Source: a virus | DNA length: 64,000 bases | IMG/VR virus record: IMGVR_UViG_3300047157_000243 | Location: 11,016 to 75,015 of that record | Strand: one strand, 5' to 3' | In this document: in pieces, positions 1 through 64,000 of the stretch | Layout of the letters: every line of letters begins with the position of its first letter | How positions within the stretch are numbered: position 1 is the first letter of the stretch | Position numbers and translations under genes: made by a program | Notes under the pieces: model-generated | Seen by the model: the letters and a program-made list of their open reading frames with translations, nothing else | What the model was told of the DNA's origin: nothing | Database searches by the model: none

Positions 1-248
1 TTTGATTTTGTGGTTATAATTTTTAAAACATCAAAATCATCAGATTTAGAACTTTCAATAGTTGAATAGGGCCCAAATGAAAGTGTAGAGTCTAAAGTGG
101 TTTCTGTAAAATTGTCATTTGGTTTAGCATTGTCTATACGAAATGTGCCAAATGTAAATGCAGATTCTGCACTGGTTGCAGCGAATCTAGTGTCTCTACC
201 AGGGGCTGGTCTAATGTCTAAAGTTGTACCACTATCTATTGATGTCAT
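1..248 (-). CDS. Partial gene running off the window start, probable virion structural protein
   Basis: ATG at 248 (minus) opens a frame MTSIDSGTTLDIRPAPGRDTRF... to the window edge; putative late motif TATTTAT just upstream (265-271); divergent from the structural block. Confidence 0.55.
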   Translation of the reverse strand, partial: MTSIDSGTTLDIRPAPGRDTRFAATSAESAFTFGTFRIDNAKPNDNFTETTLDSTLSFGPYSTIESSKSDDFDVLKIITTKS

Positions 249-429
249 ATAAAATGCTTTAATTATAAATATTTAGTCAAAAAAACTTATAGAAATAATT
301 TATCTTTTTTTTTACTATAATATTTATTTCTAAGGAATGAAATATTTTTTAAAACTAAACAAATCAAAAGTTTACTTTAAAACTTTTAAAGTTATATTAT
401 AAAAAATTCCTAAAAAGAGTAAATAGAAA

Positions 430-2457
430 ATGGGATATATTTTAAATGAACCTAAAACTTTTATAAATGTCAAATTAACTGACGTTGGTAGAAGGCAGTT
501 GTCTTTGGGTAACTTGGTGTTTGCAAATGCAGTATTTTCAGACAGAGAGATTAATTATGGCATTGACAGAAATGATAAATATAGTATTGCAAATAATAGA
601 GTACTATCTCCGCTAGACACGAATCCAACTTTTACCGTTAACTTTGACGGCACCTTACCGCTTCCGCTAGAGGGAAATCAAGTAACTTCGGCAAAACAAT
701 TTGCAACAGGAGCTACCAGTAGTTATGGAATGTTTACAGGCACTACTATTTCTAGCGCATCTACTGCAATAGACACAACGAAATTGTTAGGGTCTAACAC
801 CATTACTTATAGTTCATCTCCATTAAGTGGAGGTTCTACGGTTATTTTAGATAGTGCAACACACTACCCAAACGCAGGAGAATTAGTTTTTATTCCATGG
901 AAACCAATACAAAACAGTGGAGCAACATACGCAGCAAACATAGTTCCTTCAGGAAGTCCAACAGTTTCACTTTGGTATAGAGTTACTACTGCCGACAGCC
1001 CAGGCACAGGAGAAATAACACTAGATAGACCAACTCCTGATTTTGGAGGGGAGTCTACTTCTCAAGTTGTTGATACTTATTTTTATCCTTATGATGGAAT
1101 AGAAAGTTATTACGGTACAGCATCCACAGTTAATCCTATGTTGTGGAATATGAATATAGTTAGAACTCAATCGGTAGAAGGGACATCACTAAGTGTAAGT
1201 GGTTATACTTCTTATGGTTCTATAGAATATAATGGAACTAAACAATATCTTGGATTTACAGAAGGTGTAGAATCTATAGGAATTTTACATTACACTAACG
1301 AATTTACTGGCAACACTTATGCTGAACAACTTCTTGAGTCTACAGTAAAAGTTGATTTGCCATACGTCATGTGGCATGGAACTCAAGGTACAAATGGTCA
1401 AGTTTCTAATTATGGCTTATCACTATATGATGCGGACGGAAGGACTCAATCTGATATAATTTCAAATTCAACTTACAGACTTTTAAAAGATGGAGTTACA
1501 GATACTAGCAGAACTTTGGGTAGAGTTTATCATAAGTTAAAAATTATAGTAATAACAGACCAAGAATTATTGACTGCATTAACTTATAAGTCAAATAGAA
1601 ATTATACTTTACCACCATTAAACTTATCTACATCAAGTGTCCCAAAATACCCATTAACATCAGTGGAGGCTACAGGACTTGTGAAGTCTGGAAAAACTTA
1701 TTTTGTTACATATGTAACAGAAAGCGAAACTAGCTACATTTCTGGGACAACTTTCGGATACCCAAAAACTTTGCATTGTGGATATGTTCAAAAGTTAATT
1801 GGCGGTTTGGACGCCGATGGTAATAAACCATTTTTATCTGGAAACTTCACTACAAGCTCATTTCCTTATTTGAGAAATAGTCTAGACATGACAAGTTTGT
1901 CTGGAACTGGATGGAGTGCAAATAAGGTTCAATTATTAATTTCGGAACAAGATGATACGACTGGAACTCTTGAAATTCAAGATGTTCCCTCTTATGAATG
2001 GAAATTAATATCTAACGGATATGGTAATGGAATATATTCAGGAGAAACTTCTGACACATCAATAGATGCGAGACGTTTAAATGGATATCAATTTATTGTT
2101 TCACAAGAAGATTATGACAGTGGAACAACATATACTTTAGATAGTTTGTTTACTGAAAACAATGACCACTCTTTAACTGGATTAACTTTTGGAGATGAAT
2201 CTTTTGTTTTTGGAAATGTTAAATCAGACGTATTAGCTACGACATATAAAACGGTAATAACAACATTTGCAAAAAATGATTCATTAAATACTTCAACAAA
2301 CTTTTCTTTTGACAATACATTAGATAGCACTACATACATAACAGAAGTGGGAATATTAGATGGAGAATCAAACTTGGTAGCAGTAGGAAAGCCAACTTAT
2401 CCAATAACAAAAAATGAAGGAAGATTTTTAACCTTTCAATTACAAATAGACTTTTAA
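430..2457 (+). CDS. Virion tail/baseplate-type structural protein
   Basis: 675 aa, S/T/G-rich; N-term VKLTDVGRRQL and C-term YITEVGILD..LVAVGK..PI.K resemble the tail-collar/fibre-attachment module. Confidence 0.65.
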   Translation: MGYILNEPKTFINVKLTDVGRRQLSLGNLVFANAVFSDREINYGIDRNDKYSIANNRVLSPLDTNPTFTVNFDGTLPLPLEGNQVTSAKQFATGATSSYGMFTGTTISSASTAIDTTKLLGSNTITYSSSPLSGGSTVILDSATHYPNAGELVFIPWKPIQNSGATYAANIVPSGSPTVSLWYRVTTADSPGTGEITLDRPTPDFGGESTSQVVDTYFYPYDGIESYYGTASTVNPMLWNMNIVRTQSVEGTSLSVSGYTSYGSIEYNGTKQYLGFTEGVESIGILHYTNEFTGNTYAEQLLESTVKVDLPYVMWHGTQGTNGQVSNYGLSLYDADGRTQSDIISNSTYRLLKDGVTDTSRTLGRVYHKLKIIVITDQELLTALTYKSNRNYTLPPLNLSTSSVPKYPLTSVEATGLVKSGKTYFVTYVTESETSYISGTTFGYPKTLHCGYVQKLIGGLDADGNKPFLSGNFTTSSFPYLRNSLDMTSLSGTGWSANKVQLLISEQDDTTGTLEIQDVPSYEWKLISNGYGNGIYSGETSDTSIDARRLNGYQFIVSQEDYDSGTTYTLDSLFTENNDHSLTGLTFGDESFVFGNVKSDVLATTYKTVITTFAKNDSLNTSTNFSFDNTLDSTTYITEVGILDGESNLVAVGKPTYPITKNEGRFLTFQLQIDF

Positions 2458-2474
2458 AAAATAAAAAATATAAC

Positions 2475-3170
2475 ATGGGAGCAATAACATCAGCAGATAC
2501 AATTTATGCAACAGCATATCTAACAGAGATTGGAAGGCAGTACTTATTTCAAGATAGCAATCACCCTAGGTTTGTAGAACTTAGCGATGGAACTAGAATA
2601 GATAGGTTAAAAATAGAAAGGTTTTCTCTAGGAGACCCAGACGTTAACTATAGGTTACCAAATCTGCCAACATCGGGAAATATACCAGATTTATCTGGTG
2701 AAAATGAAAATAATATTACAGGAGCTAAAGGTAGAACTTTAAATAATTTAATATCTCCTTTTGAATCTGCCTTAGGAGATGGAGATGATTCTTTGGAATA
2801 TACCACAAGTCAAGGAGATATAGAGATAGATTTAAATAAAGATTTAGATAAGATACCAACCGTATATACTCAAGAGTTATTAACCTTATTGGACGAAGAG
2901 CCAACTTTAGAGTCTACATATGACTTATTACCAAAGAATTTTGGTGAAAATCAAGTAAAAGACGGAGAGTTAGTTATTACTCTGAGAATGGCAACAACTA
3001 ACAACCCTGGGTATAGGATTAGAATATTATATCCTACAATTGAAGACGATAACAACATATGTACTATTCAATTTGAAACTGCAAATATGTTACAAACAAC
3101 TAAAAAAGAATATGACAAAATATCGTCAAAGATATCACCTGATGCATTCGGTAAAACTAGTTTAGGATAA
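2475..3170 (+). CDS. Virion tail/baseplate-type structural protein
   Basis: AYLTEIGRQYL ... FSLGDPDVNY, paralogous to the N-terminus of 430..2457. Confidence 0.6.
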   Translation: MGAITSADTIYATAYLTEIGRQYLFQDSNHPRFVELSDGTRIDRLKIERFSLGDPDVNYRLPNLPTSGNIPDLSGENENNITGAKGRTLNNLISPFESALGDGDDSLEYTTSQGDIEIDLNKDLDKIPTVYTQELLTLLDEEPTLESTYDLLPKNFGENQVKDGELVITLRMATTNNPGYRIRILYPTIEDDNNICTIQFETANMLQTTKKEYDKISSKISPDAFGKTSLG

Positions 3171-3210
3171 GCCCAGGCTTATCTACTCAATAAAAATTAA
3201 AATTAAAATT

Positions 3211-3624
3211 ATGACTAATAAAAATATAAAACCAGCTAGAAAATTAGCAAAAAACTATAGTAAAACTCCACTTACAAGAAGATTAGGGCCAATAGTTAGA
3301 GACAAGTCTCCAATTCAACAGGTTGTCGATGAAGGTAGTGAAGAAGTTTCTTATAACGATTGGCAAGTTATGGATAACATGGATGAGGGGATGAGACAAG
3401 CTTTAATTAGGTGGATAGACACAACTAAAGAAGGCAAACAAGTTCTAAACCCAACAGGTTCAACAAGAACTAAAACTATAAATTTTCAATTTTATGGAAA
3501 TCCTTCTAAGGACATTATTGGAGCTGCTGGCGACATTGGTGAGTTTAAATTAGAATTTAAATATACAAAGAAAATTATACAACCTTTAGCTATTGATGGT
3601 TCAAATACCATTATAGCCAGATAA
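3211..3624 (+). CDS. Hypothetical protein in structural operon
   Basis: 137 aa ORF between structural genes. Confidence 0.5.
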   Translation: MTNKNIKPARKLAKNYSKTPLTRRLGPIVRDKSPIQQVVDEGSEEVSYNDWQVMDNMDEGMRQALIRWIDTTKEGKQVLNPTGSTRTKTINFQFYGNPSKDIIGAAGDIGEFKLEFKYTKKIIQPLAIDGSNTIIAR

Positions 3625-3644
3625 ATAAAATAAAATAAAATAAA

Positions 3645-4799
3645 ATGATTGCAGATTCAAGATTTACTAAAAAAGTAGATTCATATGTAGCCCTTCAAAG
3701 AGAAAGTTCAACAATAAAAAGTCTTTCAGAAGAGACTTTGAAGTTTACTCTTTGCGATAGAGACAATTTGGCTGATAATAAAGGAAACTATTTTATGTCT
3801 TTTAATTTACCGTTTAAAACAAGCCAATTCCCTACAACAAGTAGAGTTTCTGAAGTTTTTCCCGAATTACAACAGTTAAATGTAGACCAGATTATAATAA
3901 CTCCAATATCAGCAAATGATTATAGTGAGTTTATAGACGGAAGAACAGTTAATATGACAGTACCAGTTTCGGGAAGTTCAAACCCTACACTATTATCAGG
4001 TGTGACTCTAGTTTCAAGTACTTATACAGCTGTAAAACCTTTAAAGTATGAGTCAAATGTATTGCTTGGTGATAACATTGTTTTTCTATTTTCAGACGAC
4101 ATAAATAAGCCTTATAGCGGAAAGACAAGAAATGAATTGGGAGACGGAATAGACAATTCAAACGTTACTTCTTGGGACCCAACAGGAGAATATAAAGATA
4201 GAGCAGGAGCAACGTCATATTCAGAGGTGAGAGATTTTTATGATACAGACCAAAGAACTGATGCTAGTTACGCTGTTTCAGTCGCACCAGGATACCCAGA
4301 AAATAGAGATGGCTATAATTATGATGTGCCTTGTGGGTTTGCGGTTTTGGATAAGGGTTACGTGGTAATTACTCATCCTCAAATTGTAAACAATTTCCCA
4401 TGGACATCTGGTTTTACAGAATCTGGAGCCGCTTATGTTGATGATTTCAATGTCACGAGTAAAACTGACATTCATTTTACGGGTAGTAGTTTTGCAGACA
4501 TTTCTGCAGAAGGAGCTATTCTTTCGTATAAAGATATAGACACGTCTTTTAAAATGACATCAGTTTGCATAGCAATGCCACAAGAGTTTTATATATCAAA
4601 CAATCCTACTTGGGACAAAGAGAAGGCTATTGCGCAAATGAACGAAGAGACTCAAATTGTTAATTATGATGATATATACATAACTGAAATCGGTCTGTAT
4701 AATAGTTTAGGAGAATTAATAGCGGTAGCCAAAATGAGTGAACCCATTAAAAAAACATATGTAAATGCCCTTACTTTTGAAATTAACCTAGAAATGTAA
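3645..4799 (+). CDS. Virion tail/baseplate-type structural protein
   Basis: C-term IYITEIGLYNSLGELIAVAKMSEPIKK, same module as the C-terminus of 430..2457. Confidence 0.65.
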   Translation: MIADSRFTKKVDSYVALQRESSTIKSLSEETLKFTLCDRDNLADNKGNYFMSFNLPFKTSQFPTTSRVSEVFPELQQLNVDQIIITPISANDYSEFIDGRTVNMTVPVSGSSNPTLLSGVTLVSSTYTAVKPLKYESNVLLGDNIVFLFSDDINKPYSGKTRNELGDGIDNSNVTSWDPTGEYKDRAGATSYSEVRDFYDTDQRTDASYAVSVAPGYPENRDGYNYDVPCGFAVLDKGYVVITHPQIVNNFPWTSGFTESGAAYVDDFNVTSKTDIHFTGSSFADISAEGAILSYKDIDTSFKMTSVCIAMPQEFYISNNPTWDKEKAIAQMNEETQIVNYDDIYITEIGLYNSLGELIAVAKMSEPIKKTYVNALTFEINLEM

Positions 4800-4915
4800 A
4801 GCATAAACAAATAAGTTCTTAAAGTGAACATCAATATTTTTTTATATTTGCCCTAACAAAAAAGAAACTCTAGTACCACGAATGCCAGAGTTTCTACACT
4901 AATCGACAAAAAATC

Positions 4916-4942
4916 AGCTCTCATATCTTTGAGAGCTTTTTT
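4916..4942 (+). terminator. Intrinsic terminator
   Basis: AGCTCTCA-6nt-TGAGAGCT followed by a T-run after the structural operon. Confidence 0.7.
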
Positions 4943-4983
4943 ATTTACTTTTTTTTAAAAAACATAATTTAGTTAAAAAAAAT

Positions 4984-5565
4984 ATGACTTTAGGACTAGA
5001 TATTTCAACAACTGTAATAGGTATAGCACTTTTTGATTCAAACGATAAGCTTTGTAATTTAGAGTACATAAAATTTAAACCAAAAACAAATTTATTTCAA
5101 AGGCTAGACGATTTCGTTGAGCACTTTGAAAAGTTGAGTTCAGCCATCAATTTAGACAAGGGAAAGAATAAGTTAAAACACATATCAATAGAAGAGCCTT
5201 TAAAAGCATTTAAAGGTAAATTTTCTAATGCAGAGACCATACAGAAGCTTACAACCATGAATGCTTTTGTTAGTATTTATGTTTACCAAAAATTTAAGAT
5301 AGAGCCAAGGTATTATAATGTTCAAACTGCAAGAAAGACGGCTTTCCCAAACTTAACCATTCCTAAAGGTGCCCCCAATAAAAAGTATTTAATTTGGGAA
5401 AAGGTTGTAGAGAAAGAGCCTCAAATAAATTGGGTTTATTCTAAAAAAACACATAAACTTAGAGATGAAAACTTTGACATGTCTGATGCTTATGTTGTTG
5501 GTTATGCAGATATTATTACCCGACAAATAACTCAAAAAAATATACTAAAAGAAACAGGTTCATAA
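4984..5565 (+). CDS. RuvC-like Holliday junction resolvase
   Basis: RNase H-fold acidic motifs LGLDIST, SIEEP, DMSDA. Confidence 0.8.
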   Translation: MTLGLDISTTVIGIALFDSNDKLCNLEYIKFKPKTNLFQRLDDFVEHFEKLSSAINLDKGKNKLKHISIEEPLKAFKGKFSNAETIQKLTTMNAFVSIYVYQKFKIEPRYYNVQTARKTAFPNLTIPKGAPNKKYLIWEKVVEKEPQINWVYSKKTHKLRDENFDMSDAYVVGYADIITRQITQKNILKETGS

Positions 5566-5618
5566 AATTGTTTAAAAACTCTTTTTAGTTTATATTTGTT
5601 TATTATAAAAAATCTTTA

Positions 5619-6674
5619 GTGGAAAATAATAAACAAATCATAATATCTATACTTGAAAAAATATTTGGCTCACCTAAAAAAAGTGGTGACATAAAAGAGT
5701 ATGAATTCAACTGCAAAAGTAGGGTTTGCAGAAATGATGAAAACAAATTTAATCTCGCTTATAATTCTCAAAATAATATTTATCATTGTTGGAAATGTAA
5801 ATACAAAGGACACATACATAAGTTGGTTTCGGACTATGGAAATAATGATGATTTAAATAGAATATCTTTGGTTCTTCCCAAAACAAAACCTTTTAAAAAA
5901 GAAAAAAAATCAGAAGAATATAGTGACATGATTACCTGTTCGCTACCAGAAGGGTTTAAGTATATGTCTAAAAAAAGTAATTCAAAGTATTACAAGGCAG
6001 CAGCAAGGTATATGTTGTCTACAAGGGGTTGGAGTTGGGATAAAATTAAAAAACATAATTTAGGGTATACCGAAAATAAAGGAAACAGAAAATATAGAAT
6101 CATATTCCCCTCTTATAATGAGTATGGTCAAGTCAATTATTATGTAGGAAGAACTTATTATGACGTTGTTAAGCCCAATTATATGGGGCCTCCAAAAGAG
6201 GAAGTTGCTAGGACTGAAATTATATTTAATGTTAAAAGTGTAAATTTTGATATACCAGTTTTTTTAGTTGAAGGCGTTTTTGATGCTTCATGTATATATA
6301 ATTCAATACCTATGCTAGGCAAGGAACCAGCTAATGTAATTATAAAAAAGCTAGTAGAGCACAACACTAGAGTTGTTTTATGTTTGGACGAGGACGCATT
6401 ATATGATAGCATAGAAATATACAACAAACTAAGCTCTTATGGTTTAGATGTTTATTTTGTAGAAATACCAGATGATATAGATGAATTCAATAAAGCAAAC
6501 GGAAAACAAGCTACAATTGAACTTTTGAAAACTTGTAGAAAGTTAGATTTTCAATATATGTTTAAAAAGTTTGCACTTAATGAAAGTGTTAAAAAGAAGG
6601 ATGTTATAGATGAGAAAAGTTTAAAAAATGAGTGGGAAAAAATGAAATCAGAAATACTAAAAGACCAAAAATGA
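5619..6674 (+). CDS. DNA primase (Zn-binding + TOPRIM)
   Basis: C..C/HCWKC Zn domain; RIIFP, LVEGVFDA, LCLDEDA TOPRIM motifs. Confidence 0.85.
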   Translation: MENNKQIIISILEKIFGSPKKSGDIKEYEFNCKSRVCRNDENKFNLAYNSQNNIYHCWKCKYKGHIHKLVSDYGNNDDLNRISLVLPKTKPFKKEKKSEEYSDMITCSLPEGFKYMSKKSNSKYYKAAARYMLSTRGWSWDKIKKHNLGYTENKGNRKYRIIFPSYNEYGQVNYYVGRTYYDVVKPNYMGPPKEEVARTEIIFNVKSVNFDIPVFLVEGVFDASCIYNSIPMLGKEPANVIIKKLVEHNTRVVLCLDEDALYDSIEIYNKLSSYGLDVYFVEIPDDIDEFNKANGKQATIELLKTCRKLDFQYMFKKFALNESVKKKDVIDEKSLKNEWEKMKSEILKDQK

Positions 6675-7399
6675 GTAAATCTAAAGATAAAAATTCAATA
6701 GCACATTTATCTGATATTCATATTAGATACGGAAGTAGACACAAAGAGTATAAAGATGTTTTTCAAAGAACTATAGATGATTTAATTGAAAAGTGTCCTA
6801 AAAGAATCGCTATAACGGGAGATTTGTTTCATATTAAAATAAATCTATCCCCTAATGCTTTGGAGTTAGCGGGGTGGTTTTTAAAAGAGTTGTCTAAAAT
6901 AGCACCAGTTGATTTAATTTTGGGAAATCACGATTTGAATCTACAGTCTCTAGAGCAAGGAAATTCAATCGAACCAATAATAAAATTGATTAGCGATGGT
7001 TATATAATTGAAAAAGGTGCAAAGAAACTGCCAAGTCATAATGGTGATGGAAATGGAATATTCTTTTTTTTACATAGTGGTTTTTATAATATAAATGATG
7101 ATATAGTTTATGGTATATACTCTTGCTTGGATAATGAAATTTTAACGCTTAAAACAAAGGATAAAAAAAAAACATACATTGCAATGTACCACGGCCCAGT
7201 ATATGGCTCTAGAGGTAATAATGGATATGAATTACACGATAGTGAATATATGATGAAGCTTAGTACTTTTAATAATTTTGACATTGTTATGTTGGGAGAT
7301 ATACATGAGCATCAAGCATTTTCTTTAAAGGCATCAGCAACAGAAAATGTCGCATACCCAGGCTCACTTATACAGCAAGATTATGGAGAAAACTATTGA
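6671..7399 (+). CDS. Mre11/SbcD-like metallophosphoesterase nuclease; N-terminal part of a frameshifted Mre11-Rad50 fusion
   Basis: SDIH, GDLFH, GNHD, MYHG, GDIH, YPGSL motifs; domain continues in the next frame (TIDKGYIVWDL). Confidence 0.85.
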   Translation: MSKSKDKNSIAHLSDIHIRYGSRHKEYKDVFQRTIDDLIEKCPKRIAITGDLFHIKINLSPNALELAGWFLKELSKIAPVDLILGNHDLNLQSLEQGNSIEPIIKLISDGYIIEKGAKKLPSHNGDGNGIFFFLHSGFYNINDDIVYGIYSCLDNEILTLKTKDKKKTYIAMYHGPVYGSRGNNGYELHDSEYMMKLSTFNNFDIVMLGDIHEHQAFSLKASATENVAYPGSLIQQDYGENY

Positions 7400-10172
7400 C
7401 AAAGGTTATATTGTTTGGGATTTAAAAAGCAAAAGTTTTTCTAGAAAATTTATACCTAATGATTTTGGTTTTTCAAGTCTTCACATCTCTAAAGGTGAAT
7501 TATTTGAAGATAGGATAGAAGATTTAAAACTTTCTCACAATCCTAAAAAAACAAAAGTTTCTGTTACTTGGGAAACGTTTCAAGAAGATTACTCTGTAGA
7601 AAAAGAGAAGCAGATAGAAAGGTTGATAAAAAATAGGTATGGATGCGAGGTGATAAACGTTAATTGTAAGCACATAAGTAAGGAAGGCGAGATAGATGAC
7701 ATTAACATTGATGAAGATAAAGATTACTCAAAAATAGAAGAATTTGAGACTTTGTTGAAGAATTTTGTTGACAACAGCGAATATGATAACGAGGAAGAGG
7801 TTTTAAATTTATCCAGAAAAATAGATGAAGAATTAAACCATTCTTCCGAAAAGGGAAAAAAGTGGTTTTTAAATAGTTTAGAAGTTTGGAATTTATTCGG
7901 ATTTCCAGAAAGTAAAACAACTTTTAATTTCAACGAACTTTCTGGAGTTACTGGTATTTTTGGGAAAAACTTTAGCGGAAAAACCAATATCATTAGAGCT
8001 TTTGTTTGGATTGCTTATAGAAAAATGTTAGGAGGAGGAGAGGCCTACAGGTTGACAAATATGTACACAGAAAGCGACAAGGCTGGTGGTCGTATTTATT
8101 TAACTATTGATTCTCAAAAGTATTATATAGAAAGGACGGTTAAAGTTAGGACTAAAAAAGATGGAAGTCCTGACGTTTCTTATGGTGTTGAATACAAAAT
8201 TCTAAAAGAAAATTCTGAAGGCAAAAAGACTTGGGTTTCAATAGATTCAGATAAAGCAGCAACCGAGAAAACTGAAAGAAATAATATTATAGTAGAATCA
8301 ATAGGTACATTTGATGATTTCACCAAAACAGTACTACAAGCACAAGGAGGCGAAGGCAACTTTTTAGACATGAGCCAGCAGCCCAAAAATGATTTAATAA
8401 ATAAATATCTTGGCCTTGAAGTGTTTAGAGATAGATATGAGTATGCAAAACGAATTTTTAATGACATAAAATCGAAACAAAAGTTTTTAGGAAACTCAAA
8501 AGAACATCAGGAATCTATTAAAAAAGAAGACGACTTAATAGAAGAAAATAATGTTTTATTAAAGAAGTATCAAACTGAAAGGGTGGATACAGACAAGTTG
8601 GTTGAATCTCAAGAATACAAAATTAGAGACTTAACAAAATCTATAATAAAAGTAGAAAATACAAAATATTCTGATATAGAATCTGCTAAAAAATCAATTG
8701 ATAGCACAGTGGAGGCGTTGAATGAAAAGTTGGAACTAGAGTCAGAACTGACTAAATGGGTATCATCCAACTTCAAAAAAGAACTTCCAAAAGATTCTGC
8801 TTTAGGGCTTGTTAAAATTCAAGACAATCTCAAAACAGAAAGAAGTTTATTTGAATCAGAAAAAAAGGAATATACTTCTTTGAGTTCTTGGATTGATAAT
8901 AATCAATTACAAAAAGATGTAGATATTGAGCCTGTCAAACAAAAGGTTTTAAGTACTGAATCAGCCTTGTTGAAATTAAAAAATAAATTAGAAATATCTA
9001 AAGGAAAAAAATGTCCGACATGTGGAAATGTAGAGCAAAAACCAGATTTAAACCTAGAAAAACAGTGTAACAAAGATATTGAAAGAGGTGAGAAGTTTTT
9101 GTTAGAAAGGCAAGATGAAATTAAAAATGCCAACCAAATTAGTAAACATAACATATTTTTTGGAAAACAAGAAAATAAGTTAGGCTCTTTTAAAAACTCT
9201 CTAAAAGAGCGTAAAATTAAGATAGATAATTTGAAGAAAGATTTAGAATTGTCTCAAAAAATTGATGTAATTACCAAGCATAATGATTTAGTAGAATCTA
9301 AAAGTAGGTCTCTAGAAAAAGTAAAAGAAGATATTTTAATATTGAAAAAAACGATTGAAGATGTAGAAAAAGAAATTGACATACTAAAGTCTAATAAAGA
9401 ATCAATTGAAAAAAATAGTGAAATAAACACTCAAATAAAACTAAATGAAGATGAGAAAAAATCTTTGAAACTTATAATAAATCAATTAAATGAAAAAGTA
9501 ACTTCCATTAAATCTGATATAAAAGTTTCTACAAGCAACAAAGAGAATTTGAAAGACAAAATTGAAACAATTAAGAAAGCGGAGTCTTCATATAGCAAAT
9601 ATGCTATTTACCTACAGGCTGTTCATAGAGATGGTATACCTGCTAGGATAATAAGACAAAAACTGCCTATAATAAATTATAAAATTAACTCTATATTAAA
9701 AAATTTAGTTGACTTTAAAGTTGAAATGATTATAAAAAACAATGGAGATATAAAAGAATTCTTTTATTTTAATTCTTTGGAAAAAGATGCTTTGCCAATA
9801 AGCATGGCTTCAGGTGCACAAAAGTTTATAGGAAGTGTAGCAATAAGAGACTCTCTTCATTTTGTTAGCTCACTAACCAAACCATCTCTGTGTATAATAG
9901 ATGAAGGGTTTGGGGCTTTGGATGACGAATTGACTATAGCTATACAGTCTGTATTCTATTATTTAAAGGCTAAATATAAAAACACATGGATTATAACTCA
10001 TAAAAATGAAATTAAAGATTTTGTTGATAATATAATTCAAGTATCTAAAAACAAATCAACATTAACAGAAGAACAATTAAAAGAAAATCCTAGAGCTGGG
10101 GTATCTGTTTTCGATTTAAATAATAGACATCAAAACAAAAACAAAGATATTTCTAAGGAAGTTTCTTTTTAA
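7347..10172 (+). CDS. Rad50/SbcC-like ABC ATPase; C-terminal part of the fusion
   Basis: Walker A GKNFSGKT, coiled coils with CPTCG zinc hook, signature ASGAQ, Walker B IIDEGFG, H-loop IITH. Confidence 0.9.
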   Translation: MSHTQAHLYSKIMEKTIDKGYIVWDLKSKSFSRKFIPNDFGFSSLHISKGELFEDRIEDLKLSHNPKKTKVSVTWETFQEDYSVEKEKQIERLIKNRYGCEVINVNCKHISKEGEIDDINIDEDKDYSKIEEFETLLKNFVDNSEYDNEEEVLNLSRKIDEELNHSSEKGKKWFLNSLEVWNLFGFPESKTTFNFNELSGVTGIFGKNFSGKTNIIRAFVWIAYRKMLGGGEAYRLTNMYTESDKAGGRIYLTIDSQKYYIERTVKVRTKKDGSPDVSYGVEYKILKENSEGKKTWVSIDSDKAATEKTERNNIIVESIGTFDDFTKTVLQAQGGEGNFLDMSQQPKNDLINKYLGLEVFRDRYEYAKRIFNDIKSKQKFLGNSKEHQESIKKEDDLIEENNVLLKKYQTERVDTDKLVESQEYKIRDLTKSIIKVENTKYSDIESAKKSIDSTVEALNEKLELESELTKWVSSNFKKELPKDSALGLVKIQDNLKTERSLFESEKKEYTSLSSWIDNNQLQKDVDIEPVKQKVLSTESALLKLKNKLEISKGKKCPTCGNVEQKPDLNLEKQCNKDIERGEKFLLERQDEIKNANQISKHNIFFGKQENKLGSFKNSLKERKIKIDNLKKDLELSQKIDVITKHNDLVESKSRSLEKVKEDILILKKTIEDVEKEIDILKSNKESIEKNSEINTQIKLNEDEKKSLKLIINQLNEKVTSIKSDIKVSTSNKENLKDKIETIKKAESSYSKYAIYLQAVHRDGIPARIIRQKLPIINYKINSILKNLVDFKVEMIIKNNGDIKEFFYFNSLEKDALPISMASGAQKFIGSVAIRDSLHFVSSLTKPSLCIIDEGFGALDDELTIAIQSVFYYLKAKYKNTWIITHKNEIKDFVDNIIQVSKNKSTLTEEQLKENPRAGVSVFDLNNRHQNKNKDISKEVSF

Positions 10173-10765
10173 ATTCTAGTCTCTGGATTTTCGTATGGTT
10201 GCTCTAAATCCCTAGCGCCAGCTTCTTTAAACCTTCTTACTTTAGACCTTAATTCTCCTGCTTCCTTTTGTTTTTCTAAAAATTGTTTTTGATACTGCTG
10301 CGCTTTAGTCAGTTTAAAACTTACTTCAACAGTGCTCATCCCTCTGTCGTTTGGGTTGTATTTTTCTGGGTTGAAGTCAAAGAAGTCCCCAGTAAACCAC
10401 ATGCCTCTAATGTTGCTAGCCTTAAAAAGTCTCCAAACATTTTTAGCTTCTGCACTACGAACATTTATAGACTTAGATTCAGATTCTGATTGACCAACCT
10501 TATGAACGGCTCTTATAACACGATTCCCAGCTTTAGACATTCCCATAGCAACAGGATATATTAGCCTATACTTACCAGAAGGTGCTATCATATCATCTCC
10601 TTTATATAATATTCCAACTTCTCTTCCTTGAAGTATTGCTTGAGTCATCAAATCTACATTAAAAGGAATCCTAGTGTTGCTTGCAGTAAAATTATCTACA
10701 TTCTCTTTTATAGCTATACCAGCTAGTTTCTGAGCTCTTTTTATATAAGATTCAGATAAAATCAT
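10169..10765 (-). CDS. WYL-like domain protein with N-terminal SESY..R..KLAGI tag
   Basis: ILYKG...RLIYPVAMG.SKAGN.VIRA...WRLFK pattern of phage WYL-like proteins. Confidence 0.55.
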   Translation of the reverse strand: MILSESYIKRAQKLAGIAIKENVDNFTASNTRIPFNVDLMTQAILQGREVGILYKGDDMIAPSGKYRLIYPVAMGMSKAGNRVIRAVHKVGQSESESKSINVRSAEAKNVWRLFKASNIRGMWFTGDFFDFNPEKYNPNDRGMSTVEVSFKLTKAQQYQKQFLEKQKEAGELRSKVRRFKEAGARDLEQPYENPETRI

Positions 10766-11904
10766 TTTTTCTTTTTCTTGGCTTTCGATTTCTTTGCTTT
10801 AGCCCACAAATCGGCATCTGCTTTTCTAGCGCCTCCAGAGCCAGTAATAAAACTATTTACGCGACCCATAGCCCACTGATTTTGCGCAACCCCAGGCCTG
10901 TGACCAGTTCTCCACGCAGCCATACCTCTGTTATACACTTGCTTTAATATAGTAAAAGATATGCCAGAAGATTTGGCTTTACTCTTTAATCCTTTATCAT
11001 TATTTTTAGATTCTTTTATAACATCTTGACTGCTTGGCATTATAGATATTCCATATTTTTTATTAAGAATCTTTTCTAATGCAATAGGTATAGCCATTGA
11101 AACTGAGCCTAAAGCCATTACACCAATTATTTTACCTAAGTCTTTTGATTGTTCTTTTAAAAACTTTATTTCCTCTTTCGTAACATCTTTTTTCGCAAGT
11201 ATTTTTTTGCATATTTTAAATGCCTGAACAGTTTCCTTTTTCTCTCTTGAAGCAGCCTCTTTAAACTTATTAAAAGAATCAACCAGCTTATTTTTTTTAT
11301 CTTTTATTAATTTGTTAAATCCTTCGCCATACATTTTTTTATAAGCCAAAGTCGCGTCACTTTTTTTTGTATTTTCACCCTTATCAGCTTTCCATTGCTT
11401 AGTGTATGCAGAAGGGTCAGATGACTTTTTGTGAGCAAACTTATCTATCTCTTTTTTCATTTGAGACCTTTTGTTCTTAGACTTAGATGTAAGATATTTG
11501 CCAGCTACTTTTCTTCCTTTTTTTGTTCTAGAGTCTTTACCTCTATTTTCTAAAAATAGACTTAATGTTTCTGATATAATTTTTTGTAAATTGATTTCAA
11601 TATTAGATAAGTCCGTTTTATAAATTTTTACTTCCAAATCTCCACTACCTTTTATTAGTCTATGAAACTTTTCTGACTCTATAAATATCGGTCTTTCAGG
11701 AGTTAAATTTTGCGGAATTTCGTTATCTATTTGTATTTGCCAATCACTTTCGTGCAAAGGGAATATAATTCTATCTTCCTTATCTCTATGCCAAACCAAC
11801 TCGTTTTCATTTAATGAATTAGAAAAATTTCTAACAACAAACTTCCCATCTTTATTTTCATCAAACGGTAAGTTGTTTTTTTTACTTTTATTACTTTCTT
11901 CCAT
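10762..11904 (-). CDS. Multi-module basic protein, probably virion-internal
   Basis: N-term ELVWHRDKEDR cupin-like module; C-term LKQVYNRGMAAWRTGHRPG...WAMGRVNSF module recalled from large phages/viruses. Confidence 0.55.
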   Translation of the reverse strand: MEESNKSKKNNLPFDENKDGKFVVRNFSNSLNENELVWHRDKEDRIIFPLHESDWQIQIDNEIPQNLTPERPIFIESEKFHRLIKGSGDLEVKIYKTDLSNIEINLQKIISETLSLFLENRGKDSRTKKGRKVAGKYLTSKSKNKRSQMKKEIDKFAHKKSSDPSAYTKQWKADKGENTKKSDATLAYKKMYGEGFNKLIKDKKNKLVDSFNKFKEAASREKKETVQAFKICKKILAKKDVTKEEIKFLKEQSKDLGKIIGVMALGSVSMAIPIALEKILNKKYGISIMPSSQDVIKESKNNDKGLKSKAKSSGISFTILKQVYNRGMAAWRTGHRPGVAQNQWAMGRVNSFITGSGGARKADADLWAKAKKSKAKKKKK

Positions 11905-11906
11905 TT

Positions 11907-12527
11907 CTACCACCATTTACCTTCTCCACTTAAGCCTAGCATTTTTGCATATCTAGGTAGTCTACAAGACCAGTAGCCAGGCATAGTTTTATCGTTCTTT
12001 GTTTTACAATTGTGCCTATCAGCAAATCTTTTTCTCGCATCAGAGTCTTTTAATTTAACTGCTAATTTACCCCCTCCATCTTTGGCTCCAAATGAAACTT
12101 TAACAACCTTTCCAGTAGAAGGGTCTTTTACAAATACATAAAACTTTTTGCTACCCCCTCTTTTAGGTTTGTTTAATTTTACTTTTTTGCCTTTGTATTT
12201 AGCTTCATCTAATTTAGAAAAATTTTCTTCAAATGGCAAATCTAAAATAACAACTTGACCTCTATATTCACCTGTTAGACCAGCATCACTTTTAATAATA
12301 CCCTCATCACACTCACAAAGTACAATAGAGTCCCTATTGTATAATGACCTAACTTCTTTTATTAAGTTCATGTGTTTATCTGAAGCATATCTATATATTG
12401 AGTTGTGAACGCTTATATCATTATCTATATGATATTTTAACTCATAACTTATATCGGATTTAGACTCTTTAATAATCATAATTTCCTTAAGCTCAGTTTC
12501 TAATATTTCTGATATAAATTTTTTCAT
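11907..12527 (-). CDS. Conserved phage protein, probably virion-associated
   Basis: EAKYKGKKVKLNKP...KVSFG...FADRHNC...GYWSC module; late motif at 12551-12557. Confidence 0.55.
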   Translation of the reverse strand: MKKFISEILETELKEIMIIKESKSDISYELKYHIDNDISVHNSIYRYASDKHMNLIKEVRSLYNRDSIVLCECDEGIIKSDAGLTGEYRGQVVILDLPFEENFSKLDEAKYKGKKVKLNKPKRGGSKKFYVFVKDPSTGKVVKVSFGAKDGGGKLAVKLKDSDARKRFADRHNCKTKNDKTMPGYWSCRLPRYAKMLGLSGEGKWW

Positions 12528-12598
12528 TTACTTTATAAATAATCTATTAGATAAATAGTTGGAATTTTATAAAAATTTTGATATATTGCATGATTATA

Positions 12599-13450
12599 AT
12601 GTCATCTTCTAAAATTACAAAAATAAGTTATTCTGCATACTCTTTATATAAGAATTGTGGACATAGGTATTATCTGGAGAATATAATAGAAGCTCCTGAT
12701 TTCATACCTTCTATATACGCCTACTTTGGAGATGCTATGCACGATTCATTAAGGAAGGGTGTAGAGCACAGTCTGAATGAAGAAGAGAGAATAAATAATT
12801 TTATTTATGTATTCAAAAAGTTGGTGATGGATAATTTACAAAACCACTCAGAATTTGCAAAATTAAAAGAGTTTACAGAACAAGGAATAGAGATACTTAA
12901 GATAGTACCTACCGAAAGGCTGTCTGAAAAATATATTTTTATAGGTGCGGAAGAGTTGGTTGTAGAGTCTATGTATAAAAATTACTCTTTTATTGGATTT
13001 ATAGATTTAATTCTAAAAAATAAACTAACTGGTAAATACGTAATAATAGATTGGAAGACATCAACATTCCCTTGGGATGTCAAGCAAAAAAAGTCTGATA
13101 AAACATTTATTTCTCAAATGATGTTTTACAAGTATTTTTATGCCTTGAAAAAAAATATACCACTACAAGATGTAGATTGTAAATATGTTGTATTAAACAG
13201 ACTTAAGAAATCAGGTGATAAAGGTGGATATGGTGCAATTCAAAATGTAGAAATAGACACCGATGAGTCAGCTATGGAAGAGGCGTTAGAAGATTTGGCT
13301 AAAATAACTAGAGATATTTTTATTAAAAAAGTTTTTACTAAAGCAAAATTGGAAAAGAGGAAAGACTCTTGCAAATACTGCCCTTTTAATAAAAATTATA
13401 AATTGTGTAATGACGAAAAAAAACAAGAGCTAGATTTAGTTACCGCCTAG
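12599..13450 (+). CDS. PD-(D/E)XK RecB/Cas4-like exonuclease
   Basis: SYS..C, GDAMH, GFIDL, IIDWKT, Q..FY, C-terminal CKYC...C. Confidence 0.8.
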   Translation: MSSSKITKISYSAYSLYKNCGHRYYLENIIEAPDFIPSIYAYFGDAMHDSLRKGVEHSLNEEERINNFIYVFKKLVMDNLQNHSEFAKLKEFTEQGIEILKIVPTERLSEKYIFIGAEELVVESMYKNYSFIGFIDLILKNKLTGKYVIIDWKTSTFPWDVKQKKSDKTFISQMMFYKYFYALKKNIPLQDVDCKYVVLNRLKKSGDKGGYGAIQNVEIDTDESAMEEALEDLAKITRDIFIKKVFTKAKLEKRKDSCKYCPFNKNYKLCNDEKKQELDLVTA

Positions 13451-13972
13451 CTTTTGAAAGTTTTTCCAATTATAAGCTCTTTTCAATTTTTGGTATTTTT
13501 TATCTATACCTTTCACCCCTTCTTTATCTAAGTCGCCCTCATCTGCGGTTTCGTCTTTTTTTTCTGAATACCCCTTTTGTACCTTTAGGTCATAATCACT
13601 TTGAAACCAAAAATCTTCATCATCTGGATTGTAACTTCTCTTAAAATCTTTAGGTACAAATATTTGATTAAAAATATCCATGTATATATCAGATGCTGGA
13701 GTTGTGTCATTTGGCCCTGGTCCAACATTTTCATTAATAGAATTTTTATATTTTTTATCCCAAGCAACTTCTAAGCTTCCGTATTTTTTAACCATCCACT
13801 CTTTAAGGTCTTCTATTCTAAATTGGCCTTGTTCAGAATCAAATCCACAGACATGACATAAATTAGGGTCTGCATCTTTCTTTTCCTTTTCCCAACTATG
13901 ATAGCAATTGTCACAAACAAGCAACCCAGACAGTTTTTTTAATCTATTTTTATATGATTCACTTAATAGCAT
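13436..13972 (-). CDS. Zn-ribbon protein with N-terminal SESYKNRLKKLSGL tag
   Basis: CDNC...CHVC; shared tag. Confidence 0.55.
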   Translation of the reverse strand: MLLSESYKNRLKKLSGLLVCDNCYHSWEKEKKDADPNLCHVCGFDSEQGQFRIEDLKEWMVKKYGSLEVAWDKKYKNSINENVGPGPNDTTPASDIYMDIFNQIFVPKDFKRSYNPDDEDFWFQSDYDLKVQKGYSEKKDETADEGDLDKEGVKGIDKKYQKLKRAYNWKNFQKLGGN

Positions 13973-13974
13973 TT

Positions 13975-14352
13975 TTATAATTCTGAAATTTTAATACTAT
14001 CTCCGCTTATCTCTACTTTAAAAGTAGAAGGACAAACGTTTTCTAAATATCTCTTATAAGTTTCTAAAGAATTATTTTTATAATTTAATTCTTGGTCTAC
14101 TTCTATTTGTTTTATTTTAAAACTTTCTTTGTCTTTTGGCTTCTTCCAATTTATTACATTTTTAGTATTTGAATTTTTAAGAAAATCTAATTCATCAGTA
14201 AAATGCCAAACCACCTCCCCAGAAGCCCTTTTGTAAAACACATCTCCTCCAATGTCTCTGACTTGGTATTCGTATTGAATCACATTTGTTGCCTCCGACA
14301 AAATGCCAGACAGTTGCATCATTCTTCCTTTATAAGATTCAGATAAATTCAC
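13975..14352 (-). CDS. Hypothetical protein with N-terminal SESYKGRMMQLSGI tag (likely GTG start at 14352)
   Basis: Tag homologous to neighbours; late motif at 14375-14381. Confidence 0.55.
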   Translation of the reverse strand: MNLSESYKGRMMQLSGILSEATNVIQYEYQVRDIGGDVFYKRASGEVVWHFTDELDFLKNSNTKNVINWKKPKDKESFKIKQIEVDQELNYKNNSLETYKRYLENVCPSTFKVEISGDSIKISEL

Positions 14353-14427
14353 ACTATTTAAACTAAAGTTTATTATAAATATCAATAAACTTTACTTTTA
14401 TCATTCTTAAGTTAAATTGTTTTTATA

Positions 14428-14718
14428 ATGCACACAAGAAGTCAGATAATTAATAACCAAAAACACTTTTCATATGAGATAAAAAAGTGGTTAAAAAATG
14501 ACTTTTCTAACTCAAGAAAAGAGTTGAAAAAAATAGACACATACGACCAAGACATTATAGAGGCAAAAAAAGAATTAGAAATAAAGTTTCAAAATATAAA
14601 ACTAGAAAAAGAAATAAAAAATTTTTTTATAAACGAAACAAATATATACCCTAAATTTTACGCTTGGTGGGACGAGCATAGTGAAAAAGTAGAAATATTT
14701 TTATATGAAAGCAAATAG
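14428..14718 (+). CDS. Hypothetical protein
   Basis: 96 aa ORF after a TAAATTGT box. Confidence 0.5.
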   Translation: MHTRSQIINNQKHFSYEIKKWLKNDFSNSRKELKKIDTYDQDIIEAKKELEIKFQNIKLEKEIKNFFINETNIYPKFYAWWDEHSEKVEIFLYESK

Positions 14719-15043
14719 AAAAAATACCAACAATGTTTTAATAGATTTAGCATACAAAGGTTCAATAAATGAATTTGAAGAGTTTTATGGATTTTCAGTA
14801 ACATATCAAGAGCTTGAACAGCAAAGTTATATTGAGTTCAAAGAAATTATGTTTGAAACAGTAAATTCTAAAATAAAATTTAGAAAATACGGAAGAATAG
14901 GTAAAGTGTTGACTGTTAGAGCTGAGATGTATGATGAAGAAATTGAATTATTTGAAAATTTAATACAAAATAATAAGATTAAGACTATTTATGATTGGAT
15001 AGTAAAAGATGTTACAATTATAAAAGAAGAAGAATATGAGTAA
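14705..15043 (+). CDS. Hypothetical protein
   Basis: 112 aa ORF overlapping both neighbours. Confidence 0.5.
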   Translation: MKANRKNTNNVLIDLAYKGSINEFEEFYGFSVTYQELEQQSYIEFKEIMFETVNSKIKFRKYGRIGKVLTVRAEMYDEEIELFENLIQNNKIKTIYDWIVKDVTIIKEEEYE

Positions 15044-15749
15044 TAAAGGAAATACAAAAAAAGAAATGCAACAAAGATTTGCAGATATGGGCATACCAAC
15101 ACCAGTTAAGCCTATAACAAACCCAAAATCAGCACCAAAAAATTCTGAGTTAGCTTCTAAGATGGACCAAATAAGAAATGGCTCACTAGCAGGAAATTTT
15201 AAGCAATTTATATCTAAGTCAGAAAAGACATCAAGCATGCCAACAAATATACCAGTTCCTAAAGTTGGTAAGAATCCGAATGAAAAAACTAAAGACGCAC
15301 CAGCACTTAGTAGCTTTACCCCAAAATCAAGCTCAGAAGCGTCTATGTTAGAAAATATGATGTATGGAACAGGACCTACAACTTCTAGTGCGCCTAGCAC
15401 ATCCGCAGATGTGTCAGATTTTGGGCCACAAAATGTAGATATTAGAAGTAGGCTTCAACAAAGGTTGGCACAAAAGCAAGATGAAGTCAATGACGATTCT
15501 CATTTCGCTCAACCAACTCAAGTACATGGAATTTTAGAAAATCAATTAACTGATGCTGAGCTTACTGATAAAATCACAGAAGTAGCAAAAAAAGTTTCAA
15601 AAGATATGATTAAAAATGTTATTATGGAACTTTCTAAATCTAAGGGAGGATTGATAGTGGAAAGTAAAAGCGTAAAGAAAGCAGAAATTGTAGCAAGAAA
15701 CAAAGTAAAAATAGACGGAAAAGTTTATAAATTAACTTTAGATAAATAA
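15036..15749 (+). CDS. Hypothetical low-complexity protein
   Basis: 237 aa, P/S/K-rich; overlaps both neighbours. Confidence 0.55.
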   Translation: MSNKGNTKKEMQQRFADMGIPTPVKPITNPKSAPKNSELASKMDQIRNGSLAGNFKQFISKSEKTSSMPTNIPVPKVGKNPNEKTKDAPALSSFTPKSSSEASMLENMMYGTGPTTSSAPSTSADVSDFGPQNVDIRSRLQQRLAQKQDEVNDDSHFAQPTQVHGILENQLTDAELTDKITEVAKKVSKDMIKNVIMELSKSKGGLIVESKSVKKAEIVARNKVKIDGKVYKLTLDK

Positions 15750-16174
15750 TGTCAAAATCTAACTACAAAATAAAAACTGAATTGATAAAAGACAAGCCTT
15801 TTGTAACGGTTGAAATGTCATATAAGGATAGCTTTTCTAATGATAAATATATTTTATTTGGCAGCTTAAATGAAAGTAGGGTTAATTTCACGTTTGTAAA
15901 AAATAAAGAACAAAAGATAAATGAAGCATCTTTCTATGCTACAAATGATTTAGGCTCTAATACATTTATTGAAGAACTTTCGAAAGGAGTTAATAACTAT
16001 GATTTTATTGAAGATTTTAAGAAAAATAATTTAGAAGATTTTACAAAAGAATTATCTGAATTTATTGTAAAATGTGATTCGTCAATGATTTCTGATGGAA
16101 AAATATTTGAAGGATACAAAGATAAATTAAGAGGTATGGCTGGTATAAGTGGAATAAATAAAAATTTAAGATAA
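15749..16174 (+). CDS. Hypothetical protein with C-terminal FEGYKDKLRGMAGI tag
   Basis: 141 aa; TAATG coupling at both ends. Confidence 0.55.
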   Translation: MSKSNYKIKTELIKDKPFVTVEMSYKDSFSNDKYILFGSLNESRVNFTFVKNKEQKINEASFYATNDLGSNTFIEELSKGVNNYDFIEDFKKNNLEDFTKELSEFIVKCDSSMISDGKIFEGYKDKLRGMAGISGINKNLR

Positions 16175-17145
16175 TGCTAATAAAAAAGGGAAGCAAAGGA
16201 AATGAGGTAAAAGAAATACAAAAAGCCTTAGGGTTAAATGCTGATGGAATATTTGGTGCTTACACTGAAGCTGCTGTAAAAAAATATCAAAAACTTCAAG
16301 GTTTGAAGGATGATGGAATTGTTGGTCCAAAAACTTATGAAAAACTAATAGGAGAAAATTTAGATGCAGACACTGACAGATTTGGATATGATGAGGCAAA
16401 CGACAAAGATGATAAATTAGAATACCTAGGCTCTTACACAACGGAGGATGGTTTAGATATTGATAAAGCTTATTTAGATTCTGACGAATATGTTAGAACT
16501 TATGGAAAAATAGAGCCAGAAAACTTTTTTATACATCATACCGCAGGATGGAACAATCCGTACAATACCATTAACTCTTGGAATAGAGACAAAAGAGGTA
16601 GGGTTGCTACTCAATATTGTATTGGAGGAATTAGTATAAAAAAGGGAAAATATGGAGATGAAAAATATGACGGTGAAGTTGTAGAATGTTTCCCAGACGA
16701 TTATATAGGTTGGCACTTAGGTAAGGTTGGGAACTTTAACATGTCAAAATACTCATCTGCTGTTGAGGTAAATAATTTTGGCTATGTAGTAAAAAAAGGA
16801 GACAAATATTATAACTATGTAAATGTAGAAGTTCCAGAAAGTATGGTTTGTGATTTGGGTTATAAATTTAGAGGACATCAATATTGGCACGCATATACGC
16901 CAAAACAAATTGAATCTTTAAGACTGTTAATTAAACATGTTGCTAGAATTTATCCAAAAATAGATGTAACAGCTGGAATACCTCAACTCTTAAAAGATGG
17001 AGTTGACCCCAAGGATGCATTTGAATTTAACAAAGATGCTTACTACGGAAAGGTAAAGGGATTATGGAGCCACACGTCAGTCCGTAAAGACAAATTTGAT
17101 ATGTTTCCCCAAAAGGAATTAGTTGACATGCTTAAAAGCCTTTAG
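16174..17145 (+). CDS. N-acetylmuramoyl-L-alanine amidase with peptidoglycan-binding domain (endolysin)
   Basis: PG_binding_1 (KGSKG.EVKEIQ..L...ADGIFG..T; DGIVGPKT) plus Amidase_2 motifs IHHTAG, AVE, WSH...KFD. Confidence 0.85.
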   Translation: MLIKKGSKGNEVKEIQKALGLNADGIFGAYTEAAVKKYQKLQGLKDDGIVGPKTYEKLIGENLDADTDRFGYDEANDKDDKLEYLGSYTTEDGLDIDKAYLDSDEYVRTYGKIEPENFFIHHTAGWNNPYNTINSWNRDKRGRVATQYCIGGISIKKGKYGDEKYDGEVVECFPDDYIGWHLGKVGNFNMSKYSSAVEVNNFGYVVKKGDKYYNYVNVEVPESMVCDLGYKFRGHQYWHAYTPKQIESLRLLIKHVARIYPKIDVTAGIPQLLKDGVDPKDAFEFNKDAYYGKVKGLWSHTSVRKDKFDMFPQKELVDMLKSL

Positions 17146-17179
17146 TCAATACTTAATTTTTGGTTCATATTTATTATAT

Positions 17180-17389
17180 ATGAAAGACTTTTATGTAATA
17201 TCAGAATCTAACAATAAACCTCTTACTAAAACGGAAATCAAGAAGATTGTTAAAGCCGAAATAGAAAGAGCTTTAAATAAGGCTAAAATTTTAGACAAAG
17301 AAGATGTTAGAAAGGTTGTAAAAGATATGATGATAAAACAATACAAGTTTTTCTGGGAGAAAAAAAGTTTTTGGGTAAACAATATTTAA
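17180..17389 (+). CDS. Small protein with helical EIKKIVKAEIE / DVRKVVKDMM motifs
   Basis: ATG 17180 right after TATTTAT (17168-17174). Confidence 0.55.
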   Translation: MKDFYVISESNNKPLTKTEIKKIVKAEIERALNKAKILDKEDVRKVVKDMMIKQYKFFWEKKSFWVNNI

Positions 17390-17390
17390 A

Positions 17391-17585
17391 ATGAACAAAA
17401 AACAATTAAAGAATTTAATAGACACAGAAGTGTCAAAAGTTTTTTCTGATATGACATCAAAAGAACCAGAAAAAGAAATGAGAGAAACTAAAAAAGTTAA
17501 ATCTTCACCAAAAAAAACAAGTCTAACAGAAGAAGAGTTAGATGATATATTGTTTTACGGAGGAAAAAAGAAAAAAGAAAATTAA
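17391..17585 (+). CDS. Small hypothetical protein
   Basis: 64 aa, begins MNKKQLKNLIDTEV. Confidence 0.5.
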   Translation: MNKKQLKNLIDTEVSKVFSDMTSKEPEKEMRETKKVKSSPKKTSLTEEELDDILFYGGKKKKEN

Positions 17586-17586
17586 A

Positions 17587-18105
17587 ATGGCAGCAGAAAT
17601 TACAAAAGCAGAAATACAAGACTTGCAAAAACAATTTACTCAAAAAATTGGAGACTATGCAGTTAAGTTTAATGAACCATCTATTTACAAAGGATACAGT
17701 GGACAAGATGCAAATTGGTCTGGAACTGTCCTTTTAGAAAAGGACTACATGATATCTTGGGAATTTTCACTAATTAATGGCCTTAAAATATTGGATGCAA
17801 ACTTTAATGTTAACGATAAAAATAAAAACATAATGCAAGACCTACAGGACATATATGAAATTTTTTACGACAAGTTAAATCAAGTCGTTAGAGATGTGGA
17901 ATATCAGCCAGAAACTAAAGAAACAGGCGATGAAGTAATGTTAGGTACAGACGCTGATGAAACAGAGCAGTTAGGCGGACCTGCAGAGACTTCACCAGAA
18001 GGTGAAAGCATGCCAATAAACGAATCTAGAATGGTAAAAAATAGAAGAAAGACCATAAATTCCAACTATGAAAGAATGAAAAGGTTGGCTGGATATAATA
18101 AATAA
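17587..18105 (+). CDS. Acidic protein with C-terminal YERMKRLAGY tag
   Basis: Likely start MAAEIT at 17587; tag shared with other late proteins. Confidence 0.55.
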   Translation: MAAEITKAEIQDLQKQFTQKIGDYAVKFNEPSIYKGYSGQDANWSGTVLLEKDYMISWEFSLINGLKILDANFNVNDKNKNIMQDLQDIYEIFYDKLNQVVRDVEYQPETKETGDEVMLGTDADETEQLGGPAETSPEGESMPINESRMVKNRRKTINSNYERMKRLAGYNK

Positions 18106-18119
18106 AAAAAACAAAAAAC

Positions 18120-18413
18120 ATGAAAACAATTATTAAAATTTTAAAATCTTGGTGGATTGACGCAGCTACAACTGGATTGTTGGGTGTAGTGCTTTTAATA
18201 TATGGATACAAGCTATATGCTGGTATTGCACTGGGTTGGTCTATAAAAACTTTACTAAAATCATTAAAATCTATGGTTATTGCAGAAGAAGTTAAACCTG
18301 CAATACCTACTAAAAAGCCTGTAGCCAAGAAACCTGTAACTAAGAAACCTGCAACTAAGAAACCTGCAACTAAGAAACCTGCAACTAAAAAGTCTTCTAC
18401 TAAGAAAAAGTAG
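18120..18413 (+). CDS. Membrane protein with Lys-rich KKPAT tail
   Basis: Hydrophobic N-terminal half, then KKP(A/V)(T/A) x5. Confidence 0.6.
   Translation: MKTIIKILKSWWIDAATTGLLGVVLLIYGYKLYAGIALGWSIKTLLKSLKSMVIAEEVKPAIPTKKPVAKKPVTKKPATKKPATKKPATKKSSTKKK
18312..18390 (+). repeat. 15-bp tandem repeat (AAGAAACCTGCAACT-like) encoding KKPAT
   Basis: About five imperfect units visible. Confidence 0.8.
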
Positions 18414-18439
18414 ATTTTTTAACTTACTGAAAACTATTA

Positions 18440-18470
18440 ACCCATCAACATTATGTTGATGGGTATTTTA
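18440..18470 (+). terminator. Intrinsic terminator
   Basis: Perfect 11-bp stem ACCCATCAACA/TGTTGATGGGT plus T-rich tail. Confidence 0.7.
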
Positions 18471-18490
18471 TTTAATCAAAATTTATAAAA

Positions 18491-18763
18491 ATGGAAAACA
18501 AAAAAAACCCCACATACCTCAAGTGGTTATTTACAGAACATAAAACAGGTAAATTAAAAGTGCTTTTAACTATAGTTGGTATAATTCAATCAATTTATAT
18601 TACACCCCTTCTTATAGAGGAATATAATTATGGCATGCCATTATATCCTGCTATAATGGGATTTGTAGCTTCTTATGGATTCACAATAGGCATCACTCTA
18701 CAGCCATATTCAATATATAAAAGATTGGTTGAATTAGATTGGTGGAATAAGTTTGGAAATTAG
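18491..18763 (+). CDS. Small two-TM membrane protein
   Basis: Two hydrophobic segments in 90 aa. Confidence 0.55.
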   Translation: MENKKNPTYLKWLFTEHKTGKLKVLLTIVGIIQSIYITPLLIEEYNYGMPLYPAIMGFVASYGFTIGITLQPYSIYKRLVELDWWNKFGN

Positions 18764-19107
18764 TTTTTAATAATCTTCCAACTCTCTAATGGATTGGTTT
18801 CATATTTTAAAGGCGTTTCTCTATATATTAAAAATTTGAAACTCTTTCCAGATACAAGACTATCATTACCTTGAATTTTTACATAATCACCATCTTTAAG
18901 CTTTTCACTTTCTGCAGCATCCACTATTTTAAATAAATCATCTAACTGTCTTTCCATTTTGACTGTAACACCTTCAAAGTTTAATATAACTGTTTCACCA
19001 GGCTTACTATCAAATATGCTTTCTGAAGCTTTAACATCTTCTTGAGCTGCCATTTCTTCGTAAGACTCTTTTATTAACTGTCTGATAATTTCTTTTGTAA
19101 TTTTCAT
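18760..19107 (-). CDS. Hypothetical protein with MKITKEIIRQLIKES tag
   Basis: Late motif 19136-19142; shared N-terminal helix. Confidence 0.55.
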   Translation of the reverse strand: MKITKEIIRQLIKESYEEMAAQEDVKASESIFDSKPGETVILNFEGVTVKMERQLDDLFKIVDAAESEKLKDGDYVKIQGNDSLVSGKSFKFLIYRETPLKYETNPLESWKIIKN

Positions 19108-19179
19108 TTTTTTATTTTTGTAAAAATTGTTATCTATAAATATAGGAATTTTTCTTTTTTTCTTGTAAATTGCGATATT

Positions 19180-21075
19180 ATGAGTACAAATCCAATAGTT
19201 ATAACAAAACTTAAATCAAACTATAAGGTAGAATATAATTATAGAAAGAATTTAAGTGATTTCATCAAAGGATTCCCAGAAGACCAAAGGAGGATTAATG
19301 TTGATTACATACAAAATCCTGATGGTACTGGTTATGAAAGTTGGTACAGAGTTGTTTCTTCGGGATATATAGGCAAAGTTATTTCTTTTATAAAAGATAA
19401 TGGAATGCCTTTTAAGTTTACAAACTTAACTCCCGAAGAGGTTGAATCATTAAGAAGAGAATTTGTCAAAAGACAAGAGTCTTTACTAAAAGCACTGTCT
19501 ATAAAGACTGAAAATATAAACACTTCTAAAGTTGATTTTTCATTCATGAATATAGAGCCTTATGATTATCAAAAACAGGCTGCTATATTTTTTGATGCTT
19601 GTAATGGAAGGTCTTTGTTGGGCGACCAGCCAGGAGTTGGAAAGACTGCTGCTGCAATGACATATGCTTGCTGGAAGAATAAGAAAACCTTAATTGTATG
19701 TCCTGCAAACCTAAGGTTAAATTGGCGTAATGAAATACTTAAGTTTACAAAAGAGAAAGCTTTTGTATACAAATGGAAGCCAACCAAGAAATCCAAGAAA
19801 ATTAACCACCCTAAGGATGATTCTATGTTTCATATTATGAGCTACAGTTCTCTGGATACATACATAACTATAGAAATGTCTCACACATGTAAAAACGTAT
19901 TTTGTGGTTGGAAAGGTAGAAATAGTAAAAAAAGATATAAAGACAAAGTTTGTCCTAATTGCGGAGTAAGAGGTATGGTTAATTCTAGGGCGACAAAAAA
20001 CATAACATTCACACCAGACAAGATGGGAGAAGTGTTAAATGCGGAAGATTATGAAATATTGATAATGGATGAGGCTCATTATATTAAAAACAACTCAGCA
20101 GACAGAACTAAACTGGCAAAGAAGACGTTAAAAGATATACCTCAAAAATTGCTATTAACAGGTACTGCGATAAAAAGTAGACCTTATGAATTTTTCTCTT
20201 TATTAAACTTCCTATACCCAGAAGAGTGGAGTAATGCTCACTCTTTTGGGGTGAAATACTGTGCTGCAGAAAAAAACAATTTTGGATGGGACTATAGTGG
20301 AGCTTCTAATTTAGATGAGTTATTTGAAAAAATATCACCATTCTTTCTTAGGAGGTTGAAAAAAGATATATTAAAACACTTACCTCCAAAAACTTATACA
20401 GCTATACCTGTAGAGCTTACCCCTATAGAAACGAGAGAGTATAATAAGATTAAAAAAGGCATAAAAGAAGAGAGTTCTCAAGATGACCAAGAGGCTGACA
20501 ATAGAATGAATCACTTAACTAGAATTCAAAAGTTAAAACAATTCACCTCAGAAATAAAAATGAAAAGAGCATTTGAGTTTATTCAAGATATTATTGATGG
20601 AGACGAGAAGGTCGTAGTTTTTAGTCAATACAAAGGAGTTTCTTACGAAGTAGCTAATAAATTCGGAGATAAAGCAGTTGTATTTAATGGAGACATTAAT
20701 GCAAACAAAAAAGAAGAGGCTGTAGAGGCTTTTATGACGGATGACAATGTCAAGGTGTTCTCTGGTACAATAGGTGCAGCAGGAGTCGGTATAACGCTTA
20801 CATCGGCAAGTATTTCAATATTCATTGACCAACCATGGACTAGTGCAGATAGAGAACAGGCAGAAGATAGAATACACAGAGCGTCTTCCACGTCAGATAA
20901 AATACAAATTATAAGACTTATATGTCAAGATACAATTGATGAAGATATAGAAAAGCTTTTAAATCAAAAGTCCTCAATATTATCTAAAGTTTTAGATGGG
21001 AAAGAATTTGAGCAGACAGTTGAGGTTAAAGATGGTAATATATTCGGAGATTTAGTAAAATTATTATACAACTAA
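19180..21075 (+). CDS. SNF2-family (HARP/SMARCAL1-like) helicase with Zn-ribbon insertion
   Basis: GDQPGVGKT, DEAH, LTGT, RRLKKD, GVGITL, QAEDRIHR; inserted CKNVFC...CPNC. Confidence 0.9.
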   Translation: MSTNPIVITKLKSNYKVEYNYRKNLSDFIKGFPEDQRRINVDYIQNPDGTGYESWYRVVSSGYIGKVISFIKDNGMPFKFTNLTPEEVESLRREFVKRQESLLKALSIKTENINTSKVDFSFMNIEPYDYQKQAAIFFDACNGRSLLGDQPGVGKTAAAMTYACWKNKKTLIVCPANLRLNWRNEILKFTKEKAFVYKWKPTKKSKKINHPKDDSMFHIMSYSSLDTYITIEMSHTCKNVFCGWKGRNSKKRYKDKVCPNCGVRGMVNSRATKNITFTPDKMGEVLNAEDYEILIMDEAHYIKNNSADRTKLAKKTLKDIPQKLLLTGTAIKSRPYEFFSLLNFLYPEEWSNAHSFGVKYCAAEKNNFGWDYSGASNLDELFEKISPFFLRRLKKDILKHLPPKTYTAIPVELTPIETREYNKIKKGIKEESSQDDQEADNRMNHLTRIQKLKQFTSEIKMKRAFEFIQDIIDGDEKVVVFSQYKGVSYEVANKFGDKAVVFNGDINANKKEEAVEAFMTDDNVKVFSGTIGAAGVGITLTSASISIFIDQPWTSADREQAEDRIHRASSTSDKIQIIRLICQDTIDEDIEKLLNQKSSILSKVLDGKEFEQTVEVKDGNIFGDLVKLLYN

Positions 21076-21080
21076 AAAAC

Positions 21081-21353
21081 ATGAAAAAACTAAACACTAT
21101 TTTATACATTCTGATTTTAAGCTTCTTAATTACAGGATGTGCAGACGTAAGCCCTAACGCAATCGATTGTGTTAATGAATCTTCTTATGGATTCTTTGGA
21201 GGCCTATGGCATGGACTAATATCAATATTTTCTTTTATAGGAAGTTTGTTTATGGATGATGTGGCGGTGTATGCTTATAACAACAATGGAGCTTGGTATG
21301 ATTTTGGTTTTTTACTGGGAGTTGGGGCTTTTGCTTCTCGTGCGACAAAGTAG
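21081..21353 (+). CDS. Lipoprotein/membrane protein
   Basis: Lipobox LITGC; GFFGGLWHG...NNNGAWYDFGF hydrophobic domain. Confidence 0.7.
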   Translation: MKKLNTILYILILSFLITGCADVSPNAIDCVNESSYGFFGGLWHGLISIFSFIGSLFMDDVAVYAYNNNGAWYDFGFLLGVGAFASRATK

Positions 21354-21403
21354 TAATTTGACAATTAAAATAAATATATTTTTTATCTAATGTAATATTT
21401 TTA

Positions 21404-21439
21404 TATATTTGTCGTTAGATAAAAAAAGGTTCTTTGAAA
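21404..21439 (+). promoter_or_regulatory. Bacteroidota-type -7 box plus boxA-like element before the tRNA cluster
   Basis: TATATTTG at 21404-21411; GTTCTTTGAAA at 21429-21439. Confidence 0.6.
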
Positions 21440-21460
21440 TGTTGGAAAAGTAATTTAAAT

Positions 21461-21537
21461 GGACGGGTAGCTCAGCTGGATAGAGCATCTGCCTTCTAAG
21501 CAGACGGTCGAAGGTTCGAATCCTTCTCCGTTCACCA
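21461..21537 (+). tRNA. tRNA-Arg(TCT)
   Basis: Canonical cloverleaf; anticodon arm TCTGC-CT TCT AA-GCAGA; GGTTCGAATCC; encoded CCA. Confidence 0.95.
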
Positions 21538-21544
21538 TTTAATA

Positions 21545-21618
21545 GGGCCTCTAGCTCAGCTGGTTAGAGCAACTGACTCATAATCAGTAGGTCACAGGTT
21601 CGAACCCTGTGGGGCCCA
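21545..21618 (+). tRNA. tRNA with CAT anticodon (probably Ile2, else elongator Met)
   Basis: GGGCCTC/GGGGCCC acceptor; ACTGA-CT CAT AA-TCAGT; GGTTCGAACCC; no encoded CCA. Confidence 0.9.
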
Positions 21619-21635
21619 CTCAAATATTTTATCAT

Positions 21636-21703
21636 TGCAAGCAGTTGTCACCTTCAACTTTAATAAGGAGAGTTTAATAGTCACTTCTTAGACACTGCTT
21701 GCA
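21636..21703 (+). ncRNA. Putative small structured RNA (element A)
   Basis: TGCAAGCAG/CTGCTTGCA and TGTC/GACA terminal stems; inner TAAGGAG/CTTCTTA stem. Confidence 0.55.
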
Positions 21704-21710
21704 TCTTATT

Positions 21711-21906
21711 AACCTGACACAGCAGATTAATAGAGGTTGTACGGTCCAAATTTACTCTTTAAAATATTAAGGGACCTATTCTGGTGACAATTCCAGACGC
21801 GGAGATGTGATGAAACTTTGGACATTTAGTTAGTGCATTAACTGATGTCTGTATGGGATTAAGCCGTGAAAAACGGGGCGGACTGTGAAAAAAACTGCCC
21901 CTTTTT
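21711..21906 (+). ncRNA. Putative multi-hairpin RNA (element B)
   Basis: Serial stems AACCT/AGGTT, GGTCC/GGACC, TCTGG/CCAGA, GACATTTAGTTA/TAACTGATGTC, GGGGCGG/CTGCCCC plus T-run; GC-rich relative to flanks, no ORF. Confidence 0.45.
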
Positions 21907-21937
21907 ATATTTTATTTTTTAAAAACATTTAAAATAC

Positions 21938-22104
21938 GTGCTGTTTAATCTGCGGCTAGTCCAGTCCATAGGATGATGAGAAATGGTGTGATAACCATAT
22001 GGAGATACTTCGACAGTAATTAAATTTACACAAGTGTATGAGGATAGGTGTGAGACTTTGAGGCTGTGCCGCCAGGTGCAGATTAGTCGTCCTTGAGATA
22101 GCAC
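21938..22104 (+). ncRNA. Putative nested-helix RNA (element C)
   Basis: Ends pair (GTGCTGTTT/AGATAGCAC, TAATCTGC/GCAGATTA); inner TCCAT/ATGGA and ATGGT/ACCAT. Confidence 0.5.
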
Positions 22105-22125
22105 CCGCTTGATGTCGGAATTAAA

Positions 22126-22836
22126 TTAAATAAGTTCTATTAATTCCTCAAATTGCTTTTCTGATAATCTATCAAAAGATATTTTTTTCTTGATATTTTT
22201 GGAGTATATTAATTCTTCGTTTGGCTCATCTACATACCAATCCTTTCCTCCAATTTTTACTTTAGGCAAATCTAGCTCCACCTTTTTTCTGCTGCCCCCC
22301 TTAGATTTTGCTTTTTCACTATTTAGCTTTGTGAAAAATAATTCGTTTTTAATAATTCTATCAACTCTTAACTTTTCTTTTGTTTGAGGAACATCATCTT
22401 TGGCAAAATATATTGTTTGTATTTCATTATTTCTAATGATAGCATATATTTTATTTCCGTTGCTTTTAGTTTTTCTGTCTAAAAAAAATAAATTTTTTCC
22501 AACTACATCTAATCTATCCTCCTCTGAATAGTAGTTTATTCTTTTTGGGTCTATCCTTATGTATGCTAATATTACTGCAAAATCTTCATTTTTTGGAAAT
22601 TCGTAACCCTCTATAAGTCTATATTTTCTTTTTATACTTTCTCTTTCATCACTACTCAGGCTATATGTCCCTACTGACTTATAATCTGGCTCAAAAACAT
22701 TTGTTGAACCTCTCTCTTCATATCCAACTTGAATATTGTCTCTATCTATAAACCTTTCTGACAGTCTATCTAAAGAGTGTTCGGCAGAAAAGGCTTCTTC
22801 CAAAATTTCCTTAACAATTTTTCGAATAGAATTCAT
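22126..22836 (-). CDS. Hypothetical protein with MNSIRKIVKEILEE tag
   Basis: 236 aa; shared N-terminal helix. Confidence 0.55.
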   Translation of the reverse strand: MNSIRKIVKEILEEAFSAEHSLDRLSERFIDRDNIQVGYEERGSTNVFEPDYKSVGTYSLSSDERESIKRKYRLIEGYEFPKNEDFAVILAYIRIDPKRINYYSEEDRLDVVGKNLFFLDRKTKSNGNKIYAIIRNNEIQTIYFAKDDVPQTKEKLRVDRIIKNELFFTKLNSEKAKSKGGSRKKVELDLPKVKIGGKDWYVDEPNEELIYSKNIKKKISFDRLSEKQFEELIELI

Positions 22837-22893
22837 ACTGTAATATTTTAATAAAATATACGTTTATTTGTAAATAGTCACATATTTATTATT

Positions 22894-23589
22894 ATGAAGA
22901 GAAAAATGTTAGTTTTAGTTGGACCTCCTTCTGTGGGAAAGTCAACTTGGATAGCCTCAAACTACCCAGAAGCGTATATTATTAATAGAGACGACATTGT
23001 AGAATCGGTAGCATCAAGCTACGGATGGACTTATGATGATATGTTTGCGACACCACCAGAATATGCAGAAGTAGGTGATGTTGACGAAAAGTACGGTACA
23101 GTCAAAGAGTCTCCATCGTGGATGACCTGGACTGAAACTATATTTGACAAAGTTTTTGAAGCAAATGGAAAAGTTCAAAAACTAATGAATGATAAAGTCT
23201 CTCAAGCACACCCTAGCAGCAAAGATGTTGTTGTTGATATGACAAATATGAACACAAACTCCAGAAAAAATGCAATGAAAGCAATAGAGGGAAATGAGAG
23301 TGAATACCACAAAGTGGCTGTAGACTTTAAATTTCAAGGAGCAGAAGATGTGATAAAAAAAATGGCAGAAAAAAGAGCTGAATCAGCTAAGAGAATGGGT
23401 AAGTCTAAAACTATTCCTTCAGATGTTTTTAATAAAATGTTTTCATCATACTCCAAACCATCTACTTCAGAGGGTTTTGATGAAATAGTGTCTGTTGATA
23501 ATGTTGAAAACCTTAAATCTTCTTTAGACAAAGATGATTTAAAAGAATCAATTAGGAAAGAAATAAGAAAAGAGTTATGGAATTTATAG
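22894..23589 (+). CDS. AAA_33/polynucleotide-kinase-like P-loop kinase with C-terminal LKESIRKEIRKEL tag
   Basis: GPPSVGKST, INRDD, VVVDMTN, R..R lid, P..SEGFD; late motif 22883-22889. Confidence 0.75.
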   Translation: MKRKMLVLVGPPSVGKSTWIASNYPEAYIINRDDIVESVASSYGWTYDDMFATPPEYAEVGDVDEKYGTVKESPSWMTWTETIFDKVFEANGKVQKLMNDKVSQAHPSSKDVVVDMTNMNTNSRKNAMKAIEGNESEYHKVAVDFKFQGAEDVIKKMAEKRAESAKRMGKSKTIPSDVFNKMFSSYSKPSTSEGFDEIVSVDNVENLKSSLDKDDLKESIRKEIRKELWNL

Positions 23590-23828
23590 GCAAATATGAA
23601 AATTGGTATAATCGACTTATGAAAGTTGGTTATGATGGAGCAGAGGATAAGGTTAAAAGTTTCATGGAGGCACATAATGATATTATATGGGAACAAAAGT
23701 TAATGGACTTCGTAAATAAAGGAATGGAAACAAAAGATGCTATGTCAAAGGTTAGCATTTTAAGAGAAGCATTTGCTGGTGACCATAAATGTGAAAAGTT
23801 TGTTCAGTCTATAGAGGATAAAAAATAA
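23577..23828 (+). CDS. Hypothetical protein
   Basis: 83 aa ORF overlapping the kinase end. Confidence 0.5.
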   Translation: MEFIGKYENWYNRLMKVGYDGAEDKVKSFMEAHNDIIWEQKLMDFVNKGMETKDAMSKVSILREAFAGDHKCEKFVQSIEDKK

Positions 23829-23878
23829 TTATATTTTAATTAAAATCATATTTTATTAATATATTAAATAATAAACTT

Positions 23879-24091
23879 ATGACAAAGATAAGAATTAACG
23901 ACTTGCCAAACGAGGAGAGAATGTTTTTTTTAAAAAAATTTAAAACAAAATATTTTGAAGAAAATTTTGATGACCTTTATTTTCAGCTTGAAGAAGAGTG
24001 TGTAAAAAGAGGCTATGTTGATAATGAAATAAAGTTCATAGTAGAAAACAAATATGTTAAAGCCTATGTTTTGGTTGATTTGATTAAATAG
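23879..24091 (+). CDS. Hypothetical protein
   Basis: 70 aa ORF. Confidence 0.5.
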   Translation: MTKIRINDLPNEERMFFLKKFKTKYFEENFDDLYFQLEEECVKRGYVDNEIKFIVENKYVKAYVLVDLIK

Positions 24092-24130
24092 TTTAACTAC
24101 TTTATAAAACTATTATATATTTATATTCAT

Positions 24131-24628
24131 ATGCAGCAAGTATTAGTATTAAACAGCACATACCAGCCCATAAATGTAACAAGCTTATCTAGAGGATTTA
24201 AGTTAGTTTTTAAAGGAAAGGCTGAAATACTAGAACACATCTCAAAAGAACCTATTGTAACAGAAAGAAAAAGCTTTAAAAGACCTACAGTTATTAGACT
24301 TTTAAAATACGTATCCGTTCCTTTTAGAAAAGTTTATTTATGCAGGCAGAATATATTTAGAAGAGATGATTTTCAATGCCTATATTGTAATAGCGAAAAA
24401 GATTTAACCATAGACCACGTAATGCCCAGCTCTAGAGGAGGTAATAACACTTGGCAGAATTTGGCAACATGTTGTAAATCTTGTAACGAAACAAAGGATA
24501 ACAAAACCCCAGAAGAAGCAAATATGAATATGAGACACAAGCCTTTTAGGCCTTCCTATTTATATTATGTTCAGAAATTTAAAAGAATACATAAATCCTG
24601 GAATGTTTATGTTGGAATTAATAGTTAA
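24131..24628 (+). CDS. HNH endonuclease
   Basis: VLVLN..YQP; RDDFQCLYC...TIDHVMP.SRGG...W.NL.TCCKSCN..K. Confidence 0.9.
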   Translation: MQQVLVLNSTYQPINVTSLSRGFKLVFKGKAEILEHISKEPIVTERKSFKRPTVIRLLKYVSVPFRKVYLCRQNIFRRDDFQCLYCNSEKDLTIDHVMPSSRGGNNTWQNLATCCKSCNETKDNKTPEEANMNMRHKPFRPSYLYYVQKFKRIHKSWNVYVGINS

Positions 24629-25491
24629 GACTTTTTATAAGCCCTGATATAATCTATTTCGTGATACGTTGGAAACGTGGCTTCATCTAATTTTCTATCT
24701 TCACCCGCATCTATTTGATTTCCTATAATGATATGCATTGGATGTTTGAAGTCTTTTATGGCTTTTGGGTTACTAAAAACTCTAATTAATATATTATCAT
24801 AATATATTTTAAAACCTTTTTCATTCCACTCTACCGCATATGTGTGAAAGTCTGTTGATATATTATTAACATTATGTCCCATCGCTTTCATTTTTTTGTT
24901 TTCAGATGTTCCCCAATGAAAGTTAGACTCAAAATTAACTAAGCCCCTAACAGGCCTGCCAGTATATGCTTCATATATATCTATTTCTGGTGGCCAAGCA
25001 TGTACAGATGCTAACCAAAAAGCAGGCCAATGCCCTGGTTCTGAAGGCATTTTACTTCTTATCTCAAAGAAACCATACTTTTGCTCAAAAGACTTAGAAC
25101 TATCTAATTGACCCACTCTATATGGTATGGTGTACGAGCCGTAATCTTCTCCTTCCCAAGTTACATAGTTTATTTTTATGGGATTTTTTTCAGCTCTTTG
25201 TTTTATTGTAGAATCTGTAAATTCAAACATATTGTCTCCACAATATTGTTTTGGAGCTGTACTATCTTCAATAATACTCCCTGGATGGTATCTTAGCCCA
25301 AAGTAATGGTCAGTTCTCCACTTTTTTTTATCTAATTTTTTATTGTTAAATTCATCTTGAAAAGTCAGATTCCAACCTTTTTTTTTAGAATTATTATTAA
25401 CATTTTTAAATCTTTTAGAATCAAAAGCTAAATAGCACCATAACCTAATTTTTAAGAAAAAGTTGATTACAAAATCTCTCAATACCCACAT
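24625..25491 (-). CDS. Glycoside hydrolase family 16 (laminarinase-like)
   Basis: FQDEFN, YGFFEIR, WPAFWL, catalytic EIDIYE, FHTYAVEW, IDYIRAY. Confidence 0.88.
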   Translation of the reverse strand: MWVLRDFVINFFLKIRLWCYLAFDSKRFKNVNNNSKKKGWNLTFQDEFNNKKLDKKKWRTDHYFGLRYHPGSIIEDSTAPKQYCGDNMFEFTDSTIKQRAEKNPIKINYVTWEGEDYGSYTIPYRVGQLDSSKSFEQKYGFFEIRSKMPSEPGHWPAFWLASVHAWPPEIDIYEAYTGRPVRGLVNFESNFHWGTSENKKMKAMGHNVNNISTDFHTYAVEWNEKGFKIYYDNILIRVFSNPKAIKDFKHPMHIIIGNQIDAGEDRKLDEATFPTYHEIDYIRAYKKS

Positions 25492-25509
25492 ATATATATG
25501 ACTTATTTT

Positions 25510-25727
25510 TTACTTATTTTCGTTGCTAAATATGCCTCCAACAGTCCTTAGTCCAATCAAGGTACATCCAGCTACTAGAACAGAGTTAAACAATTCTTTT
25601 CCAACACCATAAAAGTGAAAGCCATCTAAAACGTAAGTTACAGCACATAGCGCTAAAAATATATTACCCCAAAACTTTTTACTTGATACTTTTCCTCCTT
25701 TTTTTTTTCTGTGAATAAATCTTTCAT
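25510..25727 (-). pseudogene. Small two-TM (holin-like) protein broken by a 1-nt shift in an A10 run, probably an assembly error
   Basis: With A11 it reads MKDLFTEKKKGGKVSSKKFWGNIFLALCAVTYVLDG...LVAGCTLIGLRTVGGIFSNENK; absent from the ORF track. Confidence 0.6.
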
Positions 25728-25749
25728 AATTTTTAATTTTAATTAAATG

Positions 25750-25823
25750 TGGAGGATATCGGAGTCGAACCGATGACCTCCTGCGTGCAAGGCAGGCGCT
25801 CTAGCCAGCTGAGCTAATCCCCC
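25750..25823 (-). tRNA. tRNA-Ala(TGC)
   Basis: GGGGGAT/ATCCTCC acceptor with G3:U70; CCTGC-CT TGC AC-GCAGG; GGTTCGACTCC. Confidence 0.95.
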
Positions 25824-25860
25824 ATAAGTTTTATAATAAATATCATAAAAAAACAATATG

Positions 25861-26886
25861 CTACATTATACCAGCTAATTTTTTTAATCTTTTTTTATGG
25901 CTTTCAGATATTATGTTTTTTGATTTTTCAACATCAACAACTAAAGGGTTAGAGTCCAAAGATTTGCCAAACATTTCAGACTCTTTTTTTCTTCTTTTAA
26001 TGTGGCCTGGATAACTTACGTTTGTGGATAATATCCTTTCTTTAGCTTCTTCGTAATTTCCTTTTTTGACTAGTTGTATGAAATCGCTACCTCTAAATCC
26101 ACCTCTTCCCATGTTAAATGTCATGGAAACCATTGCATCGTACATGTTTTGGTCTACATAAAAAGGTATGTTTTTACCTTTCCATTCTTCAAAAACACTT
26201 TTTACCGCTTTTTCAGCACTATTCAAATCTTGAAGCAAAAGTTCTTTAGCTTTTTCTAGTTTTATTGTATCTCCAACTTTAAATTGTGAATTACTTTTAC
26301 TTTCAGCATGCCCCCATCCAATGGTTATCATATCGTCTCCCAAATCATAAGCAACCAAGACTGGTTCGCCTTTAAATTTTGCAGAACCCTCTTCTATTTT
26401 CATGAAGTCAATCAAAGAATCTGATATAGAGCTGGGTATATGACTTAAAATCACTTCTTCATCTACACTTTCCTCCTCATCTTCTTTAGAGTCCAAGTCC
26501 ATAACATCAGGAGAATCTTCTTCTGCGTTATTTGCTGTTAAATCTAACTTAATAATTTCAATTTCATCATCTAGCCCTGAATCACTATTAGATGCATAAT
26601 CATACAATTGAGAATAACTCATTATACCAGCCAAAGATATAAATGCGTATTTTAAAATTTTTAATTTTATTTTTTTGGGTAGATTTTTAATTTTTTTAAA
26701 CAGTATATTTAAATATTGTTTTGCTTGCTCTATAGTTTTTACCCCCAAAGTAGAGTCTTTAACTTTTTTTTCTGTTAAATCCCACTCGTAAGTTGGAGAA
26801 GGTTCTTCAGAGTTTTCTTTGTATACATTTTTTATAGCCTCAGATATAAGGTTTTCTATCTCTTTTATATTAGATTCTTTTAGCAT
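25861..26886 (-). CDS. GH24 (T4-type) lysozyme with a long N-terminal extension and terminal tags
   Basis: IEEG...AYDLGDDMITIGWGH, Q..YDAMVS.TFNMG, GH.KRR..E; start MLKES at 26886; C-term ISESHKKRLKKLAGIM. Confidence 0.85.
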   Translation of the reverse strand: MLKESNIKEIENLISEAIKNVYKENSEEPSPTYEWDLTEKKVKDSTLGVKTIEQAKQYLNILFKKIKNLPKKIKLKILKYAFISLAGIMSYSQLYDYASNSDSGLDDEIEIIKLDLTANNAEEDSPDVMDLDSKEDEEESVDEEVILSHIPSSISDSLIDFMKIEEGSAKFKGEPVLVAYDLGDDMITIGWGHAESKSNSQFKVGDTIKLEKAKELLLQDLNSAEKAVKSVFEEWKGKNIPFYVDQNMYDAMVSMTFNMGRGGFRGSDFIQLVKKGNYEEAKERILSTNVSYPGHIKRRKKESEMFGKSLDSNPLVVDVEKSKNIISESHKKRLKKLAGIM

Positions 26887-26910
26887 GTAAATAAATAGTT
26901 TTAAAAAATA

Positions 26911-26974
26911 AGACCACTTATAGTAGCGAACTTTAAGTGGTCTATGCAACCGAAGTTACAACGGTCCTAACCGT
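26911..26974 (-). ncRNA. Three-hairpin RNA element / terminator-like
   Basis: Minus strand: ACGG-TTAGGA-CCGT, TGTAAC-TTCG-GTTGCA (cUUCGg), AGACCACTTA...TAAGTGGTCT plus T-run. Confidence 0.55.
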
Positions 26975-26984
26975 ATTTTAAATG

Positions 26985-27419
26985 TTATGGATATTGAAAC
27001 TCAATATCAATAGATTTATAATCATTATTTATTGATACCTCTGTTGGATAAAAGCTGTTTGAATTTTCTTTTTTTTCTATATTCAATTTCAAACCCTCAA
27101 AATCATCACCATCAATAATGCCTGAGCCAAAGTCATAAACTTTTTCAAAATTTTCTAATTCATCCTCCCAAGCATCTTCTGTTGCTCTATATATTTCAGA
27201 ATTTAAAGTCAATTTATGAATCTTAGGTTTTAACATACTGAATCCATATGTCTTTTCGCTAGTAAGCACACTCCACTCTACCGTTGCAGTGCTATCGCCA
27301 AAATAATCATCTGGGCCTAATACGTCATTTATGTATAAGTGTAAATCTACTTTTGTCACATATGTTTCTGAGTCTACACCTAATGCTTCTCTTATTATTT
27401 TTCTTATTTCTTGACTCAT
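26985..27419 (-). CDS. Acidic protein with MSQEIRKIIREAL tag
   Basis: Late motif 27424-27430. Confidence 0.55.
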   Translation of the reverse strand: MSQEIRKIIREALGVDSETYVTKVDLHLYINDVLGPDDYFGDSTATVEWSVLTSEKTYGFSMLKPKIHKLTLNSEIYRATEDAWEDELENFEKVYDFGSGIIDGDDFEGLKLNIEKKENSNSFYPTEVSINNDYKSIDIEFQYP

Positions 27420-27488
27420 ACTAATAAATATAATTAATTTTTATTTAATTTGTAATTATTTATTGTATATTAGATTAGAAAAATAATT

Positions 27489-27887
27489 ATGAGTAATTTA
27501 AAAGATAAAATATCAGAAGACTTCATGAAAGCTTTTAAAGCTAAAGACATGGATAAAAAGAATTTTCTTGGTGTAATTAAAGGAGAGATTCAATTGCAAG
27601 AAGGTAGGGGAATAGATTCTACTGATGAAAATGTTTTAAAAGTTTTGAAAAAAATAGAAAAATCTTTAAAACAAACAAATACTAAAGAGACAAAAAAGGA
27701 ACTTAGTTATATTAAAAAATATCTACCAGAACAAATGGATGAAAAAAGAATAAAAGAAATTATTCTTGAATACACAAATTCTGGATTGGGTAATGTTGGT
27801 CAAATAATGGGAAAATTTAACAAAGAACACAAAGGTAAGGCGGATAATAAGTTGGTATCTGAAATAGTTAAATCTATTCTAAATTAA
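27489..27887 (+). CDS. GatB/YqeY-domain protein
   Basis: LKDKISEDFMKAFKAKD...YLPEQM...G.IMG...GKAD...VS..VK. Confidence 0.85.
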   Translation: MSNLKDKISEDFMKAFKAKDMDKKNFLGVIKGEIQLQEGRGIDSTDENVLKVLKKIEKSLKQTNTKETKKELSYIKKYLPEQMDEKRIKEIILEYTNSGLGNVGQIMGKFNKEHKGKADNKLVSEIVKSILN

Positions 27888-27895
27888 AGTGAGTT

Positions 27896-28195
27896 ATGGC
27901 TTCTGATAATTATAGATATAATAAGTATAGCATGCCTGAACAAGATTGGGAAAAGAAACTTATTACATATTCTAACTTTATTTCAGATAGACTTAAGAGT
28001 TATTTGGCAAAAAAAAATATGACAACAGAAGTATTGTCTAAAAAGATTGGTATTTCAAACGATACAGCCAAATTGATGTTACACGATATTTATGTTTATA
28101 ATTATAGTATAGAAGAAATTTCTAAACTAGACCTTTTATTTGAAGGGCATTATGATGTTTATGAAAAAAAAGCTTTTGATAGAAACAGTAAATAA
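27896..28195 (+). CDS. Putative XRE-like HTH protein
   Basis: YLAKKNMTTEVLSKKIGIS...NYSIEEISKL. Confidence 0.5.
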   Translation: MASDNYRYNKYSMPEQDWEKKLITYSNFISDRLKSYLAKKNMTTEVLSKKIGISNDTAKLMLHDIYVYNYSIEEISKLDLLFEGHYDVYEKKAFDRNSK

Positions 28196-28197
28196 TT

Positions 28198-28866
28198 TTA
28201 GTTAGAACCAGTGTAATCTTTACGTGGTTCCATCTTTTCGTAAAAGCCTTCTTTAGAACCCTTCCAGTCCCAGGGTAAACCGTGTTCTATGTTGTATTCT
28301 AATTGTGTATCAGATACTCCCTTTAGTTTTAATAAAGCTTTTTTCAATAAGGGTATATTATCCTTTGCCATGGATTCAGAGATAACATCTCTTACAATCA
28401 TTCTTACTGATTCATTTATTTTAAAATCTTCAGAATCAATAGCTTTTAAGTAAGATGTTGAATCTTTTTGATATCTAGCTAAAGTTTTTAGCTCATCTTT
28501 TAAGTCATCATCTAATTCCACCAAATCAGCTTGAGTGTTTTCATAATCTTCTAATCCTTTTCCTGTCGTTAAGTGCTCTAAATTATCGTTTATATAATTT
28601 TCTATAACTTCTGAGTTAATATCCCAATCCCCCAATTCTTCGTCAGGCATTCCATCTTCATCAAAGTCAACACCTAAAATGCTCCTTGTTGCATAAGGCT
28701 CTAATTCATCTTTGTCTAAAAGATAAATGTTAAATATATATTTTTTACCAGATGATTTGTCTTGTAAAACAGCCATCTCACTATTGTCACTAAATATTAC
28801 ATCCATTTTATATTCTTTAGCTTCTTTTCCCACTTTTTGATTTTCACCATCTCTTATTTTTTTCAT
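28198..28866 (-). CDS. Acidic protein with internal INESVRMIVRDVISE tag
   Basis: 222 aa ORF. Confidence 0.55.
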   Translation of the reverse strand: MKKIRDGENQKVGKEAKEYKMDVIFSDNSEMAVLQDKSSGKKYIFNIYLLDKDELEPYATRSILGVDFDEDGMPDEELGDWDINSEVIENYINDNLEHLTTGKGLEDYENTQADLVELDDDLKDELKTLARYQKDSTSYLKAIDSEDFKINESVRMIVRDVISESMAKDNIPLLKKALLKLKGVSDTQLEYNIEHGLPWDWKGSKEGFYEKMEPRKDYTGSN

Positions 28867-28872
28867 AGTACT

Positions 28873-29007
28873 TTATTTTCCCTGGCCTCTGTATTTTTTT
28901 TTGTAATACTTTGCACCTTTAGAGTTAGAATGTTTGCTTTTAGCATGAATACCTGGTCTTTTCTTTTTCATTTCACCAGAATTGTTTTTACTAGAAGATT
29001 TTGCCAT
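28873..29007 (-). CDS. 44-aa highly basic peptide ending KKYRGQGK
   Basis: MAKSSSKNNSGEMKKKRPGIHAKSKHSNSKGAKYYKKKYRGQGK; late motif 29034-29040; below the ORF-track cutoff. Confidence 0.7.
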   Translation of the reverse strand: MAKSSSKNNSGEMKKKRPGIHAKSKHSNSKGAKYYKKKYRGQGK

Positions 29008-29092
29008 TTTAAATATGATTTTAATTGTTAATAATAAATATGAAAAAATTTCATTTATTGACTTTGGTGAATACTTTTCTTATCTTGCATAA

Positions 29093-29407
29093 ATGACTAA
29101 AAGTCTTTTGATAGAAAAGTGCGGACACCTGTCTCTTAATTTAACTTCTGTTCAAGTGATGGGAGAGTTTAGGCCATTAAGAACATGTTGGACTCCCGAG
29201 CTCTATCAAGACTCAGAATATTATACTAATAATTATGAGGCAGAAGAGCCTGAAAACATTTTTAAAAAGAAGTTAATAATTGAAAAATATATACCTTATA
29301 ACTTTAAAGATGTCGAATCAGAGCTTTCTAATATTTTAGCTACAGAACTTGGAGCATCTATTGATGCAGAGATATTAGGTAGTTTAATTGATTTGGAAAA
29401 TGAATGA
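29093..29407 (+). CDS. Small protein carrying a gp23-type major capsid protein fragment
   Basis: RPLRTCWTPELYQD and DVESELSNILATELGASIDAEIL match the gp23 R.LKA..S.ELAQD / DA.AELS.ILATEI..EINRE segment; TATCTTGC box at 29081-29088. Confidence 0.7.
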   Translation: MTKSLLIEKCGHLSLNLTSVQVMGEFRPLRTCWTPELYQDSEYYTNNYEAEEPENIFKKKLIIEKYIPYNFKDVESELSNILATELGASIDAEILGSLIDLENE

Positions 29408-29672
29408 TTCTATAAAGTCACATTTAGAAGAGTGGACTAATTTAGTTTATCCTAAAAAAGAAAACGTATACAAAAGAAAACTTCTTGTTGAAAAGTGTGT
29501 TGAATATACTGTTCGACATTCAGAAACTGATTTCACTGTTTTAGGTTATGACTTAATCACATCTGGTTCAACTATAATCGGAATTAGCTCTAGAGCAGTC
29601 GGCGGTCCAATTAATTATCCTACACACATAACAAGCTCAGAAGAATTTAGAGAAATTTTTGGTGATGTGTAA
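29400..29672 (+). CDS. Small protein carrying a tail-sheath N-terminal fragment
   Basis: SETDFT...TIIGI...GGPINYPTHITSSEEFREIFG matches the sheath E.D.T...G..G...GP...P..ITS..E...FG motif. Confidence 0.7.
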   Translation: MNDSIKSHLEEWTNLVYPKKENVYKRKLLVEKCVEYTVRHSETDFTVLGYDLITSGSTIIGISSRAVGGPINYPTHITSSEEFREIFGDV

Positions 29673-29722
29673 TATTTTTTAAAAATTTACGTTTATATAA
29701 CATAACAATTAAAAATTATATT

Positions 29723-30070
29723 ATGAGCTTAACACAAAAAGAGAAAGACGAAATTCACGAAAGAGTTGAAAGTATGACACCTAAACAAAGAAGTCGTAGA
29801 ATGGATAGGTTAGTAAATGAATCTATAATTAAGAGCGTAATTGTACATGCTGTTTTATTGTTATATGTACTTACATCTGTGTATATAAAACAAAACTATG
29901 AAATTAATAGCCTTATATACATAGTTTTAATTGGGGTGGGTATTTTTTGGACTTACGGTTGTATGTTGACGTTTCAAGCATATCTGTTTTTTAAGAGCGC
30001 AAAAAATTTATCTAATTCATTTGGTTCAAGTATACAAGATGGTATTGATTTTTTAGATTTAAATGAATAA
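29723..30070 (+). CDS. Two-TM membrane protein
   Basis: Two hydrophobic helices in 115 aa. Confidence 0.55.
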   Translation: MSLTQKEKDEIHERVESMTPKQRSRRMDRLVNESIIKSVIVHAVLLLYVLTSVYIKQNYEINSLIYIVLIGVGIFWTYGCMLTFQAYLFFKSAKNLSNSFGSSIQDGIDFLDLNE

Positions 30071-30090
30071 TTTGATTTAAAAACACAAAA

Positions 30091-30121
30091 AAAAAAGCGA
30101 CTTATATAAAGTCGCTTTTTT
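30091..30121. terminator. Bidirectional intrinsic terminator
   Basis: AAAAAAGCGACTT-ATATA-AAGTCGCTTTTTT between convergent genes. Confidence 0.8.
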
Positions 30122-30145
30122 AAAATATATAATTATTTAACTATC

Positions 30146-30919
30146 CTATTTTTTTTCTATTTCTGAAATTATTTTATTAGCTTCTTTTTTTAATTTTTTG
30201 ATTTCTTCAGATTTTCTAGCTTCTTCTCTAAAGATTTTTCTAATATCATTTTCATTAATAGATTCATTCTTACCACTTATACCAGCAAGTTTCCTGTCTT
30301 TATATGCTGCTGCCAATGTAGGCTTTCCTTTCAGGTCTACAATTCTAATATCTTGTTTACTAACATTTAATCCATCCCATTTATTTTTAGGAGTTAATAC
30401 TTTATCAATAAAAGATTGAACTCTTGATTTTAAACCAGCTTTTTCTTCATCAGTCAATTCTCTAACAACTTTACCAGCGGTTAAGTTGTCTACACCTTTC
30501 CATTCTATCATTTCACCTTTGTCTATTTCAGCTTCAACAGCTTTCTTGGCAAGAGATATAGCTTCTTCAGCTTTCTTCGGGTCTTTTTTAAACATGTCCA
30601 TTACACCTTCTTCACACCTTCGCCTTCGTTTTCTTCAACACCTTCGTTTTCTTCACACCTTCGTTTTCTTCAACACCTTCGTTTTCTTCAACGCCTTCGT
30701 TTTCTTCAACGCCTTCATTTTCTTCAACGCCTTCGTTTTCTTCAACGCCTTCGTTTTCTTCAACGCCTTCTTCGCAAGTATCATTCTCTTCCATTGAGTA
30801 GTTCTCGTTTAAACGCTTTTTGAATTTTCGCTTTCTCAGCCTCTAAAGATTGAATTGTTAAAAAATCTATCAGCTTCTTCTTTTATTATTTGACTAAGCT
30901 CTTGTTTTGAAATTTTCAT
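30146..30919 (-). pseudogene. Prohead core/scaffold-like protein with EENEGV repeats, split by about four 1-nt indels
   Basis: Starts MKISKQELSQIIKEEA at 30919; correcting the T6 and A5 runs and two GTG(T) losses joins 30612..30794 and 30146..30601. Confidence 0.6.
30623..30770 (-). repeat. 18-bp tandem repeat encoding EENEGV
   Basis: About 8 units of (plus strand) CCTTCGTTTTCTTCAAC(G/A). Confidence 0.9.
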
Positions 30920-30921
30920 GA

Positions 30922-31722
30922 TTATTTGTTTTGTAATATTTCGTTTATTTCCTGACCTATTGTGCCACCATTAGACTCTATTTCTTCAGCTATAGTTCTT
31001 AGTCTATTAACTAAATCTTCTTTTTTAGAATTATCTTTATAAGACTTTACAGCTTTTTTAGCTTCTGATAAAATAAAAGTTTTTAACTCTTTTTTAGTAT
31101 AAGATTCTTTCAGCTCATTTTCAATGTTGCTACCATCTATCACGATTCCAGCAGCTATTCTTTCTGTTGGCTCTTCAGCATCTTCTTCTGGCATTCTTTC
31201 GTGAACTTCAGCCTTGGCTTGACCAGCAGTATGAGAACTTCCTTTCTTTTCTTCACCAGCAGAAACATAAGTCTTTGCCTTTTCATCTACTAACTTGTCT
31301 TCAGAATTCATTTCTAAACCTTCAACTCTTTCGTCAAATGGGCCAGAAGCATCTGTTCCTTGAACATCTTTTTTAGATGTGAAGTTAGCTTTTGCTTGAC
31401 CTTTAGTGTGACTATCACCACCTTTTTTGGCACCAGCATCTACTTTAACTGCTACAGCAGCTTTTTTGTCTGAACCTTCAACAGAGTCTTTTGAGTTCAT
31501 TTTTGGCATCTTTTCATTTTCTCCTTCTTTTTCTACTTTCTTTGAAGGGTCTTTGTAAGTTAAAGCTTTATCAGAATCACCTAGCTCATCGTTTGCATTC
31601 ATATCAACATCATAAACGTTAACTGAATCCGAAACAGCTTCTGACTCTTGAATCATAGCGCTTTTTATAGACTTTGCTTCAGTTCTAATCATGTCTATAA
31701 GTTCTTGTTTGCTAATTTTCAT
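30922..31722 (-). CDS. Prohead core/internal protein
   Basis: MKISKQELIDMIRTEA N-terminus paralogous to the next gene; internal repeat SHT.GQAKA; late motif 31762-31768. Confidence 0.55.
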   Translation of the reverse strand: MKISKQELIDMIRTEAKSIKSAMIQESEAVSDSVNVYDVDMNANDELGDSDKALTYKDPSKKVEKEGENEKMPKMNSKDSVEGSDKKAAVAVKVDAGAKKGGDSHTKGQAKANFTSKKDVQGTDASGPFDERVEGLEMNSEDKLVDEKAKTYVSAGEEKKGSSHTAGQAKAEVHERMPEEDAEEPTERIAAGIVIDGSNIENELKESYTKKELKTFILSEAKKAVKSYKDNSKKEDLVNRLRTIAEEIESNGGTIGQEINEILQNK

Positions 31723-31858
31723 TTTTTTTGTTTTTAAAAGTTCATTATTATTATAATACCTATAAATATATATAAAAAACAAAAATTCGTTTTTTAAAAA
31801 CTATTTTTATTTGTTTGAAAATAAAAAGATTATTATATTTGTTATAATAATTTATCAT

Positions 31859-32413
31859 ATGAAAAATTTAGGAGAATTTATAGGTCACTTTACTGTTAAA
31901 AATGATAATGAAAAAAGCTTGTTTAAAGTTTATTTTTATGAAAAAGGAATATCTTTTGATGATGACTTTTTAAGAGGCATAATAGAGAGTGAAGATACTT
32001 ATAAAGAATTTATTATTATAAACGATAAGTGGAAGTGTAAAAATGACAACAGAGATGAAGTTATGAAATGTATTATGGAAATGTTGGAAAGATATCAAGA
32101 TTATCTTTCAAACTTTTTTATTAATGATGAAACAAAAAAAGAAGAAAAATACTTAAAAGATTCTAATTCACTATTTCTTGAATATCTAGAAGAAAAAGAT
32201 ATGCTAGTTGAAATAGGCAGAAAGGACTTTGAGGCTAATATAATAGATGAAAAGGTAGGGGAGTTTTATGTTGATAATTTAAAAGAAACAAAAGATGATT
32301 CAAAATTTTATACATATACTTCAGAAACATCTGGTTTAGAATTTTATTTAATGGTAGTAAGTAATAAAATTAAAATAGGGTTTTCATCAGGAAAGAAAGC
32401 TACTAACGTTTAG
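31859..32413 (+). CDS. Hypothetical protein
   Basis: TATATTTG at 31834-31841, then ATG 31859. Confidence 0.5.
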   Translation: MKNLGEFIGHFTVKNDNEKSLFKVYFYEKGISFDDDFLRGIIESEDTYKEFIIINDKWKCKNDNRDEVMKCIMEMLERYQDYLSNFFINDETKKEEKYLKDSNSLFLEYLEEKDMLVEIGRKDFEANIIDEKVGEFYVDNLKETKDDSKFYTYTSETSGLEFYLMVVSNKIKIGFSSGKKATNV

Positions 32414-32424
32414 AGTTTATAAAA

Positions 32425-32931
32425 ATGAGTATTGTAAAAGAAGGTGTTGATATTAATTTAGAGGTATGCGAACCAGACAGGTTGTACAGAGCTTATGTTG
32501 GCGAAGAGTCATGGTTAGATATGTTAAATTCTTCAATAAACAAATGCAATGGAGTATGTCAAGGCTGTGGATACAACCCGCCAGATAAAAGTTTTTTAGA
32601 GATACATATTATATCAGGAAGCGTTAATGATTTAGAGACTTATTTATATACATTGTTATGTAAAACATGTCACACCTTAAAGCATATTGATATAGCTTCT
32701 GAAAAGGGATGGATAAAACTTTGTAACTCTATTTTTGACCAAAAGAAATTGATATCTATATGTCGTTCAGGAAAATCTAGGTTACTAGAAAAGGTAAATT
32801 CAGGAGAAATAATGCTATTAAAAACAGATGCAACTCAATATTCAAAGTCCTTGTCTGAAGATGTTTTTAATAAGCGGAAGAAAATAAAGGCTGTATTCGG
32901 AAAAAATTTTCCTAAAGAAAGATTAAAATAA
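32425..32931 (+). CDS. HNH-fold Zn protein (IcmJ/DotN-like)
   Basis: CQGCG...LEIH...LLCKTCH..KH. Confidence 0.5.
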   Translation: MSIVKEGVDINLEVCEPDRLYRAYVGEESWLDMLNSSINKCNGVCQGCGYNPPDKSFLEIHIISGSVNDLETYLYTLLCKTCHTLKHIDIASEKGWIKLCNSIFDQKKLISICRSGKSRLLEKVNSGEIMLLKTDATQYSKSLSEDVFNKRKKIKAVFGKNFPKERLK

Positions 32932-32935
32932 AAAC

Positions 32936-34864
32936 ATGAAATATAAAAATCTAAAAAATAAGTTTTGCTTTCATCACAAAGAAGATAATAAAGAGCTTTA
33001 CTTTTGCTCATGTGGCAAAAAAATAGACAATAACAATAACGAAGCAAATCCAGAAGAAATAGTTATGTCTGTAAATTCTAAAGAGCATGACGTAGACATA
33101 ATGTCTAGATTTGATGATGTGGTTAATGTTGTTTGTCCTAAGTGTAAAAAAGATTATTCTAAACAAAAAAATTTACAATTTATAGTTGAGTCTAATAAGA
33201 ATTTTTTTAGTGAGTTTTTATTTGAAAACAATGAAGAACTTTCTCTGCTTAGAAGAGTAAAAGTAAAATCATCATGCACAAGCAAATCTAGATATGTAAG
33301 ATTTAAAGATTCTGAATCATATATATCTGTTAATAAGAAAACTAAAAAATTATTTTATAAAAGTTATTCTAGTAAAAAAGAAATAGAATTTAGCTTAGAT
33401 TCTATTATTCATGTTTTAAAAGAGTTTTATTTTGACAAAGAAGAATTGAATATAGTAGGCAATTTAATATCTGTACATAGATTTATAAGTGAGGTGGCAA
33501 GTATTGTTGTAGACTCTAATAATATGGATATTGTTGAAGGTTTAATGAATCAAATGATTGGAAGGCCTGGAGTGGATGTTTTGTATAAGATTAACTCTAT
33601 ATTTTTTGGGATAATTTGTTACTCAAACTTGTCAACAATAGCGCTAACCAAAGGCACTGTGTTTTTATTTGACATGATGAACAATTGCAACATGCCTAAC
33701 ATTTCTACTTTATCTGATAGTGGGGTTACATCTCCTTTGAAAATATTTAATTTTTTAGTATCATTAGAGAATGAAAAAGCTCAAAAGGAAATAGAGTCAG
33801 AAAAAGAAGAAGATTCTGAATTTATATATAAAACCAAAGACAATAAACTTCACAATTTAAAATTTGACTTAAAAAGGTGGGGATTTGGCAACTCTAAGAA
33901 GAGTGCCATTGTTAAATCTGAAGGTAAAATAAATGTAAGAGAAGATTTAAAGGTGAAGTCTGTTTCAAAATTCATTTTTAATAAAATAGATAAATTTAAT
34001 GATTACAAAAGGTTGATTAGGTTTACAAAGTTTTTATCTTATGAAGAATTGGTTTCTCTAGTAATGAATTATGACATTCAATTTATTGTCAACCTTTTTG
34101 ATTTGATTGAATTTAGAGAAGACATAAACTCAGATAGTCTTAAGCAGATTATTCCTTTGACATTAGACTGGCTTGAAAATGGAAGAACTTCTTACACCTT
34201 TTCTTCAATTAGTTCAGATAGATTAGCTTCTAAAAATGGAGGTATTGAATTAAGAGAAGATGTTAAAGTTAATTATGCAGCAGTATCTGCTTTTAGCTTT
34301 TATGAATATGATGATTGTGTAAGAATGATAAATGCTTTAGAATGGGACAGAAATAAAGAATTCAACAAAATAAAAAAAGTAAATGAATTAAAAGAATATC
34401 ATGACAAATTAGTTAATCACTTTAATTTGCTAAGTGATAAAGCTAAAAACGAAAGGTTTGTTCAGTTTGCAAAAAAGTTTAAATACCTAGAAGAATATGA
34501 TGGAGATTATAAATTAACTCTTCTGTCTCAGCCAAAATTAGTTTTAGATGCCGCAAAAGACATGAAAAACTGTGCAGGCTCATATGTCACAAGAATAAGT
34601 AGAGGTCAATATTTGCTATTGTTAGCAAATGACAAATCTGAAGAAAGGAACATTGATGAAAAGTCTAGATTTATGCTAGGTCTTAACGTGTCAAATGAAG
34701 GGCTTATATTTGAACAATTTAAAGGTGATTGCAATTTCCCAGCCTCTAACAGACAAAGAGAGATGATGAAGCTATATTTAGAAGACAAAGATATATCTTA
34801 TAAAGATGTAGGAGATTTGAGAATAACTAGAGTTGAGGGTGAAAAGCCTGAATTATTTTTATGA
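32936..34864 (+). CDS. PcfJ-like domain protein with N-terminal Zn ribbon
   Basis: FCSCG/CPKC; C-term LKEYHD...MKNCAGSY...EQFKGDCN. Confidence 0.7.
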   Translation: MKYKNLKNKFCFHHKEDNKELYFCSCGKKIDNNNNEANPEEIVMSVNSKEHDVDIMSRFDDVVNVVCPKCKKDYSKQKNLQFIVESNKNFFSEFLFENNEELSLLRRVKVKSSCTSKSRYVRFKDSESYISVNKKTKKLFYKSYSSKKEIEFSLDSIIHVLKEFYFDKEELNIVGNLISVHRFISEVASIVVDSNNMDIVEGLMNQMIGRPGVDVLYKINSIFFGIICYSNLSTIALTKGTVFLFDMMNNCNMPNISTLSDSGVTSPLKIFNFLVSLENEKAQKEIESEKEEDSEFIYKTKDNKLHNLKFDLKRWGFGNSKKSAIVKSEGKINVREDLKVKSVSKFIFNKIDKFNDYKRLIRFTKFLSYEELVSLVMNYDIQFIVNLFDLIEFREDINSDSLKQIIPLTLDWLENGRTSYTFSSISSDRLASKNGGIELREDVKVNYAAVSAFSFYEYDDCVRMINALEWDRNKEFNKIKKVNELKEYHDKLVNHFNLLSDKAKNERFVQFAKKFKYLEEYDGDYKLTLLSQPKLVLDAAKDMKNCAGSYVTRISRGQYLLLLANDKSEERNIDEKSRFMLGLNVSNEGLIFEQFKGDCNFPASNRQREMMKLYLEDKDISYKDVGDLRITRVEGEKPELFL

Positions 34865-35608
34865 TATAAATCTTGATTTTAACACATTATAGTTATGTTC
34901 AATTTCTGAATCTGACAAAGCTTTACCATATAATGTAATTGGCCCTATTTTTCCGCCAAAAAATCCATACCCCATCGAATTCCCTATGTCTAATTTGTTT
35001 ATAGTAATATCGCTATTATTAGTTCTTGTAGTCGATTCACATAGCTGACCATTATAGTAAATGGATTGTTTTAATGGTTCTACTACAAAAGTTGCATTAT
35101 GCCATGTATCGTAATAGTTTGGATTTATTTGACCTGGCAATTGTGTGTTTGTGGTTCCATTACTGGATTTAGTTCGAAGAGATAGTTGGTGAGCAAAACT
35201 ATGGTGATTGCCAATAGAAAAACAAGCAAATTCAGTAGAATGCCATGCTCCCGTATTGCCTAAGTTCCTGAAGTGAGTATCTGTTGATGAAGGTCTATAC
35301 CAAATGGAGTAAGTTAAATGTGACAGCGTAACACTTGTATTCAACCTGATGAAGTCATTCATTCCATCTAGATTCAAGGCGCCTTTGTTTTCCTCTGAAA
35401 ACATTGTTCCATTACGCAATTCAGCATAAGCGGAACTTGGAGTAGAAATGCTCATTGGACCAGAACTGGCAATATTATTTGATGGCTTATATGCTCTAGA
35501 TAAGCTGTTAATTTTTTGACTCACATCAATGTAAGACTTACTATTGCCTGCATCAAAACAGTCTATTAAACCATCTGTGATTAATTTATTACTTTTATTT
35601 ACGCTCAT
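34859..35608 (-). CDS. LamG/ConA-like domain tail protein
   Basis: ITDGL...DAGNSKSY, DG.NDFI, WHN.TF, YGKALS..EI.HNYN..K.RF. Confidence 0.75.
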   Translation of the reverse strand: MSVNKSNKLITDGLIDCFDAGNSKSYIDVSQKINSLSRAYKPSNNIASSGPMSISTPSSAYAELRNGTMFSEENKGALNLDGMNDFIRLNTSVTLSHLTYSIWYRPSSTDTHFRNLGNTGAWHSTEFACFSIGNHHSFAHQLSLRTKSSNGTTNTQLPGQINPNYYDTWHNATFVVEPLKQSIYYNGQLCESTTRTNNSDITINKLDIGNSMGYGFFGGKIGPITLYGKALSDSEIEHNYNVLKSRFIS

Positions 35609-35617
35609 ATTATAAGT

Positions 35618-35881
35618 TTAAACATTTTCTTCTGAGCTTGTCCATTCCCTGCTAGTCATTATTTTCACCATTTCACTATGACTATATGGACCTTCTTTTG
35701 TCTGTAAGTCATTAATTGAGTCTGGTATTTTAGCACCTTCCCATTTGACGAATGTTTTTTGTTCATCAATGGATTTTCTAATTGTTTCTTGAGAATCTTC
35801 CATTACTTGACTAAAGTCAACAGAATTAATTTCAGACATATTAAAAATAATATAATTTCTATCTTCTACTTTTCTTATCAT
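35618..35881 (-). CDS. Small tail-fibre-associated protein
   Basis: VDFSQVME.S..T.RKS.D..KTFVKW...GPYSHSE...EW; located in the fibre cassette. Confidence 0.55.
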   Translation of the reverse strand: MIRKVEDRNYIIFNMSEINSVDFSQVMEDSQETIRKSIDEQKTFVKWEGAKIPDSINDLQTKEGPYSHSEMVKIMTSREWTSSEENV

Positions 35882-35942
35882 AATTTATTGTTTTTGTTTA
35901 TGTTCATATTTCTAACTTAATTTAGGGCTTAACCATTTCCTG

Positions 35943-36248
35943 TTATTCATTTGAATTTATATTGTTAGGTTGATAATTATTTGAAGGCCCTTGAAACTTT
36001 TCTGATTCAGTCTCTACCGCTTCTTTATAATAGCCTTCTCCTGCAATATTATCTAAATAAATTTCTAACTCATCTTCAGTGATAAAAGCTAAAATATTAG
36101 GTTGCCCTGTTGATAGTTCAAATTCATTAATTGCACCTACATAACCAAACACAATAAACCCTGCTTCACCTGCGTCATTGTCGTAAACTAAAAACCATCT
36201 GTTAGGATTTGTTTTAGTTATTTCATTTATACTATTCTTTAAAGCCAT
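35943..36248 (-). CDS. Small tail-fibre-associated protein
   Basis: 101 aa ORF in the fibre cassette. Confidence 0.5.
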   Translation of the reverse strand: MALKNSINEITKTNPNRWFLVYDNDAGEAGFIVFGYVGAINEFELSTGQPNILAFITEDELEIYLDNIAGEGYYKEAVETESEKFQGPSNNYQPNNINSNE

Positions 36249-36257
36249 AGTTCATTT

Positions 36258-38324
36258 TTATATTTGTCCACCATCTGTTATAGTCCAACCTCTACTAACC
36301 ATATTTGCTCTTGCCGTTGCAGGTGCTCCAGCATTATATTGTGCAGTTAGAGTGCTTAAAACAACATTGCTTGTTCCGTAGGCATCCCAAGCAACTAATA
36401 ATAAATCATAATTTGCTGTCCCAAAACCACTGTCTGTAAACATAAAAGTTGCAGTTCCTAAACTTGTAATGTCTAAACCGCTAATATCTTGGTCAAACAC
36501 ATACGCGTTATTAAACATGTAGGTCATACTAGTAACATTTGAAGTGCTTGAAATAGTTATGGGTGAATTTAACACAAAACAATTTCTAAACATTTGAGTC
36601 ATTGTAGTTACGTTTGTTCCTATAAAATTAATTGTTTGGTCAAAAAGCCTACAATTATAAAACATACTTTGAAATGTTGTTGAACTACTTGTATTAAAAT
36701 TTATTGGTTGATTAAATACAAGACAACCACTAAACATATTTCTAAAAGTAGTAACATTTGAAGTATCTGTAAGTGTTACCGCAGAATCAAAAGCTTGACA
36801 ATTCAAGAACATAGAACTTGTACTATTTAATGAACTTGTATCAAATGTTAATGGTTGATTAAAATTAGTACAACCGTTAAACATATCACTCATTGAAGTA
36901 ACATTACTTGTATCGCTAAATGTTATAGAGCTATTTAAACTACTACAGTTTTGAAACATATTTAGACACAGAGTTAGGTTGGGAGTAGACCAATTAATTG
37001 TTTGATTAAAACTACCACAATTTTGAAACATTAAATAAAAGGTAGTTGCACCGCTTGTATCAAAATTAACGGGTTGATTAAAATTAGTACAACTTCTAAA
37101 CATTTGTTGCCAAACTGAAACATTACTACTATTGTTTAAAGTTACAAGTGAATTAAAGTTTGTACAATTATAAAACATTTCTTGTACAGAGGTACAATTA
37201 GTAGTGTCAAATGTGATAGGTTGATTAAAGCTACTACAATTACGAAACATTCTAAACATAATAGTAACATTGCCTGTATTTGTAAAATTTAAAGGTGAAT
37301 TAAAATTTGTACACGCGTAAAACATATCATAAAAAGTACCGTTACTTGCACAATCAAAATTAAGTGTTTGATTAAAATTTGTGCAATATGCAAACATAGT
37401 TTGCATATTGGTAACACTTGAAGTATCAAAGTTCAAAGGTTGGTTAAAATTAGTGTTATTTCTAAACATTGCCAGCATAGTAGTGACGTTAGAAGTATCA
37501 CTAAATGTAATTGGAGAATTAAGATTTGTATTATATTCAAACATTGAATTCATGCTTGTAACATTATCTGTGTCAAAAGTTACTGGTTGATTAAAATTAG
37601 TACATCTACTGAACATTCTAAACATGTTAGTTACACTTGAGGTATCAAAATTAACGGGTTTATTAAATACAGGACACCTTTCAAACATTCTATCCATAGT
37701 AGTAACATTTGAAGTATCATCAATACTTACATTTCCATTAAATAAATCACAATTAGTAAACATTTGATAAGTTGATAAAACATTTGAAGAATTTGTAATT
37801 GTTATATCTGAATTTAAAGAATCACATAGACCAAATGTTTGTTGCAACGTAGTACATAATGGTACATCAATAGTTACAGGTGAATTAAATAATGTGCAAT
37901 TATAGAACATTGTATTCATTCCATTAATTTCTGAAAAATCTGGATTATCAGAGTAGTTACCTACCATATTTATGCAATTTCTAAATGAACCTGTACCACT
38001 CTGCCACTTATTATCCCCCCAATTATCAATAGAAATTAATTTTTCAGAATCATTTTGATAAAACTTTAAAGAATCAAAACTCCCATCTAAACTAACTTGG
38101 TAAGTACCGCTTGTAGCATATACATGAGTTAATTCTGCTTGGTCATATGCTGTAATAACATCTGAACTTCCATCACCCCAATCAACAGTAAGGTTAACAG
38201 AACTTGAAGTTGCAAAAGCTAATTCAAAAGATTGATTGTTAGTGACACCAGGTTTTGTAGTGTCAATAGTCATTTTAAACAAAGGAGACGGCGGCCCTAC
38301 TCTAGGTCCTATTACAGCACTCAT
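36258..38324 (-). CDS. PKD-like + BspA/DUF285 repeat protein (putative receptor-binding)
   Basis: VDWGDG...H.Y...GTY, then about 20 repeats of FDTS.VT.M..MF..C.NFNQP. Confidence 0.85.
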   Translation of the reverse strand: MSAVIGPRVGPPSPLFKMTIDTTKPGVTNNQSFELAFATSSSVNLTVDWGDGSSDVITAYDQAELTHVYATSGTYQVSLDGSFDSLKFYQNDSEKLISIDNWGDNKWQSGTGSFRNCINMVGNYSDNPDFSEINGMNTMFYNCTLFNSPVTIDVPLCTTLQQTFGLCDSLNSDITITNSSNVLSTYQMFTNCDLFNGNVSIDDTSNVTTMDRMFERCPVFNKPVNFDTSSVTNMFRMFSRCTNFNQPVTFDTDNVTSMNSMFEYNTNLNSPITFSDTSNVTTMLAMFRNNTNFNQPLNFDTSSVTNMQTMFAYCTNFNQTLNFDCASNGTFYDMFYACTNFNSPLNFTNTGNVTIMFRMFRNCSSFNQPITFDTTNCTSVQEMFYNCTNFNSLVTLNNSSNVSVWQQMFRSCTNFNQPVNFDTSGATTFYLMFQNCGSFNQTINWSTPNLTLCLNMFQNCSSLNSSITFSDTSNVTSMSDMFNGCTNFNQPLTFDTSSLNSTSSMFLNCQAFDSAVTLTDTSNVTTFRNMFSGCLVFNQPINFNTSSSTTFQSMFYNCRLFDQTINFIGTNVTTMTQMFRNCFVLNSPITISSTSNVTSMTYMFNNAYVFDQDISGLDITSLGTATFMFTDSGFGTANYDLLLVAWDAYGTSNVVLSTLTAQYNAGAPATARANMVSRGWTITDGGQI

Positions 38325-38325
38325 T

Positions 38326-38796
38326 TTAAGAGGTTGTTATTTTTGAACGCGAATCAGGACTTGTTATATTGATAGAGATTTGGTCTAACCTTACAAGTCT
38401 AACAGTAATTAAGCAACCTCTTAAGTATCTGCTTTCATTGACAGTAACTATAGACCCATTTCTTATCTCTAAATTACCATCAGAACATGACGCCAATCCG
38501 TAAAAGGTAACCCCAGACACTCTTGGTCTAAAATCTAAAAAAGCACCAGTCAAAGTTCCGGGAGAATCACTTATATAAAACGTATATGTATTACCAATCA
38601 GATTTGCAGAAGTATCAAATCTAAAAGACAGTTCATTGCCTGATTGTAGATTAACATCAAACCAAGTATCTGACAAATAGTTTTTGCCTATATCTATGCT
38701 ACCATTTCCAGAAATTGAATTTACTTCCTTTTTGCCAGAAACAATTCCTTCCGATATCACTCCTCCCCTAAAAATTGTTTTACCCTTTGTGTTCAT
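38326..38796 (-). CDS. Hypothetical beta-rich tail protein
   Basis: 156 aa ORF in the fibre cassette. Confidence 0.5.
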   Translation of the reverse strand: MNTKGKTIFRGGVISEGIVSGKKEVNSISGNGSIDIGKNYLSDTWFDVNLQSGNELSFRFDTSANLIGNTYTFYISDSPGTLTGAFLDFRPRVSGVTFYGLASCSDGNLEIRNGSIVTVNESRYLRGCLITVRLVRLDQISINITSPDSRSKITTS

Positions 38797-38813
38797 ATTG
38801 ATAAATTTTAATA

Positions 38814-39818
38814 TTATTTAAATCTTTCTTTTATTGCATTGTAATTTCTTAACACTTCGTCAGCATTTATTGCTCTATCATACATCATTATTGAAGCAAC
38901 TTGACCATTAATGGTATCAGAAAAGCTACTACCTCCTCTGCCTATAAAAAGAAGACCAGTGCTTGGATTATCCATCCAAGATGAATTTAGCCAAGGAGTG
39001 TCAGCCGATAAACTAGACTTAACCAATTCTCCATTTATATACCATTTTCTATTTCCTTCAGTAAGCAACTTGCCTTCATCAGTGTATGTGACTAAGTTCC
39101 ACTCATTTGGTTCATTATCAGCTCTACTTATAGAATAAACCCCTTTAGTTTCATTGTTAGATAGAAATGCAGAAAAATTAGTCCCTAAAGTCATTCCCCA
39201 TCTACTATTAGACGAACCAGCCACCCTGTATCTAAAATAAGCATCGTCCACAGGAGAAGTTCCTCCTAAATCAGAGCCTAAAATAAGTATAGTGTCACCA
39301 CTTAAACTATTATGAGGTTGACTTAATGCTTTTACACTTGTAACAGTACCGCCAGAATCTATTGTTATTGTAAAGTTTGGTACCGTTCTAGCTCCATTTG
39401 TAACATTAGTCCCTGGTATATTTGAATAAATACCTTGAGAATAGCTAGTACCAGTTAATGGGGTATAGTCTAAAGTGTAATCTCTAGAGCCAGCAAACAT
39501 GGCAACACCACCAGGGCCAGTAGTTCCTGATTTTATCCATGCAGAAAATGTAAAATCGCTTGGTTTATAATTTACAAAAGGCTGTCTTCTAACACCAGAG
39601 GTGAATTTCATATGGTCATCTGTTCCATCTACTTTTATAGATTTGTAATCTGATGAAATGCTTAATCCATTTTCTAAAGTAAACTCCCCTCCCTTTATAA
39701 GCTCGCTAGCTGTACCAGCACTGGCCGAAAAACTTCTGTCCCTACATTTAGGATTAAGTGTGTCTAAATAAAAACATAGACCATCTGTTACGATTTTAGG
39801 CGAATAAGAAAAGCTCAT
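38814..39818 (-). CDS. LamG/ConA-like domain tail protein with insertion
   Basis: PKIVTDGL.FYLD, DGTDD, YDRAI...EV..NYNA.K.RF; paralog of 34859..35608. Confidence 0.75.
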   Translation of the reverse strand: MSFSYSPKIVTDGLCFYLDTLNPKCRDRSFSASAGTASELIKGGEFTLENGLSISSDYKSIKVDGTDDHMKFTSGVRRQPFVNYKPSDFTFSAWIKSGTTGPGGVAMFAGSRDYTLDYTPLTGTSYSQGIYSNIPGTNVTNGARTVPNFTITIDSGGTVTSVKALSQPHNSLSGDTILILGSDLGGTSPVDDAYFRYRVAGSSNSRWGMTLGTNFSAFLSNNETKGVYSISRADNEPNEWNLVTYTDEGKLLTEGNRKWYINGELVKSSLSADTPWLNSSWMDNPSTGLLFIGRGGSSFSDTINGQVASIMMYDRAINADEVLRNYNAIKERFK

Positions 39819-39820
39819 AA

Positions 39821-42800
39821 TTATATACTTTTTATTATAGTTTTAATGTCCCAACTTTCAGCGCCTGTAATTGTAGCTGTTAAATCTGCAGTGTTTCCTG
39901 TGGAAATAACTACACTCATAGTTACTGCAGTAGTTGAACCATTTATGTCATTAGTACTAACATCTGAATAGTCCACACTAGAACCACTCCAAATAGATGA
40001 AATATTACCAGCTCTAGCACCACCTGAAGATGTTCCCACTATTGTATAATCATAAAAACCTCCTGTGTATGCACTTGTTGGTATAGAATATAAAACATTA
40101 GCACCAGTAGTTACTGTCGAATACGAACTTGTATTTAATGATGGAGATATATTATCACCCATCAGTATAGTGTTGTCAGAATAAACCTCTAATACAGGCA
40201 GGCCTGATATGTCATTTACAGCGAATAATTGACCATCTAAATTGTCTGTTACAGTAAAAAGTTCTCCACTTGAGCCTTGAACACTAAATATAGGACTTGT
40301 ATCTCCTGAGCCATATATGGTAAGTGCTGGGAGTGTTGTCCCTGAAATTGTTCCTCCCGTTAGCGGCAAGAAATCTCCGCCACCACCAGCAGAACCTGTA
40401 ACTACATTTCCACCAGAATCTATACCTAAATTATTAACGGATGTTCCTGTAGCTAAACTGTTTATGTTTAAATAAGGAACATAAACTGTGTCATCAGTTG
40501 TTCCTGTAATATTTTGCCCACCTAAAACGGCACTTCTTACACCCGTAACCAAAGAGTCGGTAGAGTGTATAAAAGAAGTTAGGCCAGAAGCTATAGAGTT
40601 TCTACCAGCGGCATGAGTATAATTTCCAGAAGCTATTGTTTGGCTGTTTTGCGAGTGACTAAATGAACCAACAGATGTCGTTTGTCCCCCTTCAGCGTGA
40701 GAATATCCTGAAGCGAATGTTGTAAAACCTTCTGCATGAGAAGCAAACCCAGAAGCTGTAGTGCTTTCACCTTCTGCATGCGAACCTAGACCACTTGCCA
40801 CAGTAAATCTACCTTCAGCATGAGACCCCTGTCCAGAAGCTAAAGTGCTTAGACCCTCAGAGTGTGAAGAGTATGTTATTGCAGATGTTGGCTGTGACAA
40901 CGAGCCCTTACCAGTAAAATAAATACCCCCTTCAGCATGTGATGCTTCTCCGCTTGCTAAATTGTTATTACCTTCAGCGTGAGAATAATCTCCGCTTGCT
41001 GTTGTTTGAGAACCTTCAGCGTGAGAATAGTCTCCACTAGCTACAGTATTATTGTTTTGAGCATGAGCCCCTCTACCAGAGGCTGTAGAAAGTTCACCTT
41101 CAGCATGAGAACCTGTACCTAAAGAAATTGAGCCAATACCCTCAGCGTGAGAAGTGTCGCCAGATGCTATCGTATTAGTACCTTCAGCATGTGATAGGCC
41201 ACCACTCGCAGTAGTATTCCCTCCTTCAGCATGAGATGAAACGCCTGATGCAGTATTTGGGATAGTACCTTTTCCATCAAATCCACCTTCAACATGAGAA
41301 GCGTGTCCACTAGCTATATTCGAAATTCCTTCAGCATGAGAATAGTCTCCACTTGCTGTTGTTTGAAAGCCTTCCGAGTGAGAAACGACACCAAGAGACG
41401 TTGTCTGAAAACCTTCAGCATGAGAAGTGTCACCAGAAGCTACTGTAAGCTCTCCTTCAGCGTGACTGGCACTCCCGTAAGTAATTGAGTCATTCCCTTC
41501 TGCGTGAGAGTTGGTTCCAAAAGTCTTAGTTCCAGTACCTTCAGCATGAGAATTGTTTGCAACGGCTGTGGTAAAAAATCCTTCAGCGTGAGCAGTTGCA
41601 CCACTAGCTCTAGTGTTTGCCCCTTCTGCATGTGAAGCGAGTCCTGCAGCAATGTTAATATACCCCTTCCCTGGAAAACCTCCTTCAGCATGAGAAGCCT
41701 CTCCTACAGCTTGATTTCCAAATCCTGAAGCAAAAGAATAGTTACCTGTCGCATCTACACCTGAAGTATTTATGGCTTTTATAGAAAAAGAACCTGTTGA
41801 GCCTGTTGTGAAAACAGTCGTACCAGTTCCTCCGCCACCACCAGCAGAACCTGTAACTACATTTCCACCAGAATCTATACCTAAGTTATTAACAGATGTT
41901 CCTGTAGCTAAGCTGTTTATGTTTAAATAAGGAACATAAACTGTGTCATCAGTTGTTCCTGTAATGTTTTGCCCTCCTAAAATAGCACTTCTTTGACCAG
42001 TAACTAAAGAGTTTGTTGAATGTACAAAAGAAGTGGAACCAGATGCAATAGAGTCAGAACCTCCCGCATGCGAAAATGAACCGCTTGATATTGTTTCAAA
42101 ACCTTCTGCATGTGAAGCTAGTCCACTAGCTGTTGAGCTATAACCTTCTGCATGAGCGGCATCATTACTAGCCGTTGTATCAAAACCTTCCGTATGAGAC
42201 GCTGTACCTGTAGATGTTGTATTAAAGCCTTCTGAATGAGAAGATGTACCGCTTGCTATTGTATTTAAACCTTCCGCATGAGAGTCGGCTCCACTTGCCA
42301 CAGTACCAAATCCTTCAGAGTGAGAATCTTCACCACTAGACGTTGTGTTCCATCCTTCAGCATGAGCATAATCTCCACTTGCAACCGTAAACAATCCTTG
42401 CGCATGAGAATCTTCACCAGATGCTGTTGTAAAATATCCTTCAGCATGAGCTTCCGCTCCAATGGCAGAAGTTCCCCATCCTTCAGCATGAGATTCACCA
42501 CCCCCAGCAACTGTAACACGACCTTCTGCGTGTGCAGAGCTTCCACTTGCTAATGTCTGCCTACCTTCAGCATGAGAAGCTGGTCCAGAGGATATAGTCG
42601 TTGCACCTTCTGCGTGTGCATAATTTCCTGAAGCCGAAGTACTACCACCTTCAGCGTGTGAATAAGAACCACTAGCAACTGTGAAAAACCCTTCTGAGTG
42701 GTCACCAACATTAAGTGCTTTAGTGGATTGTCCCTCAGCGTGAGAATAGTTCCCAGCAGCCAAAGTGCCTACGCCTTCAGCGTGAGACGAAAAAGTTGTA

Positions 42801-43315
42801 GCAGATGTTGGGTCTGAAAATTTACCATTAAAACCACCTTCAGCGTGAGATGCTGTTCCGCTAGCTAAATTATCGTAACCTGAAGCGAATGCATAATCAC
42901 CTGTTGCATCTATTGCAGTATCATTTAAGGCTTTTATTGAAAATAAGCCAGTTGAACCAGATGTGAAAACTGAAGTAGAGCCAGTTAAATAATCTAATAA
43001 AGGAGTATCTCCAATAAAGTATGTGTCTCCTGAAATAGTTGACCCACTTATGTTTTCAGCAGTAATACCTGTAAGATTTATACTTCCATTTAAATTAACT
43101 TCATAAGTTGATATTCCTAAAGTGGAGCCAGAAACAACATTTATGTTTGAACCTCCATCTGTGATTGAATGCCCACTTAAAATGCCATGTATGGCATCTC
43201 CAAAAACATCTTCGATAAGCTCAAAGTTGTCATTTATTTTAACTCTACCCTCGTTGGGCGTATCCGAAGGGAGTATATCTTTTATTGTTGTTGTACCTGT
43301 AAAAAAATGTGACAC
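39821..43315 (-). CDS. Tail fibre with YadA-head-like SHAEG repeats
   Basis: About 50 14-aa repeats T.ASG..SHAEG in two tandem modules; late motif 43339-43345. Confidence 0.85.
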   Translation of the reverse strand: MSHFFTGTTTIKDILPSDTPNEGRVKINDNFELIEDVFGDAIHGILSGHSITDGGSNINVVSGSTLGISTYEVNLNGSINLTGITAENISGSTISGDTYFIGDTPLLDYLTGSTSVFTSGSTGLFSIKALNDTAIDATGDYAFASGYDNLASGTASHAEGGFNGKFSDPTSATTFSSHAEGVGTLAAGNYSHAEGQSTKALNVGDHSEGFFTVASGSYSHAEGGSTSASGNYAHAEGATTISSGPASHAEGRQTLASGSSAHAEGRVTVAGGGESHAEGWGTSAIGAEAHAEGYFTTASGEDSHAQGLFTVASGDYAHAEGWNTTSSGEDSHSEGFGTVASGADSHAEGLNTIASGTSSHSEGFNTTSTGTASHTEGFDTTASNDAAHAEGYSSTASGLASHAEGFETISSGSFSHAGGSDSIASGSTSFVHSTNSLVTGQRSAILGGQNITGTTDDTVYVPYLNINSLATGTSVNNLGIDSGGNVVTGSAGGGGGTGTTVFTTGSTGSFSIKAINTSGVDATGNYSFASGFGNQAVGEASHAEGGFPGKGYINIAAGLASHAEGANTRASGATAHAEGFFTTAVANNSHAEGTGTKTFGTNSHAEGNDSITYGSASHAEGELTVASGDTSHAEGFQTTSLGVVSHSEGFQTTASGDYSHAEGISNIASGHASHVEGGFDGKGTIPNTASGVSSHAEGGNTTASGGLSHAEGTNTIASGDTSHAEGIGSISLGTGSHAEGELSTASGRGAHAQNNNTVASGDYSHAEGSQTTASGDYSHAEGNNNLASGEASHAEGGIYFTGKGSLSQPTSAITYSSHSEGLSTLASGQGSHAEGRFTVASGLGSHAEGESTTASGFASHAEGFTTFASGYSHAEGGQTTSVGSFSHSQNSQTIASGNYTHAAGRNSIASGLTSFIHSTDSLVTGVRSAVLGGQNITGTTDDTVYVPYLNINSLATGTSVNNLGIDSGGNVVTGSAGGGGDFLPLTGGTISGTTLPALTIYGSGDTSPIFSVQGSSGELFTVTDNLDGQLFAVNDISGLPVLEVYSDNTILMGDNISPSLNTSSYSTVTTGANVLYSIPTSAYTGGFYDYTIVGTSSGGARAGNISSIWSGSSVDYSDVSTNDINGSTTAVTMSVVISTGNTADLTATITGAESWDIKTIIKSI

Positions 43316-43413
43316 TATTATATAATTTTATTTCTTTAATAAATAGAGATTAAAAACTCTTATAAAGTCAAAATACTATTTACACAAAAGCTTTTTTTCT
43401 TTTAATTTGTTTT

Positions 43414-43908
43414 ATGTATTACTTTGAATATGATAAAAATGGATTTTTGGTAAAATATGCCGAAACTGAAGTGGATGTAGAATTTAGTGAAATATCTATA
43501 AACAATTCTATCTTTTACTGTATAGTAGATAATTTTTTAGTAAAGAAGTTTGAAGAGAATGGACTTTTTAAAACTGTAAGCAAATATGGAGGGCCAATAA
43601 AATTGACACATTCTTTCAGCGAAGGAGAAAGTTGGATAAAAGTTTTTAATAAAAAAGGCAGCAGTATTATTAAACATTATAATGATTGTACAAAAGGTGT
43701 ATCATCATACAAAGAAACAAACTACCCATGGTTTACATACAGTGCAGATACATCTTTAGAAAACTACATTGAAAAACATGTAGAAAATGTTAGTAAATAT
43801 GCCATCCCCACCAGTGTAATTTCTTTGGAAGGAGAAAGTTTATCTCATTTAAATTTTAAAGTCAAAGATTCTTTTTTAGAAAAATGGACTAATATAATTG
43901 ATTTTTGA
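43414..43908 (+). CDS. Hypothetical protein
   Basis: 164 aa ORF after a TAATTTGT box. Confidence 0.5.
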   Translation: MYYFEYDKNGFLVKYAETEVDVEFSEISINNSIFYCIVDNFLVKKFEENGLFKTVSKYGGPIKLTHSFSEGESWIKVFNKKGSSIIKHYNDCTKGVSSYKETNYPWFTYSADTSLENYIEKHVENVSKYAIPTSVISLEGESLSHLNFKVKDSFLEKWTNIIDF

Positions 43909-43944
43909 AATTGTTATCTATTTATTTAATATACTAAATGTTAG

Positions 43945-44430
43945 ATGATGTATAACAAAAATAATAGATTAAGGAATATACTTTTTGAAAGCTTTCATGA
44001 TAGAAATGAATCTTTTTATTACCTAGCCCCAGATATTGTAGGTTCAGTGTCAAATGCTAATATGGATATGAATAAAAATATATTCGTAATAGACTTTAAT
44101 ACTACTGATGGTAGAGTTTTAAATTTGAAAGTTAAAAATGATTGTTTTAACAACTGGTTAAATCAAGAAGAGTGTGAAAATTCTGGGGTTGTTGATTTTG
44201 TTAAACATTTTATATCAAACTCTAAATCAGAAGACGAATTAGAAACCGATACTTTAGAAGAAATAGTAGATGAATATGGTGACATCATGAATAGTGATGA
44301 TATGCCAAACAACTCTAATAACTCAATGATGGGTAAATCTAAGTTTGGTTCTGAAAAAGCAATAAAACAAACTATAGCAAAATCTAAAAGGTATTATGGA
44401 GATTTGGGCTTAGGAGTTGTTACTTGGTAA
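43945..44430 (+). CDS. Hypothetical late protein
   Basis: TATTTAT 43919-43925; LRNILFES and LEE motifs. Confidence 0.5.
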   Translation: MMYNKNNRLRNILFESFHDRNESFYYLAPDIVGSVSNANMDMNKNIFVIDFNTTDGRVLNLKVKNDCFNNWLNQEECENSGVVDFVKHFISNSKSEDELETDTLEEIVDEYGDIMNSDDMPNNSNNSMMGKSKFGSEKAIKQTIAKSKRYYGDLGLGVVTW

Positions 44431-44449
44431 TTTTATAAAAATATAAGAT

Positions 44450-44974
44450 ATGTTTAAAATGAGAGAAATATTTGACTTTGACTCCGAAAAGGGAAAGGGT
44501 AAAAGTAAAAAAGGTAGTCAAATTGACAGAATGAAACAATTGAATGAAACATATCAAAAAAGAGGTGAGTTCATCAAAGAAAATAAAGGTAAGGAAGTTG
44601 ATGAGAAAGTGTTACAAGAAGAGGCTGATAGGCTTAAGAAGCTTTCAAGTCACAGAACAACTCTAAAAGAAAACGGTGGTATCCCATTCATGGGAATGAA
44701 GCAAGCGGGCCAGGGTGAAACTGTGAATACATTTTTGCCAACAATACCAGATTCTGCAAGAAACTCTTCCTTCTCTTATATAAAGCCAGAAGAAGCTTTA
44801 GATATATCTATAAAAAGAGCTATTGAATCAGGAACCCCTATTAACAATATGGGATTTTATGATGAGGTTAATTGGATTTTAAACAACTTAGGCTTTGATT
44901 CTAAGAACCCAATGGACATTAAATCTGCAATGATAAAAATAGCTGGTGGTGACTTAAACACTTCTGTAGACTAA
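44450..44974 (+). CDS. Hypothetical late protein
   Basis: IDRMKQLNE, ADRLKKLS, LKE motifs. Confidence 0.5.
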   Translation: MFKMREIFDFDSEKGKGKSKKGSQIDRMKQLNETYQKRGEFIKENKGKEVDEKVLQEEADRLKKLSSHRTTLKENGGIPFMGMKQAGQGETVNTFLPTIPDSARNSSFSYIKPEEALDISIKRAIESGTPINNMGFYDEVNWILNNLGFDSKNPMDIKSAMIKIAGGDLNTSVD

Positions 44975-45466
44975 GTGGTGAATGAGGTAAGAAAAATAAT
45001 TAGACAAGAAATAGAAAATCTTTTTGAGGATTTTCGATATAGATATGATGGAAGTTTTTACCCAAATGAATCCATGATTAAAAGTTGTTTAGAAGCATTA
45101 AATGCAGTTGAAGAAAATGATTTAACTAAAAACGTATCTAAAAAAAATGAAGGTTCTGGTAAAAGTAAAGCAAAAATCATAGTAAATAAAGAGCCATTAA
45201 ACCACTCTCAACTAAAAAGGATGAAAGCTTTTTTTGACAATAATGAATCTGAAGCATCATTAGAAAAGTCAAAAGGGGAAAATGTTTATACATCTGGATT
45301 GTTGCAAATTTGGAACCTGTGGGGTGGAGATGCTGGTAAGTCTTGGTGTAATACGCACATATCCCAAAGAAATAGTAGCAATGATACTAGCAAAACAATT
45401 AGAGGAGCTTCTGGTATCAGGTCTAAAAATTTAATGAACCCTCTCAACACAAGAATACATAGATAA
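44975..45466 (+). CDS. Conserved phage protein with EVRKIIRQEIE tag
   Basis: LKRMKAFF...WNLWGGDAG.SW module. Confidence 0.55.
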   Translation: MVNEVRKIIRQEIENLFEDFRYRYDGSFYPNESMIKSCLEALNAVEENDLTKNVSKKNEGSGKSKAKIIVNKEPLNHSQLKRMKAFFDNNESEASLEKSKGENVYTSGLLQIWNLWGGDAGKSWCNTHISQRNSSNDTSKTIRGASGIRSKNLMNPLNTRIHR

Positions 45467-45526
45467 CCTTTGATTCTTAAGTTTTAAATTCTTATATTTG
45501 TTTTCTTATAAATTAATTTCATTTCA

Positions 45527-46474
45527 ATGAATGTTCTTAGCCTATTTGATGGTATGAGTTGCGGCCAGTTAGCACTAAAAAAAGCTGGCATTATCTATAA
45601 CAACTATTATTCTTCTGAAATAGATGAGTACTCTATGAAAATTGCTCAGATTAATTTCCCTGAAACCATACAGTTAGGAAATGTAACTGAATTAAATGCT
45701 AAAAAGCTGCCTAAAATAGATTTGCTAATTGGAGGGTCCCCATGCCAGGGTTTTAGTATGGCTGGAAAACAGCTTAATTTTGAAGATGAAAGAAGTAAGT
45801 TGTTTTTTGAATTTGTAAGACTTCTAAATGAATTAAAGCCCAAATATTTCTTGTTAGAAAATGTAAAGATGAAAAAAGAATATAGAGACATAATAAGTTC
45901 TTATTTGGGTGTTGAGTGTATAGAGATAGACAGCAGTTTACTTTCTGCTCAAAATAGAAAAAGATTATACTGGACTAATATAGAAAACATTAAACAACCT
46001 AAAGATAAAAAAGTTTTTTTATCAAAAGTGCTGGAAAGGGGGGTGACACAAGAAAAGTATTTAATAAAAGAAGAAAGTGCTATTAAGCAAAATATTATTA
46101 AATATAGAGATGAGCGTCTAGCTAAACAAGCAGTTTTTACTGAACGTAGAACCGAAGAGGCAAAAAAGATAAGAAAAGAATATAGAGCTAAATACGGAAG
46201 AGATTTTTCGCCTAGAAGAGCTAAAGAAATGGTGCCTAGAACGGATGATAAGTGTAATTGCTTAACAACATCACTAACTAAAGAGCATGTGTTGATTGAT
46301 GAAAATTATAATTTTAGAAAATTAACACCTACAGAATGTGAAAGGTTACAAACGGTCCCAGACAATTACACTAAACACATTAACATTTCAGACACACAAA
46401 GATACAAAATGCTTGGAAATGGCTGGACAATTTCCGTAATTGCACATATATTTAAAAACATTAAAAATAAATAA
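45527..46474 (+). CDS. DNA (cytosine-5) methyltransferase
   Basis: SLFDG, GGSPCQG, LLENV, QNRKRLYW, LTP.ECERLQ, LGNGW. Confidence 0.92.
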   Translation: MNVLSLFDGMSCGQLALKKAGIIYNNYYSSEIDEYSMKIAQINFPETIQLGNVTELNAKKLPKIDLLIGGSPCQGFSMAGKQLNFEDERSKLFFEFVRLLNELKPKYFLLENVKMKKEYRDIISSYLGVECIEIDSSLLSAQNRKRLYWTNIENIKQPKDKKVFLSKVLERGVTQEKYLIKEESAIKQNIIKYRDERLAKQAVFTERRTEEAKKIRKEYRAKYGRDFSPRRAKEMVPRTDDKCNCLTTSLTKEHVLIDENYNFRKLTPTECERLQTVPDNYTKHINISDTQRYKMLGNGWTISVIAHIFKNIKNK

Positions 46475-46495
46475 TAATAAATAAATACAATTAAT

Positions 46496-47056
46496 ATGTC
46501 AGAAACATCAGAAACATCAGAAGCAACAGTTTCAAAATTTGAAATAACTCCAATATTACCGCAAGACTATGAGGGATATATGGATGCAGATGAAGAGCTT
46601 GCAATAATTGCAAACCATGTAAAAAATTCAACGGTTCATAATGCAGATATTGAAACTAATAGAATTAAGTTTTTATATTCTACTTTAAACCCAAAAAAAG
46701 AAGGAGGAAGATATGTATTAACTTCTTTAACCAAAAGAAGTGATATAGACAAAATGGTTAATGATGATTATGATTACATAATTACTGTATATTATGATGT
46801 CTGGAAGGATTTAGATGAATCTAACAAAATAATACAACTAGATAAAGCTTTGTGTGGTATTGATATGGGAACTTTAGAAAAGCCTGTTTTGAAAAAAAGC
46901 ACACCAGACACAAGAGAATATAATGATAACTTAAGGTTTTATGGAGCTGAAAAAGTGCTAGACAGTTCTGAAATGGTAGACTTAGCATGTCAAAGAATTT
47001 CTGAAGAAAAAAGAGAAAAAAAGAAATTAGATAAAGAATTGAAAATAATAAAGTAA
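46496..47056 (+). CDS. Phage metallopeptidase-like protein lacking HExxH
   Basis: IKFLY...DYIITV..DVW..L....K..QLDKALCG...PD..EY......YG. Confidence 0.55.
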   Translation: MSETSETSEATVSKFEITPILPQDYEGYMDADEELAIIANHVKNSTVHNADIETNRIKFLYSTLNPKKEGGRYVLTSLTKRSDIDKMVNDDYDYIITVYYDVWKDLDESNKIIQLDKALCGIDMGTLEKPVLKKSTPDTREYNDNLRFYGAEKVLDSSEMVDLACQRISEEKREKKKLDKELKIIK

Positions 47057-47109
47057 ATATTTACTTTATTATTTTTTTTTATATATTATAATTCTAAAAT
47101 AAAACAAAA

Positions 47110-47349
47110 ATGGAAGATATTAAAATACAACTTAACAACTCTGTAAAAGCAGTAAGTTCACATTTTCAAGCAGAAAAAGATAGGGCTATTGCTGATTTAG
47201 AAATTTATTTAAATAGACCCGTAGGAGTGGGAGACCACTCAAGCGTTTTGGATGATACTATTAAAATATTTGAAAAATTAGAGCATGCAAAATCTATGCT
47301 TGAAATGATTAACTCTATGACTTTAGGTTCTGATACAACAGCTAAATAA
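47110..47349 (+). CDS. Small conserved phage protein
   Basis: A.ADLEIYL..PVGVGDH motif. Confidence 0.6.
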   Translation: MEDIKIQLNNSVKAVSSHFQAEKDRAIADLEIYLNRPVGVGDHSSVLDDTIKIFEKLEHAKSMLEMINSMTLGSDTTAK

Positions 47350-47355
47350 ATAAAC

Positions 47356-47595
47356 ATGGAAATTTTATTAAAAATAATTTTAGGAATGCTATTTGCTGCT
47401 TCTATCTTTTTTGGAAGGCTAGTATATACTGAGTATAAACTTTTTAACAAAGATATTGAAACAAAGAGCACTTCTTTATTGGAAAGAATATTAGTTAATG
47501 GTTTAATATTTATTATTTTTTCTATATTAGCTTTTTTAATGTCATTTTCTTTATATACTATTTTTGGAAAAATAACTTTTGAAACATACTTTTAA
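47356..47595 (+). CDS. Small two-TM membrane protein
   Basis: Two hydrophobic helices. Confidence 0.55.
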   Translation: MEILLKIILGMLFAASIFFGRLVYTEYKLFNKDIETKSTSLLERILVNGLIFIIFSILAFLMSFSLYTIFGKITFETYF

Positions 47596-47598
47596 TAT

Positions 47599-47847
47599 AT
47601 GAAGCTGTTTAAGAAGATAAATTTTTATATAAGAAATTGTATTTGGAATTATAAATTTTGGCTTTTTTGTAAGCGAAAATATGTAGAATATAGCTTTGTT
47701 AAAAAAAATCCAATAAACGGAAATAGAGAAAAAGTAATCAAAAAAAGATTTCAAGGATACGAGTATAAAGGAAAAATATACCAAGACAACCCAGGCATGC
47801 CCTTATCTACAGAACATGAATGGGATATTGTAAAGAAAAAAATATAA
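47599..47847 (+). CDS. Hypothetical protein
   Basis: 82 aa ORF followed by a terminator. Confidence 0.5.
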   Translation: MKLFKKINFYIRNCIWNYKFWLFCKRKYVEYSFVKKNPINGNREKVIKKRFQGYEYKGKIYQDNPGMPLSTEHEWDIVKKKI

Positions 47848-47849
47848 AC

Positions 47850-47878
47850 AAAGCCCGCTTTTTAATAGCGGGCTTTTT
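47850..47878 (+). terminator. Intrinsic terminator
   Basis: AAAGCCCGCT...AGCGGGCTTTTT. Confidence 0.8.
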
Positions 47879-48175
47879 ATTGGTCATAATATAAAATTTG
47901 TTTGTTATGATAAGCTGTCCCCACCTTTCTCCCATTTGATATTCATGACCTTCCCAAACCATACGTTTATATATGTTTATTATTTTCTTGTTTATGAAAA
48001 TTATATATAAACACAAAGTTATAAACATTTTTCAGTATTACACAAACCTTTATTGTAAAGGCTAATATGTATAAAAATGATATTAATTTTTTATAAACAA
48101 TAATCATTGCAAAATATAATGTTTTTTAAATTTTTGAGTATATTTATATGAAAAGTTACATTAAAAAGGTTTATT

Positions 48176-49993
48176 ATGGCCGACATGAAAGATATAAAAA
48201 ACGGAGAAGAGAAAAGTAATAAAGACTTTTCTAATTTGGAAGCAGAAACTCATAAGGTTTTTGAGATGATTAAAGAGTTACTTAAATCAACTACTGAAAA
48301 AGAAATAGAAAAGCTTGGATTTACAAAAAACAATAAAATCGCTGGAGTTTATGGTGATGGAACAACATACGGAGCAGGAGTTGAAGAGGATGAATATAAT
48401 GTCATCGTAACGTCAAGGCCTAGAAAGTTCAATAGTTCCAAAAATATGAGCCATGGATATGGGAATGGAACTTTTGAAAAACAAATACTTATAGGAGCTA
48501 AAAGAGTTGAGTCTCAACTAGACTTTGAAATAAAAGGCAAAGTTCTACATGTACAATACAGAAGTCCAGAAGCTGGCTTTTTTAGAGGAGTTGAAGATGA
48601 CGGTAGTACATTTATGGTAAGAAAAACAATAACAGTTCCATTAAAAGATGCTAAAAAAGCTCTAAAAGAAGATTTAGAAGACGCAGCAAGAAAAGAGGTG
48701 GGATATTTAACTCACACAAAATTAGGAGTAGAAGATAGGTTAGATGCCAGTACTACATCAATAGTTGAAAATTTAGATATGAAAAAACTAACACTTAAAA
48801 GCTTGTTTAAGGACGAGCTAGACTTTGAAACAAAAGAAGTCAATGAAGGATATGAAAAGCTTCCAGATGGAGAAGAAAACATAAATGCATTTAAAAAACT
48901 TAACAAAGTTGAACTTCCAAACTCAAGTGATAGATTCTTGCTTTTTGATGACGAAGAACAATGCGAGGAATTAATCAAAGAATTAAACCTTGAAGAAGAT
49001 GAAGAATTCAAAGAAAAACTTAAAGATGAATATGGAGTAGAAGATGGAAAGGTTTCCAAATTAACTCCTGCTGAAAAGACAGATTTTTTTAACTCACTAA
49101 AAAAAGAAGCAGAAAACTTAGAAGAAAACTTAGAAGAAATATCAATGTCAGGACCTTCCGTTGCAGGTGTTCAAGTTGGAGCTGGAGGTTATTTGCCAAA
49201 ATTAGTTGCTTTAAGCAAAAAGAAGTTTTCTAAAGTCGGAGCCCCTTACAGCATCCCGGCTAATGACCCTATATATCAAGAGGCAGATGCTTTAAGTGAG
49301 TCTAAAAAAGCTTTTAAAAAGTCTTTTCAAAAAACAGCATATGCTAAAGGTCAAAAATCAAGACCTAAAGTTGATAAGAATTATAATGTAATTCCTGAAA
49401 CTAAAAACACTAACGCTAGTAAGCCTTATACTCAAGTGGTAAAAATAGACCCAAATACTCATCCGCTTGGAATGCCTTTCGTAAAGCCAAACAGCAAAGA
49501 AGAGTGGGAAAGAACTAGCGGTGTTGGTAGAGACCATGACAAGATGGAAAGAATGGGATTAAAAGAAGACAATTCTAACAAAACTTCTAGATTGGTTAAG
49601 AGAAAATTTATTTCTGAATCAGAAAACAAGTCTAAAGGTATAAATAAGAGATATATTGTTACAGAAAAAACAAATCAAGAATACGAATCTGACAGATGGA
49701 ATAAACTTTCAAATTTTAAAAAGTTTGAAACAATAAAAGAGGCCGAAGAAATGAATTCTGTTCTTGAAAGTATAGAAGAATATAATGATTTTTATCAAGA
49801 AAAGTCTAACATAATTAAAGAGTCAATTGCCCCAATTTCAAAAGATACTGAAAAAACTATAGAAGTAGAAAAGCCAGGAAGCGTTTTTGGAATTACTCAA
49901 AAGTTTTACGAAAAAGATTTTTTAAATGAAAACAAGCAATTTATATTAGATTTGAATTCTATGGTTTTTGTTTCGAATCCAAATTCAAAATAA
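48176..49993 (+). CDS. Large charged late protein, probably head-internal
   Basis: TATTTAT 48141-48147; many LEE/IKE/ISE motifs. Confidence 0.55.
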   Translation: MADMKDIKNGEEKSNKDFSNLEAETHKVFEMIKELLKSTTEKEIEKLGFTKNNKIAGVYGDGTTYGAGVEEDEYNVIVTSRPRKFNSSKNMSHGYGNGTFEKQILIGAKRVESQLDFEIKGKVLHVQYRSPEAGFFRGVEDDGSTFMVRKTITVPLKDAKKALKEDLEDAARKEVGYLTHTKLGVEDRLDASTTSIVENLDMKKLTLKSLFKDELDFETKEVNEGYEKLPDGEENINAFKKLNKVELPNSSDRFLLFDDEEQCEELIKELNLEEDEEFKEKLKDEYGVEDGKVSKLTPAEKTDFFNSLKKEAENLEENLEEISMSGPSVAGVQVGAGGYLPKLVALSKKKFSKVGAPYSIPANDPIYQEADALSESKKAFKKSFQKTAYAKGQKSRPKVDKNYNVIPETKNTNASKPYTQVVKIDPNTHPLGMPFVKPNSKEEWERTSGVGRDHDKMERMGLKEDNSNKTSRLVKRKFISESENKSKGINKRYIVTEKTNQEYESDRWNKLSNFKKFETIKEAEEMNSVLESIEEYNDFYQEKSNIIKESIAPISKDTEKTIEVEKPGSVFGITQKFYEKDFLNENKQFILDLNSMVFVSNPNSK

Positions 49994-50012
49994 GACTTCT
50001 AAACGAATTACT

Positions 50013-50043
50013 AAAAAGCTTAACTAATTGTTAGGCTTTTTTT
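50013..50043 (+). terminator. Intrinsic terminator
   Basis: AAAAAGCTTAAC-TAATT-GTTAGGCTTTTTTT. Confidence 0.65.
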
Positions 50044-50104
50044 GTTTTTAATTATTTATTTTTAGTAAATATTCCTTATATTGCATATTAATAAAACAAT
50101 TTTT

Positions 50105-64000: not shown

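What the first reader, a model, noticed from the sequence alone, without database searches (positions are those of the whole stretch)
21711..22104. About 400 nt of ornate non-coding structure with a possible switch pairing
Seen: an ORF-free region, GC-rich relative to flanks, with a chain of five or six hairpins (B) and a nested multi-helix domain (C). TTAATCTGC (21945-21953) can pair either with GCAGATTA near 22078 or with GCAGATTAA in the first loop of B (21722), and these pairings are mutually exclusive. Known: large ornate RNAs such as GOLLD and ROOL occur beside phage tRNAs. Inference: one large or two medium undescribed ncRNAs; I cannot assign a family.
Basis: partly seen in the sequence, partly recalled or inferred. 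Interest (0 to 1): 0.7.

Follow-up and report, generated by a model that had tools for sequence, protein, structure and literature searches.

The report
Three mobile structured RNAs beside phage tRNAs
The flagged 400 bases are not one RNA with a switch but two (three with a neighbouring hairpin) separate, undescribed structured RNA genes that sit behind the tRNA genes of an uncultured marine phage and also occur nearly unchanged in phages that share no detectable proteins with it over the stretches compared; their function is unknown.

Summary
The structure is real; the "switch" is not supported. The window is part of a 75-kb marine phage contig. After tRNA-Arg and tRNA-Met, three independent + strand RNA modules follow.

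- A, 21637-21702: a hairpin with an invariant 12-nt loop.
- B, 21703-21907: about 195 nt, six helices including a GGUCC/GGACC pairing, ending in an intrinsic terminator.
- C, 21933-22118: about 185 nt, a multi-branched fold.

None matches Rfam 15. B has 36 distinct copies in marine viral and metagenome contigs. In them 97% of helix positions pair, 10 pairs show compensatory change, and no shuffle of 500 does as well. C (9 copies) and A (11 copies) also covary. Most B copies lack A and C and lie between unrelated small genes in phages that share no proteins with this one, so the modules move horizontally.

Function is unknown. The best lead (about 30%): in one lineage A and B lie directly behind a protein whose predicted fold is Ro60, the partner of Y RNAs. 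However, the defining Y-RNA motifs are absent, and a 93%-complete B-bearing genome lacks Ro60.

First readers of this scan had already noted B-like RNAs on other DNA.

The parts
21461..21537 (+). tRNA-Arg (TCT), first gene of the RNA island
   Evidence: ARAGORN; Rfam tRNA 68.3 bits
21545..21619 (+). tRNA-Met (CAT)
   Evidence: ARAGORN; Rfam tRNA 71.7 bits
21637..21702 (+). Hairpin with an 8+4-bp terminal stem carrying one bulged U, a variable internal loop, a 7-bp inner stem and an invariant 12-nt loop AGUUUAAUAGUC.
   Evidence: 11 distinct copies. The terminal stem has AU<->GC compensatory change; the inner stem changes GU/AU/GC. Long variants with an inserted hairpin occur in L237, L206 and L213.
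21703..21907 (+). Module B: about 195-nt structured RNA. P1 21709-16/21723-30; GGUCC 21743-47 pairs with GGACC 21772-76 (a possible pseudoknot with AGAG/CUCU); P3 21781-84/21793-96; P4 21798-802/21864-68 enclosing P5 21819-25/21845-51; terminator at the 3' end.
   Evidence: Model R1 scores 209.8 bits here. 36 distinct copies; 97.1% of cells paired; 10 pairs with change on both sides; 0 of 500 shuffles as good; 32-48% paired when partners are slid.
21875..21906 (+). Intrinsic terminator of B: 7-bp G+C-rich stem, conserved 13-nt loop ACUGUGAAAAAAA, U5 tract
   Evidence: The stem covaries (CG<->UA in 5 copies; GGGGCAG <-> GAGGGCAG with a matching 3' strand). The consensus scan misses it because the loop is longer than 8 nt.
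21933..22118 (+). Module C: about 185-nt multi-branched RNA. A closing helix (CGU+CAAGUG with CGCUUGAUG) carries five small hairpins and a 3' domain (GGUGU/GCACC with an inner hairpin).
   Evidence: 9 copies in 3 lineages, including L238 in an unrelated context. 99.3% of cells paired; 6 pairs with change on both sides; 0 of 500 shuffles as good.
21342..21386 (+). Promoter-like sites upstream of tRNA-Arg (GCGACA-18-TAAAAT; also TTGACA at 21358-63). Possible start of the island's transcript.
   Evidence: Consensus scan and direct reading. Unverified.

Best explanation
The stretch is the distal part of a phage stable-RNA island: tRNA-Arg, tRNA-Met, then three separately folding RNA genes A, B and C on the + strand. 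Each is a family of its own that is exchanged horizontally among marine phages.

Shown:
- each module has its own covariation-supported fold;
- B ends in a covarying intrinsic terminator;
- B, A and C occur without each other, in changed order and in unrelated gene contexts;
- there is no Rfam family, no coding frame and no conserved B-C pairing.

Inferred:
- The island is transcribed from a promoter upstream of tRNA-Arg.
- tRNA 3' processing frees the 5' side of A/B.
- B's 3' end is made by termination.
- C comes from read-through of the short U5 tract or from a conserved TAAAAT box at about 21934.
- The products act in trans as stable protein-binding RNAs within the phage's tRNA/RNA-repair toolkit. 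A polynucleotide-kinase-like gene lies about 800 nt downstream.

Most likely partner, at about 30% odds: a Ro60-type ring protein, with A and/or B acting like Y RNAs that gate it or tether it to exonucleases. In one phage lineage A and B lie directly behind a gene whose product has the Ro60 fold, and such genes sit inside phage tRNA clusters.
For: Families and modularity.
- No Rfam match.
- Homologues and modularity.
- Covariation: B; C; A.
- Many GU<->AU/GC changes fit the + strand only.

Horizontal spread.
- B is about 85-90% identical in loci that share no proteins with this genome, apart from one repeat protein.
- An 88%-complete relative of this phage lacks B.

Not coding.

Ro60 lead.
- A 470-aa DUF2828+DUF7788 protein (phrog_850, "RNA-binding protein") ends 17-70 nt upstream of A or B in L205, L237 and L206, and about 430 nt upstream of A in L235.
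- Its model (pLDDT 82) has Ro60/TROVE structures as its 12 best PDB matches, including Thermus phage phiLo Ro60 (E 1.7e-7).
- Phage and bacterial Ro60 genes have Y-like RNAs next to them (PMC12135203, PMC4201824).
- 29 of 80 loci with this protein carry tRNAs, 0.35 tRNA per kb against 0.018 in 142 control loci.
- A has the Y-RNA layout: a bulged terminal stem plus an internal loop.
Against: - No transcript data.
- The Ro60 adjacency comes from one protein lineage (88-98% identical), so it is in effect one observation.
- None of 80 more distant Ro60-like loci holds A, B or C.
- A 93%-complete genome with B has no TROVE or DUF2828 gene.
- No such gene is in the window contig or its four sister contigs, all 11-27% complete.
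- The Y-RNA motif (CGAA / GNCGAAN0-1G) and the tRNA-like domain are absent. YrlA matches only the real tRNAs, at E 0.17.
- In most loci B fills the whole gap between two same-strand ORFs, and the next start codon lies 24-31 nt after the U-tract. That fits a cis role as well.
Confidence: 0.5

Rival explanations
1. B is a cis-acting leader: a riboswitch-like or protein- or tRNA-responsive attenuator. Its terminator gates read-through from the upstream gene into whatever lies downstream (small accessory genes elsewhere, RNA C here).
For: - A large conserved fold lies directly before a terminator.
- In about 24 B-only loci the next same-strand ORF starts 21-43 nt after the U-tract, which leaves no room for a promoter. 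A conserved AU-rich spacer precedes at least three unrelated downstream gene families.
- The U-tract is short (5 U), which suggests partial termination.
Against: - Downstream genes fall into at least 8 unrelated families, unlike a metabolite riboswitch.
- I found no alternative pairing that competes with the terminator. The candidate CCGU/ACGG is lost in variants (reading).
- The terminator stem covaries freely with no third partner.
- In the window the downstream element is another RNA.
Confidence: 0.22
2. B and/or C is a ribozyme, self-cleaving or otherwise, of a new class. It would be one of the small catalytic RNAs that scatter through phage intergenic regions.
For: - There are many invariant unpaired nucleotides beside variable peripheral stems (the P3 loop and the P5 extension).
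- A pseudoknot-type pairing is present.
- The gene contexts are varied.
- A pistol ribozyme lies in the same kind of neighbourhood, about 465 nt upstream of a Ro60-like gene in L248 and L249.
Against: - No known ribozyme model matches.
- No cleavage-site signature can be read from sequence alone.
- B's conserved terminator fits a primary transcript end rather than a cleavage product.
Confidence: 0.08
3. One reading: one ~400-nt RNA, or a B-C pair, that toggles between the TTAATCTGC/GCAGATTAA (B) pairing and the TTAATCTGC/GCAGATTA (C) pairing.
For: Both complements are perfect in the window. Read-through of the U5 terminator could put B and C on one transcript.
Against: - A 9-nt complement arises in 46 of 500 shuffles.
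- Homologues keep 6-8 of 9 positions without compensation.
- The B segment is already paired within a covarying helix.
- Most B copies have no C, and L238 has C without B.
Confidence: 0.04
4. The conservation acts at the DNA level: a recombination or regulatory cassette that shuffles small genes (as described for T4-type phages, recalled from memory), or the antisense of a small gene. The RNA folds would then be incidental.
For: - The module boundaries are sharp and the neighbours differ from locus to locus.
- The spacer after the terminator is conserved.
- The minus-strand frames over C are unusually open.
Against: - Compensatory and GU-compatible changes point to selection on + strand RNA helices.
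- The minus-strand frames shift between homologues.
Confidence: 0.06

Closest known systems
Y RNAs / Y-RNA-like RNAs beside Ro60 genes (bacterial YrlA, PMC4201824; Thermus phage phiLo Yrl1/Yrl2, PMC12135203)
   Same: - They are small structured RNAs encoded next to a Ro60-fold gene, which holds for A and B in the L205 lineage.
- A has a terminal stem made of its 5' and 3' ends, with a bulge and an internal loop.
- The genomic setting is among tRNAs and RNA-repair genes.
   Different: - There is no CGAA / GNCGAAN0-1G motif, no tRNA-like T/D arms and no YrlA model hit.
- A is shorter (66 nt) and B is longer (195 nt, pseudoknot-type pairing, own terminator) than the 80-130 nt described.
- The Ro60-like gene is absent from the window contig and from a near-complete genome that carries B.
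Small stable RNAs in the phage T4 tRNA gene cluster (species 1 and 2, rnaC/rnaD; from my own knowledge, not checked here)
   Same: Non-tRNA stable RNAs of unknown function, encoded within or directly after a phage tRNA cluster and presumably co-transcribed and processed with the tRNAs.
   Different: The present modules also occur far from tRNAs and move between unrelated phages.
GOLLD and ROOL large ornate RNAs
   Same: Phage-borne and often near tRNAs, with complex folds and unknown function.
   Different: - Neither model matches, although both families should be in Rfam (from memory).
- Those RNAs are single units several hundred nt long (from memory), whereas here there are separate modules of about 66, 195 and 185 nt.
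Terminator-type riboswitches and attenuators
   Same: B is a conserved multi-helix domain immediately followed by an intrinsic terminator, with a gene start close behind.
   Different: No antiterminator was detected, the downstream genes are unrelated to one another, and no known aptamer class matches.

Membership tests
Y RNA / YrlA | Encoded next to a Ro60 (TROVE) gene | tested here: inconclusive
   Met for A and B in L205, L237, L235 and L206. Not met in the window contig or its sister contigs, which are fragments, nor in the 93%-complete genome G005, which carries B.
Y RNA / YrlA | Long stem formed by the 5' and 3' ends, with a bulge and a large internal loop | tested here: met
   True of A: an 8+4-bp covarying terminal stem with one bulged U and an internal loop. 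Not true of B or C.
Y RNA / YrlA | Conserved Ro-binding motif (CGAA; GNCGAAN0-1G; vertebrate GGUCCGA) | tested here: not met
   The motif is absent from A in all 11 copies. B has only GGUCCAA, and in a different structural position.
Y RNA / YrlA | tRNA-like domain (T and D arms); match to Rfam YrlA | tested here: not met
   YrlA (RF02553) matches only the true tRNAs at 21486-21596, with 20 bits against a gathering score of 69.
Y RNA / YrlA | Binds Ro60 | not testable with these tools
   Needs EMSA or pull-down.
GOLLD / ROOL | Match to the family covariance model | tested here: not met
   No hit at the gathering score or at E<=10. A terminator splits the region.
Terminator-type riboswitch | Conserved aptamer-like fold followed by an intrinsic terminator | tested here: met
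   True of B.
Terminator-type riboswitch | Mutually exclusive antiterminator pairing | tested here: inconclusive
   No conserved competitor was found by inspection or by an all-column covariation scan. Absence is not proven.
Terminator-type riboswitch | Coherent class of regulated genes | tested here: not met
   At least 8 unrelated downstream ORF families.
Any Rfam 15 family | Covariance-model match | tested here: not met
   Only tRNAs match.

The most novel reading that the evidence does not exclude
B is a new class of functional RNA with a ligand- or factor-sensing or catalytic core. It travels between unrelated marine phages as a cassette placed in front of diverse small accessory genes, possibly anti-defence genes, and lets the phage gate them according to host state.
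Probability: 0.12. Interest if true: 0.85.

Novelty: new variant of a known kind. Interest (0 to 1): 0.58.

Why it matters
Structured RNAs of nearly 200 nt with covariation support, many invariant unpaired nucleotides and a probable pseudoknot are uncommon. In the past such RNAs have turned out to be ribozymes, riboswitches or protein scaffolds.

Here three such families sit together behind phage tRNAs and move between unrelated phages, which implies a portable benefit. The link to a very abundant Ro60-fold protein of marine phages (over 6,900 relatives, embedded in tRNA clusters) gives a concrete hypothesis to test. It could extend Ro60/Y-RNA biology, and the tRNA-centred phage-host conflict, to uncultured ocean viruses.

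Tried and rejected
Searches that found nothing.
- Isolate phages: blastn found only the tRNAs.
- Bacterial and archaeal genomes: B's 19-mer has 0 hits.
- Model R1 on 67 other loci and on 5 relatives' whole records: nothing.
- L058 held B's 15-mer and a Ro60-like gene, but the 15-mer is a chance match inside a coding region.
- Rfam scan of 20 Ro60-like loci: no YrlA.
- Atlas, Pfam and PHROGs for the convergent 236-aa gene: nothing.

Pairings and contexts tested.
- Kissing pairing between B's P1 loop (CACAG) and the terminator loop (CUGUG): one compensatory case (L199), two wobble cases and five mismatched copies, so inconclusive.
- The AGAG/CUCU helix of the possible pseudoknot never varies, so it is untested.
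- A's proposed AACUUU/AGAGUU pseudoknot: its linker is variable or deleted in several copies, so rejected.
- B as a marker of one downstream gene family: rejected.

Tools that failed or were unavailable.
No support either way.
- The single-sequence fold of the Ro60-like protein was unusable (pLDDT 37).
- Sequence-only PDB searches missed Ro60.
- The catalogue of 10,006 candidate viral RNAs (PMC10690425) could hold these motifs, but its tables are not held.

Full report
**Setting.** The window is bases 11016-75015 of a 75-kb IMG/VR virus contig judged about 25% complete. Runs that hold the stretch are seawater and marine viral metagenomes. The genome has about 30% G+C. Upstream lies an SNF2-type helicase gene (19180-21075). 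tRNA-Arg(TCT) and tRNA-Met(CAT) follow at 21461-21619. Downstream are a convergent 236-aa gene of no known family (22126-22836, minus strand) and a P-loop kinase resembling polynucleotide kinase (22894-23589). No isolate phage is close: the helicase is at most 32% identical.

**Checking the observation.** No + strand ORF of 30 aa or more lies between 21620 and 22125. The region is mildly richer in G+C than its flanks. The + strand folds better than shuffles, with z -2.6 for 21620-21910 and -1.7 for 21930-22125. The minus strand of the second part gives z +0.3. Rfam 15 reports only the tRNAs, even at E<=10. A hairpin with a 7-bp G+C-rich stem and a U5 tract (21875-21906) splits the region. The terminator scan misses it because its loop is 13 nt long.

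**Homologues show three modules, not one RNA.**
- Loci found through the helicase and the 236-aa gene gave four sister contigs with the whole stretch at about 85% DNA identity.
- Exact-word scans of viral and metagenome collections, followed by nhmmer, raised this to 36 distinct copies of the part 21703-21907, here called B.
- Most B copies lack the hairpin that precedes B in the window (A, 21637-21702). They also lack the part after the terminator (C, 21933-22118).
- A occurs elsewhere, upstream or up to 2 kb downstream of B.
- C occurs alone between two + strand ORFs in L238.
- The own contig holds one copy of each module.

**Structure of B.** I proposed six helices on the 36-sequence alignment and counted pairs.
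- On the MAFFT alignment 95.2% of cells pair and 6 pairs change on both sides.
- On the model-fitted alignment 97.1% pair and 10 pairs change on both sides. No shuffle of 500 reaches this, and 32-48% pair when partners are slid. The fitted alignment leans towards the structure.
- GGUCC/GGACC becomes GGCCC/GGGCC in one copy and AGUCC/GGACU in another.
- CACGG/CCGUG becomes CAGUG/CACUG or GAUGG/CCAUU.
- CUGG/CCAG becomes CUAG/CUAG.
- The terminator stem changes from GGGGCAG to GAGGGUAG with matching 3' strands.
- Many changes are GU<->AU/GC, which are compatible only with the + strand.
- The AGAG/CUCU helix, which would make GGUCC/GGACC an H-type pseudoknot, never varies and so is untested.
- The 13-nt terminator loop and about 60 unpaired positions are nearly invariant.

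**Structures of C and A.**
- C has nine copies in three lineages. They support a closing helix, five small hairpins and a 3' domain, with 99.3% of cells paired and 6 compensated pairs.
- A has eleven short copies. They show a covarying terminal stem with one bulge, a variable linker, a covarying inner stem and an invariant loop AGUUUAAUAGUC. Three loci carry a longer A with an inserted hairpin.

**The switch.**
- GCAGATTAA (21722-30) is the 3' strand of B's first helix, which covaries with its partner inside B.
- TTAATCTGC (21945-53) is the loop and 3' strand of C's first hairpin. That hairpin is compensated in L238.
- A perfect 9-nt B x C complement arises in 46 of 500 shuffles.
- In the other seven loci with both modules, 6-8 of 9 positions pair without compensation.
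- The C-internal partner is kept in one C subtype only.
- I therefore reject the switch as a conserved feature.

**Not coding.** The minus strand over C stays open for 54-61 codons in all copies. However, single-base indels move the conserved blocks between frames in different homologues.

**Context and mobility.**
- In B-only loci the upstream ORF often ends in B's first bases. A same-strand ORF starts 24-31 nt after the U-tract, behind a conserved AU-rich spacer.
- The downstream ORFs fall into at least 8 unrelated families.
- These loci share no proteins with the window genome except one repeat protein, yet B is 85-90% identical.
- Relatives of the window phage that are 88% and 91% complete lack B.
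- The modules are therefore accessory and horizontally exchanged.
- B's 19-mer is absent from 185,579 prokaryote genomes.

**A functional lead.**
- In L205, L237 and L206 a 470-aa protein ends 17-70 nt before A or B. In L235 its homologue ends about 430 nt before A.
- The protein carries DUF2828+DUF7788 and matches phrog_850, annotated "RNA-binding protein".
- It has over 6,900 relatives.
- With an alignment, AlphaFold gives pLDDT 82.
- The 12 best PDB matches are all Ro60/TROVE, including Thermus phage phiLo Ro60 (E 1.7e-7 to 1.7e-4, full length).
- Ro60 genes of bacteria and phages have Y-type partner RNAs next to them (PMC4201824; PMC12135203). Jumbo-phage TROVE proteins have been assigned to RNA repair (PMC7824862).
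- Among 80 further loci with this protein, 29 carry tRNAs on the same strand. Density is 0.35 per kb against 0.018 in 142 control loci.
- So Ro60-like genes, tRNA clusters and the A/B modules are linked pairwise.

**Limits of the lead.**
- The adjacency rests on one protein lineage.
- None of the 80 loci holds A, B or C.
- A 93%-complete genome with B has no TROVE or DUF2828 gene.
- The window's contig family shows none either, though all are fragments.
- The Y-RNA motifs and the tRNA-like domain are missing.
- I rate the Ro60-partner reading at about 0.3. I do not file the RNAs as Y RNAs.

**Verdict.** There are two (with A, three) real, undescribed, mobile structured RNA families. There is no single ornate RNA and no switch. 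The main rivals for B are a cis-acting attenuator and a ribozyme. Only expression and biochemical data can decide between them. First readers of this scan had already noted B-like and A-like elements on other DNA. I tested and confirmed their GGUCC/GGACC and CACGG/CCGUG pairings.

Noticed in passing
L003:8466-8545 (also L002, L010, L231, L197, just upstream of A): A tRNA-like element that ARAGORN does not call. It has a 7-bp acceptor-like stem, an anticodon-like loop CUCAUGA (CAU), a long variable arm and a T-arm-like hairpin, and it directly precedes module A. In L010 its 5' half looks degraded.
   Followed up: partly
window 58993-59112: An Rfam tRNA match of 120 nt (34.4 bits) lies right after tRNA-Phe (58912-58986). 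ARAGORN does not call it. It may be a tRNA with an insertion or intron.
   Followed up: no
L248:2470-2535 and L249:2470-2535: A pistol self-cleaving ribozyme (51 bits, above the gathering score) lies about 465 nt upstream of a Ro60-like gene in a marine phage contig.
   Followed up: no
L240-L319 (80 viral loci): The DUF2828+DUF7788 (Ro60-fold) gene of phages is embedded in tRNA clusters. 29 of 80 loci carry tRNAs, about 19 times the tRNA density of control loci, and often a tRNA starts 12-70 nt after the gene's stop codon.
   Followed up: partly
L004:3342-4009; L002:8523-9881: A tandem array of near-identical 107-aa ORFs (period 344 bp; two and four copies) lies between the helicase gene and the tRNAs in sister contigs. 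It is absent from the window.
   Followed up: no
window 21664-21693 (A) and 21943-21962 (C): A's invariant loop and the start of C share GUUUAAU...UAGUC. A's inner stem (UAAGGAG with CUUC(C)UUA) looks like a Shine-Dalgarno/anti-Shine-Dalgarno duplex. Whether either resemblance means anything is unknown.
   Followed up: no
window 22894-23589: A P-loop kinase resembling polynucleotide kinase (AAA_33; phrog_505) lies about 800 nt from the RNA island, which fits an RNA-repair neighbourhood.
   Followed up: partly
window 21926-21940: CATTTAAAAT, with a -10-like TAAAAT, is conserved before C in 7 of 8 sister loci. It could be a promoter for C. L003 has AAGGT there.
   Followed up: no

Follow-up and report, generated by a model that had tools for sequence, protein, structure and literature searches.

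Proteases of the gp21 type cleave after Glu at a short X-x-E motif and rely on few other determinants (PMC9026906; PMC5694885). In the 10-residue capsid-targeting sequence (CTS) of the T4 internal protein IPIII, residues 8 and 10 determine processing and residues 4 and 7 determine targeting, and the 'LIE-9' at the N-terminus of gp21 itself agrees with the cleavage logo (PMC9026906; PMC5694885). Several cleavage sites per substrate of a T4-type prohead protease are common (PMC9026906; PMC5694885; PMC3012670). Reading the T4 genome, we find that IPII and IPIII begin with MKTYQEFIAE and that gp21 begins with MNEPQLLIET, which shares an LLIE core with the protein described here as ORF1, beginning with MTKSLLIE.

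Here, we describe a cassette of small genes from a large, uncultured marine phage in which such a peptide, hereafter the tag, recurs on excerpts of two virion proteins: the capsid protein gp23 (units A and B) and the tail sheath (unit C). The T4 proteins IPI, IPII, IPIII and Alt and the core proteins cut by gp21 likewise carry a short (L/I)-x-Glu peptide on otherwise unrelated small payloads. As in the T4 internal proteins, the N-terminal copy lies within the first 10 residues (MTKSLLIE vs MKTYQEFIAE), the payloads are diverse and turn over fast, and the genes lie, like ipI-III, outside the head cluster and beside lysozyme, tRNA and homing-endonuclease genes. Unlike those of the internal proteins, the cassette tags are mostly internal, repeated, polyprotein-like and longer (Y-K-R-x-L-L-I-E-K), and their payloads are not enzymes or inhibitors but pieces taken from virion proteins of the phage itself.

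The payloads also invite comparison with their parent proteins. Units A and B fall on gp23 residues 248-310 and 92-125, respectively, and keep the conserved residues of gp23/gp24 (PF07068, HK97 fold). They differ from these proteins in holding only ~60 + 35 of the 376 profile positions, in non-colinear order (A before B) and interrupted by the tag; a complete fold is impossible for such excerpts. Unit C aligns to sheath residues 4-59, in the N-terminal part of domain III of T4 gp18 (PF22671), but unlike real sheaths it ends after ~58 residues.

Three further systems deserve mention. The Gol peptide of T4 gp23 (Lit/EF-Tu exclusion) is a short capsid segment that is active alone, and unit B approximates it in position (gp23 92-125). 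Use of the cassette as a blocker would nevertheless differ from the case of Gol, which activates its sensor: a Lit/Gol-type sensor would be triggered by a faithful mimic, and the Gol-equivalent unit B is deleted from the stretch studied here. DSAD1 is similar in being a phage protein able to occupy a sensor of virion proteins (DSR2) and different in that it is not reported as a tail-tube copy in PMC11087589. Finally, T4 alt.-1 and alt.-2 are small ORFs that arose by partial duplication of the gene for a capsid-associated protein (the 5' part of alt); unlike the cassette, they represent one local duplication beside the parent, with no repeated tag, parent mosaic or conserved family. We found no published description of tagged capsid or sheath excerpt genes in the literature, and public databases give cassette-type proteins only automatic Gp23-fragment labels.

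Results

The window, i.e. the whole stretch of DNA analysed, spans 64,000 nt of an AT-rich (~30% GC) uncultured viral contig; the source record is a 75-kb fragment with an estimated completeness of ~25%. The initial annotation had described two intact, overlapping mini-genes at this locus, the first a fragment of gp23 and the second a fragment of the sheath N-terminus, with a shared motif in three copies, and the analyses presented below bear out each of these descriptions (Table 1). ORF1 and ORF2 are both intact and overlap by 8 nt, the sequence at the ORF1 stop and ORF2 ATG being ATGAATGA. Such an overlap is the arrangement usual in translational coupling. The cassette has a lysozyme gene, tRNAs and homing endonucleases in its neighbourhood, with HNH endonuclease genes nearby.

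Table 1. Features of the cassette and its surroundings (positions in the window).
Feature	Position	Strand	Remarks
HTH_26 protein	27896..28195	+	two genes upstream of cassette
sigma-70-like promoter candidate, TTGACT-17-TATCTT	29058..29086	+	consensus match only; ends 6 nt before ORF1 ATG
ORF1 (unit A), 104 aa	29093..29407	+	tag, gp23 excerpt 1, tag, gp23 excerpt 2
N-terminal tag copy, T-K-S-L-L-I-E-K ('LIE-8')	29096..29119	+	ORF1; LLIEK core = residues 5-9
gp23 excerpt 1	29123..29212	+	ORF1 residues 11-40; T4 gp23 248-277, Pfam Gp23 positions 132-164
internal tag copy, E-P-E-N-I-F-K-K-K-L-I-I-E-K-Y	29246..29290	+	ORF1; core residues 58-66
gp23 excerpt 2	29309..29386	+	ORF1 residues 73-98; T4 gp23 285-310, Pfam Gp23 positions 165-196
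ORF2, 90 aa	29400..29672	+	from ATG 29400; 94 aa from TTG 29388
third tag copy, E-N-V-Y-K-R-K-L-L-V-E-K	29460..29495	+	ORF2, residues 24-33
sheath N-terminus excerpt	29496..29669	+	ORF2 residues 33-90; ~residues 4-59 of real sheaths (T4 gp18 5-55)
two-TM protein, 115 aa	29723..30070	+	probably the final operon gene
terminator-like hairpin, 13 pairs	30091..30121		T and A runs on its flanks; operon end

ORF1 holds two gp23 excerpts, the second of which is predicted, with low confidence, to form a long helix. Taken alone, ORF1 of the window is borderline against PF07068 (24.1 bits, E 2.9e-5, cut-off 24.4) and gave no match in tblastn; its identity as a gp23 fragment comes from its relatives. The orthologues score 41.8 (E 1.2e-10), 32.4 and 30.1 bits against PF07068, and tblastn with the orthologue from L005 matched 60 annotated major capsid genes. 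In addition, a profile of the 25-member family placed ORF1 residues 11-98 on residues 248-310 of T4 gp23 (90.6%, E 1.3e-6). The excerpted segments rank second and third for conservation when six gp23-type capsid proteins are compared in 30-aa windows. A complete HK97 fold with its A and P domains is not found in ORF1, which has only positions 132-196 of the ~376 of PF07068, and these are interrupted by the tag.

The sheath excerpt in ORF2 was recognised by profile-profile comparison. A profile of nine payloads aligned to seven real sheath N-termini over sheath residues 4-59 (hhalign, 98.1%, P 1.3e-13), compared with a maximum of 1.5% in 40 column shuffles, and tblastn with one family member gave matches of which 24/24 were on tail sheath genes, within a few residues of the start codons. 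Plain HMMER searches with ORF2 and its family against Pfam (including PF22671) and the PDB returned no significant sheath match. The payload of unit C runs from the sheath start codon to a conserved F-G motif, and the canonical S-P-G-V-Y start of the sheath has degenerated in the sublineage of the window. ORF2 stops after 58 payload residues and a full sheath subunit with its C-terminal domain is absent; a search for longer relatives of ORF2 and of unit B found none. AF2 gave pLDDT values of 38 for ORF1 and 49 for ORF2, neither protein having a confident autonomous fold. Lacking the complete folds that define capsid and sheath proteins, the mini-proteins belong to neither class.

In ORF1 and ORF2 the tag, (Y/F)-K-(R/K)-x-L-L-(I/V)-E-K, is present in three in-frame copies that span no more than 400 bp; in its extended form, (E-N)-x-(Y/F)-K-(R/K)-x-L-L-(I/V)-E-K, it stands ahead of each excerpted block. 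The N-terminal copy forms a short, propeptide-like (L/I)-x-Glu stretch, MTKSLLIE-K in ORF1 and the same or VFKRNLLIE-K in the family, and its L6 and E8 are near-invariant in 25 family members. The internal copy belongs to an insert of 28 residues, which divides the gp23 excerpt at a point between T4 residues 284 and 285; residues L61, E64 and K65 of this copy are invariant in the family alignment. Over 46 tag instances, P1 is Glu, L occupies P3 in 44/46 and P4 in 41/46, and P2 and P1' are variable; these counts are partly set by the search pattern, and the 25-member family alignment independently shows the near-invariant L and E of the tag. Y is found at P8 in 30 of the 46, K at P7 in 36/46 and R or K at P6 in 43/46. 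An origin of leader and tag from the N-terminal propeptide of gp23 found no support, as hhalign aligned a 44-column capsid block only and neither the leader nor the tag.

Synonymous differences between the tag copies show that conservation acts on the peptide rather than on a DNA word. Across four related records (~224 kb), the strict DNA word is confined to the cassette, and the tag itself occurs in the cassette and, in L003 and L006, at the C-terminal end of the HTH protein. These HTH_26 orthologues carry a full copy (YEKKLLIEK), and the HTH_26 protein of the window has lost it. The initial annotation had suggested a scan for more ORFs with the LLIEK motif; outside the locus, the 75-kb record contains no further genuine in-frame copy of the core motif, against a chance expectation of ~2 in six frames. 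The motif had also been regarded as a shared 'scaffold' and behaves instead as a tag patterned like the site of a T4-type prohead protease.

In two syntenic relatives (L003 and L005, 80-87% DNA identity) the cassette comprises three mini-ORFs. Unit A corresponds to ORF1; unit B consists of a leader, a tag, the equivalent of gp23 92-125 and a poly-Arg end; and unit C has the sheath N-terminus behind its own leader and tag. In the window, a clean deletion that preserves the reading frame has its endpoints in two copies of TTGAAAAG, each of which encodes the L-E-K of a tag (junction 29488-29495). ORF2 consequently consists of the leader and tag of unit B followed by the unit-C payload. A separate deletion in L006 removed the 5' half of B, so that unit B was lost twice independently. 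Measured against these relatives, the cassette of the window is a reduced copy in which unit B is deleted and the upstream HTH protein has lost its tag. The gene order A-B-C-TM gene is retained in L003, L005, L045 and L047, and in 6/6 genomes the gene after unit C encodes a small TM protein.

Units are also fused in various ways. In P0004 and P0007, B and C form a single chain of 182-189 aa, and in P0026 and P0015 unit A is fused with further units. The payloads of A and B are fused without the LLIEK tag in L048, and this fused form belongs to a cluster of 64 'Gp23 domain' proteins of ~123 aa. The A-type family comprises 34 clusters (at 90% identity) of proteins of 98-141 aa that are 42-92% identical and share the same tag-payload-tag-payload layout; its sources are marine, including Tara, with contigs of up to 390 kb (P0017). 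Two complete megaphages (W01 and W02, ~635 kb) have a full capsid gene and, separately, excerpt ORFs of 61-157 aa, each with a single gp23 block followed by another shared tail motif, e.g. SINKIFK. These excerpts are only 24-42% identical to the capsid protein of the same phage, and the end motifs found in other lineages (SINKIFK, YFRG) lack a terminal Glu. The layouts indicate that recombination from tag to tag adds, removes and re-joins units in frame, and that ORF2 is one such re-join.

A host-type TATCTTGC box ahead of ORF1 had been noted in the initial annotation. The box is present (29081-29088), where it constitutes the -10 of TTGACT-17-TATCTT, and it does not recur within the window; its standing as a promoter is that of a consensus match only, with a -35 conserved only among close relatives. 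The -10 block and the context of the ATG are kept in six genomes and the -35 in four, all close relatives; it is not conserved in L045 and L047. No Shine-Dalgarno sequence precedes the ATG of ORF1, hence the mRNA of the cassette may be leaderless. Neither the upstream block TTTTCYTATMTTG nor the T4 late-promoter word TATAAATA shows enrichment in the window, so neither is informative about timing. In one seawater run, the type of which is uncertain, a 256-nt contig matches 29379-29495 before running on into undeleted unit-B sequence, which indicates that a relative was present there and is not a demonstration that the locus is transcribed.

The checks of dN/dS and synteny proposed in the initial annotation point to relaxed purifying selection (omega ~0.2-0.7) on a cassette kept in six genomes. 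At larger distances unit A has an omega of 0.18-0.76, unit B of 0.28-0.68 and unit C of 0.41-0.69, compared with 0.1-0.2 in neighbouring genes. Among the closest relatives, unit C has omega of at least 1 on very few changes, with an unusually low dS. The DNA of its core is near-identical in four genomes and the flanks differ by 13-20% (dS 0-0.24). As the core shows no Rfam match, no tRNA and no excess folding (z -0.22), the low dS is read as recent exchange of the unit. By these measures the cassette consists of fast-evolving yet constrained coding genes with unit turnover, under relaxed purifying selection, and is not debris. The initial annotation had likewise argued against random debris, which agrees with the conservation of the family, the in-frame fusions, splits and deletions, and omega below 1.

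Discussion

Judged on sequence comparison, the locus is a functional modular cassette of tagged-excerpt mini-proteins, the blocks of which were copied long ago from virion genes. Regarding the function of the tag, we tentatively favour a reading that is possible rather than probable: the tag would serve both as a site for L-x-E cutting by a T4-type prohead protease and as a capsid-targeting signal, with the payloads as molecular mimics. One phage factor would read the tag, most likely a T4-type prohead protease together with the scaffolding core, and the tag would double as capsid-targeting sequence and cutting site. The mini-proteins would then be loaded into the prohead and cut, freeing peptides of 40-60 residues. 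More speculatively, freed or injected peptides could mimic the contact surfaces of capsid and sheath, toward host sensors or toward the parent proteins. From its sequence, membership of the tag in the CTS class is plausible, and its likeness to a protease site suggests capsid loading and processing, rather than, or before, a role as cytoplasmic decoy. Moreover, units that are freely fused or split are to be expected if each is read or released separately, in line with a targeting-and-cutting tag, and the unfolded predictions for both proteins are consistent with peptides that dock onto a partner.

Nonetheless, several observations weaken the prohead reading. The L-x-E motif is short, and the extended Y-K-R-K exceeds the known requirement of the protease. 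The CTSs of T4 are N-terminal, whereas most cassette tags are internal. Furthermore, a sheath excerpt has no obvious business in the head, the end motifs of other lineages do not terminate in Glu, and the losses of unit B occurred twice. In seven related records, all of them fragments (each 11-27% complete), there is no match to PF03420 (Peptidase_S77, the gp21-type protease) and no scaffold, real capsid or real sheath gene, and among the viral, metagenome and genome contigs scanned no record has both a tagged cassette and head genes. The most specific form of the proposal, in which tagged excerpts would be packaged, cut and injected with the DNA as non-activating look-alikes that pre-occupy sensors, we hold to be very unlikely.

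Alternatively, the mini-proteins might be cytoplasmic immune decoys or antagonists, made early to occupy sensors of capsid and sheath, with the tag serving for docking or stability and having nothing to do with the head. Broad sensors would read strongly conserved blocks, and the excerpts rank among these in gp23-type proteins. Avs7, Avs8 and Avs10 sense major capsid proteins, with the sheath named as a possible further target (PMC13581612). There is also a precedent, in that DSAD1 and the tail tube compete for DSR2 (PMC11087589). The fast, relaxed evolution and the turnover of units resemble those of host-interaction genes, and a sigma-70-like site lies upstream. However, sensors that fire on binding (Lit, CapRel, Avs) would be switched on rather than blocked by a faithful mimic, and the megaphage excerpts, at 24-42% identity to their own capsid protein, would be poor copies of an epitope. 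The promoter is a consensus match only, with a -35 that is not conserved in the two more distant genomes L045 and L047, and the protease-site-like pattern of the tag is left unexplained. We consider such decoys unlikely.

Decidedly unlikely, in our view, is a role as assembly modulators, in which the excerpts would cap polymerisation interfaces on the phage's capsid and sheath against polyheads and polysheaths, or poison co-infecting relatives. It would fit that the parents are the two major self-polymerising virion proteins, that the excerpts are conserved, contact-rich segments, the one from the sheath being its N-terminal arm region, and that neither protein has an autonomous fold; the fusion of A and B payloads in L048 suggests joint action. 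This proposal also leaves the tag unexplained, however, and it sits poorly with the low identity of the excerpts in W01 and W02 to their own capsid protein and with units that some genomes can dispense with.

A further explanation needs no function at all: the cassette could be recombination debris in a hyperplastic region, the slowly decaying remains of head and tail genes that were partially duplicated long ago. In favour of this, the window and L006 lost unit B by independent deletions, constraint is relaxed, unit C having an omega near or above 1 among close relatives, and the fold predictions have low confidence. T4 offers a comparable case, since its alt.-1 and alt.-2 are annotated as an ancient, incomplete duplicate of alt. 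HNH endonuclease genes also lie near the cassette. Against decay, 34 clusters have kept a constant length and layout at 42-92% identity, no indel shifts the reading frame, all six genomes have intact ORFs, and comparisons at larger distances give omega values below 1. Moreover, the tag residues are invariant although synonymous sites change, and the three excerpts recur in distant phages under other tags. Debris is, in our view, highly improbable. Finally, we give hardly any credence to a DNA-level role, in which the excerpts would be donors for converting or repairing the genes of capsid and sheath, or would form an RNA element whose ORFs are incidental. In its favour, the unit-C core hardly varies among four genomes with flanks that differ by 13-20%, and the tags serve as recombination points. 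Against it, the tag is conserved at the amino-acid and not the nucleotide level, the core has neither an Rfam match nor a folding signal (z -0.22), the invariant core is restricted to cassette-bearing contigs, and the excerpts of W01 and W02 are too diverged from their own capsid genes for homologous exchange.

Returning to the tag as a targeting and cutting signal on molecular mimics, the delivery of such mimics, if true, would amount to a new and modular class of anti-defence, in which the phage puts its own 'antigens' to use and units are swapped by recombination at the tags. Capsid and tail proteins are now known as main triggers of bacterial immunity, and their self-assembly needs tight control. 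A family of excerpt mini-proteins points to undescribed phage biology, which could consist in delivering self-mimic peptides, controlling assembly or interfering with rivals. It also supplies short, testable reagents, namely peptides of 40-60 residues and a 12-residue tag, and the in-frame fusion, splitting and deletion of its units constitute a natural experiment in protein modularity. Cassettes of this type seem widespread in large marine phages and megaphages, and an explanation for them would provide annotation for a recurring set of small genes now labelled 'hypothetical'.

Genomic setting of the cassette

The cassette is the operon of tagged mini-genes that carries the gp23 excerpts (unit A and, in relatives, unit B) and the tail sheath N-terminus (unit C). 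Around it lie four tRNA genes (Arg, Met, Ala and Phe), a pair of genes for HNH endonucleases and one endolysin-like gene. This setting is similar to that of the T4 genes ipI-III, which adjoin e, the tRNA cluster and segB. Among the small flanking genes, the basic 44-aa ORF is strongly conserved (omega about 0.1). In the window and its relatives alike, unit C is always followed by a gene for a small two-TM protein; the versions from distant genomes cannot be aligned with that of the window, but position and topology are nonetheless the same. In the window, the GVEENE-repeat gene is broken into pieces of 151 and 60 aa, where the relatives have a single ORF of 256-295 aa. Farther away, GC content is about 42% vs 30% at a 1164-aa ORF that phrog_25468 matches 12 times, as repeats, and which ORFs matching phrog_8510 ('virion structural protein') adjoin.

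Coordinates of the cassette's neighbours and related features (window unless a locus is named)
Feature	Position	Strand	Remark
tRNA genes (Arg, Met, Ala, Phe)	21461-21619, 25749-25823, 58912-58986
HNH endonuclease genes	24131-24628; 32425-32931
Endolysin-like gene	25861-26949
HTH_26 DNA-binding protein gene	27896-28195; L003 4745-5053; L006 4278-4577		two genes 5' of cassette
44-aa extremely basic ORF	28873-29007	minus	divergent from cassette promoter region
Small two-TM protein	29723-30070; L045 4201-4584; L047 3945-4289		after unit C
Variable GVEENE tandem-repeat gene	30146-30794	minus
1164-aa ORF	39821-43315	minus	local GC peak
B/C boundary, (AGA/GAA)n tract	L003 6540-6610; L005 5900-5960
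A+B payload fusion protein, 126 aa	L048 2959-3339
Scattered gp23-block ORFs	L018 2998-3471; L021; L023; L024; L025		megaphages LR745206 and LR756504

Excerpt forms and tag use

In the relatives L003 and L005, the end of unit B and the start of unit C both lie within an (AGA/GAA)n tract, which encodes poly-Arg in one reading frame and poly-Glu in the other. A one-base slip within this tract would yield a B+C fusion, as seen in the single-chain proteins P0004 and P0007. Another joined form occurs in the distant locus L048, whose 126-aa protein (a member of an Atlas cluster, n=64) has a permuted arrangement in which the uninterrupted A payload (gp23 134-194) is fused with the B payload (gp23 7-48); its end motifs, FKYFRGF and IIDRFRYFRGII, differ from the tag. 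Scattered along the two megaphages (complete, about 635 kb) are ORFs of 61-157 aa, each containing one gp23 block, 24-42% identical to the same phage's own capsid protein, and then a shared tail motif (SINKIFK, KIENIFKIE or KIDRIFKS).

The HTH_26 protein ends in a full copy of the tag in two relatives, L003 and L006 (…YEKKLLIEKMQTT and …YEKKILIEKLNI), while its window counterpart ends in …YEKKAFDRNSK instead. Because of these two full copies, use of the tag is not confined to virion-protein excerpts but extends beyond them.
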